Source of the DNA: Fidelibacterota bacterium
GTDB taxonomy: Bacteria; Fidelibacterota; Marinisomatia; Marinisomatales; UBA1611
NCBI GenBank assembly: GCA_028338895.1
Contig: JAOLAV010000004.1
Coordinates: 1-55,630, forward strand
Length of the DNA stretch: 55,630 bases
Direction of reading: 5' to 3'
Positions 1 to 55,630 of this stretch are shown here, piece by piece. A program made the position numbers and the translations under genes. Numbering within the stretch: position 1 is the first letter of the stretch; every line of letters begins with the position of its first letter. Below the pieces are notes generated by a model. It was not told the origin of the DNA, ran no database searches, and saw only the letters and a program-made list of their open reading frames with translations.

Positions 1-67
1 TTATGTTTTTTTCACGTCTTATGTTTAATAATCTCTAATTAAAAATTTATTTCAAAAAGAGGTTGTT

Positions 68-649
68 ACGAACATATTTTATTTATTATCGGCGCTTATT
101 ATTTTTTCTTGTGGAAAAAAAGAAATTAATTTCGAAGAAAATCTGTATGAAAAAGAGGGTGTTTTTTATATCAATGATACAAATGAAGCTTTCAGCGGGA
201 ATGTTTTTTCTCATTATGACAATAACGTAATCGCGGCTAGAGGAGTACTCGAAGCTGGTAAGAGAGATCAATCATGGATGTTTTGGTATAAAAATAAGCA
301 AAAAAAAGAAGAAAGTATATATTCTAATGGTTATAAAAATGGACTTTCTACGAAGTGGTATATAAATGGTGTTAAGAAAGTACAAGGTAGTTTTAAAAAA
401 GGAACACCTGATGGTTTATATACTGAATGGTATAAAAACAGGCAAAAATCGGTAGAAGGAGTTTTCTTAAACGGGGAAGAAAATGGTCTATCCACACGAT
501 GGTACATTGATGGCAAAAAAAAAGAGGAAGGGTCATATAAAAATGGTGAAAAAGATGGATCTTTTACTTTTTGGTCAAAAAATGGTAAGAAAAAAGTAAA
601 ATATTATAAAAATGGACTCTTAATTCCAGAAAAGATTTTAAAAGAATAA
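68..649 (+). CDS. MORN-variant repeat (YwqK-like) lipoprotein; frame extends upstream of the ORF-track start to an ACG at 68
   Basis: Repeats of W-Y-x-N-G-x-K-K-x-E-G-x-[FY]-K-N-G. Frame is open from 32 to 649. From 68 it reads (T/M)NIFYLLSALIIFSC-GKK (signal plus lipobox), with GAGG at 59-62. Confidence 0.7.
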   Translation, partial: TNIFYLLSALIIFSCGKKEINFEENLYEKEGVFYINDTNEAFSGNVFSHYDNNVIAARGVLEAGKRDQSWMFWYKNKQKKEESIYSNGYKNGLSTKWYINGVKKVQGSFKKGTPDGLYTEWYKNRQKSVEGVFLNGEENGLSTRWYIDGKKKEEGSYKNGEKDGSFTFWSKNGKKKVKYYKNGLLIPEKILKE

Positions 650-781
650 AGTAATTCAATGTGAACCTTCTTTACTTATATACTTTTTATTTCTTCAGTT
701 TTATATTTATAAAAGCTGAAAAAGACTAAAACGTATTAAAACGGTAATATTAAAAAATTTTGAAATAAATACGAGAATCAT

Positions 782-1276
782 ATGGCAGTAAGAATACTAA
801 TAACAGGTGGGACCTTTGACAAAGAATATGATGAAATAAGAGGAGAGCTCTATTTTAAGGATAGCCATATGGAAGAGCTGCTTAGCCTTGGACGATCTAG
901 ACTTGAGGTAAAAATCTCTAAGATAATGTTGATAGATAGTCTCGACATGAAAAAAAAAGATAGAATAGCTATTTTAGAATCATGTAAAAAAGTCAAAGAA
1001 GACCAGATTGTTATAACTCATGGAACGGATACGATGACAGCAACAGCAAAAGTCCTCGCACAAGGAGAATTGAAAAAAACAATTATTCTAACAGGGGCAA
1101 TGATTCCGTATAAATTTGGTAGTAGTGATGGTTTATTTAACGTTGGAAGCGCACTTGCATTTGCACAGGCATTACCCTTTGGGGTCTACTTAGCCATGAA
1201 TGGTCGTTATTTTAATTGGGACAAGGTACGAAAAAATAAAACTACTGGAGTTTTTGAAGGATTTAATTCAAAATAA
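782..1276 (+). CDS. Short single-domain L-asparaginase-like protein
   Basis: TGGTFDK, HGTDTM and TGAMIP motifs; only 164 aa (N-terminal domain). Confidence 0.88.
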   Translation: MAVRILITGGTFDKEYDEIRGELYFKDSHMEELLSLGRSRLEVKISKIMLIDSLDMKKKDRIAILESCKKVKEDQIVITHGTDTMTATAKVLAQGELKKTIILTGAMIPYKFGSSDGLFNVGSALAFAQALPFGVYLAMNGRYFNWDKVRKNKTTGVFEGFNSK

Positions 1277-1314
1277 TAAAAAGCACTTTATAGATTTTTA
1301 AAGTGCTTTTTATT
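1275..1314. terminator. Bidirectional intrinsic terminator
   Basis: AATAAAAAGCACTTTA / TAAAGTGCTTTTTATT inverted repeat between convergent genes. Confidence 0.85.
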
Positions 1315-1322
1315 GTATTCAT

Positions 1323-2333
1323 TCACCCGCAAGTTGTTTTAATTAATATTGCACAAACTTGATATGGGTCCATATTAGCTGAAGGCCTACGGTCTTCTAA
1401 ATAGCCAAAACCATCATTTGCCGTTTGCATTGGAATTCTTATAGAGGCTCCTCTATCACTAACAGCATAGCGGAACTCTTTTATACTACATGTTTCATGT
1501 AATCCTGTTAGTCTTTCTTCATTATGTGCACCATAAACGGCAATGTGTTCATCATGGTTTTTACTTAGCTTTTCACAAGCATCCTTAATCACTTTTAAGC
1601 CACCTTCTTCTCGCATAAATCTGGTACTAAAATTTGTATGAGCTCCTGCACCATTCCAGTCCCCTTTTATAGGCTTAGGGTGTAGTGTAGCGCTGACACC
1701 ATAATCTTCCGCAATTCTGTATAGTAACCAACGAGATAGCCACATTTGGTCACCTGATTCTAGAGGGCTAAGAGGTCCAATTTGGTATTCCCATTGGCCT
1801 GGCATGACCTCGGCGTTAATACCCGATATCTCTAGACCAGCATCGATACATAGCTGTAGGTGTTCTTCAACAATATCACGCCCATAAACTTCATCGGCAC
1901 CGACACCGCAATAAAACGGACCTTGTGGTGCTGGGTATCCACCTTCTGGCCAACCAAGAGGATTTCTTCCATCAAATAAAGTATACTCCTGTTCAATTCC
2001 AAACCATGCTTTTTGATCTTTAAATTTTTCAGAAACTTTTCTTAGTTCAGCTCTCGAATTCGAGGAGTGAACTGTACCATCCGCATTCATAACTTCACAG
2101 AGTACGAGTAAATCATGACCACCTCGAATAGGATCAGGAACTTTACAAACAGGCTTAAGCAAGCAATCGCTGTTGTTTCCCTCTGCTTGATTTGTACTTG
2201 ACCCGTCAAACCCCCAGTCTGGAATATCTTCTAAAGAATCAATAATGCCTTCCATTACCTTCGTTTTTGACCTAAGTTTTTGAGTAGGCTTGTGCCCATC
2301 CATCCAAATATATTCTAATCTTACTTTACTCAT
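1323..2333 (-). CDS. glnII: Glutamine synthetase type II (GSII)
   Basis: 336 aa; WGFDGSST, WFGIEQEY, PQGPFYCGVG, INAEVMPGQWEYQIGP, DWNGAGAHTNFST, GYLEDRRPSANMDPY. Confidence 0.95.
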   Translation of the reverse strand: MSKVRLEYIWMDGHKPTQKLRSKTKVMEGIIDSLEDIPDWGFDGSSTNQAEGNNSDCLLKPVCKVPDPIRGGHDLLVLCEVMNADGTVHSSNSRAELRKVSEKFKDQKAWFGIEQEYTLFDGRNPLGWPEGGYPAPQGPFYCGVGADEVYGRDIVEEHLQLCIDAGLEISGINAEVMPGQWEYQIGPLSPLESGDQMWLSRWLLYRIAEDYGVSATLHPKPIKGDWNGAGAHTNFSTRFMREEGGLKVIKDACEKLSKNHDEHIAVYGAHNEERLTGLHETCSIKEFRYAVSDRGASIRIPMQTANDGFGYLEDRRPSANMDPYQVCAILIKTTCG

Positions 2334-2401
2334 TTTTCACCTTATTAATTTTTTTGTTTTTATTAAAAATATAACGCGATTATCTTTTAAATATAAAAAA
2401 A

Positions 2402-2444
2402 TAAAGAAATTAATAAAAATACTTTATTTTTATTAATTTCTTTA
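2402..2444. repeat. Perfect 20-bp inverted repeat with 3-nt spacer upstream of glnII
   Basis: TAAAGAAATTAATAAAAATA-CTT-TATTTTTATTAATTTCTTTA. Confidence 0.9.
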
Positions 2445-2484
2445 AACCATTTACTTCATTATATACTTAGTCCTCCTTAACTAT

Positions 2485-2934
2485 TTAAATGGGTACTGTA
2501 TTACCAAGTTTAAAAGAAGAAAGTATAATTTGAGTTTCTGTTCTTATAACACCTGGCCATCTTTGGATTTTTCTAAGTAGTTCTTCAAGCGTATTAGAGT
2601 TTTTAGTAATTACAAAAAGCATATGAGATCCATTTCCTGTCGTGCTAAAGCATTGTACGACCTCTGATGTTTCTTCGGCTGCCAGGGTAACATCTTTATA
2701 ATATTGTGATGATCCTGAGATTACTGTAATTATTGCCCCAACGTCTAAGCCGACAGATCCAGGATCTATGATTGCTTGAAATCCCTGAATGATACCGCTT
2801 TCTTGAAGCTTTCTAATCCTTTCTGTTACAGTTGGGATGGAGACATTTATTTTTTCTGCTATGTGGCTTGCAGATTCGCGACCATCTTTTTGAAGTGCTT
2901 TTAAAATTTGTATATCTGTTTCGTCAGTTTTCAT
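2485..2934 (-). CDS. Lrp/AsnC family transcriptional regulator
   Basis: DETDIQILKALQKDGR...TVTERIRKLQESGII HTH plus C-terminal RAM domain. Confidence 0.95.
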   Translation of the reverse strand: MKTDETDIQILKALQKDGRESASHIAEKINVSIPTVTERIRKLQESGIIQGFQAIIDPGSVGLDVGAIITVISGSSQYYKDVTLAAEETSEVVQCFSTTGNGSHMLFVITKNSNTLEELLRKIQRWPGVIRTETQIILSSFKLGNTVPI

Positions 2935-3082
2935 TTTTTTACTTTTTTTAATATTCTCAAATATACAAAAGTATGTTTTTTAAAATCTTAGTATTTAACA
3001 AAAACTATTTATTTAAATTGAAAAATTAAAAATAGTATATTGTGCTTATAAGAAATTTATTGTTTCAAAAAAGAGAGGAAAA

Positions 3083-3448
3083 ATGAAAAAATTTATATTA
3101 TACCACAACCCCAGATGAGGTAAAAGTCGAGAAGCCGTGCAGCTTCTAAAAAAAGAAAATATAGAATTTCAAGTTATTGAATACCTAAAGAACCCTTTGT
3201 CAAAAAAAGAAGTTCTAAGTCTTTCCAAAAAGCTTGGAATTCCACCATCTGGTTTCATAAGAAAAAGAGAACCCGACTTTAAGCAAAACAATTTAAATAA
3301 AGATATTGAAGACAATGAGAAAATAGCGGAAGCTATTTCCCTATTTCCTAAAATCATGGAACGACCCATTGCTGTTATTGGTGAATGTGCTGTTATTGGT
3401 CGGCCTCCAGAAAAAGTATTAAGTTTATGGATTAAGGAGAATAAATAA
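3083..3448 (+). CDS. arsC: ArsC-family (arsenate reductase-like) selenoprotein, UGA/Sec at 3116-3118
   Basis: SD GAGAGG, ATG at 3083, MKKFILYHNPR-UGA-GKSREAVQLL in frame with ORF 3137..3448. UGA aligns with the Cys of YHNPxCSxSR; C-terminal MERPI...IGRPPE motif. Confidence 0.88.
3119..3147 (+). promoter_or_regulatory. Putative bacterial SECIS element
   Basis: 11 nt after the UGA, stem AGAAGC/GCTTCT (3130-3135/3142-3147) with loop CGUGCA (GU at loop positions 2-3). Confidence 0.7.
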
Positions 3449-4614
3449 TGAAGCTTATAATCATTTTATCATTTTTAGTGTTAATCTTTAGTTGCGACCC
3501 TTTTGTCAATGAGTTTTCGGATATTGGTAAGGCAAGCATGTATAAAGCCTCTAATCTTCCAGACACATTACTCGTATATAGTAGTGGAGCCCCCATAAAA
3601 GTTGTTACCTGGAATATTCGTTTCGGTTCCGGACGGTTTCCATTTTTTGGTGATTCATGCGGAGATGAGGTTATTGCAGATAATCAATTGGTTGATAATA
3701 ACATGAGAGCAATAGCAGATAAGCTAAATGAATTAGATGCTGACATAGTTCTTTTACAGGAGGTGGATATTTCTTCCAAGAGAACGGGTTATATGGACCA
3801 AGTTCAATATTTATTAAATAATACATCTCTTAATTATGGTAGTTACGCTTCAATGTGGGAGGCCGATTTTATACCTACAGATGGAATTGGAAAAATTAAT
3901 ACTGGAAATGCAATTCTTTCAAAATATGAGCTCACAGAGGCTGAAAGAATTCAGCTACGTTTGAGAACAGACCAAGATAATTTAGTCCAATACTTTTATT
4001 TAAGGAGGAATATCTTAAAGGTAAAGATTCCGTCGTTAAGTCAAGGCGGTAAAGATTTTTTTGCCGTGGATATACATGCAACTGCTTTTGCTACAGATGA
4101 CACCAAAGAGCAGCACATAAATAAATACACTGAAGTACTAAGCAATATTGTTGTAGGAGATGCAATTTTTGTTAGTGGTGGAGATCTCAACTCTGTACCG
4201 CCGGGCTCCGGTTTTGATTTTTGTTCTTTTGATAAATGTGATACGGAAAGATACGAAAACCCTGATGGTACCGAAGTAGAATACCATTCCATAGACTCTG
4301 TATCTGGACCACACAAAGAAGGCTCTTTCTTTAATAATTTTGATGGTGAACCGGATATTTTATCTGATCTCTATTCTAATTATCAACCAGCAATAGATCA
4401 TGATGGAGGGTTGAGTCTATTGCCCGAGCATTTTACTCATGCTCCTAGTACGAGTATGTTAGATGACACAACCGTTACTAAATACGATCGTAAACTAGAC
4501 TATCTTTTTACAAACGGTAGTTGGGTTTCTGGGTCTGGTTTTACACATCAAGAAGTTTGGGATCTTAGCGATCATATGCCAGTCAGTGCTTCTTTCTTGC
4601 CGGAGGAAAACTAA
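3448..4614 (+). CDS. Endonuclease/exonuclease/phosphatase (EEP) family lipoprotein
   Basis: LIFSC lipobox; TWNI, DIVLLQEVD, GGDLN, LDYLF, SDHMPV motifs; TAATG coupling to arsC. Confidence 0.9.
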   Translation: MKLIIILSFLVLIFSCDPFVNEFSDIGKASMYKASNLPDTLLVYSSGAPIKVVTWNIRFGSGRFPFFGDSCGDEVIADNQLVDNNMRAIADKLNELDADIVLLQEVDISSKRTGYMDQVQYLLNNTSLNYGSYASMWEADFIPTDGIGKINTGNAILSKYELTEAERIQLRLRTDQDNLVQYFYLRRNILKVKIPSLSQGGKDFFAVDIHATAFATDDTKEQHINKYTEVLSNIVVGDAIFVSGGDLNSVPPGSGFDFCSFDKCDTERYENPDGTEVEYHSIDSVSGPHKEGSFFNNFDGEPDILSDLYSNYQPAIDHDGGLSLLPEHFTHAPSTSMLDDTTVTKYDRKLDYLFTNGSWVSGSGFTHQEVWDLSDHMPVSASFLPEEN

Positions 4615-5447
4615 TGAAAGTTTTTCAAAGGGTATTAAAATTTATAATTCTTATCAGTTTTTTATGTTCAGAAAGCCGCTCATGGAATTCTCATTCAGCT
4701 AATATTTTAGAAAAAGGGAGATGGGAAATGGGGTTATTCCAGCCTTTTAGGTATGGATATTCTGAAAAGATAGAATACAGCACGCATCCTTTAGTCTTTT
4801 TTGTAATACCAAATGTTTCAATTAAAAAAGCTGAAAGTGATATGTGGGGATTTAATTCTGCAAGTCAATTTTCTTTAACATATCCAACACCAATGTTGAA
4901 TATGTTGTCTAGGAAAGGTATAGGTGGTTTAATTGATCCTAATTTAGATATTCCACCGATGCTTGGGTTATCGTTTGCTTGGTTGATGTCGAAGTCAGTA
5001 TCGGGCATTGATTTGACGATTACGAATGGGGTTGACTTTGGCTTGGTTTATGGTTCTATGGATAAAAGAGTTTCTATTGATCTTCCTCTGATTTATCATC
5101 GTTTAGGAGTTTTTAGCAATGGCTGGGGTTTTCAAACAGGGTTGGATATACAAAAACCTCTTTATAAAAATTTCTCCATACTTGTTGATCTTGATCTGCT
5201 GTTGCTTCCTAGAATAGCAGACGCTAAGTCAAATTCAGATTTTAAATATCTCAGAGGTTATTATTCAATGGAGCATAAATTATTAGTTAGTTGGAGTAAG
5301 TCAGAAAACTTCAGATTAACAACTGGATATAAAATAATAAATGCTGAATTTCCATTTGGAAATCAAACAAGACTGCTTCCTTATCTTCCCTTAATTGAAA
5401 AGTGGGTTCCTATTATTGAACTACAATGGGCAGGCTTTACAAAATAA
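4614..5447 (+). CDS. Hypothetical exported protein, possibly outer-membrane beta-barrel
   Basis: Signal peptide, alternating aromatic beta-strand pattern; TAATG coupling to EEP gene. Confidence 0.55.
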   Translation: MKVFQRVLKFIILISFLCSESRSWNSHSANILEKGRWEMGLFQPFRYGYSEKIEYSTHPLVFFVIPNVSIKKAESDMWGFNSASQFSLTYPTPMLNMLSRKGIGGLIDPNLDIPPMLGLSFAWLMSKSVSGIDLTITNGVDFGLVYGSMDKRVSIDLPLIYHRLGVFSNGWGFQTGLDIQKPLYKNFSILVDLDLLLLPRIADAKSNSDFKYLRGYYSMEHKLLVSWSKSENFRLTTGYKIINAEFPFGNQTRLLPYLPLIEKWVPIIELQWAGFTK

Positions 5448-5562
5448 TTTTTAACTTTAAGCTAAATACATAGTTGAAAAATAGTTTTTCCAAGTGTTCA
5501 AATATCATTTTTTAATGATAAAGAGACAATTATTTATAAAAAAGTAGGCAAGAATTTTTAAC

Positions 5563-5600
5563 TTGACTACTAATCAGTGAGTTTTTAGGTTTCACTGATT
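5563..5600 (+). promoter_or_regulatory. Sigma70-like promoter with overlapping palindromic operator
   Basis: TTGACT(5563)-N17-TAGGTT(5586); AATCAGTGA(5572-80)/TCACTGATT(5592-5600) inverted repeat straddling the -10. Confidence 0.6.
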
Positions 5601-5740
5601 GTTTTTTGGGATATTGAGGTTGCCAAGTAGTGCAATCCTCAAAACAATGTTTAATCTTTACAGTAAGTAATGTTTAATCATTGCCTTTGTTCCCCGAAAT
5701 ATTAAAATTTTTAATAAAACTCTATAACGGAGGCTGTATA

Positions 5741-8700
5741 ATGAAACGAATTATGTACTTAACCTACCTATCCCTGTTTTTAACAGCGGGTTGGTCTCAA
5801 ACAACTGGGAAACTTGTTGGTGATGTTAAAGACGCCGACGGCTCTTCACTAGTTGGTGCAAACGTGATTGTTCTCGGAACTGGATCGGGTGCTTCTGCTG
5901 GAGCAGAAGGCGATTTCACCATTTTAAATGTTCCGGCTGGTTCTTATACGGTTATGGCCACATATATTGGTTATGCAACTCAAGAAATTACGAATGTACA
6001 GGTTATATCCGGATTAAGTACAGAGTTGAACTTTTCGCTCTCTACGAGCTCAATTGAAGGAGAAGTTGTTCAGGTTATGGCTGTGAAACCTTTAATTCAG
6101 AAAGATGAGACATCATCTGTTAGTACTGTTTCAAGCCAACAACTTAGGAATATGCCAATTAGAGATTTAAACTCAGTTTTGGCTACGATTCCTGGTGTTG
6201 TAGTCCAGAACGATGAAGTATATATTAGAGGTGGTAGGAATAATGAAGTAGCCTATTATTTAAATGGTGCAGGTACAACAAACTTAGGGGATAGGTCAAA
6301 CCTTGTTTATGTTCCGCAAGAAGCTGTTGAAGAACTTCAGGTTCAAGTTGGTGGTTATGATGCGGAAATAAGTGGTGCGAACTCTGGAGTTATCAAACGT
6401 ACGCTTAAGCAAGGAACATCTGAATATTCTGGATCTTTCTCACTCCAGAATGATGGAGCGGGTTCTGGAGAGGGATCATTTGGCGACGGTTACTCATATG
6501 GTCACCAAACAGTTTTAGCTTCTGTTGGCGGTCCTTTATTACCTGGAAGTGAAAGTTTGAAATTTTTTGGAGCTGTTGAAAGTAGCAAAGAAGAAGATTC
6601 TTTTGTAAAAATTGCAAATGGATTTGAATTCTTAGATCAGCAAGATGAAAGAACAGATAATTCTGCATATGTTGACCAATTTGATTTATCTTGGAAAGAT
6701 GGAACATCTCCTGGTCGCCAAGATGAATACTTGAACTTTACCGGTTCATTATCATATGACGGTGGTCCTTTAAGAGCCAACGTTGGTATTGTGAACAATA
6801 GCGGTACCACAAATAATGGTGGTGGCATTATGTCTCAACTGCAATGGGGTGGGGCAATGGTTAACACGCAAAATGATACTGGTGCATTCCTTAACTCATT
6901 TGACGTAAGTCCTAGGTTTAGAACAAATGAGTATGCGAACAACATGTTAGTTGCTGAATTAACTTACGCTCTCAGTAACAATACAATTTTAAGAGCAAAT
7001 GCAAGCAGTTTTAAAAATGAATACGAAGCAAAAGATAATTTATTAGGCACAGACTGGACATTATGGGGCGATTCAGTAGCTGTTCAAGCCAAGCTGGGTT
7101 TTTCCGATACTGATGTATCTGTTCCTGTTTTAAACGATGATGGTGATACTACTGGTTATGAAACTACGAGTTTTGGTTATACACCATTTATTAGTCGTTA
7201 TGTAGAAAAAGCAGACTATTTAATAAATGGGATGCCGGTAACAAGACCTGGCACTATGCCGGGTGGTTATTACAAGGGTGCCTATGAAAAAACAGGATTT
7301 TCCGCTAGTTTGCAACATGTTATGGGTAACCATGATATCAAAGCAGGCGTTGATTATAATAAGCATACAATTAGAAATTATTTTGCTAATCCCACGGTTA
7401 TGAAGTTTGCTCAAGATGCTGCAGGTTCGTACGGTTATACGACTTATGGTTCATTTGAGAACATTCCTGCCTGGATCTGGAGACCGTATATTGATGGATT
7501 TGGTTATGATGTTAATGGTTCTGAAATAGATGCTAGACAAGAATACACAGGAACACCGGCAGGTCAGACAGGGGTAGACGTCTCCTATCTTGATGGAGCA
7601 AAAACACCTTCAGAGATTGGTTTTTATATCCAAGATAAAATGGAGTTTGATGATATTATTGTAAACGTTGGTCTTAGAATTGATCAATTAGATCCGTCTG
7701 AAACAGCACCAGCTAGAGCAGATTCATTAACATTCTATGATGTCTCAAAATATGTTGATCCAACTTCATGGGACAAAATTGACCCTTACACTGAAATCCA
7801 ACCTAGAATAGGTATTTCATTTCCGTTTACAGATAAAACTAATGTCTACGGTTATTATGGGCGTTTTTCTCAGCTAGTAGATCTTAATTCAATGTACTAT
7901 ACTGCTTATGATTACAGAACGCAAATGGGTGTAGGTGGAAATTTTTATAATAATCCAATTGGTTTTGGTCTAGAGCCAGTTCGTACAACTCAGTACGAGA
8001 TTGGTTTTAAGCAGCAAATTTCTAATGATGCTGCATTGAAAGTGACAGGTTTCTATAAAAATCAAAAAGGGCTTATCCAAGCTGATCGTGTTTCAAGTCA
8101 AACACTTGCTGGGGATTTAGATACTCCTTATAATTACGTTCGCAATGGAGATTTTGCAACAACGAAAGGTGTAGAGTTTACCTTGGCTTTGAGAAGTTCA
8201 AACGGATTAACGGTTGATATGAATTACACAGCAGGTCAAGCAGAGGGTACTGGTTCAGGAAGGTCAAGTTATTTAGCGGCCCTAGACAGAGGAACTCAAG
8301 CTCCTACGATGATTAATCCTGTTGACTTCAATCAGACTCATTCTGGATCAATTAACCTAGACTACAGGTTAAATGGTACACAAACATTTCTTGATGGGTT
8401 AGGAAGTAATTTGCTATTTACTTTTAATAGTGGACACGCTTTTACATATGTTTATCGCCCGGTTGGTGGACAAGTTAGTGCATTTGATGCTGGTGTTGAT
8501 TACATGGATGACACACGCTCCAGGCAAGCTCTTGAGCCAGTTGGAGCTTCTACAACACCTTGGGTTTATAATCTTGATTTAAAACTTGACAAGGATTTTA
8601 CCTTTGGTAATTATGGTCTAAAAGTTTTTGCGAGGGTAAACAATCTTTTAGATCGTAGAAATGCTCTCAATGTATATCAGGCAACTGGTTCCGCTTCAGA

Positions 8701-8905
8701 TGATGGTTTTTATGGTAATGATGTTTATTCAGAATCATTTGTTGATCTTTATGGCGATGATCCAGACGGTGATGGCGTAACAGATTACGAAGAGATGTAC
8801 AAAGCTATTAATATAGATAATGATGAGTCTTATAGAGTTGCTACAGGAGATAACCTCATCAGTGCTCCAAGGCAGGTCTTCATTGGCTTTGCGATTAACT
8901 TCTAA
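5741..8905 (+). CDS. TonB-dependent receptor with N-terminal carboxypeptidase-regulatory-like domain
   Basis: SD GGAGG then ATG at 5741 (MKRIMYL..., signal peptide); TTGKLVGDVKD domain, plug YIRGGR...GGYDAE, terminal PRQVFIGFAINF. Confidence 0.92.
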   Translation: MKRIMYLTYLSLFLTAGWSQTTGKLVGDVKDADGSSLVGANVIVLGTGSGASAGAEGDFTILNVPAGSYTVMATYIGYATQEITNVQVISGLSTELNFSLSTSSIEGEVVQVMAVKPLIQKDETSSVSTVSSQQLRNMPIRDLNSVLATIPGVVVQNDEVYIRGGRNNEVAYYLNGAGTTNLGDRSNLVYVPQEAVEELQVQVGGYDAEISGANSGVIKRTLKQGTSEYSGSFSLQNDGAGSGEGSFGDGYSYGHQTVLASVGGPLLPGSESLKFFGAVESSKEEDSFVKIANGFEFLDQQDERTDNSAYVDQFDLSWKDGTSPGRQDEYLNFTGSLSYDGGPLRANVGIVNNSGTTNNGGGIMSQLQWGGAMVNTQNDTGAFLNSFDVSPRFRTNEYANNMLVAELTYALSNNTILRANASSFKNEYEAKDNLLGTDWTLWGDSVAVQAKLGFSDTDVSVPVLNDDGDTTGYETTSFGYTPFISRYVEKADYLINGMPVTRPGTMPGGYYKGAYEKTGFSASLQHVMGNHDIKAGVDYNKHTIRNYFANPTVMKFAQDAAGSYGYTTYGSFENIPAWIWRPYIDGFGYDVNGSEIDARQEYTGTPAGQTGVDVSYLDGAKTPSEIGFYIQDKMEFDDIIVNVGLRIDQLDPSETAPARADSLTFYDVSKYVDPTSWDKIDPYTEIQPRIGISFPFTDKTNVYGYYGRFSQLVDLNSMYYTAYDYRTQMGVGGNFYNNPIGFGLEPVRTTQYEIGFKQQISNDAALKVTGFYKNQKGLIQADRVSSQTLAGDLDTPYNYVRNGDFATTKGVEFTLALRSSNGLTVDMNYTAGQAEGTGSGRSSYLAALDRGTQAPTMINPVDFNQTHSGSINLDYRLNGTQTFLDGLGSNLLFTFNSGHAFTYVYRPVGGQVSAFDAGVDYMDDTRSRQALEPVGASTTPWVYNLDLKLDKDFTFGNYGLKVFARVNNLLDRRNALNVYQATGSASDDGFYGNDVYSESFVDLYGDDPDGDGVTDYEEMYKAINIDNDESYRVATGDNLISAPRQVFIGFAINF

Positions 8906-8933
8906 CTCTAATAATTAAAAGAAAAGAGGAAAC

Positions 8934-11900
8934 ATGAAATATCTTAATTACATGACTGCTGGACTGCTTTTAGCTTCCAGTTTATATGCGAAAGATCTTC
9001 CAGAAAATAATTCTTGGAGCAACTTACGATTTTCTCCAAAACTTGCTGCAGATAACCCAGCATATTCCTTGATTAATATCGGGAATTTTGGGTATTGGCA
9101 AAAATCTGATGCTACATCAGCTCATACTCCAAGTGCTGGAAGTGGTGGTATCTATCCTAGAGGGACTGCTGCTAATGTCTACCTTGATGGTGTTTTAGTC
9201 GGTGGATATACGGATTCAGATAATGATGGTACGGGTGATTTATTACATGTATCGGGATCTATTTATACAAATGGTCTAGTCTCTGGATATATTGATGATG
9301 TAACGGGGAATCTAACTACTGGTGATGATGTAAGGCTATATCGTATCAGAAAAGGATGGGAAACACTTACGTACGATCAAGTGAGAGTTGATGCTGCTGA
9401 AATGAATGAAACAACGGTTTCTGGAGTTTCTGATGCTCAAATTCAAGCTATTTTAGATCAATATGAAGAAGATTGGAATAATTGGCCTACTCACTTAGGT
9501 GCTCCTTTTTATGATTTAGATAACGATGGTCTTTATGAGCCTTTGGGCTATGCTGATGCTGTGACTGGTGAGATGGTATATGAAACACCGGGTATTGCAG
9601 ATGCAGATCAGGTCATCTGGTATGTGGCTACTGACGCAGATGTTGGAGCTACCGCTTCTTTATATGGTACAGATCCAATTGGCTTAGAAATGCAGTTTAC
9701 GCTCTGGGGATATAATCAGCCAGGCGCTGCACTAGGGCAAATAATATTTAAAAATATACGTCTGATTAATAAAGGTTCTAAAAACCTTTCTGATGCATAT
9801 ATTTCATTATGGTGTGATCCAGATATCGGAGATTACACAAATGACTTTGTAGGTGTGGACACTTCTACAAGTATGATGTTTGGATACAATGGTGTTGCCG
9901 ATGACGGTGACTATGCCGCTTTTGGTCTCGCACCAGCTGCTGTTGGTTACGACTTTTTTGCAGGTCCAATTGTTGAAAGTGCTGGTGATACAGCAATTTT
10001 TAATTTGAAAAAGCGACCTGGCTTTAGAAATTTACCAGCTTCTAGTTTTGGCTATTTTGTTGCTGGTGGTGAATATTCTGATCCTAGTCCATATGGTGAT
10101 GTTACCTCCGCTCAAAGATATTATAATTTAATGAGAGGTTTTACTCCTGCTATTGATCTGGAAAATCCAGATCCTTGGACAAACTCTGATGGAACTGTTA
10201 CAAAGTTTCCTTTAGCTGGAGATCCTGTTGCTGGAACTGGTGAACTTGATTCTGGTCCAGCTGATAGACGTATGTTGATTAATGCTGGTCCTTTTGTATT
10301 GGCAGTTGGAGACACACAGGATATAGTTACCGCTGTAATTGGCGGAATAGGTGATACTTATTTAACCTCTGTTACTGATGTCAAAAATACTGATTTAGTA
10401 GCTCAAACATTATTTGATGATCTTTTTTCATCGGTTCCTTCTGCACCACCAGCACCAGTAGTTATTGCTACAGCTTTTGAAGAGCAGGTTCTATTAGACT
10501 GGTCTGGTTCTGTATCTGTGCAAGCAACAGAAAGTTCAGTTGTTTCAGGATATGCATTCCAAGGTTACAATGTTTATCAGCTTCCTAGCGCCACATCAAC
10601 TGTTGGTGATGCCGTACGTATTGGAACTTTTGATTTAAATGATGGTGTTCAGACAATTATGGGTAATGTTTTTATCCCTGAATATGGTCAGTCTGTTGAA
10701 ATTCCGGTTCAATATGGTCTTGACAAAGGTGTGAAAAGACAAATAGTCATTTCAAAAGACTATTTAACAGGTGGCCCACTTTATGTTGGCTCAGAATACT
10801 TTTTTGCAGTAAGTGCTTATAATTATAATGCCGAACCTCCTTTGATTGAGGATAAAGCACTTGAAACAGCTCTTACTCCTATTCCTGTTAAATTAACTCC
10901 TGCTGGTTTCGGAAAAACTTATACATCTGCGGCTGGAGATGGACTTGAGATAACTCATACTGGACCTGGACAAGGTGCAGTTTCTGCTACGGTAACAAAC
11001 CCAGCAGAGCTTACTGGTGATTCATATCGTGTCTCTTTTACTCAAGATACTTCCTATGTTCATTATAATGGTGAAACTATAAGTGGTGACTTGTGGAGTT
11101 TGACTAATACGACAACAAATGAGGTATTAGTACCATTCTTTAAGCAAGCTGCTGACCAAAATGATGTTGATCAACCGATTGCCCAAGGATTGCAAGTTGT
11201 TGTTAGTGGCCCCGCTCCTCAGACAATCATTGAGATTGATGAATATTCATCATGGCCGAGTTCTGAAACTCTTGTAGATGGAACAACGGATTCTCATTTA
11301 TCACCAAGTCTTTCACAGTCAGGGATGATATGGGATAATAGAGCTGGAGCCGTTAATCAGCCATCTTATGCTAGAGATTATGATCGTTTTGATTATTGGG
11401 GTTTTGATGATGTGATTATTGACTTTGGTGATTCTTCTCTTAGTTGGGAGTATTACTCTGGTTGGTTGCATACCGATTCATCGGATGCCTCTAGCCCTAC
11501 ATATGGAGATCCTGTTTATCAGCCATTTGCCATGTATCGCGTGAAGCCATTTGGTGGAGATACACTTAGGTTATTTGCTGGAGTCTGGGATAGTAACAAT
11601 GATGGTCATTGGAGTGTTAATTCAGAAGCTGACCCAGATGCACCGGGAGAACTTATATATGACTGGGTTACACCAACGTTTGGAGTTGAGTCATGGGAAC
11701 CTATTTATGCTGTTCAAGGTTATAATAAAGATGGATCAGAAAGAAGCTATAACCCTGACTCTGTTAACGCTTATATTGCATATGGAAAAGGACAAACCAT
11801 TGATGGTGAATTTTATGATGGTCTAAATCTATCCGCTAACTCAGCATGGGGTGCATCTCCTGGTGAGTTTGCATATCCTTTTGTTACCGCAACGCTTTTT

Positions 11901-12446
11901 GGTTGTTACTATGGACCAAATGAAGCGGGTAGTTATGTAGATGGTTCTGCTGCTGGTGGAGCATCATCCCTTCCGAAAGCTGGTAACTATGATAAAACAG
12001 GTACAATGTTAACTGTTGATCATTATTTTAAGTTTCAAACAGCGAAAGGGAATACCGCAACTGATATTTTTGAGTTTACATCTGTCGCACCAACAGCATC
12101 AGATGATAAGATAAAATCAGATTTAGAGATGATTAATGTATTTCCAAATCCTTATTACGCTGCTAATGAACAAGAAACTAGTAGATTTGATAATTTCGTT
12201 ACCTTTAGCCATCTACCGGATGATGGAACGGATGTTCATATCAAAATATATTCAATTGATGGTGTTCTTGTTAGAAAAATGGAACATAACTCAACGGCGA
12301 GTCAATATGTGAAGTGGGATTTGAGAAATGGAAGCGGACTTCCTGTTGGAAGTGGACCATACGTTGTAAATATTCTTACCGATCATGGCGAGAAGATTCT
12401 AAAGCTTTACATTGTTCAGCGTAATCAAGTCGTCCAGTACTATTAA
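8934..12446 (+). CDS. Large secreted acidic protein with FN3-like domain and T9SS type A-like/FlgD-Ig C-terminal domain
   Basis: Signal peptide; PSAPPAP...LDWS...GYNVY FN3-like segment; DxDNDG motifs; C-terminal INVFPNPYY...IKIYSIDGVLVRK...WDLRN...SGPY...KILKLYIV. Confidence 0.8.
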   Translation: MKYLNYMTAGLLLASSLYAKDLPENNSWSNLRFSPKLAADNPAYSLINIGNFGYWQKSDATSAHTPSAGSGGIYPRGTAANVYLDGVLVGGYTDSDNDGTGDLLHVSGSIYTNGLVSGYIDDVTGNLTTGDDVRLYRIRKGWETLTYDQVRVDAAEMNETTVSGVSDAQIQAILDQYEEDWNNWPTHLGAPFYDLDNDGLYEPLGYADAVTGEMVYETPGIADADQVIWYVATDADVGATASLYGTDPIGLEMQFTLWGYNQPGAALGQIIFKNIRLINKGSKNLSDAYISLWCDPDIGDYTNDFVGVDTSTSMMFGYNGVADDGDYAAFGLAPAAVGYDFFAGPIVESAGDTAIFNLKKRPGFRNLPASSFGYFVAGGEYSDPSPYGDVTSAQRYYNLMRGFTPAIDLENPDPWTNSDGTVTKFPLAGDPVAGTGELDSGPADRRMLINAGPFVLAVGDTQDIVTAVIGGIGDTYLTSVTDVKNTDLVAQTLFDDLFSSVPSAPPAPVVIATAFEEQVLLDWSGSVSVQATESSVVSGYAFQGYNVYQLPSATSTVGDAVRIGTFDLNDGVQTIMGNVFIPEYGQSVEIPVQYGLDKGVKRQIVISKDYLTGGPLYVGSEYFFAVSAYNYNAEPPLIEDKALETALTPIPVKLTPAGFGKTYTSAAGDGLEITHTGPGQGAVSATVTNPAELTGDSYRVSFTQDTSYVHYNGETISGDLWSLTNTTTNEVLVPFFKQAADQNDVDQPIAQGLQVVVSGPAPQTIIEIDEYSSWPSSETLVDGTTDSHLSPSLSQSGMIWDNRAGAVNQPSYARDYDRFDYWGFDDVIIDFGDSSLSWEYYSGWLHTDSSDASSPTYGDPVYQPFAMYRVKPFGGDTLRLFAGVWDSNNDGHWSVNSEADPDAPGELIYDWVTPTFGVESWEPIYAVQGYNKDGSERSYNPDSVNAYIAYGKGQTIDGEFYDGLNLSANSAWGASPGEFAYPFVTATLFGCYYGPNEAGSYVDGSAAGGASSLPKAGNYDKTGTMLTVDHYFKFQTAKGNTATDIFEFTSVAPTASDDKIKSDLEMINVFPNPYYAANEQETSRFDNFVTFSHLPDDGTDVHIKIYSIDGVLVRKMEHNSTASQYVKWDLRNGSGLPVGSGPYVVNILTDHGEKILKLYIVQRNQVVQYY

Positions 12447-12472
12447 ACAAATTCGATAACGGAGATATAAAA

Positions 12473-13486
12473 ATGATTAAAACACTTAAAATAGTTTTAC
12501 CATCGGTATTAGCTCTAGGAGTACTGTTCGGTGGTGATGAGTCTAGGATTGGTACAAGTGGTGGAAACCAAGTACTTGTTCCTGTAGGCGCAAGAGGTAT
12601 AGCTATGGCTGGATCCGAGCGAGTTTTTTCAGGAGGACTTGAGTCTATTTATTGGAACCCTGCTGGACTTGCAAGGAATACAAATACTTCAGCATTAGCA
12701 ACTAGTATGGACATGTTTGGTGATGTTGGTGTTAACTACTTTGGAGTTTCATCTAGTGTTGGACAAACCGGTGCACTTGGTGTAACGGTTAAAACAATTG
12801 ATATGGGTGATATTCCTGTAACAACTGTCCAGGATATGGATGGTGTTGGAGGAGGTACTTACAAACCTACTCTTTCAACATTTGGACTAACATATGCAAA
12901 TGCATTCTCAGATCGTGCTTTTTTTGGAGTTACGGGTAAATTAGTTTATGAGAGTATTCCTCGTGCTAGTGCATCAGCATTAGCTCTTGATATCGGTGTT
13001 CAATATACAGGTTTTGCTAATATTGAGGGGTTAGGACTTGCTCTAGCTTTAATGAATATTGGTACGGATATGAATTATAGTGGAAGTGGTTTAACGACTC
13101 AAGCTACTGGTTCAGATGGTGTTCAAGATTTTTATAATTCTGAAGCATCTCATGATAAATTACCATCAACCTATAATATGTCTTTATCGTATAGTGTATC
13201 AGGTGCCATCCTTGGAATGACATACACAAGTCATAATTTTTCTTATGATGAATTAAATTTTGGTGCAGAGTATACTATAAATGATATGATTTATCTTAGG
13301 GGTGGTCTTACTTCAGCACTGCTTGAAGAGGACTCAGCTAATAAAGATGAAACTTTATTCAGCACAAATTTTGGTGCTGGTTTAAAATATGCTCTTTATG
13401 GTGTTAACATGGTCGTTGATTATACTTATAGAGGTACAGACTCGTTTGATCCTAGTAGCGTTCTTAGTTTGGGATTATTGTTCTAA
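12473..13486 (+). CDS. PorV/PorQ (UPF0164, FadL-like) outer-membrane barrel
   Basis: LVPVGARGIAMAG...SIYWNPAGLA motif; C-terminal SLGLLF. Confidence 0.88.
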   Translation: MIKTLKIVLPSVLALGVLFGGDESRIGTSGGNQVLVPVGARGIAMAGSERVFSGGLESIYWNPAGLARNTNTSALATSMDMFGDVGVNYFGVSSSVGQTGALGVTVKTIDMGDIPVTTVQDMDGVGGGTYKPTLSTFGLTYANAFSDRAFFGVTGKLVYESIPRASASALALDIGVQYTGFANIEGLGLALALMNIGTDMNYSGSGLTTQATGSDGVQDFYNSEASHDKLPSTYNMSLSYSVSGAILGMTYTSHNFSYDELNFGAEYTINDMIYLRGGLTSALLEEDSANKDETLFSTNFGAGLKYALYGVNMVVDYTYRGTDSFDPSSVLSLGLLF

Positions 13487-13503
13487 ATTTTATTGATTAA
13501 AAG

Positions 13504-13536
13504 AAAAAAGGGTAGATTTATCTACCCTTTTTTTTT
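13504..13536. terminator. Bidirectional intrinsic terminator
   Basis: AAAAAAGGGTAGA-TTTA-TCTACCCTTTTTTTTT between convergent genes. Confidence 0.92.
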
Positions 13537-14263
13537 AATTAAAAATACGAGTTAACATATTAAATAATTCAGGATTACTCATATTACGACCTAAATATAT
13601 TTCTTCTTTATCTCGCTGGAGAATCATTTCCCAATGTAAATGTGATCCAGATTTTGAACCTAGTGTACTCTCTCTCATCCCAGTATTGCCGGATTTACCT
13701 ATTATTTGACCCGCTTTAATTTGTTCCCCAGGTTTTATTTTCTTTTTTATATGTGAAAGGTGTGCATATATAGTTATGACTCTAAACCCAGGTATTAAAT
13801 CAAAACCATGATCTAAAAAAACAGCTTTTCCAAGAAGGATACTATTAAAAATATCAGATGGAGTATTTCCAACTTTTGCGCTAGCATCGAGCATAGTCTC
13901 TCTAAAATCAGCAGGAACCTCTTTATAATAAGTATCCGACCTAACGATAATACCATCCGCAACAGCTCTTACAGGAGTACCCCAATTAGCAAAAAAATCT
14001 ATACCACGATGTATTCCATTACGATAGTCTCTTGGTGCGTTGGGTAGTCTCATAGATCTTTTAGGAACCATTACTCCCTCGCAAGGTAAAATTAATTTTA
14101 AGGAGTCTACCCATTCAGGTTTAAAGTCCTCTATAATTTGTGTAATAGATGTATCCTTCTTTGAAATAGTAGAAAGAAGATAAAGTGCAGAGTTTTTTGA
14201 TTGTTCCGAGGTTTGAGAAAATAAAAAATTTCCCATGATGAGAAAAAATAGAGTTTTATTCAT
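13535..14263 (-). CDS. M23 family metallopeptidase
   Basis: HRGIDF, YAHLS, IGKSGNTG, HLHWE. Confidence 0.92.
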   Translation of the reverse strand: MNKTLFFLIMGNFLFSQTSEQSKNSALYLLSTISKKDTSITQIIEDFKPEWVDSLKLILPCEGVMVPKRSMRLPNAPRDYRNGIHRGIDFFANWGTPVRAVADGIIVRSDTYYKEVPADFRETMLDASAKVGNTPSDIFNSILLGKAVFLDHGFDLIPGFRVITIYAHLSHIKKKIKPGEQIKAGQIIGKSGNTGMRESTLGSKSGSHLHWEMILQRDKEEIYLGRNMSNPELFNMLTRIFN

Positions 14264-14686
14264 TTATTTTAGAAGAGAATTTAATCCCTCAAGGCAGGTC
14301 TCTATTGGATTTCCAGTGAAGGACTTTATGTCTTTTCCATTTATAATTGAATTTTTTTCATTTGTTCCAAAAGAAAACGGATTTGAAAAATAAATTATAG
14401 ATGTTTTAAGACTGATAACTTTTAAGGTTTCGTATATATTGTAATTATTTCTTGCCCAAGATGTTGGAATGAGAAGTAATCCTTCAGCCCAACTTCTATT
14501 TCTTTGAAGAAAGTTTAGAGCTTGAAATTCTTTATGTGTTTGTAGAATTTTCAAATTTACGTTTTTAGAACGAAGGTCCAATCTAATAGCTTTATTTAAT
14601 TTAGCTAAAGTTAGTTTCTCTGTATTTTGAGATGATTTTAAGCCTAATAAGTTCATATTAGGACCTTGTAAAATTAAAATATTCAT
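14264..14686 (-). CDS. Type II 3-dehydroquinate dehydratase-like protein, catalytically degenerate
   Basis: ILILQGPNMNLLG start and length match AroQ; REPxxYG and EVHxSN motifs lost. Confidence 0.7.
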   Translation of the reverse strand: MNILILQGPNMNLLGLKSSQNTEKLTLAKLNKAIRLDLRSKNVNLKILQTHKEFQALNFLQRNRSWAEGLLLIPTSWARNNYNIYETLKVISLKTSIIYFSNPFSFGTNEKNSIINGKDIKSFTGNPIETCLEGLNSLLK

Positions 14687-15072
14687 TTTAGTGGAATTAA
14701 GTTCCCTAAAATATAACCAAGTATAATTCCGATCAGAAGTGCTAGAGTGACAATCCTTCCTTTCCCCAATTCTGTTGCATAACCTTTTTTAATTGCTAAA
14801 CCAGAAACAATAGTACCCAATGCATTTAATATCCAAAAAATAGGTATTGAAATAGCTTTTATTATTAGTGGCCCAATTATTGGAATCGTAGCAATTAACG
14901 CACTTAGGCCAACAAATATTTCCGTAAAAATTGTGATAGTAAAAGTAATGAAAATGATTATTTTTTTGTCTACTCCAAAATAAAGAGCAAATCCAATGAA
15001 AAAAGTTGTTAACAACCAGCCAAGATATTTTTTTCTATATTTTTTTAAACGTGAATATTTATGCGAAACCAA
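14683..15072 (-). CDS. Hypothetical membrane protein
   Basis: Several hydrophobic segments, in operon context. Confidence 0.65.
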   Translation of the reverse strand: MVSHKYSRLKKYRKKYLGWLLTTFFIGFALYFGVDKKIIIFITFTITIFTEIFVGLSALIATIPIIGPLIIKAISIPIFWILNALGTIVSGLAIKKGYATELGKGRIVTLALLIGIILGYILGNLIPLK

Positions 15073-15088
15073 TTTTAAACTTTTATTT

Positions 15089-15508
15089 TTAATTAATTTT
15101 ATATTTTAAAATTGTACTACTTGCATAGAAACTGTCTGATTCAGTTTCTGAGGTTATAATCGATAATTCTTTATTTTTAATTGTGAATGAGCCAAATGTT
15201 GTATCCTTATCGACAATAATCGTAATAAAATTATCGTCTGAAGACCAAAAACCATTACCTTCTTTTTTTATGCCATCATTCATCACATTATATTTTATTA
15301 AATTTGAATCTCTAAAGGATAGTGTTTCGAGGTTCTTTTTATCCTTATAAACGATAGTTATTTCCTCTCGTGGTGATTTGGTAATTGTAGTCATTGACTC
15401 AAAATACCAGGTACCAATTAATTGTTGATTATTATCTTGAGCAATTAATGAAAGGAAAGTGATAAAAAAAACAAGATATTTAAATATACTTTTATAGATA
15501 TGCATCAA
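15089..15508 (-). CDS. Lipocalin-like domain exported protein
   Basis: Signal peptide then LIGTWYF motif, G-x-W later. Confidence 0.6.
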   Translation of the reverse strand: MMHIYKSIFKYLVFFITFLSLIAQDNNQQLIGTWYFESMTTITKSPREEITIVYKDKKNLETLSFRDSNLIKYNVMNDGIKKEGNGFWSSDDNFITIIVDKDTTFGSFTIKNKELSIITSETESDSFYASSTILKYKIN

Positions 15509-15532
15509 AACTTTCCTATTTTTTTAAATTTA

Positions 15533-16246
15533 CTAAATCCTTTTATTTTCAACAATTTTTATATCTATGTTAAAAGGAGATACTTTAATTTTCATTAAAA
15601 TTATTTTTTTCTTCTTTTTAGATACCCATATTTCTTTTACCTGGTTATTTTGATCTAAGTAACTACTTAAAAAATCAACTTGTTCAAATAAACTACTTTC
15701 ACGCTCAGGTATGTCTATATCTAAACGATAGTGATCACACATAATAGAATCATTGTTGACAAAAATATTTGTTGAATCAGACCAAATAAAACGCGCTCTT
15801 CCAAGTTCCCCAATGGACTCATAATTAAACCATTTAGTATCAAATGAAGATGTATTTTTTGTTTCGAGTATTGAAATTAATGTGAAAAAGTTATGTACTG
15901 AGTTCTTTAAAAAAAGAGTATCTTTTTTATTATAAATTAAATTATAGGAAGAATCGGTTTGTGCGTCATATACTATATCAAAATCTAATTGATTTATATC
16001 ATAATTATATTTTTCTAAAAAAAAAGTCGAAGAGTCATAATTAGTCAAATAATTATTTTTCGCAGGAAATAATAAGTCTGCTATACCGCGACTTTGTAAT
16101 TCGAATCTTTTCTCACCTGAATTTTTTGTTGTTATCTCTATATTTGCTATGGTATACCCAAGCACTGAAACAGTATAAGATTGGGAGTAAAGAACACTAA
16201 ATAATAAAAGAATATTAATTGATATAAAGCGGTTTATTGTTTCCAT
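15533..16246 (-). CDS. Hypothetical exported protein (DUF3108-like)
   Basis: Likely start METINRFISINILLLFSVLYSQ (signal), overlapping end of upstream glycosyltransferase; Y-x-V-S-V-L-G and EIWVS pattern. Confidence 0.5.
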   Translation of the reverse strand: METINRFISINILLLFSVLYSQSYTVSVLGYTIANIEITTKNSGEKRFELQSRGIADLLFPAKNNYLTNYDSSTFFLEKYNYDINQLDFDIVYDAQTDSSYNLIYNKKDTLFLKNSVHNFFTLISILETKNTSSFDTKWFNYESIGELGRARFIWSDSTNIFVNNDSIMCDHYRLDIDIPERESSLFEQVDFLSSYLDQNNQVKEIWVSKKKKKIILMKIKVSPFNIDIKIVENKRI

Positions 16247-17322
16247 GTAAATTTTTCTTTTAAACCTAAAATAGAAATAAGTGGAATATAAAATGGTTGA
16301 ATTATTGACCAAATTAAAAAAGGAATAAAACTTATATTGGTATTAAACAGTTTTGAACCAAAAAAGAGTACTAGACCATCACAAATTAATTTTAATAAAA
16401 ATAAAGAAATCAAAAACTGATTGGTTAGAAGCGAAATTAAAATATTACAATTAATTAAAAGTGTACTTAATAAAAAAGAAAAAAAGAAAAAGTTTCCTCG
16501 GAAATTTAGTTTTGCATTTGAAGACCATCGTATTCTTTGGTTTATAAAACCTTTTACTGTTTTCATTGGCTCCGTCTCTACGAACGAATTTTTATCAATA
16601 TTTATAATTCCTTTTCTAAATTTAGTTATAGATTGTACAAGGTACATATCATCACCAGAGATTTTTTCTTTAACGGGATTAAAGCCATCAATTATAGTGA
16701 AGTCATTTTTGAAGTAAGCCAAGTTTTGTCCAGATCCAGACCAAAACTGATTCCAACCTCCAGCACCAGCATTCGCTGCCATAATACCTAAAAAATCAAT
16801 CTTCTGGTAATTTTCAAAAAATAAACTCCCTTTAATTTTTGAATATCCAATAGAGATAGAATTATTGTTAATAACGCTATAAGCCATACTCGAAACCCAG
16901 AGATGCCCAACTCTACAATCAGCATCCGTTGATACAATAATATCTCCAACCGCTGAATCAATTCCAATTGTCAATGCATGTTTTTTGGGGGTCATTTCCA
17001 ATGACTTTTCAGTAATACTGATATAATTAATAAAACCATAATCACCTGAAGCTTTATCTAATATTGCTTTTGTTTGATCTGAAGAACGATCATCAATGAA
17101 TATTATTTCTAACTTATTAAGCGGATACTCTTGATTAACTAAATCATGAATTAAATCAGGTAAATTTTTCTCTTCATTCCTTGCTGCAATAACAACAGAG
17201 ACTTTTGGAAGCTCTTTTGATAAAGAAATTTCAGATAAATCATGTCTAAATAATCCTGTAATTATAAATATTATAAATAAAGAATATAGGACAGCGCAGA
17301 TAAGTGTGACTAGATAGAACAA
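16234..17322 (-). CDS. GT2 family membrane glycosyltransferase
   Basis: VSVVIAARNEE, DDRSSD, TDADC, SGDD, QRIRW. Confidence 0.92.
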   Translation of the reverse strand: MFYLVTLICAVLYSLFIIFIITGLFRHDLSEISLSKELPKVSVVIAARNEEKNLPDLIHDLVNQEYPLNKLEIIFIDDRSSDQTKAILDKASGDYGFINYISITEKSLEMTPKKHALTIGIDSAVGDIIVSTDADCRVGHLWVSSMAYSVINNNSISIGYSKIKGSLFFENYQKIDFLGIMAANAGAGGWNQFWSGSGQNLAYFKNDFTIIDGFNPVKEKISGDDMYLVQSITKFRKGIINIDKNSFVETEPMKTVKGFINQRIRWSSNAKLNFRGNFFFFSFLLSTLLINCNILISLLTNQFLISLFLLKLICDGLVLFFGSKLFNTNISFIPFLIWSIIQPFYIPLISILGLKEKFTWKQ

Positions 17323-18693
17323 TTAAATATTTAAAAGTGATCCTGCAATAAAAAAATAGAGTAAAACACCTAGAATATCAATGCTAGTGGTAACAAATGG
17401 CCCAGTTGCAATAGCAGGGTCAATGTCTAACTTTCTGAGTATAAGGGGTGTAAAGGAGCCAACCGCTGTTGCTAGGAGCATAGAACAACAAATACTTAAA
17501 CCAACAACGACACCGAGCAAAGGATCTGTATCTATAAATTTAAAATTTGCAAAAAGACCAAGCAAAAGCCCGTAAAGACTTCCGAGGATTAGACCAACTC
17601 GTATTTCTTTGAATAAAATTTTAAATTCATTCCCAAGTTCAATTCTTCCTGTCGCCATTCCCCTAACAATAATAGTTGATGATTGAGTTCCAATATTACC
17701 ACCCATACCAATAATAACAGGTATAAAAGCTGCTAACGCAATAAAGCTTTCAAGCATGTACTCAAATCGACCAATAATAGAAGCGGCAATAATCCCGCCA
17801 ATCCAACTAGCAAAAAGCCAGGGGAGTCGAGCTTTTGCATTTTCCCAACTTGATTTTAATAATATTTCTCTGTCTTTACCTGCACCAGCCATTTGTAAAA
17901 AATCTTCAGTTGCTTCTTCTCTAATTACATCAACAACATCATCAACCGTAACAATTCCAAGTAGAAAATTATCTGAATCAACGACTGGAACAGCTAAATA
18001 GTTATATTGAGCGACAATTTGTGCAACATCTTCTTGATCTGTTTCTGGCCGAACAGTGTGTACTCTTTTTACCATGATTTCATTCAAAATTTTATCAGAG
18101 GGTGTTGTTGCTAAAGCTCTTAGAGATGCAACACCAACAAGGTTATCATCTTCATTCGTTATATATAAATAAAAAACCATTTCAGCATCTTTTTGATCCT
18201 GCAAAGCTTTAATTGCGTCACCACAAGTTGTATCTTGATATAATGTGAATACATCAGTTGTCATCATTGTTCCAGCTGAGTCTTCTGGGTAACCCATTAT
18301 CTCTTCAATTTCTTCTTTTTCTTCTATTTTTAAGAGGTCAATTACTGATTGAGATTGATTTTCTTTTAATATACCAAGTAGATAACTCTGGTCATTGGCT
18401 GAGGCATCCTGAATTAGGTTTACAATTTTCTCAGGTTTTTCAAGGTTTAATAGACTTGCGACCAAAGTGTCATCTAATTCAATTAAAAACTCCACGGTTT
18501 CATCACTTTTTGGCATAAGGTTGAAAACTTGCAGCTGCTCATCTTCATTAAAATATCTAAAGACAATTGCCAGGTCAGCGGGGTGTGTTTTTTTTATTAA
18601 TTTTATGAGATTTGTTTCTGCATTTCTCCGCAATAAACGGCTGAAGGTATCTTTGATAATTCTAATCTCATGTTTAAAGATCTCTTTTTTCAT
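17323..18693 (-). CDS. mgtE: Magnesium transporter MgtE
   Basis: HPADLA N-domain, CBS pair, GGNIGTQS, DPAIATGPFVTTSIDILG. Confidence 0.97.
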   Translation of the reverse strand: MKKEIFKHEIRIIKDTFSRLLRRNAETNLIKLIKKTHPADLAIVFRYFNEDEQLQVFNLMPKSDETVEFLIELDDTLVASLLNLEKPEKIVNLIQDASANDQSYLLGILKENQSQSVIDLLKIEEKEEIEEIMGYPEDSAGTMMTTDVFTLYQDTTCGDAIKALQDQKDAEMVFYLYITNEDDNLVGVASLRALATTPSDKILNEIMVKRVHTVRPETDQEDVAQIVAQYNYLAVPVVDSDNFLLGIVTVDDVVDVIREEATEDFLQMAGAGKDREILLKSSWENAKARLPWLFASWIGGIIAASIIGRFEYMLESFIALAAFIPVIIGMGGNIGTQSSTIIVRGMATGRIELGNEFKILFKEIRVGLILGSLYGLLLGLFANFKFIDTDPLLGVVVGLSICCSMLLATAVGSFTPLILRKLDIDPAIATGPFVTTSIDILGVLLYFFIAGSLLNI

Positions 18694-19484
18694 TTAGAGG
18701 AACCTTGATTTATACCTTTAAAACCGATAATAATAAATATTAACGCTAGGAACATTATCCATGGAGCGATGTGGCCTTTCCAAATATAAAAACTACTTTC
18801 ACTAATTTTAGTAAAAGAAAATATGAGTGCCATTGAATTATTTATTCCATGCAGAATTAATGAAGGAATAATTGAATTTGTCTTCCAAGCCAAAAAACCT
18901 AGAATAATACCTAAAATGTAAATTTGTGCAAACCAAAATGGATTCATATGAATAAAAGCAAAAATCATCGCTGTGACTAGAACCGATCGAGTAATATCTT
19001 TCCAATGTTTTTCTAAAATTTGTTGAAAAAAACCTCTGAAAAGTAACTCTTCACCTAGAGGGGCTATAATTGAAACAGCTATAAAAAGTAAAATAAATCC
19101 TAACAATGATTCTGGTCGAAGTAACCCATTTAGATCAACTACATATTCAGGAGCTTGGATAAAAACTTGAATTATTTTATCTAATTCATCTGAAAAAATT
19201 ATAATACCAAAAGATAATAAAATAGTGTTGTAAAGTGTTGAGATTGAAACTTTTTTAATTCTTAGCCTATCTAAAATAGGTTGTTTTTTAACCATTAAAA
19301 ACCATATCAGAGGGACAATCATAAAACTTTGGCCAATTATGAAAGAAAGGAATGTATATATTTTTTGAGGACTATCGGGATTGGATAATCCAATACCAAG
19401 GACTACTGCCCCCGCCATAAAAGCTGAAATTATGGATGCAATTACGATGAGAATTGCTGACTGAATAGTAAGGGTTTTATTCAT
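18690..19484 (-). CDS. CPBP (CAAX/Abi) intramembrane metalloprotease
   Basis: EELLFRG, FAFIH, HGINN. Confidence 0.93.
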   Translation of the reverse strand: MNKTLTIQSAILIVIASIISAFMAGAVVLGIGLSNPDSPQKIYTFLSFIIGQSFMIVPLIWFLMVKKQPILDRLRIKKVSISTLYNTILLSFGIIIFSDELDKIIQVFIQAPEYVVDLNGLLRPESLLGFILLFIAVSIIAPLGEELLFRGFFQQILEKHWKDITRSVLVTAMIFAFIHMNPFWFAQIYILGIILGFLAWKTNSIIPSLILHGINNSMALIFSFTKISESSFYIWKGHIAPWIMFLALIFIIIGFKGINQGSSK

Positions 19485-19592
19485 AAAAAAAGTCCTAACA
19501 ATAAATGTACTTTAATTTTTTTTAAATATTTTATACTAAAAAAACCGGTTAGAAATTACCAATTCTGTAAAATAGATGGATTGTTTTTCTTT

Positions 19593-20333
19593 TTAACGCT
19601 CGCTCAAAAAATGCATTATTATTGAGCTAGCAGAAGCAACATTTAAAGATTCACCAAAACCCTTTTTTTCTATTGAAACAAACTGATCTAAAGACTTCAA
19701 AGAATCTTCTGTTAAGCCATGAGCTTCATTACCAAATACAATAACATACTTTTCAGGGTATTGAAAATTTTTATAATTTTTTCCTCTTTGATCTGCCCCA
19801 ATTAATAAATGTGTTGGCTTAAATTGATTAAGGTCAGTATCCATAATTAGCGAAACTCGAAAATGTGCGCCCATACCAGCTCTAATTACTTTAGGGTTAA
19901 ATGGGTCAACGCATTTTTTTGATAGAGCAATATTTATAAAATTAAAATAGGCGGCAGATCGTAAAATAGTACCCATATTACCTGGATCTGAAATTCCATC
20001 TAGAAATAACCAACATTTATTATCTAGAGGTAATATATTTTTTTCTGGCATTTTGCATATAGCACCTATCCCAGGAGATGTTTTTGTAAAAGAAATTTGT
20101 TCTATCTGTTTAGTCTTAATCACAGTGTGGTTAAGGTTCTTTTTTAGAATTGAATCAACTAAAGTAGAGTTTTGAGCAAAAAAATCATGAGTCATGTAAA
20201 TATTTTTTATATCAGCCCCGTATAAAATAGCAGATTCAATTAATCTTTTGCCTTCGATGAAAAAAACACCTAACTCTTTTCTGTTTTTACTTCTATTTAA
20301 GCTTTTAATATATTTTAATTGACTATTGTTCAT
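19593..20333 (-). CDS. TrmH/SpoU family RNA methyltransferase
   Basis: DPGNMGTILRSA, FGNEAHGL, ESLNVA; start probably MNNSQ. Confidence 0.92.
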   Translation of the reverse strand: MNNSQLKYIKSLNRSKNRKELGVFFIEGKRLIESAILYGADIKNIYMTHDFFAQNSTLVDSILKKNLNHTVIKTKQIEQISFTKTSPGIGAICKMPEKNILPLDNKCWLFLDGISDPGNMGTILRSAAYFNFINIALSKKCVDPFNPKVIRAGMGAHFRVSLIMDTDLNQFKPTHLLIGADQRGKNYKNFQYPEKYVIVFGNEAHGLTEDSLKSLDQFVSIEKKGFGESLNVASASSIIMHFLSER

Positions 20334-21945
20334 TACTCTGATAAACAATTTTTCCATTTAAAATCGTAAAGAGAACACGAGCATCTAAGATCATCTCTAA
20401 ATTGGTGGACTTAAGCTCTTGATCAAGTACAGTAAAATCAGCATAAAAATTTTCTTTGATTTTACCCTTTATTTTTTCTTCATATGATGCATAAGCACCC
20501 CATTCAGTATATGATTTTATTGCTTCTTTTAAAGTCATTTTTTGTTCAGAGTACCAACCTTTTTCTGGCAAACCATTTTTATCTTTTCTTGTTACGGATG
20601 CGTATATACCTTCAATTGGATTCGGTGATTCTATAGGGGCATCCGATCCACCAGGGACAGGAATATTTAATTTAATAAAGGACTTCCAGGGATATGCTTC
20701 ATGCATTCTTTCTAAGCCAATTCTTTCCTCAACCCAAGGCATATCACTGGTACAATGCGTTGATTGCATTGCTGGAATTACATTTAACTCTTTAAATCTT
20801 GGAACATCATCCGGATGAACAATTTGGGAATGCTCTATCCGATTTCTTATCTTGGTATTTGCAACTTCTTCATAATTGTCTAAAATTATTCTTATTGCGC
20901 GATCACCAATCCCATGAGTATTTACTTGAAAGCCAGATTTACTAAACTTTTTAACTAAACTTTTATGCTCAGAAGGTTTAATTATTAACAAACCATTTTC
21001 ACTTGGTGAGTCGGAATAGGGCTCTAATAAAGCGGCCCCTCGAGAGCCAAGAGCACCATCTAAGTAAATTTTAATTGACTGAACTTTTATAAATGGATTT
21101 TCTATTTCAGGACCACTTTCTAAAAATGAATCATAGTCTTTTGGGTTATTATTTAACATAGTATATACTCGAAGGGACAGCTCTTCGTTCTTAATCATTT
21201 TTTTAAGAATTTTTATTTCTTTTTTAGAGGTTCCAGCATCATGAATTGAAGTTATTCCAAATTTATTAAGCATAGTTTGAGCTTTGATTATTTGCCTATA
21301 AATATCCTGCTCTGTTTTTTCTGGGATTTGAGACTCAATAAGATCAAGGGCATTATCAATAAATATTCCGGTTGGATAACCAATGTCATCTCTTATAATT
21401 ATTCCTCCATTGACATCAACCGTATTTTCACTAATATTTGCCAACTTCATTGCAAGTGTATTTGTCCAAGCAGCATGGCCATCAATCCTCCTGAAAATCA
21501 TTGGATGGTCCATAGAGATTAAATCTAAGTCTGTAGCTTTTGGATATTCTGATTTTGACCAATCATTTTGGTCCCAACCACGGCCTAGTACCCAAGTACC
21601 TTTCGGGGTATTTTTTATTTCTTCTTTAATTTTTTTTAGGGCATCTAATTTAGAAGTTGTTCCAACTAAGTCTACTGATTCTAGCGACCATCCAAGACCT
21701 GTTAGGTGCATATGTGAGTCTATAAAGCCAGGATAAACCCATCCTCCTTTGAGATCTATTCTTTTGCCTGAATTAATATTCCCACTGGGTAGCAGTTGAA
21801 TTATCTTTCCTTTATTACAAAGGATGGCTTTTATATCGGGTCTTTCATAAACATTACAATTTGTATAAAGTATCATGGTATTTCTTTCACAACTGATTAT
21901 TAAAATTAGTACAACCGGAAATAATAATTTGAATAGTTTAAACAC
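20323..21945 (-). CDS. Amidohydrolase 3 (YtcJ-like) lipoprotein
   Basis: PGFIDSHMH, DGALGSRGA, HGIGDRA, RIEHSQ, GSDAP; IISC lipobox. Confidence 0.92.
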   Translation of the reverse strand: MFKLFKLLFPVVLILIISCERNTMILYTNCNVYERPDIKAILCNKGKIIQLLPSGNINSGKRIDLKGGWVYPGFIDSHMHLTGLGWSLESVDLVGTTSKLDALKKIKEEIKNTPKGTWVLGRGWDQNDWSKSEYPKATDLDLISMDHPMIFRRIDGHAAWTNTLAMKLANISENTVDVNGGIIIRDDIGYPTGIFIDNALDLIESQIPEKTEQDIYRQIIKAQTMLNKFGITSIHDAGTSKKEIKILKKMIKNEELSLRVYTMLNNNPKDYDSFLESGPEIENPFIKVQSIKIYLDGALGSRGAALLEPYSDSPSENGLLIIKPSEHKSLVKKFSKSGFQVNTHGIGDRAIRIILDNYEEVANTKIRNRIEHSQIVHPDDVPRFKELNVIPAMQSTHCTSDMPWVEERIGLERMHEAYPWKSFIKLNIPVPGGSDAPIESPNPIEGIYASVTRKDKNGLPEKGWYSEQKMTLKEAIKSYTEWGAYASYEEKIKGKIKENFYADFTVLDQELKSTNLEMILDARVLFTILNGKIVYQSNEQ

Positions 21946-22052
21946 TATATAAAATAATGTATTTATGGTTCAGAATTCTAAATAAATCTGACTTGGTGTA
22001 GCCAATGACCTCCGGTAATTTTAGATTGAACTGAAAAAAGGATTTTATCTTT

Positions 22053-23519
22053 ATGAGCAAAAAATTACCAAAGAGGGAAGATGGCTTTTCAAGTTGGTAC
22101 ACTCAAGTCGTCAATAAAGCAGGTTTAGCTGATTATGGGCCAGTTAAAGGTACAATGGTCATAAAGCCCTATGGCTTTCAGATTTGGGAAAATATAAAAG
22201 AGATATTTGATAAAATGATTAAAGAGACTGGACATGTAAATGCCTATTTTCCACTTTTTATTCCCAAATCATTTCTAGCTCGTGAAGCAGAACATATTGA
22301 GGGTTTTGCCAAAGAGTGCGCTATTGTAACTCATACCAAGTTAAAGTCAGATGGCGATAATGGAATTATTGTAGATCCAGATTCAAAATTGGAGGAAGAG
22401 TTAATTGTTAGGCCTACTTCTGAAACTATAATTTGGTCAATGTATAAAAAATGGATTCAATCTTACCGAGATTTACCCATTTTAATAAATCAATGGGCTA
22501 ATGTTGTTAGGTGGGAAATGCGTACTAGATTATTTCTACGAACTTCAGAGTTTTTATGGCAGGAAGGTCACACTGCTCATGCAACAAAAGAAGAAGCTCA
22601 AAAAGAAACATTAGATATTTTAGAATTATATAAAAGTTTAGCAGAGAATTATTTAGCTATTCCTGTTATAACGGGTATAAAAACAGAAGCAGAAAAATTT
22701 GCCGGAGCTGAAAGAACTTATTGTATAGAAGCAATGATGGGGGATAAAAAAGCATTGCAGGCGGGTACATCTCATAACCTTGGTCAAAACTTTGCAAAAG
22801 CATTTGATGTTAAATATCAAACAAAAGACAATAAGGAGGAATTAGTTTGGGCAACTAGCTGGGGTGTTAGTACAAGACTCATAGGGGCTATTATTTTGAC
22901 TCATGGCGATGATAAAGGCTTAAGACTTCCACCCAAAATTGCGCCTATTCAGGTTGTTATAATTCCAATTTATAAAAGTGATGAACAGAAAAGTTTAGTT
23001 AAACAATATTTAGTTGAAATTATTACAAACTTAGAAAGTCTTGGTATACGTATATATCAAGATTGGACAGATAATACACCGGGTTATAAGTTTAATAATT
23101 GGGAGATGAAAGGTGTTCCTTTAAGATTAGAGGTAGGTCCTCGTGATGTTGAAAATAATAATATTGTTCTAGCTCGGCGAGATATAGATGGGAAATTATT
23201 TTTATCCAAAGAGGTTACAATTAAAAAAATACCTGAACTTCTAAATGAAATTCAAAATAATTTATTTTCCCAAGCTCTTGAGTTCAGGGATAGTAATACT
23301 CATCAAGCATCAAACTTTGATGAATTAAAAAAAGTAATAAAGGAAGGTGGCTTTGCTCGATGTGGTTGGGATGGAAAAGCAAGTACTGAAACTTTAATTA
23401 AAGAAGAAACAAAAGCGACAATAAGATGCATCCCCTTGGATGAAAAACCAGAGAATCTTAAGTGTGTGTTTACAGGGACTCCAGCTAAGCATGAAGTCAT
23501 TTTTGCAAAAGCATATTAA
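22053..23519 (+). CDS. proS: Proline--tRNA ligase (eukaryote/archaea-like type)
   Basis: [34 protein letters not shown]-terminal FAKAY. Confidence 0.98.
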
Positions 23520-23531
23520 TATCTGTCTTTC

Positions 23532-24221
23532 GTGATAATAGATACACCCGCTATAGTTTTAAAGTCTTTCTCGTATGGCGAAACGTCAATAATCACAAGG
23601 TGCTTTACCGAAAAAAAAGGAAAAATTAGCTTAATCGTTAGAGGTGCTAGAAGTAAAAAATCATCTAAGTTTTCACATTTTCAACCAATGAGTTATATCG
23701 ATATAATTTATAACCATAAGTTAAAGAATGAACTTCAGACCCTTTCCAAAGTAAGTTTTCGGGAGTACTGGTCACATATTTTAGATGATTTACGATCAGT
23801 CACATTTTCTATGACAATTTTAGATATAACAGAAAGAACACTTTCTTTAGAAGATCCGTTTCCCGGTTTATTTAAAATTTTAAAGAATGTTTTACGTTCT
23901 TTTAATCAAAAAGATAAAGATCCAAGTTTGTTATTTTGGTTTTATGAATGTTCACTTTTGACACATTTTGGTTTTAAACCTAATTTGGATAAAGTAGAAT
24001 TACCGGGATTGTTGTTACCAGACCCCAATAGTGGACCAAACAGCGGGTCTATATTAGCTAGTTTATTATCCGGCGATCTAGATCTATTACCTGAGGATGA
24101 AATTACACCTATAGATAGATCTATTATTAATAACTACCTCTGGACTTTACTCTGTTATCATTTTGAGGGTTTGGAAAAAATTAAATCAATGTCAACAACT
24201 AGAAAAATTTTATCAAAATAA
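23532..24221 (+). CDS. recO: DNA repair protein RecO
   Basis: AIVLKSFSYGETSII...GKISLIVRGAR OB-fold; GFKPNL. Confidence 0.9.
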   Translation: MIIDTPAIVLKSFSYGETSIITRCFTEKKGKISLIVRGARSKKSSKFSHFQPMSYIDIIYNHKLKNELQTLSKVSFREYWSHILDDLRSVTFSMTILDITERTLSLEDPFPGLFKILKNVLRSFNQKDKDPSLLFWFYECSLLTHFGFKPNLDKVELPGLLLPDPNSGPNSGSILASLLSGDLDLLPEDEITPIDRSIINNYLWTLLCYHFEGLEKIKSMSTTRKILSK

Positions 24222-24285
24222 GAATGATGAATAATTATTACATAGACTATTTCTATTTTAAATGATTCTGTATATTTAGCTTATA

Positions 24286-25113
24286 ATGAGATATCAATTT
24301 CAGTCACCCCCAGGGAATGTATCATACCGACCATCTCTATTCCCGGATGCTATTAAAATATTAGTATCTATTAACTTTGGTATTTTCATACTTCAGACTA
24401 TATCAAGATCGGAAAACTTACTTTTCCCGCTATTTGGATTGGTCCCAAAATTAGTTTGGTCTGAATTTATGATTTGGCAACCAGTCACATATCTATTCTT
24501 CCATGGAGGAATCTGGCATGTCCTCATAAATATGTTTGTACTTTGGATGTTCGGAAGTGAGCTTGAACGTCTTTGGGGAAAGGAACACTTTCTTAAATTC
24601 TATTTTACAACGGGGATAGGCGCGGGAATTTTAACTATGTTATTTGGCTTGAATTCAATCGTTCCAATCGTTGGTGCGAGCGGTGCCGTTTATGGCGTTT
24701 TATTAGCCTATGGGATTACATACCCTAATAGAAAAATATATTTGTATGGTATAATACCGATCAAATCATTGTGGTTTGTAATTGGAGTAGGTTTAATTGC
24801 TTTTTTTTCTTCCTTTAGTAACGCTTCACAGATTAGTCATTTAACCCATCTATCTGGAATGATCATAGGCTATTTAATATTAAAAAAGCCTGTTCGCTGG
24901 AATGAACTCGTTTTTAAGCTCAGAAAAAAAACAATAGAGTATAAAATACAGAAAGAGCATAAAGTTTTAAGTCAACAAAGTAATATAGAACGAGAAATAG
25001 ACTCAATTCTTGATAAAATTAATAGAGAGGGCTTTGACAGTTTATCCGAAGATGAGCAGGAACGTTTGTATAAAGGAAGTCAATCATTGTCAAAAAATAG
25101 AAAAAAAGATTAA
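24286..25113 (+). CDS. Rhomboid intramembrane serine protease with soluble C-terminal extension
   Basis: HVLINM, GASGAVYG, HLSG; tail IDSILDKINREGFDSLSEDE. Confidence 0.93.
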   Translation: MRYQFQSPPGNVSYRPSLFPDAIKILVSINFGIFILQTISRSENLLFPLFGLVPKLVWSEFMIWQPVTYLFFHGGIWHVLINMFVLWMFGSELERLWGKEHFLKFYFTTGIGAGILTMLFGLNSIVPIVGASGAVYGVLLAYGITYPNRKIYLYGIIPIKSLWFVIGVGLIAFFSSFSNASQISHLTHLSGMIIGYLILKKPVRWNELVFKLRKKTIEYKIQKEHKVLSQQSNIEREIDSILDKINREGFDSLSEDEQERLYKGSQSLSKNRKKD

Positions 25114-25148
25114 ATTAAACGCATTAACATATAATAAAATATTTAAAA

Positions 25149-25980
25149 ATGGATAATATCAAAAAAACTACTGATTATGGTACTCTTCTAGGTCTTTTTG
25201 CTGGAATTGCAATAATTTTTATAGGGATAATACAAAGTGGTGGGAGTTTATATTGGTTTTTTAATTTAAACTCTATTTTAATAGTTGTTGGTGGAACCTT
25301 TGCCGCAACAATGGTAAATCTACCATTAGGAGCATTGAAAAACTTCCCAAGTATATTACGGAATGTATTTAGAGCCGACGACTATGATTATAATGCTATT
25401 ATTGAAGAAATTGTTGAAAAAGCTCAAAAAGCTAAAAAAGATGGATTGCTCTCTCTCGAAGCCGATTTACCAAAGATGAGAAATGGCTTTTTCAAAAAAT
25501 GGAATTGAACTAGCAATTAACGAAAGAGAATCAACGCGCTTAAGGACATTTTTAAATTTGGAGCTAAATAATATTTCAAGTCGTCATATCGCTGGGCAAG
25601 AATTATTCCTTTATATGGCTTCATATGCTCCAGCTTTTGGTATGCTCGGCACAGTTCTTGGATTAATTGTCATGATGAATAATTTTTCAGGAGGAGGAGG
25701 TAGCGTAGACTCTTCAGGGGATGTAGCCGAAAGATTTGCAGAACTTTTATCCGGGATGGGATTAGCACTAATTACAACTTTTTATGGTGTTTTTTTTGCG
25801 AATATGATTTTTTTACCGGTAGGTGGGAAACTTAAAAGATTATCTGAAAATGAAATGATGATAAAAAGTATTGTTGTGGAAGGTATTATTAGTATCCATG
25901 CCAGAGAGCATCCAATACTTATAAAAGAAAAATTAATGACATTTGTCCCATCTCAGTTTCGTTACAATAATACAGATTAA
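25149..25980 (+). CDS. motA: MotA/PomA stator subunit, split by +1 frameshift in A6 run 25494-25499
   Basis: IVVGGTFAA, KKDGLLSLE in first frame; APAFGMLGTVLGLI, ALITTFYG in second. Removing one A gives a 276-aa ORF. Confidence 0.88.
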
Positions 25981-26006
25981 AATTATCCCATTATTGTGAG
26001 AGTAGT

Positions 26007-26720
26007 ATGAGTTTTCAAAAAAAATCAATTAGTATTGATGAGAGACAAGCAAAATCAACAGCATGGGCATTAACATTTGCAGATGTTGTTACACTTTTAT
26101 TGACCTTTTTTGTATTGTTACTTGTCATGCTTAATGATGCAGAAAAAAGTATAAATGTTGAAATTGATAAGTTATTAGATAAAACCTATCAAGAGATGAT
26201 TCAAAATTTAGAATCTGATAAAATAGTTATCGAAAGAGAAACAAAAGGGATTAAAATTACCCTAAGAGGTAATTTGTTTAAATCGGCATCTTCTGATATT
26301 GAGCCTCAATATCTCCCATTGATAAACAAGATTGGTAATATTATCAAACAATCTGATTTGATAAATATTGAAGAGAAAGGGCAGTATGAAAAGCTCCTTA
26401 AAACAATAGAAAAAAGAGGATCATCATTGAATGTAGAGGTTCGCTGCGAAGGACATACTGATGATGCTGCTTTACCTAAAGAATCTCAATACCCAAGTAA
26501 TTGGGAGCTCTCAGCATCACGCTCACTAAAGTTAGTTAGAATAATGAACAAAAGTGCTTTAATGCCAGAAAAATATTTTTCTGCTATGGGGTATGGTCAG
26601 TTTAGGCCGATAGTTGATATTACATCTATATCAAATTTTAAAGATAAAAAAATTGCTCGAGCCTCTAACAGGCGCGTTGAAGTTTATTTAGATGCTTTCT
26701 TAGTTGAAAAGATAGAATAA
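26007..26720 (+). CDS. motB: MotB/PomB stator subunit with OmpA-like domain
   Basis: WALTFADVVTLLLTFFVLL; EGHTD, NWELSASR, GYGQFRP, NRRVE. Confidence 0.92.
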   Translation: MSFQKKSISIDERQAKSTAWALTFADVVTLLLTFFVLLLVMLNDAEKSINVEIDKLLDKTYQEMIQNLESDKIVIERETKGIKITLRGNLFKSASSDIEPQYLPLINKIGNIIKQSDLINIEEKGQYEKLLKTIEKRGSSLNVEVRCEGHTDDAALPKESQYPSNWELSASRSLKLVRIMNKSALMPEKYFSAMGYGQFRPIVDITSISNFKDKKIARASNRRVEVYLDAFLVEKIE

Positions 26721-26734
26721 AGCGATACGGAGCA

Positions 26735-27070
26735 TTATTTCTCTTTATTAGGTAGAACTCTAAATACTTTTTCTCCAGGTTTAGACATTAAATAATTTTC
26801 CCTTGCTAATTTTTCAAGATATTTCATATCATTTTCGAGCTTATTTTTTTCTATTTTTAGTTTTTCTCGCTCATCTCGCAAGTTAGAGATATAGTTTATA
26901 ACTGATTTTTTTTCTTTTTCTAACTTGTACAATTGAAAAAGACCATGATTTCCAAAAATAAAAATAAAAATTAAAGTAAAACCTATTAAAAAAAGAACTC
27001 CTTGAATTATTTTTTTTTGAGTGTTAGCAATTTGCTCACTAGAAGATCTAGTTTTCTTTTTTGTAATCAT
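26735..27070 (-). CDS. ftsB: Septum formation initiator FtsB/DivIC
   Basis: TM-FGNHG-coiled coil-EKLARENYLMSKPGE; follows eno. Confidence 0.88.
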   Translation of the reverse strand: MITKKKTRSSSEQIANTQKKIIQGVLFLIGFTLIFIFIFGNHGLFQLYKLEKEKKSVINYISNLRDEREKLKIEKNKLENDMKYLEKLARENYLMSKPGEKVFRVLPNKEK

Positions 27071-27076
27071 GAAAAA

Positions 27077-28366
<1,290 letters not shown>

Positions 28367-28481
28367 TTACTCCACAAAATGTTAATTATAAATTAGATTT
28401 TAATGAAAATACTCACCAATAGTATTAACTTAGTTTATAAAGATTATTAAAACCTTAATAAATAATTGTTAAATTAACCAA

Positions 28482-29447
28482 ATGTTTAAAGTTCTACGAT
28501 ATAATAGTAAAAATCAATCTGAATGGGATTCTTTTGTACCAAAAAAAAACAATGGTACTCTTTTTCATCTGAGGTCATTCCTAAGCTATCATCCTGAAGA
28601 AAAGTTTATAGATCATAGTTTATTATTTTTTAAAAAAAGTAGTTTATTTGCGGTTTTTCCAGCTGCTGAAAATAAAAATAAAAATAATTTAGGTCTTATT
28701 TCTCATCCAGGTTCTACATTGGGCTCTTTTATTTTGCCGGAAGATCTTTCTATCGCGGATGCAATTGGCTTAGTTGAGTGTTTATTACTTTATTGTAAAA
28801 GGGAAAAATTTAATAATATTAGAATCACAATTCCACCGACTATGTATCAACACAGATTATCTAACTATATAGATTTTGCATTTATGAAAAATAATTTTTT
28901 TTACTCAAAAAGAGATGTCACAAGTATACTATACTTAGAAAAAAGTATTGATGAAACACTAGAAAAGTTTAGACCCTCTCATAAAAGAGCTGTTAAAAAA
29001 GCTTTAGGTAAAGGGCTTGTTTGCAAAGAGTCAGTAGACATTGATTCCTTTTATAAAATTCTAGAAAAAAATCTAAAAATAAGACACAACACAACACCTA
29101 CACATACTTCAAAGGAATTAAAACAACTCTTTAAAATGTTTCCAGATAAAATTAAACTATTTGCAGCTTTTGATAATGGTTGTATGATTGCAGGAGTTGT
29201 CAATTTTATTGTAAATAAACATGTTGTGTTAGCTTTTTATATTAGTCATGATGAAGACTTTATTGAAATGAGGCCTTTAAACCTTTTATTTTATACTATT
29301 TTTAAATGGGCAATAGATATAAAAATTAAAATTTATGATTTTGGTATTTTCACTGTTGATGGTAATCCAAATATGGGGCTTGGACGATTTAAAGAAAACT
29401 TTGGTGCTAGTGGTATTTTTAGGGATACAATAGAAATAAATTTATAG
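28482..29447 (+). CDS. FemAB-like GNAT family protein
   Basis: WDSFV...GTLFH, YDFG...GLGRFKENFGA. Confidence 0.8.
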   Translation: MFKVLRYNSKNQSEWDSFVPKKNNGTLFHLRSFLSYHPEEKFIDHSLLFFKKSSLFAVFPAAENKNKNNLGLISHPGSTLGSFILPEDLSIADAIGLVECLLLYCKREKFNNIRITIPPTMYQHRLSNYIDFAFMKNNFFYSKRDVTSILYLEKSIDETLEKFRPSHKRAVKKALGKGLVCKESVDIDSFYKILEKNLKIRHNTTPTHTSKELKQLFKMFPDKIKLFAAFDNGCMIAGVVNFIVNKHVVLAFYISHDEDFIEMRPLNLLFYTIFKWAIDIKIKIYDFGIFTVDGNPNMGLGRFKENFGASGIFRDTIEINL

Positions 29448-29452
29448 TTTTT

Positions 29453-30892
29453 ATGGGAATTAAAAACTTAGGAAAACAAACACTTATTTATGGTTTAGGT
29501 CATGTCATGGCTAGGCTAATTACTTTTTTATTACTTCCTTTATATACTCATTCATTTACAAAAGAAGAATATGGAGCTTTATCACTAGCATACGCTTTCA
29601 TGGGTTTTGCTCTAATATTATATCGATATGGTATGGACACTGCTCTGATGAAGTTCTCCTCTCAACAAGAAGGTGAAGAAAAAAAACATTATATCTCTGT
29701 CATAATCATAACTCAATTGGCAACGAGTATCTTTTTCAGTTTAATGCTGTATTTCTCTAGGAATATTATTGTAGAACTTGTCCTTGGAGTAAACAAACCC
29801 GATTGGATGGTTTTTCTAATCGTAATTTTATTTTTAGACTCCTTCTGGAACTTGCCAATGTTAATTCTTCGTGCAGAAGAAAGAGCAATCCCATTTATTA
29901 CTTTTAGCCTAGTTAATGTTATCTCTACAATGGTTTTAAATATTTATTTTGTTGTTTATTTGAGTGAAGGTATAGAAGGAGTGTTCAAAGCAAATATTAT
30001 AGCATCAGGGATTGTGTCTTTATTATCTCTTCCAATTCTTTTTAAGGTTATAAGATTCAAGTTTGTCAAGCGAGAAGTTTTAATAAAAGTACTTTATTTT
30101 TCATTACCATTTCTACCTGCAGGTATCTTTACAATGACAATGGAGTTATCAGATCGTTACATACTAGAATGGCTTTTGGGGACATCTGAAGTTGGGCTCT
30201 ATTCTGCTGGTAAGAAAATGGGAATGCTTGGTTTAACTATCGTAATGGGCTTTAATATGGGCTGGACTCCTTATTTTTTGAAAAGAGGTAAAAATGAGAA
30301 TGCAAAAGTTGAATTTAGGCTCATAACAACAATTTTTTTAGGTATAATGGGTTATCTTTGTTTTTTAGTTAGTCTTTGGGTACCTGAAATTATGCGGTTG
30401 ACAATATCAGGAAAGCCTTTAATAGGATCAGATTTTTGGGGTTGTGAGCCGATAGTTAGTATGATTTTACTTGGATACTTTTTTTTTGGAACTTATGTAA
30501 TTCAATTACCGGGTATCTATATTAAAGAAAAAACAAAGTGGGTGCCAGTTTTTAGAGTTATTGGCGCATCTGTCCTCTTAATATCGAGTATCATAGCAAT
30601 ACCAATCTTCGGTATAATTGGTGCTGCTTTGGGTGTTGTCCTAGCATTTATTTCTATGAGTATAGCAATATATTTTAAAACTCAATCTGTGTATCCGATT
30701 GCATATAATTGGCGAGGTATATTATTTCCAATATTCTTTTTAATCTTGGCTCAGGTAGGATTTCAAGGGCTTTTAATTAGAATCCTTGGTACGATCTTCT
30801 TTCCAGTCTTATGGTATATATTTGCAACAACAAATATAGAAAAAAAAATATACCATGATCAGTTAAGTCGTATAATTAAAACAAACTCCTAA
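29453..30892 (+). CDS. Wzx-like oligosaccharide flippase
   Basis: LLLPLYT...EEYG, SDRYIL...VGLYSAG; multi-pass membrane protein. Confidence 0.9.
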   Translation: MGIKNLGKQTLIYGLGHVMARLITFLLLPLYTHSFTKEEYGALSLAYAFMGFALILYRYGMDTALMKFSSQQEGEEKKHYISVIIITQLATSIFFSLMLYFSRNIIVELVLGVNKPDWMVFLIVILFLDSFWNLPMLILRAEERAIPFITFSLVNVISTMVLNIYFVVYLSEGIEGVFKANIIASGIVSLLSLPILFKVIRFKFVKREVLIKVLYFSLPFLPAGIFTMTMELSDRYILEWLLGTSEVGLYSAGKKMGMLGLTIVMGFNMGWTPYFLKRGKNENAKVEFRLITTIFLGIMGYLCFLVSLWVPEIMRLTISGKPLIGSDFWGCEPIVSMILLGYFFFGTYVIQLPGIYIKEKTKWVPVFRVIGASVLLISSIIAIPIFGIIGAALGVVLAFISMSIAIYFKTQSVYPIAYNWRGILFPIFFLILAQVGFQGLLIRILGTIFFPVLWYIFATTNIEKKIYHDQLSRIIKTNS

Positions 30893-30908
30893 CTTTACAA
30901 AAGTATAA

Positions 30909-32006
30909 ATGATATGTATTACTTCAAGTAGCCACTTTCCAGATGATGAAAGAATTTATCATAGGCAGATTAAGTCTTTGGTGAAAAACAAAAAAAAAAT
31001 ACTGTATATAACTCGATCTCAAAAAAATATTGATTTATCAAATGATTTGTTAAATCATATTAATTTGGATATAACCCTTTCTTCTTTTTTAGAGAATGCT
31101 CTAAGCATAATAAAAAATAATAATATTTCGCACCTGCAAGTACATGAAACCAATCTTTTACCATTAATTAAATCGATAAAGAGATTAGAACCATCGGTAG
31201 TTACTATATATGATGTTCATGAAGATATGAAGTCTCTCTATAGGACTTTTACAACCAGGAATATATTTATAAGCGAAGTCGCAATATACTTTCGAAATAA
31301 AAAAGAAGAATATTATTTAAAATATGTAGATAAAATTATTTTAGCTAACTCGACTATAAAAAAATCTTCATATAAAAATTTTAAAAAAGAAATGTACTTT
31401 TTAGAAAATTTCCCACAAAAAAAATATATCAGATCTTCAATAAAGAATAAAGTGAGAGCTCCTTTAATTGTTTATCATGGTCATTTAGCCCCTGAAAGAG
31501 GAATTTCAGATCTAGTTGAAGCAATGGTCGAAGTATTAAAAGCAGAGCCCCTTGCAACTCTAACGCTTTTAGGTACTTTTAGAATTGAGAGTTTTAAAAA
31601 AGAAGTTACCGCATTAATAAAAAAATATAAATTAGAAGATTGTATTAGTGTTAGAGCTCAAATTCCATATGAAGAGGTCTGGGGTGTGCTGAGAAAGCAT
31701 GCTATTGGTGTTATCCCGTTTAGAAGCAATCCATTAACAGAGAACAATACACCAACAAAGCTTTTTGAAATGATGGCTTCAGGCCTTGAGATTGTTGCAA
31801 CAGATTTACATCCAATAAGATATTTTTTAAATAAAACTATTTTTTGGGCTACACCAAACCAATCATCGTCTCTTGCAGAAAGTTTAATACAAGCTATAAA
31901 AAATCTAGAAGATGACTCTAACCTTAATGAAAATTTAGAATTAGTTAATCAAAGATATAATTGGGAGAAGATAGAATTAAAATATCTGTCAACTTTTCAA
32001 CAATAA
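30909..32006 (+). CDS. GT4 family glycosyltransferase
   Basis: YDVHED, PTKLFEMMASGLEIVATD. Confidence 0.9.
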   Translation: MICITSSSHFPDDERIYHRQIKSLVKNKKKILYITRSQKNIDLSNDLLNHINLDITLSSFLENALSIIKNNNISHLQVHETNLLPLIKSIKRLEPSVVTIYDVHEDMKSLYRTFTTRNIFISEVAIYFRNKKEEYYLKYVDKIILANSTIKKSSYKNFKKEMYFLENFPQKKYIRSSIKNKVRAPLIVYHGHLAPERGISDLVEAMVEVLKAEPLATLTLLGTFRIESFKKEVTALIKKYKLEDCISVRAQIPYEEVWGVLRKHAIGVIPFRSNPLTENNTPTKLFEMMASGLEIVATDLHPIRYFLNKTIFWATPNQSSSLAESLIQAIKNLEDDSNLNENLELVNQRYNWEKIELKYLSTFQQ

Positions 32007-33088
32007 TGAAAATTCTTTATATCTCACCAGAAAACACCGTTGGTACCTTGACTTTATGGAAAAGAATACATGAAGAAAATGGGAATGAGTGTAGAACAAT
32101 AACTTTTTTTCATTCTCCAAAAAATTTCAAAGAAGATATTTGTTTAAAATTACCATTTAATTTTACTTATCCATTTCTTTCTAAATTACGCAATCTTATC
32201 TTTATGATTTATCGAGGAAGCGAGGGATATTTTCAAGAAAAACCGGGATGTCCTCCTATTTGGGAAAAAGAAGGCTTAATTGATAGTCTTTTCTTAAAGT
32301 TTAAAGATTTTTTATGGCGTCCAAAAATAATGAGAGCTATTCAAGATTATAATTTATATGACTTTGATGTCTATCACTTTGAAAGTGGTATGGATTTTCT
32401 TAAAAATGAATTTTTTGTTAAAAGATTACATTCTCTAGGAAAGAAAATCATTTGCCATTACCATGGAGAAGATTTGAGGAGCAGGGGGGTAATGCCTTAT
32501 ATAAATAAATACTCGAGTCTCAATATAACAAATGAAGTTGACCTACTAGAAAAGCACCCTAACATTAAATATCTATTCTTACCTTTTCAAACTAAGACAT
32601 TCAACAAAAAAGATATAAAAAACAAAGTCATACGAGTCGCACATGCCCCAACAAATCGATTTTATAAAGGCTCTGATCATATTATTAAAGAATGTAAAAA
32701 ATTAGAATCTTTTGGCTTTATTGAGTTTGATCTAATTGAAGGTTTATCCCACCGAAAAGCCCTTGAAAGAAAAGCAAAGTCGGATATTTTCATTGATCAA
32801 ATTGGAGATAGAGGTGGATGGGGATATGGTATGAATTCAGTTGAATCTTTATCTATGGGCATATGCACGCTGACTGAAATAAATAACAGATATAATAACT
32901 TCATACCTGATCATCCATTTATTTCTATTACACAAACTACATTTTTAAGCGTTCTTAAAAACTTAATAGTAGATCCAGATAGAATATCCAAGTATGGGAG
33001 CGAGGGGAAAATTTGGGTTGAAAAATATCATGATATTAAAAGTGTATCAAAAAAACTTTATAATTATTATACTATGATCGGTCTTTAA
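32006..33088 (+). CDS. GT-B fold glycosyltransferase
   Basis: TAATG coupling at 32004-32008; HAPTNRFYKGSD, DIFIDQ, GYGMNSVESLSMG. Confidence 0.8.
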   Translation: MKILYISPENTVGTLTLWKRIHEENGNECRTITFFHSPKNFKEDICLKLPFNFTYPFLSKLRNLIFMIYRGSEGYFQEKPGCPPIWEKEGLIDSLFLKFKDFLWRPKIMRAIQDYNLYDFDVYHFESGMDFLKNEFFVKRLHSLGKKIICHYHGEDLRSRGVMPYINKYSSLNITNEVDLLEKHPNIKYLFLPFQTKTFNKKDIKNKVIRVAHAPTNRFYKGSDHIIKECKKLESFGFIEFDLIEGLSHRKALERKAKSDIFIDQIGDRGGWGYGMNSVESLSMGICTLTEINNRYNNFIPDHPFISITQTTFLSVLKNLIVDPDRISKYGSEGKIWVEKYHDIKSVSKKLYNYYTMIGL

Positions 33089-33090
33089 AT

Positions 33091-34179
33091 ATGGAGTCCC
33101 GATTGTATAATGCTCGATATGTTTACTTTTCTCGCTTATTAAGTATTTTGGTTTACCCTTATTTTTTTTTTATAAATATATTTAAAAAAAAATACTCTCT
33201 CGAAGAACTTAAAGTGAAGAATATTCTTGTTACAGAATATCATCGTATTGGAGATGTTATTATTATTGCTCCAATATTAAAATCTATTAAGAATAAGTTT
33301 CCAAATTCAAATTTAATTCTGATTTGTAATAAGCAAGTTGCTCATCTAGCAAATCATTTAAATCTAGCTGATGAAATTATTGGATTAGAAGTACCATGGA
33401 CAAATTGGGATTGGTCAATGAAAAAATGGTTTCTGGCTTACTCATTTTCAAAAAAAATAAGAACTAAAAAAATTGATTTAGCATTTGATTTTAAAGGCGA
33501 TTTTAGGAATAGTTGGTTTCTTTGGAAAATGAATCCTAAAATTAGTTTTGGATATGACCATACTGGGGGGGGGTATTTTTTTTCGAACCCACAAAAAATG
33601 AGCCAAAAAACACATCAGCAAAAAAGAGCTTTTAATCTAGTTAAAAAAGTGGGCTGTCTTAATATCTCTTTCAAAAAGATCTCTTTTAGATTCAATGAAG
33701 GCAGTCTTGTAGTCCATCCTGGAGCTATTGATATTAGAAGAGCTTGGCCAGATTCTCATTGGATACAATTTATCAAGCGTATGGTGAAACATCATAAAAT
33801 ATCCGTTGTAGAAGTAGAGTCGTCAAAAAAAATAATAAAGAAATTAAAAAAAGAGAGTTTTAGTCTTGAAGTTTTTAGTGGTGATTTGATAGAATATAAT
33901 GAATGGTTAAAAAAACAAAAACTTATTGTTGCTCCTGATTCAATGGCTGGACATCTTGCTGCTTTTAATAGAATTCCAAGTATTTCAATTTTTGGTTCTC
34001 AAGACCCTACTTTGACTAGGCCATTGAGTGTGAAATCAATGATAGTAGCCCCCGATCAAATTTGTAATCATAGGCGAGATCATTGGAGGCTTTGCGCTGA
34101 ATGTATGAGTTCAATTAATGTTGAAAAAGTTTATACGCGAGCAAGAACTTTCATAAAAAATTTAAAAAACCAAAGATAA
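33091..34179 (+). CDS. GT9 (heptosyltransferase-like) glycosyltransferase
   Basis: HRIGDVII, HPGA...RAWP, DSMAGHLAA, IFGSQDP. Confidence 0.9.
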   Translation: MESRLYNARYVYFSRLLSILVYPYFFFINIFKKKYSLEELKVKNILVTEYHRIGDVIIIAPILKSIKNKFPNSNLILICNKQVAHLANHLNLADEIIGLEVPWTNWDWSMKKWFLAYSFSKKIRTKKIDLAFDFKGDFRNSWFLWKMNPKISFGYDHTGGGYFFSNPQKMSQKTHQQKRAFNLVKKVGCLNISFKKISFRFNEGSLVVHPGAIDIRRAWPDSHWIQFIKRMVKHHKISVVEVESSKKIIKKLKKESFSLEVFSGDLIEYNEWLKKQKLIVAPDSMAGHLAAFNRIPSISIFGSQDPTLTRPLSVKSMIVAPDQICNHRRDHWRLCAECMSSINVEKVYTRARTFIKNLKNQR

Positions 34180-34186
34180 AAAAATA

Positions 34187-34214
34187 TTGCTAATATATCC
34201 TTTATTAGTAAATT
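34187..34214 (+). promoter_or_regulatory. Candidate promoter for the small-protein pair
   Basis: TTGCTA-N16-TAAATT; AT-rich background weakens the call. Confidence 0.35.
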
Positions 34215-34341
34215 CTAATAATGAATGGGTTTAACCCTTGGTTCTATAGAGTATTTTCAATGGTAAAACCTGTTTTAATAATACGGATTAATACACTAAG
34301 TATTAATCATACCTAAAGAACCAAACCAAGGAGGTATCGGC

Positions 34342-34551
34342 ATGGCTGATGTCAACTCAACCGTATCAAATGCAGCATCTGGAGTTGTAGGTGTAATTAA
34401 AGCTTTAATCGTGCTGTTCGTTTTCGTTAATATTGTCTATTCTACTGGATTTGATCCAATTGGTGGGATTGTAGATCTTGTCAATACGTTTTTAGATGGT
34501 GGTTTTGCTGGTCTATTAGCACTACTTGTCTTCCTCTCATTTCTAGGGTAA
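34342..34551 (+). CDS. Small membrane protein A (unknown function)
   Basis: Strong SD AAGGAGGT; two hydrophobic helices; GGFAGLLAL. Confidence 0.85.
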   Translation: MADVNSTVSNAASGVVGVIKALIVLFVFVNIVYSTGFDPIGGIVDLVNTFLDGGFAGLLALLVFLSFLG

Positions 34552-34615
34552 TAGCACAGGGCTTATTAGTGACAGTGTTACGAAATTATCTTATTCCTGA
34601 AAACAGGAGGAAACT

Positions 34616-34831
34616 ATGTTAAAAGGCTTACAAACTGTAAATCAATGGCTTGGCCAACTCACAGATTTGGCAAAAACATTGGTAGTTATAGGTATTATAG
34701 TAGGGATTTTATTCGATGATTTTTTTGGTGTTATCGCTGGGCTAGGTAGAATTATGTCTCAGTTTGGAGATGCCGGGTTCGCCGGAATACTTTCCTTAAT
34801 GATACTAGTAATGTGGTATGAAAAAAAATAA
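34616..34831 (+). CDS. Small membrane protein B, paralog of A
   Basis: SD AGGAGG; aligns ungapped to A; AGFAGILSL. Confidence 0.85.
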   Translation: MLKGLQTVNQWLGQLTDLAKTLVVIGIIVGILFDDFFGVIAGLGRIMSQFGDAGFAGILSLMILVMWYEKK

Positions 34832-34850
34832 ATAAAACCATGAATACTGA

Positions 34851-34887
34851 ACTACGCCTCATTAAAATTATGAGGCGTAGTCATTTA
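34851..34887 (+). terminator. Stem-loop after the small-protein pair (probable terminator)
   Basis: ACTACGCCTCAT-TAAAATT-ATGAGGCGTAGT 12-bp stem, weak U tract. Confidence 0.7.
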
Positions 34888-34984
34888 TACAAAATTTGAA
34901 TTAAGCCAAAATTGTCTTATCGCTTTATTCATAGTTCATTTTTTATTTTAAGATTCTCTCTAGAATAAAATATTAATCATTAAA

Positions 34985-36463
34985 ATGAATTTTAAAAATT
35001 TAGCTTATCTCTTTTTTATTTTAAATATTTTATTTTCTGAAGTTCATGTTTTTAACCGAAGCAATGGTACAGAATCTGAAATTGAAACTCTTTCTGGTAT
35101 AACTCCTCTTCATCTATCCGCTAAAGACTTAGCCAATGCATTCTCATCAAAAATTTATGAGAATGAGGAAAGAAGAAAACTTGTTATCTACATTTCTGGT
35201 CATAAAGTAAAAATTTCTGGTAATAGTAGTTTTATTATGATCGATGATAAAGCATATCAAATGACTCAGATAGCTAAAATTGAGTTAAAAGATTTATATG
35301 TCCCAGCTGAAGCATTTATCAACATATTAAAAGCAACAATACTACCAGGTATAAACTTTGATTTGAAAAAAGAATTATTAGATATCGATATAGTTAAATT
35401 CAATATTACGGGTATACATATTGAAACAAAATCGAATGGAACAATTATAAAGCTAGAAACTAAAAAACCTTTTTCAGACCAAAACATTAGTTCTTTTATT
35501 AATAAACATGGATGGTTTTATTTAACCGTGGCAGGTGCGGTAGTTGATACTTTTACAATTAATACAGCTCTTACAAGAGGAATTATTCGCCGAGTAGAAT
35601 CAGACCAAATTGGTAAAACAGCTCAAGTCGCTTTTAAATTAGCAGGTGAAGTCATAAGTCATGAGTGGTACCAAAGCTTGGACCCTTATGAGATCGTAAT
35701 AACTTTGCGTACACCCCTAGGAAAAGTAACTGAGCAGCACATTGATGATGTGAAAAAACGATGGCATTTAGATACTGTAGTTCTTGATGCTGGACATGGG
35801 GGTAAGGATCCTGGTTCGCAAGGGAAGTATGGAACAAAAGAAAAAGATGTTGTTCTAGATATAACAAAAAGAGTGGGGCGCCTGTTAGAGAAAAAAACAG
35901 GTATTAAAGTAATTTATACAAGAGAAGAAGATGTTTTTGTCCCCTTAATTAGCAGGACAAAGATGGCTAATGATGCTAATGGGAAATTATTTGTTAGTAT
36001 TCATGCAAATTCTAACCCGAATAGGAAAGTTCAAGGATTTGAAACATATTTGTTACGCCCAGGTAAAAGTGAAGATGCTATTGAGGTTGCATCACGTGAA
36101 AATGCCGTAATAAAGATGGAAGATAAAACAGGGCATTATGATAAATTATCTGGGGAAAGCTTAATTATGGCTACAATGGCTCAAAGTATGTTTTTGAAAG
36201 AGAGTGAAGACTTAGCTTCTATAATTCAAATGGAATTAGATAAGAGGCTTGATACTCCTAATAGAGGAGTTAAGCAAGCAGGGTTTTATGTTCTAATTGG
36301 AGCTTCAATGCCTAATGTTTTAGTCGAAGTTGGTTATTTGTCAAATCCTGGAGAAGAAAAAAAGTTAAAGCAATCGGAGCATAAAGAAAGGATTGCCCAA
36401 TCCATATTTGAAGGGATTAAACAATTTAAATTTTCACGAGAAAAATTATTGGTAGGAGATTAA
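34985..36463 (+). CDS. N-acetylmuramoyl-L-alanine amidase (Amidase_3)
   Basis: LDAGHGGKDPG, EKDVVL, FVSIHAN, VLVEVGYLSN. Confidence 0.95.
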   Translation: MNFKNLAYLFFILNILFSEVHVFNRSNGTESEIETLSGITPLHLSAKDLANAFSSKIYENEERRKLVIYISGHKVKISGNSSFIMIDDKAYQMTQIAKIELKDLYVPAEAFINILKATILPGINFDLKKELLDIDIVKFNITGIHIETKSNGTIIKLETKKPFSDQNISSFINKHGWFYLTVAGAVVDTFTINTALTRGIIRRVESDQIGKTAQVAFKLAGEVISHEWYQSLDPYEIVITLRTPLGKVTEQHIDDVKKRWHLDTVVLDAGHGGKDPGSQGKYGTKEKDVVLDITKRVGRLLEKKTGIKVIYTREEDVFVPLISRTKMANDANGKLFVSIHANSNPNRKVQGFETYLLRPGKSEDAIEVASRENAVIKMEDKTGHYDKLSGESLIMATMAQSMFLKESEDLASIIQMELDKRLDTPNRGVKQAGFYVLIGASMPNVLVEVGYLSNPGEEKKLKQSEHKERIAQSIFEGIKQFKFSREKLLVGD

Positions 36464-36466
36464 AAG

Positions 36467-37264
36467 TTGGATAATAGGCCAATTGGTGTTTTTGATTCAG
36501 GGCTTGGTGGGCTTACTGTTTTAAAAGCTCTAAAAATAGCACTACCAAATGAAAATTTTATCTATGTTGGTGATACAGCTAGAGTACCCTATGGTAATAA
36601 AAGCAGAAAAAAAATTAAGCAATATTCTGATCAAATTTCTAAATGGCTAATTGCTCAAGATTGTAAAATGGTTGTAGTTGCTTGTAATACCGCATCAGCG
36701 ATTGCTCTTGAATCATTAAGAATGAAATTTTCAATTCCGATAATAGGTGTAATTAATTCCGGAGTTAGGCGAGCAATTCATTTATCCCAAAATTCTCATA
36801 TTGCTGTTTTAGCTACTGCTGCAACTATAAAATCTGATGAATATGGCAAGCAATTAAAAGCTTTGAACTCTCAAATTATCATAAAAAATATAGCCTGCCC
36901 ATTATTTGTTCCTCTAGTAGAGGAAGGACTCACCAATGATCATTTATCGTTATCAGTAATAAAAATGTATCTAAAAAGCTTGAAAAATTCCAAATTTGAT
37001 ACGGTGATATTAGGTTGTACGCATTATCCGCTCTTAAAAGATCCCATCCAAAATATTCTAGGTGACAAAGTTAAGCTTGTTGATTCAGGTAATGCTATTG
37101 TGAAAGAGGTCGAAGAATTTTTAATGGAAAATAATTTAATGTCAAAAATTAGTCAGGGTATCTTTCATTGTTTTGTTACTGATGAGCCTGAAAGTTTTGA
37201 TAAGATTGCTGAAAGATTTTTACAAACAAAATTAGTTGGAACCTCCCACATTGAACTCTTCTAA
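36467..37264 (+). CDS. murI: Glutamate racemase
   Basis: FDSGLGGLTV, VACNTAS, LGCTHYP. Confidence 0.97.
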   Translation: MDNRPIGVFDSGLGGLTVLKALKIALPNENFIYVGDTARVPYGNKSRKKIKQYSDQISKWLIAQDCKMVVVACNTASAIALESLRMKFSIPIIGVINSGVRRAIHLSQNSHIAVLATAATIKSDEYGKQLKALNSQIIIKNIACPLFVPLVEEGLTNDHLSLSVIKMYLKSLKNSKFDTVILGCTHYPLLKDPIQNILGDKVKLVDSGNAIVKEVEEFLMENNLMSKISQGIFHCFVTDEPESFDKIAERFLQTKLVGTSHIELF

Positions 37265-38513
37265 TATTTCAGAACTTTTAGACTCTTTATATTCTTTAGA
37301 GAGATTAGGCATCAAAATGGGCCTTGAGCATACTGAGGAATTACTTAAGTCGATTGGGAACCCTCAAAAAAGATTAAAATTTATACATATTGCGGGTACA
37401 AATGGGAAAGGGTCTACGAGTGCTCATATTGAAAGTGTTTTAAGGAAAACTGGAAGAAAAGTTGGATTATATACATCTCCGCATTTAATAAATTTTAACG
37501 AGCGAATTAGAATTAATGGAGTGCCAATAACAGATTCAGGAATTGTCTCTTTTTTAGAGCCAAATTGGGCCAGTATAAATAAAATAGAATCTACATTTTT
37601 TGAAACTACAACTGCAATGGCATTTAATTACTTTGACATCAATAATGTGGATATTGCAATTATTGAAACAGGTCTTGGTGGCCGGTTAGACTCGACTAAT
37701 GTAATAAAGCCATTATTCTCTATTATTACATCTATATCATTCGATCACATCGATATTTTAGGTAACAGCCTTGAAGAAATTGCAGAAGAGAAAGCTGGAA
37801 TAATAAAAAAAGGTGTTCCACTTATCACCCTAAAACAAAATATCAAAATAGATAAGGTTCTATCCGATAAAGCAAATAATGTAAAATCAAGAATAGTTCT
37901 ATCCGACCCACCATCTAAAATAAAAATAACTTCTTCAGGCACAGAATTTTTGCAAAATAATACATTTTATAAAACTGGATTGATCGGAAAGCATCAAGCA
38001 GAGAATGCTTCTCTTGCTATAACAGCACTTAAGTTTTTTGATCCTAAAATAAATGATGAAGATATTAATAATAGTTTTATCAGGATTGTTTGGCCAGGAA
38101 GACTTCAAAAACTAGGGTTTAATATTTATTATGATGTAGCGCATAATCAAGATGGTCTTAAACTGATTATCAATTATTTAGAGCATAAATATCCCAACAA
38201 AAAAATATTTGGACTATTTTGTTTAAAAGGCGATAAGGATTTAGGTGGAATTGCAAAGATCCTTTCTAACAAATTTTCAAAATTATATATTTCGACTGAC
38301 AAGAATAATCAGTTATTAAGCGGATTATCTCTATCCAAAACACTAAAGAAAAATGGAGTGGATAGCGATGTACTTTCATCTGTAAAAGTCGGAGTCTCGA
38401 AGCTCATTGGCTTAACAAAAAAAAATAGTGTTGGGCTCATCTTTGGTACACATTATATAGCAGAAGAGGTTTTTAATGAATTTGAAATATCATTTGACAG
38501 AGGAATAATTTAG
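37251..38513 (+). CDS. folC: Folylpolyglutamate/dihydrofolate synthase
   Basis: HIAGTNGKGST, YTSPHL, ETGLGGRLDSTN, WPGRLQ, DVAHN; start uncertain (TTG 37236 or 37251). Confidence 0.95.
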   Translation: MNSSNISELLDSLYSLERLGIKMGLEHTEELLKSIGNPQKRLKFIHIAGTNGKGSTSAHIESVLRKTGRKVGLYTSPHLINFNERIRINGVPITDSGIVSFLEPNWASINKIESTFFETTTAMAFNYFDINNVDIAIIETGLGGRLDSTNVIKPLFSIITSISFDHIDILGNSLEEIAEEKAGIIKKGVPLITLKQNIKIDKVLSDKANNVKSRIVLSDPPSKIKITSSGTEFLQNNTFYKTGLIGKHQAENASLAITALKFFDPKINDEDINNSFIRIVWPGRLQKLGFNIYYDVAHNQDGLKLIINYLEHKYPNKKIFGLFCLKGDKDLGGIAKILSNKFSKLYISTDKNNQLLSGLSLSKTLKKNGVDSDVLSSVKVGVSKLIGLTKKNSVGLIFGTHYIAEEVFNEFEISFDRGII

Positions 38514-38521
38514 TGTAATTT
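38494..38521 (+). promoter_or_regulatory. Candidate rho promoter
   Basis: TTGACA-N16-TAATTT overlapping the folC end. Confidence 0.45.
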
Positions 38522-38592
38522 CAATCAGTTCCAATGTTTCCACGGGGCTTATTATTTAAATTTTCCAAAGTTTTACATAGGTTACAAAATAT

Positions 38593-39844
38593 ATGGATCT
38601 TAACGAATTACAATCATTACATATTAAAGAGCTGACTAAGCTAGCTCAAGATTTAAAGATTGAAGGCGGTGTTACAGGCCTCAATAAACAAGAATTAATT
38701 GTTAAAATATTAGAAGCCAATGCTAAAAAAGATGGTTCTTTTTCGGCAAGAGGTGTTTTAGAAGTGATGCCAGATGGTTATGGTTTTTTACGTTCGTCTG
38801 ATTTTAATTACCTCCCAGGTCCTGATGATATTTATGTAAGTCCTTCCCAAATTAAAAGATTTGGTTTAAAAACAGGGCATCTTATTTCTGGTGAGATTAG
38901 GCCTCCAAAATCAAAAGAGCGTTTTTATGCTCTATTAAAAGTATTAACAGTTAATGATAAGCCTCTAGAAGAACTAAAAAATATAATATTATTTGGCAAC
39001 TTCACTCCTCTTTACCCTGAGGAAAAATTCAATCTAGAAACGGATCCAAAAGATTTATCCATGAGAATTATGGATTTAATGTCTCCCATTGGTAAGGGGC
39101 AAAGAGGATTAATCGTCGCACAGCCAAAAAACCGGGAAAACAATACTTTTGCAAACATTAGCAAACTCTATTAGTAAAAACCATCCTGAAACAAAAAGAA
39201 TTGTTCTTCTTATTGATGAAAGACCTGAAGAAGTGACTGATATGAAGAGGAATGTTGATGCTGAAGTAATTAGTTCAACCTTTGATGAGCCGCCGGAGCG
39301 ACATGTCTCTGTAGCAGATATGGTTCTTCAAAAAGCAAAAAGAATGGTCGAATACGGAGACGACGTTGTTATTCTTCTAGATAGCATCACGCGGCTTGCA
39401 AGAGCTCATAATGCTGTTACGCCACATAGTGGTAAAATACTATCAGGTGGTGTTGATTTTAATGCTTTAAAAAAGCCAAAGCAGTTTTTTGGCGCAGCAA
39501 GAAATACTGAAGAAGCTGGAAGCCTGACTATAATATCAACGGCATTGATTGAAACCGGAAGTCGTGCAGATGAAGTTATTTTTGAAGAATTTAAAGGTAC
39601 TGGGAATATGGAGCTTGTTCTTGATAGAGGTTTGAGCGATAGAAGAATGTATCCAGCATTTAATATAATACGCTCCGGAACAAGAAAAGAAGAGCTCTTG
39701 CTTGATCGTAAAGTCTTAGGTCGTATGTGGATTCTGCGTAAACTTTTAAACGATATGAAAGTAGAAGAAGCAATGGCTTTTATGCAAGATAGAATGAAAA
39801 GGACAAAAACAAATGCAGAGTTCCTTGACACAATGAGTCAATAA
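38593..39844 (+). CDS. rho: Transcription termination factor Rho, split by +1 frameshift in A6 run 39126-39131
   Basis: [17 protein letters not shown]; removing one A restores Walker A AQPKTGKT and a 416-aa ORF; [22 protein letters not shown]. Confidence 0.96.
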
Positions 39845-39864
39845 AAATTTGAATAATTTTTTTT

Positions 39865-40947
39865 ATGGCTGATAGTTTTCCTGATATAAAAACAATTGTA
39901 GTTAGGGTTAACACGGATAAACCCGTTAGGAAAACACCTTATCAGGTCAAAGGTGTTTTTATGCGTCAGTTTCCCGATGAAGCTATAGTACCTATGTTAA
40001 ATGGGTCCTTACGAGATCAGTTTTTATATCCAAGAGTCCAAGTCAAAATTTTAAATGAGCAAATATATATTATAGGTATTAACGAAGGTGTTAGTCCCGT
40101 TCTTCAACTATCTGAAAAATTCAAAGCATTTGATTTTGGGAATATTACTTTTGAAGTCGAAAGTTTTGATATCGAAGAATCAAAAGAGCAGTTTATTCCA
40201 TCTTCTAAATTATTAAGATATCGTTTTGTTACTCCTTGGGTTGCTCTTAACCATATGACTGGAGGTAAGTATCGTTTTTTAACCAATCAAGAAAAACCAT
40301 CTTATTTAAATAAATTAATTGGTCAAAATATAGTTTTCTTAGCAAATGAAGTTGGAATCAAATTAAAAGACGATATAGTTACTCGGGTAAATGTATCGAG
40401 CCTATTTCCTAAGCCTGTTGATGATAATAAATGGGGTGCTTTTATGGGTGATTTTGAAACAAACTTCATATTACCAAATTATATTGGAGTGGGTAATGGA
40501 ATTACGAGGGGATTCGGAACAATATTTGGTGTCTTCAACCCCGATCTTTTATCTTTTAATAAAAAAGAATTGGAAGATGATACTGGTTCAAAAGAGCCTT
40601 TAGAAATAGATAAACAAGAAAATCTTGAGGTGATATCCACATTAGATGTTCCAAAACCAAAAAGAAAAAAGCGTAATAACTCAAGAAATAATCGGAAGAA
40701 ACAAAATAAAAAAATAGATTCAAAGAAAGTTCAATCAGAACAAAGCACTTCCAAAAAAAGAATAAACATAAAAAGTCAAAAGAAGAATCAAAGCTCTAAT
40801 AAAAAATATCCTAGGTCAGGAAGAGTCTTTTCAGAAGAATTTGATATTGAACCGGATACAGTTAATGTTAAACCTGATGTTACTAATGATGATATTGATC
40901 AAAAATTTAATACAGAACAGCATCACAAAAAGCAACATAAGTTTTAA
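39865..40947 (+). CDS. cas6: Stand-alone Cas6b-like RAMP protein with long charged disordered C-terminal tail
   Basis: YPRVQVK, IIGINEG, YRFVTPWVALN, FMGDFETNFILPNYIGVGNGITRGFGTI (G-rich loop GhGxxxxRGhG); no other cas genes or array in window. Confidence 0.8.
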   Translation: MADSFPDIKTIVVRVNTDKPVRKTPYQVKGVFMRQFPDEAIVPMLNGSLRDQFLYPRVQVKILNEQIYIIGINEGVSPVLQLSEKFKAFDFGNITFEVESFDIEESKEQFIPSSKLLRYRFVTPWVALNHMTGGKYRFLTNQEKPSYLNKLIGQNIVFLANEVGIKLKDDIVTRVNVSSLFPKPVDDNKWGAFMGDFETNFILPNYIGVGNGITRGFGTIFGVFNPDLLSFNKKELEDDTGSKEPLEIDKQENLEVISTLDVPKPKRKKRNNSRNNRKKQNKKIDSKKVQSEQSTSKKRINIKSQKKNQSSNKKYPRSGRVFSEEFDIEPDTVNVKPDVTNDDIDQKFNTEQHHKKQHKF

Positions 40948-42149
40948 TGACCAAATTTGCAAATAGAGTTCATAAAGTAAAACCATCTTTTACGCTGCAA
41001 ATGGCTACAATTGCAGCCGAGATGAAGTCCAAGGGACTAGATGTCATAAACTTTTCAGTTGGAGAGCCTGATTTTAACACACCCTTAAAAATCATAGAAG
41101 CTGGAAAGAAAGCAATGGATGATGGTTTTACCAAATATACTGCTGGTCCAGGGATGGTAGAATTAAGGCAAGCTATTTGTACTAAGCTTAAAAGAGAGAA
41201 TGGTCTCTCTTATGAGCCAGCTGATATCCTTGTTTCAAACGGTGAAAAGCAAAGCCTTTACAACGTTTGCCAAGCATTATTTGACGAAGGTGATGAAGTT
41301 GTTATTTTTCGACCTTATTGGGTTTCATTTCCAGAATTTGTTCGTCTTTCTGATGCAGAGCCAATTTTAGTTGACACATTACCAGAAAAAAACTTTGAGC
41401 CGGATTTTAATGATTTGAAATCTAAAATAAACTCTAAAATTAAAGGAGTAATTCTTAATTCTCCTTCAAATCCAACGGGAGGTGTTTGGAGTAAAGAGGC
41501 TATTCTTAAATTACTTAAAACTGCAAAAGAGAATAATTGGGTAGTTATTTCAGATGAGTGTTATGAGCGACTCGTCTACGATGGTGAATTTATTAGCACT
41601 GAAAAGTTAAATCGAGATTATAATATCCAAGCAGATGTTGTCACATGTATAAGCTTATCAAAAACATATGCAATGACAGGTTGGAGGATTGGATATGCTG
41701 CAGGTCCCCGAGAAATAATTAAAGCAATGTCAAAAATTCAAGGCCAGGCAACTTCGTGCGCAAATTCAATTGGGCAAAAAGCAGCAATTGAAGCTCTCTT
41801 AGGAGATCAAAGCTGTGTGGAAGAAATGAAAGAGGCATTTAAAGAAAGACGAGACTTAGTTGTAGCCTTATTAAATGATATTCCAAATATATCTTGTCGT
41901 GTACCTGGAGGTGCATTTTATGCTTTTCCTGACTTTAGTTATTATTTGGGAATGTCTGCGAGCGGTAAGTTATTGAAAGATACTTTTGATATTTCTGAGT
42001 ATATTCTAAGCTCAGCTGAAGTAGTAACTGTTCCAGGAGATGGCTTTGGAGCTCCTGGGCATATTAGGTTCTCTTATGCTACTAGTACTGAAATAATTAG
42101 AAAAGGTATAAAGCGGGTAAAACTTGTTTTGAAAAATTTAAATAGTTAG
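40947..42149 (+). CDS. aspC: PLP-dependent aspartate aminotransferase (class I/II)
   Basis: GEPDF, NSPSNPTG, SDECY, SLSKTYAMTGWRIGY. Confidence 0.92.
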   Translation: MTKFANRVHKVKPSFTLQMATIAAEMKSKGLDVINFSVGEPDFNTPLKIIEAGKKAMDDGFTKYTAGPGMVELRQAICTKLKRENGLSYEPADILVSNGEKQSLYNVCQALFDEGDEVVIFRPYWVSFPEFVRLSDAEPILVDTLPEKNFEPDFNDLKSKINSKIKGVILNSPSNPTGGVWSKEAILKLLKTAKENNWVVISDECYERLVYDGEFISTEKLNRDYNIQADVVTCISLSKTYAMTGWRIGYAAGPREIIKAMSKIQGQATSCANSIGQKAAIEALLGDQSCVEEMKEAFKERRDLVVALLNDIPNISCRVPGGAFYAFPDFSYYLGMSASGKLLKDTFDISEYILSSAEVVTVPGDGFGAPGHIRFSYATSTEIIRKGIKRVKLVLKNLNS

Positions 42150-42158
42150 AGGTAAATA

Positions 42159-42407
42159 ATGAAAAAAGATGTACATCCAAAAAATTATAGATTAGTTGTT
42201 TTTAAAGATACTTCATGTGAACATACTTTTTTGACTCGATCCACTGTTGAGACAAAAGATACTATTAATTGGGATGATGGTAATGAATATCCATTATATA
42301 AAATTGAAATTTCTAATAAATCACATCCATTTTTTACAGGGAAGCAAAATCTTGTTGATACTGCAGGTCGTATAGAAAAATTTAATAGAAAATACGGTAA
42401 AAAATAA
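42159..42407 (+). CDS. rpmE2: 50S ribosomal protein L31 type B
   Basis: [17 protein letters not shown]...SHPFFTGKQ...GRIEKF; no Cys4 motif. Confidence 0.96.
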
Positions 42408-42424
42408 GCTTACTTATCTTTTAA

Positions 42425-42466
42425 CAGCTCTTTATAAGATCAATGCATAAAGAGCTGAATTTTATT
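42425..42466 (+). terminator. Stem-loop after L31 (probable terminator)
   Basis: CAGCTCTTTAT...ATAAAGAGCTG 11-bp stem followed by AATTTTATT. Confidence 0.65.
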
Positions 42467-42531
42467 ATATAAATACACTAAATATTCTTTAACGAAAGAT
42501 AGATATTTAGTTCAGTCTCTGAGGTGATAGT

Positions 42532-43599
42532 TTGAAAGAAAAATTAATTGCTATAGTTGATAAATATAATCATTTAGCTGAACAAATGGCTGACCCTCAA
42601 ATTTTTGGAAATCAAGAAAAGCTCACTCCAATTGCTAAGGAACACAGCTCACTTAGTGATATTGTCTCAGTTGGTAAAAGATATATAAATATTTTAGATC
42701 AGATTGATGACGACAAAGAGATGATGGATGGAGAAGATCAAGAATTAAAACAAATAGCTGAAGAAGAAATAAGTGGCTTAGAAGATGAGCTAATTGAAAT
42801 AGAAAAAGATTTAAAAGTTTTATTGTTACCAAAAAATCCAAATGATAATAAAAATTTAATTTTAGAGATTCGTGCTGGAACTGGTGGTGATGAGGCGGCT
42901 CTTTTTGCCTCTGATCTGTTTCGGATTTATATGCGCTATTCTGAAAGAAAAAAATGGGTTTTCGAAGTTTTAGATACTTCACAAACTGGAATTGGAGGAC
43001 TAAAAGAAGCAACTATTTCAATAAAAGGTTCTGGAGCTTTTGGTTTATTAAAGTACGAGAGTGGAGTTCATAGAGTGCAGAGAGTACCAAAAACAGAAAC
43101 AAATGGTCGAGTGCATACATCTGCTGCAACAATTGCTATATTACCTGAAGCCGAAGATATTGATGTAAATATTAATGAAACTGACTTAAAGATTGATACC
43201 TACCGTGCAAGTGGAGCTGGGGGGCAACATGTAAATAAAACAGAATCTGCAATCCGAATAACACATTTGCCGACAGGTTTAGTTGTCACTTGCCAAGATC
43301 AATCATCTCAACATAAAAATCGTGCAGCAGCATTAAAAGTTCTCAAATCTCGATTACTAGCAGCTGAAGAAGAAAAAGCTGCTTCTAAAAGAGCCGCTGA
43401 ACGTAGGAGCCTCGTTTCAACAGGAGATAGGTCCGCAAAAATTAGAACTTATAATTTCCCGCAAGGTCGTGTAACAGACCATCGAATTAATTTTACATCT
43501 TACAGATTGAATGAAATACGCGATGGTGATATTTCCGAACTAATAGAAAAATTAAAAATAGCTGAACAGCAGGAGATAATGGCTGCTGATTTAGTATGA
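42532..43599 (+). CDS. prfA: Peptide chain release factor 1
   Basis: PKT specificity motif, GGQ; TTG start after GAGGTG. Confidence 0.98.
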
Positions 43600-43643
43600 T
43601 TTTAAATATTTTAATATAAAATTTTAAAAGAGCCTATATAAAA

Positions 43644-44495
43644 ATGCCAAAAATTTGGCGAATTATTGATATAGTTGAATGGGCTGAGATCTATTTTAAG
43701 GAAAAAGATTTTGATAATCCTAGACTAGAAATTGAGTGGCTTCTTTGTGCGCTTCTAGACTGTAATAGAATAGATATATACCTTCGATTTGAAGAGCCAC
43801 TTTCTAAAGAGCAACTTAAAAACTTAAAAACTTGGATAAGTAGAAGAATAAAAAAAGAGCCACTTCAATATATAACAGGTAGTTGTGATTTTTACGGAAG
43901 GGACTTTATTGTTAATTGTAATGTTCTCATACCAAGACCTGAAACAGAAAGACTCATTGATATAGCTTTGAATAAATTAGATAATTCAAGTGAGCTTAGA
44001 ATTCTAGAGGTTGGAACCGGTTCTGGTTGCATTGCTGTGACGCTAGGTCTAGAAATGCCGAATTCTTATATTTATGCAGTTGATATTTCTCCAAATGCAT
44101 TAGAGGTTGCAAATATAAATAAACAAAGACAAAAAGCAGAAAATGTTAACTTTTTAGAAATGGATATTTTAAAGTTTATACCAGATGAAACCTTTGATTG
44201 TCTTATTTCTAATCCTCCATATATTCCAAAAGAGGAATTAAAAGTTCTTATGAAAGATGTCAAAGATTATGAGCCTTTAATTGCACTAACAGATAATAGT
44301 GATGGCTTAATTTTTTATAAGAAGTTTGCTGATATTGCATCAAATATAATTAAACCGGGAGGTTATATTATTCTAGAAGTTGGTTTGAAAGATCATCCTA
44401 AATTAGTTTCCAGGCTGTTCTCAGAACTAGGCTATGAAACGCAATTAGAAAAGGATTTTAATGGCGATGATAGAGTGATCATTATAAAAGTATAA
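43644..44495 (+). CDS. prmC: Release factor glutamine methyltransferase
   Basis: LIPRPETE, GTGSGCIA, SNPPY; follows prfA. Confidence 0.97.
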   Translation: MPKIWRIIDIVEWAEIYFKEKDFDNPRLEIEWLLCALLDCNRIDIYLRFEEPLSKEQLKNLKTWISRRIKKEPLQYITGSCDFYGRDFIVNCNVLIPRPETERLIDIALNKLDNSSELRILEVGTGSGCIAVTLGLEMPNSYIYAVDISPNALEVANINKQRQKAENVNFLEMDILKFIPDETFDCLISNPPYIPKEELKVLMKDVKDYEPLIALTDNSDGLIFYKKFADIASNIIKPGGYIILEVGLKDHPKLVSRLFSELGYETQLEKDFNGDDRVIIIKV

Positions 44496-44505
44496 AAAGG
44501 AATTT

Positions 44506-45348
44506 ATGAATATTTTATTATCTCATATATTATTAATCAGGCCGCTAAATGTAATAATGAGTGGATTCTCAATCTTTATAGCATCAGAAGTAATTGAACA
44601 AGATTTAGATAAAAAATTAGTTCTTTTACTCTCTGTTATTGTTATGTTATTTACCAGTGGTGCAAATGCTTTGAATGACGCACTAGATCTTAAAATTGAT
44701 TTGATTAATAGGCCTTTAAGACCAATCCCATCAGGCAAAGTCAATATTAAGACTGCTTTTTTACTTTCATTCATTTTTTTTATTTTTGCGAGTCTTTTAT
44801 GTCTTCAATTAAACAAGAATGCTGAGTTTATTGGTATCTTTATTGCGATGCCTATAATGACTTTATATACTACTTATCTTAAGAATAAACCTCTGATTGG
44901 AAACTTCTCAGTTGCATTTATTCTTAGTTTATCTTTTATCTTTTGTGGAGCAGCATTCAATTCAATCAATCCTATGATTATTCCAACATTATTATGCTTT
45001 GGCTTATCCTTTTTAAGAGAACTGGTAAAAGACATGGCTGATATTGAAGGTGATAAATCTTCAGGTTTGTCTACTTTTCCAATTTATTCAGGATTTGAAA
45101 ATTCAATAAAGTTAGTAATTATAATTAGCTTTTTAATTGGATTAGGCTCTTTTATTCCATTTTTAAACAGTACCTATAATTTATGGTACTTATTTTTTTT
45201 AATTCTAGGAGTTGAGATTCCTATCTTGTTTATTGTATTTTTAATGCTTAAAAAACCAAGTATTAAATCAGCAGAAAAATCTGCGAAAGTTTTAAAGTTT
45301 AGCACCTTTATGGGTTTAATTGCTATTTATACAGGAACTATTTTATGA
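44506..45348 (+). CDS. UbiA family prenyltransferase, DGGGP-synthase-like
   Basis: LIRPLN, NDALDLKIDLINRPLRPIPSG, LKNKPLIGN, RELVKDMADIEGD. Confidence 0.85.
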   Translation: MNILLSHILLIRPLNVIMSGFSIFIASEVIEQDLDKKLVLLLSVIVMLFTSGANALNDALDLKIDLINRPLRPIPSGKVNIKTAFLLSFIFFIFASLLCLQLNKNAEFIGIFIAMPIMTLYTTYLKNKPLIGNFSVAFILSLSFIFCGAAFNSINPMIIPTLLCFGLSFLRELVKDMADIEGDKSSGLSTFPIYSGFENSIKLVIIISFLIGLGSFIPFLNSTYNLWYLFFLILGVEIPILFIVFLMLKKPSIKSAEKSAKVLKFSTFMGLIAIYTGTIL

Positions 45349-48300
45349 ATTCTGAATTTGTACATCTACATAATCATTCGGATTATAGCTTACTTGACGG
45401 GGCGCAACAAGTAAGTCAGCTTATTGAGACTATTAGTGATTTAAACATGGACTCAGTCGCTTTAACTGAGCACGGGAATATGTTTAGTGTCCTTCCATAT
45501 TATAAAGAGGCAAAAAAAGCAGGGATTAAGCCAATCATAGGTTGTGAAGTTTATGTTGCGGTTGGTAGTAGGTTTGACAAAAAAACAACGGCTGAACATG
45601 GTTGGGGAAATAACCATCTTGTTCTTTTAGTCCAAAATTATACAGGTTATAAAAATTTAATGAAGCTTGTGACAGCAGGTTATCTAGAAGGTTTTTATTA
45701 TAGACCTCGAATAGATATAGAACTTCTTCGAGAGTATAATGAAGGTTTAATATGTATGTCAGCATGTTTAAAAGGAGAGGTTCCTGAAAGAATGATCAAA
45801 GGTGATTATGAAGGAGCAAAAAAAGCCGCAATCACTTTCTCGGAAATTTTTCCTGGAAGATATTATTTAGAAATTCAAAATCATGGTATACCTGAAGAAT
45901 TAGAAAATCTTAAAAATATGAAAAAGCTTTCTGCTGAGTTGGGTATTCCACTTGTCTGTAGTAATGATGCACATTATTCAAGGAAAGAACATTGGGAAGC
46001 GCATGATATTCATATCTGTTTAGGCACCGGAAAAGAAAGAAGTGATCCAAATAGATTACGATATGCGACACCAGAGTTCTATTTTAAGTCTCAAGATGAA
46101 ATGTATAATTTGTTCAAAGATTTTCCAAATGCTATTGAGAATACACGTCTGATTGCAGATAGTATAGATATGAAAATTCCAATGGGTAAATATCACCTCC
46201 CAAATTTTCCAATACCAGAGATAGCCACCACGCAAGATCCTGATGAATATTTAAAAATATTAACAAAAGCTGGAGCTGAGTCTTTGTACGGAGAGATATC
46301 ACCAATAATTAACAAACGAATTAATCATGAGTTGACGGTGATTAAGAATATGGGATTTGCTGGATATTTTTTAATTACGGCTGATTTTGTAAAATATGCA
46401 AAAAATTCAAATATACCTGTTGGGCCTGGAAGAGGATCCGCTGCGGGTAGTATTGTTTCTTATGCTCTTGGGATTACTAGCATTGATCCACTAAAACATA
46501 ATTTATTATTTGAAAGGTTTTTAAATCCTGAACGTATAAGTATGCCTGATATTGATATTGATTTTTGTATTGAAAGACGAGGAGAAGTCATTGATTATAT
46601 CAAAAATCAGTATGGAGAAAAATCAGTTACTCAAATAATTACATTTGGTAAAATGAGGGCAAAGCAAGTAGTTAGAGATGTTGGCCGCGTGATGGGATAC
46701 TCTTTCGGAGAGGTTGATAAAATTGCAAAAGCTATACCGAATGAGCTAAATATTACTTTGGATAAAGCTCTGAAAAAGAGTTCCGAGCTTGCAAAAATGG
46801 AAACTGGTGATTTTAAGGAACTGATGTCGCATGCTAAAGTACTAGAGGGAATGAATAGACATGCTTCAATACACGCTGCTGGTGTTGTTATCGCTCCTGG
46901 AGATTTGACAGATTATGTTCCTCTCTATAAATCTTCAACTGATGATATCACAAGCCAATATGATATGAAAGGACTTGAAGAGATTGGTTTACTAAAATTG
47001 GATTTTCTTGGTTTAAGAAATCTTACTGTTATCGACAAAGCTGTTAAGCTTATTCAAGCTAAAGGTAAAACTATTGATATTGAAAAATTATCAATGCAAG
47101 ATGAAAGCGTATATGATTTATTTGCAAGAGGAAATACGATAGGTGTATTTCAATTTGAATCTTCTGGGATGCGTGAATTTTTAAAAAAATTAAAACCAAC
47201 AGTAATAGAAGACCTTATTGCTATGAATGCATTATATCGTCCCGGGCCAATGGAAAATATTGATAGTTTTATTTCTCGTAAACATGGTACAACCGAAATC
47301 TCATATCCTCATGCATTGATGGAGCCCATTTTACGTGAAACTTATGGTATTATAGTATATCAAGAGCAAGTCATGCAAATAGCAAATGAAGTTGCGGGAT
47401 TTACCTTAGCTGAAGCTGATATTATGAGAAGAGCAATGGGTAAAAAGATAAAATCTTTAATGGCTGAATTGGCAATAAAATTTGTTGCTGGAGCTGAAGA
47501 AAAAAACATCAAGAAAAAGAAAGCTGAAGAAATTTTTGCTTTAATTGAGAAATTCGCGCAGTATGGATTCAACAAAAGCCATTCAACGGCTTATGCCTAC
47601 GTTGCATATCAAACAGCATGGTTAAAAGTCCATTATCCTGCTGAATTTATGAGTGCGAACCTTACGAGTGAAATGAGTGTGATTGAACGCATAGTCATTT
47701 TAATTGCTGAGTGTAAAAAATTAGATATTAAAGTCATCCCGCCTGATATTAATATTTCTTATGAAGATTTTCGTCCAGTCGATAAAACGACGATTTCATA
47801 TGGATTAAATGCTATAAAGAATGTGGGCTCAAAAGCACTTGAAACTATTATTTTTGAAAGAGAAGAAAATGGGAAGTATGAATCCATATTTGATTTATGT
47901 GCCAGAGTTGATCAACAAAAAGTGAATAAAAGAGTTATAGAAAGTTTGGTTATGGCTGGTGCACTAGATTCCCTTGAAGGTAATCGAGCCCAAAAGTTTG
48001 CTGCTGTGGATACTGCTGTTAAATATGGCCAGCAAATGCAAAATGAAACAGACCGTAACCAAGTAGATTTATTTGGTAGCGCTGGGTTAGAAGATGATTT
48101 AATAAAGGTTCCATCTTTATCTGTAATCTCAGAATGGGTTGAAAAAGAAACATTGGATAAAGAAAAAGAGGTTTTAGGGACCTATGTCTCTGGGCACCCA
48201 TTATTAGAACATTCAGAGAATTTAGAAGAGTTTACATCTGTTTCTTTTGAAGAAGGTGAAGAATTGAATAAAAAAGATACAGTGGTTGTTGGAGGTATGA

Positions 48301-48779
48301 TAACTCGGATTGTTCGTCGTTTTGATCGTAGAAATAGAGAGATGGCATTTTTTGATATGGATTGCCTTGGAGGTCATGCTGAAATTATAGCATTTAGTGA
48401 TTGTTTTAAAGCGTATGGTAGTTTAATCGAAGAAGGTAGTGTGGTCTTCATAAAAGGCAAGCTCTCTGATAATTCAGACTTTTCAGATTTGAAATTAATA
48501 TCAGATGAAATAATTCCCGTTGATCAAGTAAGAAACCGACTTTCGCAACGGTTAAATATAAATTTTCCAACGGGGAAAGTAGAGCCAGAAGATGTTGAGG
48601 AATTAATGCGTATAGCAAGAAGCTATGAAGGAAACTGTCGCTTAATATTCCATTTACCAAATCAAGGCTCACCCAAACCTCTTAAAATTATGGCGCATAA
48701 TATTTCAGTTTCAACAGAGAGCTCTTTTGTTAAAATATTAAGACAAAAATATGGAAAAGAGAATATTTGGGTTGATTGA
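45345..48779 (+). CDS. dnaE: DNA polymerase III alpha subunit
   Basis: PHP HLHNHSDYSLLDG, GPGRGSAAGS, MPDIDIDF, YGFNKSH; no intein. Confidence 0.99.
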   Translation: MNSEFVHLHNHSDYSLLDGAQQVSQLIETISDLNMDSVALTEHGNMFSVLPYYKEAKKAGIKPIIGCEVYVAVGSRFDKKTTAEHGWGNNHLVLLVQNYTGYKNLMKLVTAGYLEGFYYRPRIDIELLREYNEGLICMSACLKGEVPERMIKGDYEGAKKAAITFSEIFPGRYYLEIQNHGIPEELENLKNMKKLSAELGIPLVCSNDAHYSRKEHWEAHDIHICLGTGKERSDPNRLRYATPEFYFKSQDEMYNLFKDFPNAIENTRLIADSIDMKIPMGKYHLPNFPIPEIATTQDPDEYLKILTKAGAESLYGEISPIINKRINHELTVIKNMGFAGYFLITADFVKYAKNSNIPVGPGRGSAAGSIVSYALGITSIDPLKHNLLFERFLNPERISMPDIDIDFCIERRGEVIDYIKNQYGEKSVTQIITFGKMRAKQVVRDVGRVMGYSFGEVDKIAKAIPNELNITLDKALKKSSELAKMETGDFKELMSHAKVLEGMNRHASIHAAGVVIAPGDLTDYVPLYKSSTDDITSQYDMKGLEEIGLLKLDFLGLRNLTVIDKAVKLIQAKGKTIDIEKLSMQDESVYDLFARGNTIGVFQFESSGMREFLKKLKPTVIEDLIAMNALYRPGPMENIDSFISRKHGTTEISYPHALMEPILRETYGIIVYQEQVMQIANEVAGFTLAEADIMRRAMGKKIKSLMAELAIKFVAGAEEKNIKKKKAEEIFALIEKFAQYGFNKSHSTAYAYVAYQTAWLKVHYPAEFMSANLTSEMSVIERIVILIAECKKLDIKVIPPDINISYEDFRPVDKTTISYGLNAIKNVGSKALETIIFEREENGKYESIFDLCARVDQQKVNKRVIESLVMAGALDSLEGNRAQKFAAVDTAVKYGQQMQNETDRNQVDLFGSAGLEDDLIKVPSLSVISEWVEKETLDKEKEVLGTYVSGHPLLEHSENLEEFTSVSFEEGEELNKKDTVVVGGMITRIVRRFDRRNREMAFFDMDCLGGHAEIIAFSDCFKAYGSLIEEGSVVFIKGKLSDNSDFSDLKLISDEIIPVDQVRNRLSQRLNINFPTGKVEPEDVEELMRIARSYEGNCRLIFHLPNQGSPKPLKIMAHNISVSTESSFVKILRQKYGKENIWVD

Positions 48780-48782
48780 AAA

Positions 48783-49220
48783 ATGATATCTGTCCTTCAA
48801 AGATGCCATAATGCAAAAGTTACTATTGATAATCAAATTATTGGTAAGATTGGGAAAGGTTTAGTTTCTTTTTTAGGTATTCAAAAAAATGATGATAAAA
48901 AAAAAGCTGATATTTTAATAGAAAAGACATTAAACCTTCGAATTTTTAATGATTCAAACCAAAAAATGAACTTATGTATTAAAGATGTAAATGCTTCAAT
49001 ACTCGTTGTAAGTCAATTCACATTATGCGCTGATACAAAAAAAGGAAGAAGACCAAGTTTTTTGAATGCTGCGAATCCTGAAGATGCTAATATTTTATAC
49101 CAGTATTTTATTAATTGCCTAAAAAACCATGGATTTCAGGTAGAATCTGGGACTTTTGGAGCAACAATGGATGTCCAATTAATTAATAATGGTCCTGCCA
49201 CGTTTATTCTTAATTCTTGA
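48783..49220 (+). CDS. dtd: D-aminoacyl-tRNA deacylase
   Basis: SQFTL, GRRPSF, NNGPAT. Confidence 0.96.
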   Translation: MISVLQRCHNAKVTIDNQIIGKIGKGLVSFLGIQKNDDKKKADILIEKTLNLRIFNDSNQKMNLCIKDVNASILVVSQFTLCADTKKGRRPSFLNAANPEDANILYQYFINCLKNHGFQVESGTFGATMDVQLINNGPATFILNS

Positions 49221-49274
49221 TGCTAATTAAACTTAATTATGAAGTATTGAGCGAAGCTATTAGTTTTAGGCTAT

Positions 49275-49679
49275 ATGGAACGTAAAATAAGAATTGTTAT
49301 GGGTAAGCCTGGTCTTGATGGTCATGATAGAGGAATAAAAGTCCTCGCTTCATCTTACCGTGATGCTGGGATGGAAGTAATTTACCTTGGTCTAAGGCAG
49401 ACACCAGAAATGATAGTTCATGCGGCTTTGCAAGAGGATGCCGATGTCATTGCTTTATCTAGTCTAAATAATGCTCATAATACTATTTTTACAAATGTTT
49501 TATCTCTAATGAAAGAAAAAGGTTTAAATGATGTTCTATTAGTTGGAGGGGGTATAATTCCCAAAAAAGATATCGCTAGATTGGAAAAAGATGGAGTTGG
49601 GAAACTTTTTGGCCCAGGAACACCAGTACAAGATACAGTTGATTTTATTACTGATTGGGTAAATACAAATAGACGTTAA
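49275..49679 (+). CDS. Cobalamin-binding subunit of a split methylmalonyl-CoA mutase-family enzyme
   Basis: [10 protein letters not shown] (DxHxxG), GGGIIP, FGPGT. Confidence 0.93.
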
Positions 49680-49680
49680 T

Positions 49681-50379
49681 ATGGATTTAAATAATCAAAT
49701 TGAACTAGAACTATATTTTGCCGATCATTTTGATACTGTTCTTTTTCCAGTCTTGGCAGATATTTATCTTCAAAAAAACGATTTAAAACGAGCTCGTAAA
49801 GTTTGTGAGATCGGGTTAAAACATCATAAAAATGATTCAGCGGGATTATTTCTTCTTGCCCAAATTAATAATATTGAGGGAAATTATAAGGAAGCTGAAA
49901 AGCTTTTAGAAAGTGTATTGATGTATTCAGAAGGACATTTAGCAGCGGCAGAAATGTTATGTGAAATCCAAACCGTTCTAGGACGTGCATCAGGTAGACT
50001 TTTAAAATCATGGAAAATTGTACTATCGTTGAGTCCCCAACATAATACGGCAAAAAGTTTTATTGCTAAAGTACAAGATCCTGAGATTGAAAAACAACCT
50101 TCAGTAAATAAAAAAACGCCTAAAAAACCGTTAGTTGATGAACCACCTCCTAAAGAAAAGTCTATTATACGAAAAATTGAGGATGAAATAAGTGAGCCTT
50201 TAAAAGTTAGTTCAAGATTGGCTACTTTTACTTTAGTTTCTGTTTTAAAAAATCAAGGCTTATTTGATCAGGCCCTTAATGTTTTGGATGCCCTGGAAGA
50301 AAAAGGTGAAAACCTTAATTCTATCTCTTTAGAGCGTGAAACGATTCAAACTCTTATAAAAAATTCACAAAAGGATTAA
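49681..50379 (+). CDS. TPR-containing hypothetical protein
   Basis: N-terminal TPR-like helices, Pro/Lys linker, C-terminal ATFTLVSVLKNQGLFDQA repeat. Confidence 0.7.
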   Translation: MDLNNQIELELYFADHFDTVLFPVLADIYLQKNDLKRARKVCEIGLKHHKNDSAGLFLLAQINNIEGNYKEAEKLLESVLMYSEGHLAAAEMLCEIQTVLGRASGRLLKSWKIVLSLSPQHNTAKSFIAKVQDPEIEKQPSVNKKTPKKPLVDEPPPKEKSIIRKIEDEISEPLKVSSRLATFTLVSVLKNQGLFDQALNVLDALEEKGENLNSISLERETIQTLIKNSQKD

Positions 50380-50386
50380 AATAAAA

Positions 50387-51469
50387 ATGAATGAGTCAAT
50401 TTATATAAAAAGACAAAATGCCCTCAAGTCAGTTTTAAGTGAAAAAGGTTTAGATGGTATTTTAATTACAAACCTAACAAATATTCGGTATATCTGTGGT
50501 TTTACAGGTTCTGCTGCATCTTGTTTAGTGACTCCTGAAGGTCAATATTTCTTATCTGATGGAAGGTATATAGAACAATCGAAAGAGCAAGTTAAAGGCT
50601 TTGATCGATTTTTAGATATGTCTTCACACCTTCACCAAGTTAAAAAAAATAATCTAAATCCAAATGGTTTAAAGTTGGCATTTGAAGGTAGTCATATGAG
50701 CTATTCTAAATACGAAGATATGATTAAACTATTTCCAAAAACCAAATGGGAAAGTTCTTCAATGATTCTTGAAGATCTTGCGGCAGTAAAAGATAAATAT
50801 GAATTAGATTGTATACGTACCGCTGTTGAAGTAACGGATGTGGTTTATGAAGAAATATTATATATGCTGAAGCCGGGATATACAGAAAAACAGGTTGCAA
50901 ATAAAATGGTCTCAAAATATAGAGAATATGCAGAAGGAGAAGCTTACTCTCCGATTGTTGCAACAGGGCCTAATGGTGCGCTTCCTCATGCAATACCTAC
51001 TGATAGAGAATTCAAAAAAGGTGATTTTATTGTGATTGATGCTGCCGCAAAATATGGAGGCTATCATGCTGATATGACTCGCACACCTGTAGTTGGTGAA
51101 TCGTCAGAAAAACATAAAGAAATTTATGGAATTGTTAAAGAAGCTCAACAAAGAGGTTGTGACTCTGCTAAATCAGGAGTCCCTTGTAAAGATGTTGATT
51201 CTGCAACTCGTGATTATATTAGCGAAATGGGATATGGTGAGTTTTATACACATGGTACCGGACATGGTTTAGGTCTAGAGATACATACTTCTCCAAGATT
51301 TAGTCCACAAAGCGATCAGATTTTAGAAAAAAATAACGTTATGACAATTGAGCCTGGAATTTATCTCGCTGGTTGGGGTGGCGTTCGTATTGAAGATGAT
51401 GTCATTATTGGAGATACTGGTTGTGAAATATTAAATAAGACAACCAAAGATTTAGTCGTTGTAAATTAG
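50387..51469 (+). CDS. Xaa-Pro aminopeptidase (M24B)
   Basis: YHADMTRT, HGTGHGLGLEIH, TIEPGIY, GVRIEDD. Confidence 0.95.
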   Translation: MNESIYIKRQNALKSVLSEKGLDGILITNLTNIRYICGFTGSAASCLVTPEGQYFLSDGRYIEQSKEQVKGFDRFLDMSSHLHQVKKNNLNPNGLKLAFEGSHMSYSKYEDMIKLFPKTKWESSSMILEDLAAVKDKYELDCIRTAVEVTDVVYEEILYMLKPGYTEKQVANKMVSKYREYAEGEAYSPIVATGPNGALPHAIPTDREFKKGDFIVIDAAAKYGGYHADMTRTPVVGESSEKHKEIYGIVKEAQQRGCDSAKSGVPCKDVDSATRDYISEMGYGEFYTHGTGHGLGLEIHTSPRFSPQSDQILEKNNVMTIEPGIYLAGWGGVRIEDDVIIGDTGCEILNKTTKDLVVVN

Positions 51470-51492
51470 AATTCTTTTCTTAAATCCATTCA

Positions 51493-52227
51493 GTGATTGA
51501 TTTATATACTAAACCTGAACTCTATGATGCTATTCATTCTAATTATATGTGGGATGAAAAGATTATTTCAAAAATTGGTAAAAGAGTAGGAGGACCTGTT
51601 TTAGAAATTGCATCTGGTACTGGAAGGTTATCAAATGTGATTATAAAGTTAGGTTTGGAGTACACGGGAATAGACCTAAGTAAAGAATATACAAAAACTG
51701 CAAAGATGCGTTATGGTAATCAAGGTGCTTTTTTTGTGCAAAACATGCAAAAATTTGACTTAGGTACTCAGTTTAAATTTATTTTTATTGGATTTAATTC
51801 TTTTTTACACAATTTGAGCAATGAATCTGCTTTAGATTGCCTTAAATGTATTTATCAGCATTTATCAAATAATGGGACTTTTCTATTATCCATTTATATA
51901 CCAGATCCTTCTTTTTTATATAGAGATCCAAATAATTTATATGCTGCTACGGATTATTTTAACTTTAAAGATTCTAAATGTAGAATAATGGAAAAAAATT
52001 TATTTAATCCAGAAACAGAAATAAATAATTTAAAGTGGTTTTTAGAGGTGGATGGAGTTTTACAGGAAGAAGAGTATAATTTTAGCCAAAAAATGTATTA
52101 TCCTCATGTAATGGATTTATTATTTGAGAAAGCAGGTTTAGTAATAAAAGAGAAATTAGGTGATTATGATAGTTCACCTATGGATCAAGAAAGTAACATG
52201 CAAATTTATATCTGTGGGAAAAGTTGA
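51493..52227 (+). CDS. Class I SAM-dependent methyltransferase
   Basis: VLEIASGTGR, GIDLS, FNSFLH. Confidence 0.9.
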   Translation: MIDLYTKPELYDAIHSNYMWDEKIISKIGKRVGGPVLEIASGTGRLSNVIIKLGLEYTGIDLSKEYTKTAKMRYGNQGAFFVQNMQKFDLGTQFKFIFIGFNSFLHNLSNESALDCLKCIYQHLSNNGTFLLSIYIPDPSFLYRDPNNLYAATDYFNFKDSKCRIMEKNLFNPETEINNLKWFLEVDGVLQEEEYNFSQKMYYPHVMDLLFEKAGLVIKEKLGDYDSSPMDQESNMQIYICGKS

Positions 52228-52260
52228 TGCCGCGAATTCAAAAGAGAAGAAGCTACGCCT

Positions 52261-52377
52261 TTGCTTGCTACCCAGATAGATGAGACTTTGTGCAAGGTTC
52301 TAGAATGCCAGCCTAGTAATATATTAAAATATAGACCAGGTGAAGATATTCCCGAAGAACGTGAAATTTATACTTAA
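52261..52377 (+). pseudogene. C-terminal remnant of an Xre/Cro (YozG-like) HTH regulator
   Basis: Reads ETLCKVLECQPSNILKYRPGEDIPEEREIYT*; resembles the LCxxLxCQPGDILEY terminal motif; HTH part absent. Confidence 0.55.
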
Positions 52378-52404
52378 CTAAGTATTTTTTAAGAGGACAC
52401 TATT

Positions 52405-54279
52405 TTGAAGAAAATAAATTTAATTTACTTATTAATCATTTTATTAGGATGTGATCAAATGCAAAAAAAAGCACCTTTAATTCCAATGGAAGATTTTTTT
52501 CGGAGTCCAGAAAAATCTTCTTTTAAGATTTCTCCAAATGGAAATCATATTGCATATATGAAGCCTTGGAAGACAAGAATGAATGTATTTGTGATGGATA
52601 TGAAGAATAAAAAAGAAACACGGTTAACATCCTCTGAAGAAAGAGGTCTTTATGGATTTAGTTGGCTTACCGATAAAAGAATTGGGTATGTAAAAGATGA
52701 TGGTGGAAATGAAAATGTACATTTTTATGCTGTAAATATTGATGTATCAAATGAGATTGATCTAACACCATTTAAGAATGTTCAAGCCAGGATCATTGAT
52801 GACTTAGAAGATGATCCAGATCATATAATTATTGGTCTCAATAAGCGAAGCCCTCAAGTTCATGATCCTTATAGAATTAATGTGAATGATGGTAAAATGG
52901 AGATGATAGCTGAAAACCCAGGAAATATTTCCGGATGGATGACAGACCATGATGGAAAATTAAGAATAGCAATTACTAACGATGGCGTCAATACTAGCAT
53001 CCTTCATAGAAAGTTAGAATCTGATAAATTTGAATCAATTTTGACAACTGATTTTAAAGTTAGTGTTTCACCTCTATTTTTTACTTTTGATAATAAAAAC
53101 TTATATGTTGCTTCAAACAGAGGGCAAGATAAATCAGGTATTTTCAAATTTGATTTAATTAATGCCAAAGAAGGAAAATTAATTTTCGAACACGATGAAG
53201 TTGATGTCAGCGGATTGATGTATTCCAGAAAAAGAAAGGTTCTAACAGGAGTTAGTTATACGGTAGCCAAGAATGAAATGATATTTTTTGATACATGGAG
53301 AGAAGACATACAAGAAAAACTAGAAGAAAAATTACCTGGTTATGAGGTAGGTATAACTAGTTTTTCTAAGGACGAGACCAAAGCAGTTGTTGTCTCCTAT
53401 AGCGATAAATCAAGAGGTACATATTATTATTACGATGTAGAGAAAAATAAATTAACAGAATTGGGGAAAGCCAGTCCTTGGTTAAATGAAAATCATATGG
53501 CTGAAATGACTCCCATAAAATACACTTCAAGAGATGGATTGACCATTCATGGCTATCTTACCCTTCCTGAAAATAGTAATGGTAAGAATTTACCCCTTGT
53601 TGTTAATCCACATGGTGGCCCTTGGGCAAGAGATACTTGGGGATATAATCCACAGATACAATTTTTAGCAAACAGAGGATTTGCTGTCCTCCAAATGAAT
53701 TTTAGAGGTAGTACAGGATATGGTAGAGAGTTCTGGGAGATTAGTTTTAAGGAATGGGGAAAGTCCATGCAGGATGATATTACCGATGGTGTTAAATGGC
53801 TTATAGATGAAGGTATAGCAGATCCTAATAGAATTGCTATTTATGGTGCATCTTATGGAGGATATGCAACCTTAGCAGGTCTCGCTTTTACTCCTGACCT
53901 CTACGCATGCGGTGTCGATTATGTTGGCGTATCAAATATCTTTACTTTGCTCGAAACACTTCCACCGTATTGGGAATTAGGTAGGCAGATGATGTATGAG
54001 ATGATTGGGAATCCTGAAACTGAAAGAGATCTTCTTGAAGCAGCATCTCCTATATTTCACGTAGATAGTATCAGAGTTCCTCTATTTGTAGCCCAAGGCG
54101 CTAATGACCCAAGGGTAAAGCAATCTGAGTCTGACCAGATTGTAGAAGCACTTAAAGCCAGGGGTGTAGAAGTACCATATATGCTAAAAGAAGATGAAGG
54201 GCATGGTTTTTATAATGAAGAAAATCAGTTTGATTTTTACAGAGAAATGGAAAAATTTCTTAATAAACATATAAATTGA
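52405..54279 (+). CDS. S9 family (prolyl oligopeptidase-like) peptidase, probable lipoprotein
   Basis: LLGC lipobox; PHGGPW, GASYGGY, NDPRV, EGHGF. Confidence 0.95.
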   Translation: MKKINLIYLLIILLGCDQMQKKAPLIPMEDFFRSPEKSSFKISPNGNHIAYMKPWKTRMNVFVMDMKNKKETRLTSSEERGLYGFSWLTDKRIGYVKDDGGNENVHFYAVNIDVSNEIDLTPFKNVQARIIDDLEDDPDHIIIGLNKRSPQVHDPYRINVNDGKMEMIAENPGNISGWMTDHDGKLRIAITNDGVNTSILHRKLESDKFESILTTDFKVSVSPLFFTFDNKNLYVASNRGQDKSGIFKFDLINAKEGKLIFEHDEVDVSGLMYSRKRKVLTGVSYTVAKNEMIFFDTWREDIQEKLEEKLPGYEVGITSFSKDETKAVVVSYSDKSRGTYYYYDVEKNKLTELGKASPWLNENHMAEMTPIKYTSRDGLTIHGYLTLPENSNGKNLPLVVNPHGGPWARDTWGYNPQIQFLANRGFAVLQMNFRGSTGYGREFWEISFKEWGKSMQDDITDGVKWLIDEGIADPNRIAIYGASYGGYATLAGLAFTPDLYACGVDYVGVSNIFTLLETLPPYWELGRQMMYEMIGNPETERDLLEAASPIFHVDSIRVPLFVAQGANDPRVKQSESDQIVEALKARGVEVPYMLKEDEGHGFYNEENQFDFYREMEKFLNKHIN

Positions 54280-54445
54280 GTTTCTAAAAACAACTACGAT
54301 AGTTAGAGAAAAAATAAATATAGAAAAACTTACCTAGTCTGGTTAATTCAACTGAATTTTCTTTTTTTACGCTATTAATGAGTATAGTTCATTACATTTT
54401 TATTAAAATTAAAAAGATCAATAAACTTAAAAGGCAAAAAATATC

Positions 54446-55630
54446 ATGTCCATTTCAAAAGGTTTAACTCAATCAACTGTTAGCAAGATAGAGAATTCTA
54501 ACTCAATGATTAATGTCTTAGATCCACAGGATGGTAGTTTAGTTGGAACGGTTAAAAATAATACAATATCTCAAGTTAAGTTAGTGATTGAGACCGCAGT
54601 ATTAGGCGCTAAAAAAGCAAAAGCCCTTTCTGCACATGAACGGATGTCAGTGCTTAATCAGGTAGCTGAAAGCTTAAAAAAACAAAAAGAATTATTTGCT
54701 CAAATGATTTCTCGTGAAGGAATTAAGACTATCACAGAATCAAGAAAAGAGGTCTTAAGGTGTATAGAGACATTACGCATTAGCGCTGAAGAGGCTCGAA
54801 GATTGACAGGCGAAACCATTGCATTTGATCAAGCGCCAGGCTCAGAGAATCGATTTGGTTATTATCGTAGAATACCTATTGGCGTAATAGCGGCAATAAC
54901 ACCTTTTAATGATCCTTTGAATTTGGTAGCTCATAAAATAGGTCCGGCAATTGCTGCTGGAAACTCAGTTATTTTATTACCACATCATGAAACTCCTTTA
55001 GTCGCAAAAATGCTAATTAAGCTATTTAAGAGTACACCTCTTCCTGAAGGAGTTTTAAATTTTGTTACAGGGTATGGAGCTGAAATTGGTGATTCTATTA
55101 TTTCTGATCCCCGTATTAATATGGTTTCGTTTACGGGAGGGAAGAAGGTTGGAGATAGAATTTTAAAATTTTCTGGTCTCAAAAAAATATCAATGGAACT
55201 TGGAAGTAATTGTCCGACAATTGTAATGAATGATGCCGACTTTGAAATGGCTGTTAAATGTTGTGTCAGTGGTGCTTTCTGGGCCGCTGGTCAAAACTGT
55301 TTACACGTTCAAAGAATATACATTCAAGAGCAATTATATAAAAAATTCTCTACTGAATTTTGTAAACGTGCGATTCAGATTTCTATGGGAGACAAACTTT
55401 CGGAAAATTCTCAGATGGGTCCGATGATAAATGAAAAAGCAGCAAAAAGAGTTGAAATGATGGTGCAAGATGCTTTAAATAAAAATGCAAAATTATTATG
55501 TGGAGGAAAAAGGAATGGAAACTTTTTTGAACCTACAGTACTTACAAATGTTAGCGATGAATGCATTATAGCTAAAGAAGAAGTATTTGGACCCGTAACT
55601 ATTTTATATAATTTTTCTGAATCACAAGAA
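54446..55630 (+). CDS. Aldehyde dehydrogenase family protein (3' end beyond window; absent from ORF track)
   Basis: ATG 54446; ITPFNDPLNLVAHK, SFTGG, MELGSN, AGQNC (Cys at 55298), EEVFGPV. Confidence 0.95.
   Translation, partial: MSISKGLTQSTVSKIENSNSMINVLDPQDGSLVGTVKNNTISQVKLVIETAVLGAKKAKALSAHERMSVLNQVAESLKKQKELFAQMISREGIKTITESRKEVLRCIETLRISAEEARRLTGETIAFDQAPGSENRFGYYRRIPIGVIAAITPFNDPLNLVAHKIGPAIAAGNSVILLPHHETPLVAKMLIKLFKSTPLPEGVLNFVTGYGAEIGDSIISDPRINMVSFTGGKKVGDRILKFSGLKKISMELGSNCPTIVMNDADFEMAVKCCVSGAFWAAGQNCLHVQRIYIQEQLYKKFSTEFCKRAIQISMGDKLSENSQMGPMINEKAAKRVEMMVQDALNKNAKLLCGGKRNGNFFEPTVLTNVSDECIIAKEEVFGPVTILYNFSESQE

Follow-up and report, generated by a model that had tools for sequence, protein, structure and literature searches.

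Directly behind rho, many lineages of the marine bacterial phylum Fidelibacterota carry a descendant of the CRISPR protein Cas6b that has been recruited out of CRISPR and is inherited together with rho, an unusual feature that we regard as real and whose mechanism we infer. The gene, here termed cas6L, was found in the window, by which we mean the whole stretch of 55,630 nucleotides of DNA (55.6 kb) that was analyzed, taken from genome G000. We hypothesize that a type I-B Cas6b was lost to CRISPR, has been inherited behind rho and would now bind RNA in Rho-related metabolism, an interpretation to which we give an even chance of being right. It thus seems that everyday RNA metabolism has put a former CRISPR component to new use.

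In the window, rho stops at position 39844 and cas6L begins 20 nt later, while the TAA stop of cas6L and the ATG start of the following gene, aspC, share one base (TAATG, 40945-40949). Downstream of aspC follow L31, prfA, prmC, a UbiA-like gene and dnaE (Table 1). This is the arrangement that an initial annotation of the DNA had described, including the coupling of cas6L to aspC, and the coordinates were verified. Not mentioned there is that the window's rho is split into two frames, owing to a single surplus A within a run of A's in its Walker A codons, near 39126; this A is missing from the RNA-library contigs of three studies. The Rho_RNA_bind domain (PF07497) matches within this rho at 38749-38967. 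An apparent fusion of cas6L with aspC (“open frames” of 716 aa in G117 and 711 aa in G102) was discarded; in G117 these are two separate genes.

Table 1. Position of cas6L, its parts and its neighbours in the window.
Feature	Position	Strand	Basis or remark
cas6L, rho-linked Cas6b-like gene, 360 aa	39865..40947	+	ORF list, Pfam, PDB search
rho, two overlapping ORFs (38593-39174 and 39149-39844)	38593..39844	+	one extra A
rho-cas6L spacer, 20 nt, without terminator-like site	39845..39864	+	
Cas6b-like double ferredoxin (RAMP) domain, residues 1-220	39865..40524	+	AlphaFold2 model, Foldseek
P43-M44-L45, position of catalytic H38-N39-H40 in M. maripaludis Cas6b	39991..39999	+	
G-rich loop G208-VGNGITRGF-G218 of the cas6L protein	40486..40518	+	
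Lys/Asn/Ser-rich tail, residues 223-360, mostly predicted disordered	40531..40944	+	
Tail island D261-VPKPKRK-K269, conserved	40645..40671	+	alignment; pLDDT 71-76 (residues 251-270)
C-terminal motif D-x-KFN-x3-(Y/H)HKKQH-x-F, residues 345-360	40897..40944	+	17 long forms aligned
Aminotransferase gene, named aspC by likeness only	40947..42149	+	start overlaps cas6L stop

The cas6L protein is a true structural relative of Cas6b. It matches the Pfam models Cas6b_N (PF17955; residues 7-108, 46.3 bits versus a cut-off of 25) and Cas6b_C (PF17262; residues 114-220, 78.4 bits versus a cut-off of 39.4), and a phmmer search of the PDB returned a single distinct chain sequence, that of Cas6b (PDB-codes: 4z7k, 4z7l), with an E-value of 3.4e-23 over residues 27-221. 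A search of the protein against NCBIfam gave no meaningful match. The AlphaFold2 model of residues 1-220, calculated from an alignment of 30 rows, has a pLDDT of 93.3 and a pTM of 0.88, and its best Foldseek match in the PDB is 4z7k_A (E 1.2e-16, TM 0.77). The top five Foldseek matches are Cas6b chains, followed by type IV Cas6/Csf5, Pyrococcus Cas6 and other Cas6 proteins; the nearest neighbours in the ESM Atlas are only canonical Cas6b clusters, from Cloacimonadota and Bacteroidota. The protein therefore combines both Cas6b Pfam models with the double ferredoxin (RAMP) domains and the C-terminal glycine-rich loop. The initial annotation had recognized Cas6b-type motifs in residues 1-~220 and had named the two Cas6b models and the Methanococcus structure as the comparisons to make, and a missing RAMP fold as the result that would speak against domestication; both comparisons were positive and the fold is present in the model.

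The catalytic residues of Cas6b are not conserved in this scaffold. In the HMMER alignment with Methanococcus maripaludis Cas6b (MmCas6b), H38, H40 and Y47 lie opposite P43, L45 and F53 of cas6L, and the segment H38-N39-H40 is aligned to P43-M44-L45, in agreement with the earlier reading of this segment as VPMLNG without a histidine. The cas6L protein thus lacks the catalytic histidine pair as well as the equivalent of Y47. The HNH motif occurs in none of 30 rho-linked sequences versus all of 42 canonical Cas6b sequences; in L048, a rho-linked sequence, an RHEH stands at a displaced position. In MmCas6b, cleavage was almost abolished in the H38A/H40A double mutant and reduced in Y47A, and the single mutants H38A or H40A retained activity, according to PMC3479195. 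A comparison by columns of the 30 rho-linked with 39 canonical sequences indicates that the canonical invariants H-N-H, the tyrosine and the equivalents of G111, N132, K186 and K211 are substituted in the rho-linked class, the K211 equivalent being the lysine within the glycine-rich loop. Common to both classes are the columns YP-Q-K, Y-F-PW-L, N155 and F-G-F-N-P and the loop glycines G210, G216 and G218, which are invariant in both classes within the pattern GxGxxxxRGxG; the loop itself, GVG-NGITR-GFG, is located where the initial annotation had put it. The glycine-rich loop of Cas6 proteins holds RNA. Normal crRNA levels in Haloferax depend on two of the loop glycines of its Cas6b (PMC6546412). 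Near the old active site, R50, Y55, P56 and R57 are invariant among 23 aligned rho-linked rows, with R50 down to 87% and R57 below 85% in the wider class of 30 rows. The rho-linked class has thus retained the RNA-holding scaffold, whereas the set of known catalytic residues has changed, together with several positions that probably contact RNA.

Close homologues of cas6L are named Candidatus Marinimicrobia or Neomarinimicrobiota and are placed in Fidelibacterota (SAR406) by NCBI. An even sample of 151 Fidelibacterota genomes, searched with a profile of the rho-linked class, yielded two classes of matches. The high-scoring, rho-linked class (235-341 bits) was found in 43 genomes and as a split, frameshifted copy in G077, which makes 44 carriers with the window's genome included; the low-scoring, canonical class (104-160 bits) was found at 15 places in 14 genomes. 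The RNA-binding domain of Rho was detected in 144 of the 151 genomes. In 42 of the 44 carriers, cas6L is located approximately 0.9-1.6 kb downstream of this domain on the same contig and strand, and in the remaining two (G139 and G078) each of the two genes is located at the end of a contig of its own. Not one of the canonical copies (15 in total) shares a contig with rho. At all 38 examined loci of rho-linked copies in other genomes the gene lies directly behind rho on the same strand, and the gap measures 9-114 nt with a median of 40 over 29 related loci. The synteny of rho, cas6L and aspC, which the initial annotation had wished to see checked across relatives, thus holds with respect to rho in nearly all carriers. 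Throughout the window's order the block amiC-murI-folC-rho-cas6L-aspC-L31-prfA-prmC-ubiA-dnaE is conserved, and in distant families (L029-L031, L052) the other neighbours have changed and the rho-cas6L pair alone is retained. A large part of the phylum shows synteny over the entire block from amiC to dnaE, and some of the association of cas6L with rho may therefore reflect nothing more than a conserved operon.

The rho-linked class is present in 15 of the 25 sampled families and was not found in ten (f12, f17, f18, f20, f23, f25, f27, f28, f30 and f32). Family f12 belongs to the window's own order, has genomes of approximately 1 Mb that are 95-99% complete, and showed the class in none of seven genomes; nor was it found in most genomes of f24 and f26. 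At five of ten examined loci without the gene (L053, L054, L056, L061, L062), rho is directly followed by aspC-L31-prfA. At L057, L31 lies 211 nt past rho with a 70-aa ORF between them, and the other four loci have different genes behind rho. A six-frame hmmsearch of these ten loci with the class profile revealed no cas6L remnants at E-values up to 10. Hence cas6L is dispensable, and the initial description of a domesticated gene of the housekeeping cluster is borne out as far as the fixed position beside rho is concerned, but not in the sense of a universal housekeeping gene. A patchy and non-syntenic distribution had been named as evidence against domestication; the gene was not found in ten of the 25 families, and where it occurs its synteny with rho is kept.

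As a control outside the phylum, 80 rho loci were found by Rho alignment, in Acidobacteriota, Ignavibacteriota, Bacteroidota, KSB1, Gemmatimonadota, Latescibacterota, Omnitrophota and others. The 79 rho loci of other phyla gave no cas6L match, eight of them having less than 1 kb downstream of rho. The sole locus of the 80 with cas6L right behind rho is L063; its Rho shares 83% identity with the query sequence, and it presumably belongs to Fidelibacterota.

We then compared the distribution of cas6L with that of CRISPR genes. As stated in the initial annotation, the window is free of arrays and of cas genes other than cas6L: Tandem Repeats Finder returned one unrelated repeat only over the 55.6 kb, searches of G000 for the Cas1 and RAMP families gave no match, and a tblastn search of G000 with eight type I-B Cas proteins returned cas6L as the sole match. 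The two 37-nt I-B repeats of the phylum had 1 and 2 matches in G000 at up to 13 mismatches, compared to 0-4 in shuffled sequences. Since G000 is only 55% complete, the absence of cas genes and arrays from this genome is a weak argument on its own. Array candidates from a k-mer search of G000 were also inspected and rejected: C23 is a coding frame of 21-aa repeats according to its six-frame translation, and C31 (51-nt units, spacer-less) and C3 were judged by eye to be tandem repeats.

Over the 151 genomes, Cas1 (PF01867) was found in 42 and RAMPs (PF03787) in 23. There is no positive association of Cas1 with cas6L (10 of 44 carriers versus 32 of 107 non-carriers), and the seven carriers with RAMPs all belong to the ten with Cas1. 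Neither Cas1 nor a RAMP was found in 34 of the 44 carriers, 30 of which are at least 90% complete. The gene thus lies apart from cas operons and arrays, and most of its carriers are without the CRISPR genes that would be expected to accompany a canonical Cas6b. These tallies speak against a restriction of the gene to genomes with a cognate array, which the initial annotation had listed as contrary evidence. In the window's order, Cas1 occurs in three of 22 sampled carriers. Two of them (G037 and G178) have a Cas9-sized ORF adjoining cas1 and cas2, and the third (G025) has a type I-B locus that is ended by the contig end inside cas7, with cas6b and cas8b missing. Given this truncation, which also leaves the locus without cas8b, it carries no information on a service of cas6L in trans, and G025 was dropped as a candidate case.

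The canonical Cas6b proteins of the phylum present a different picture. Thirteen canonical loci were examined, and HNH is kept in all 13 proteins. The second copy in G062 (L033) heads a full operon cas6b-cas8b-cas7-cas5-cas3-cas1-cas2-cas4, and Pfam searches of 73 ORFs at the other 12 loci detected Cas8b, Cas7 and Cas3 (7 each), Cas1 and Cas4 (5 each) and Cas2 (2). L034 and L040, two loci out of the 13, are each accompanied by an array of 37-nt repeats. Three genomes (G051, G054, G062) possess the rho-linked gene and a canonical HNH Cas6b together. The identity between the rho-linked class and the canonical Cas6b of Fidelibacterota is 24-35%.

An unrooted maximum-likelihood tree was calculated for 72 sequences with the quick search of IQ-TREE. 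In this tree a branch with an SH-aLRT support of 99 separates all 30 rho-linked sequences from the 42 canonical Cas6b sequences. The inner nesting of this group follows kinship, with the window's order (97) inside the same class (97) and then the other classes. On the other hand, the canonical Cas6b of Fidelibacterota are interspersed with those of KSB1, Cloacimonadota, Balneolaceae and Desulfosarcina, with six label changes on the tree. Because a single rho-linked clade tracks kinship and the canonical Cas6b are scattered, the tree fits one recruitment followed by vertical descent, as opposed to the horizontally mobile CRISPR loci. The dN/dS check across relatives that had been suggested initially shows purifying selection on the domain, with values of 0.04-0.10 for those pairs whose dS is finite (4 of the 10 that were scored); for the tail, values of 0.12-0.55 were obtained in 7 of 10 pairs. 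The restriction to these pairs is due to saturation of dS in most of them.

The extension after residue 222 is found in the window's own order only, where it measures 70-160 aa; the rho-linked proteins of other lineages have 219-263 aa and are tail-less. In the model of the cas6L protein the pLDDT of the tail falls below 50 at residues 239-247 and 291-343. Four short motifs are conserved in it, namely FNPxxFSFD, (D/E)(V/I)P(K/R)(P/S)(K/R)R, SEEFDIE and the C-terminal KFNxxx(Y/H)HKKQHxF.

No terminator-like site was found between rho, cas6L and aspC. In thirteen metatranscriptome runs, half or more of the words sampled from 38500-42400 were present, and the contigs of four of these runs, each from a different study, were mapped on the stretch, with coverage gaps in single runs not counted as absence. 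In all four studies cas6L is covered and the junction of rho and cas6L is bridged. One contig of 4015 nt covers 39569-42400 with 17 differences, from the 3′ end of rho through cas6L and aspC into L31, and three further contigs span the rho-cas6L junction and one the cas6L-aspC junction; such RNA-library contigs may contain DNA and are no proof of a single transcript. As for the RNA that might be bound, an Rfam search of the 55.6-kb window at gathering thresholds gave no match. A hairpin between folC and rho was considered as a target and rejected, as it has 5 pairs with weak covariation and is terminator-like.

To look for contact between the two proteins, a complex of Rho and Cas6L was predicted with the sequences of the relative locus L003 and an alignment of 28 rows for each. 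The score was 0.47 (0.41, 0.49 and 0.47 in the single runs) compared to 0.01 for the best of three controls, the runs share at least 51% of contacts, and the pLDDT of the partner is at least 64. Of 80 solved complexes, 58 pass the mark for this score, compared to 2 of 110 pairs that were mismatched, a calibration that is only rough for Rho-Cas6L owing to the custom alignments. Scores of up to 0.60 that pass the mark comprise 7 of the 80 solved complexes and both passing mismatches, and 0.47 thus lies in a band where passes are mostly wrong unless contact is likely beforehand. Sequence and fold searches of the PDB with the Cas6L domain found no solved Rho-Cas6 complex, and therefore a memory of such a complex in the prediction is unlikely. 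The model weakly suggests that Cas6L may contact Rho directly.

How could a Cas6b have come to reside beside rho? We propose that a type I-B Cas6b left CRISPR once, early in Fidelibacterota, and would have been inherited vertically since then as the gene directly 3′ of rho. It has kept the fold and the glycine-rich loop and lost the histidine pair, the tyrosine and other canonical invariants. Because the canonical cutting residues are lost and the fold and the loop are kept, cas6L most likely encodes a CRISPR-independent RNA-binding protein, presumably with a new target. It is apparently expressed with rho and would act in Rho-related RNA metabolism, where it might mark or shield particular transcripts and possibly touch Rho itself. 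The disordered basic tail with its conserved motifs, gained in the window's order, would probably serve as a docking arm. The initial annotation had arrived at a repurposed, CRISPR-independent and probably non-cutting Cas6 that would bind RNA hairpins in termination or RNA metabolism. The Cas6b fold, the missing histidine pair, the location outside CRISPR and the fixation by rho uphold the repurposing, and RNA binding, a lack of cutting and any link to the activity of Rho are inferred. A bolder version, which we consider unlikely, is that cas6L is the first CRISPR protein turned termination cofactor, with a Cas6 domain that reads an RNA element and docks on Rho; in the window's order the motif-bearing tail would aid the docking, and Rho would be directed to, or kept off, particular transcripts.

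Other explanations have to be weighed against this proposal. The protein could still be an endoribonuclease that uses arginine, tyrosine or lysine in place of the histidines and processes a housekeeping RNA; candidate substrates would be polycistronic mRNAs, precursors of rRNA or tRNA, and small RNAs. Cas6 active sites are plastic: the histidine-less Sso1437 cuts via a network of basic residues (PMC3652601), and therefore the loss of the histidines from cas6L is no proof of lost cutting. The activity of the single MmCas6b mutants (PMC3479195) and the four invariant residues of the 23-row alignment agree with such a nuclease. However, H38, H40 and Y47 of the closest solved relative are all substituted at once, further canonical invariants including the lysine of the glycine-rich loop have gone the same way, and the two arginines are less strictly kept in the 30-row class, which leaves retained cutting improbable in our estimation. 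Similarly doubtful in our view is a factor that binds RNA or protein without any relation to Rho, for instance in translation or ribosome assembly, and that owes its position to a very stable operon. The conservation of the block from amiC to dnaE, cas6L included, across the window's order is what such a factor would lead one to expect, as is the translational coupling of cas6L to aspC upstream of L31 and prfA. It accounts less well for the broken-up blocks in which the rho-cas6L pair is still kept, and the complex prediction, with its controls at or below 0.01, argues weakly against it.

Finally, cas6L could be a normal crRNA-processing Cas6 that serves arrays elsewhere in trans. Stand-alone Cas6 enzymes that serve distant effector complexes exist (PMC5965381), there are carriers with Cas1, and the cas6b of the type I-B locus in G025 was not found in the assembly. 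Against this stand the large majority of carriers without Cas1 and RAMP genes, the fact that Cas1 is no commoner in carriers than in non-carriers, the complete I-B operons, which bring their own HNH Cas6b, and, with the reservation of its 55% completeness, a G000 genome without an array or a sequence resembling the I-B repeats. We regard processing in trans as very improbable and close to refuted.

With cas6L, bacteria that abound in the ocean and for the most part have no CRISPR have kept a single Cas6 next to a core gene of transcription for a very long time and under purifying selection. If the protein binds defined RNAs, it would be a natural example of an RNA-recognition module that switched both its target and its job, and if it also works with Rho, it would represent a new kind of termination control. 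Should the termination-cofactor reading be true, an immune gene would have provided a whole bacterial phylum with an additional, sequence-specific level at which Rho is controlled. These ideas are testable because the protein is small and its nearest relative has a solved structure. Moreover, lineages in which rho is directly followed by aspC provide natural “knock-outs”, and genomes with both the rho-linked and the canonical copy provide natural controls.

A literature search, conducted mostly at record level, found no description of a rho-linked Cas6b-like gene. Protein partners of Rho include NusG, Rof/YaeO, Psu and Hfq, to which cas6L has no relation in sequence or fold and which offer only a possible analogy, that of a small protein by which Rho might be modulated. 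Exapted CRISPR modules are known from Tn7-linked systems and from Streptomyces, where cas5-8 occur with a STAND NTPase (PMC8730458, Koonin and Makarova 2022). Like cas6L, these are Cas proteins reused outside adaptive immunity, but they are multi-gene effector modules in defence or transposition, and the passages of this review that were consulted mention no case of a lone Cas6 taken up next to a core gene of transcription. Sso1437 of Sulfolobus solfataricus resembles cas6L in having a Cas6 fold without the “essential” histidine (PMC3652601); unlike cas6L, it is a crRNA-processing enzyme of a CRISPR system and belongs to a different Cas6 subfamily. The canonical Cas6b of Fidelibacterota share the phylum and the two Pfam domains with cas6L, and they differ from it in their HNH motif, their cas operons, their location off the rho contig and their mixing with other phyla on the tree. 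The closest known system is M. maripaludis Cas6b (4z7k, 4z7l), with which cas6L has in common both Pfam domains, the fold (TM 0.77), the glycine-rich loop and the core motifs YP-Q-K, (T/S)PW-AL and F-G-F-x2-N-x3-P. In comparison to this enzyme, cas6L is without the H38/H40 pair, the Y47 equivalent and several canonical invariants, stands outside any cas operon or array, is inherited with rho and, in one order, carries a tail.

The rho gene of the window is read as two overlapping ORFs, and on sequence comparison this split most likely reflects an error in the assembly of the window's genome rather than a broken rho. The run CCAAAAAACC, in the Walker A codons, contains one A too many, which places rho in two frames. 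The corresponding run has five A in four relatives, and the RNA-library contigs (metatranscriptome assembly contigs aligned to the window) of three studies lack the base at 39126, at full depth.

Two irregularities concern cas6L, the Cas6b-like gene directly downstream of rho. One low-depth RNA-library contig carries an extra T inside the gene. This T, not seen in the three other RNA-library runs, is likely to be either an error or a rare variant. The rho-linked copy of another genome (G077, 98% complete) is frameshifted after about residue 175, leaving the portion that encodes the G-rich loop in a different frame; this copy is either a pseudogene or the product of an assembly error.

The surroundings of the two genes hold further features. 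Between folC and rho lies a hairpin that is kept, together with the T-rich run behind it, in 11 relatives, with changes on both sides at three of its pairs. The hairpin probably either terminates folC or belongs to the rho leader. Further downstream, L31 and prfA are separated in many relatives (loci L018, L020, L054 and others) by an additional gene, about 1 kb long and encoding about 320 aa, which the window lacks.

Coordinates of the features discussed in the text
Feature	Location	Remark
folC-rho hairpin	window 38528-38548	5 bp (GTTCC...GGGGC), T-rich run after
Walker A codons of rho, with the A run	window 39120-39135	
Base missing from RNA-library contigs	window 39126	
Extra T in cas6L	window 40274	run X5, depth 6.5
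Region compared for the extra L31-prfA gene	window 42407-42532	
Frameshifted rho-linked copy	L145 1103-1672	genome G077
Five 63-nt tandem units	G000 contig C23, ~27670-27990	within minus-strand gene

A k-mer array screen of the window's own genome (G000) returned the tandem units on contig C23 as a candidate CRISPR array. The units are not CRISPR; they lie inside a gene that encodes 21-aa leucine-rich-type repeats (NQLTSFDVSANTALTEL).

Canonical type I-B CRISPR-Cas loci occur in other Fidelibacterota genomes (L033, L034, L040 and L146). The arrays at L034 and L040 consist of 37-nt repeats beginning GTTTCAATCC, with about 30 repeats at L040, and L146 has a short array whose repeat start resembles theirs; the retrieved portion of L033 yielded no array. 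In three loci of family f28, cas6b adjoins dnaG. Within the window's own order, two genomes encode Cas9-sized ORFs of 1029 aa (G037, locus L147) and 1064 aa (G178, locus L148), each alongside cas1, a 109-aa ORF and a short array with repeats beginning GTTGTGG. The 109-aa ORF, for which tblastn gave no match, is possibly cas2, and the two loci look like candidate type II systems in SAR406 relatives.
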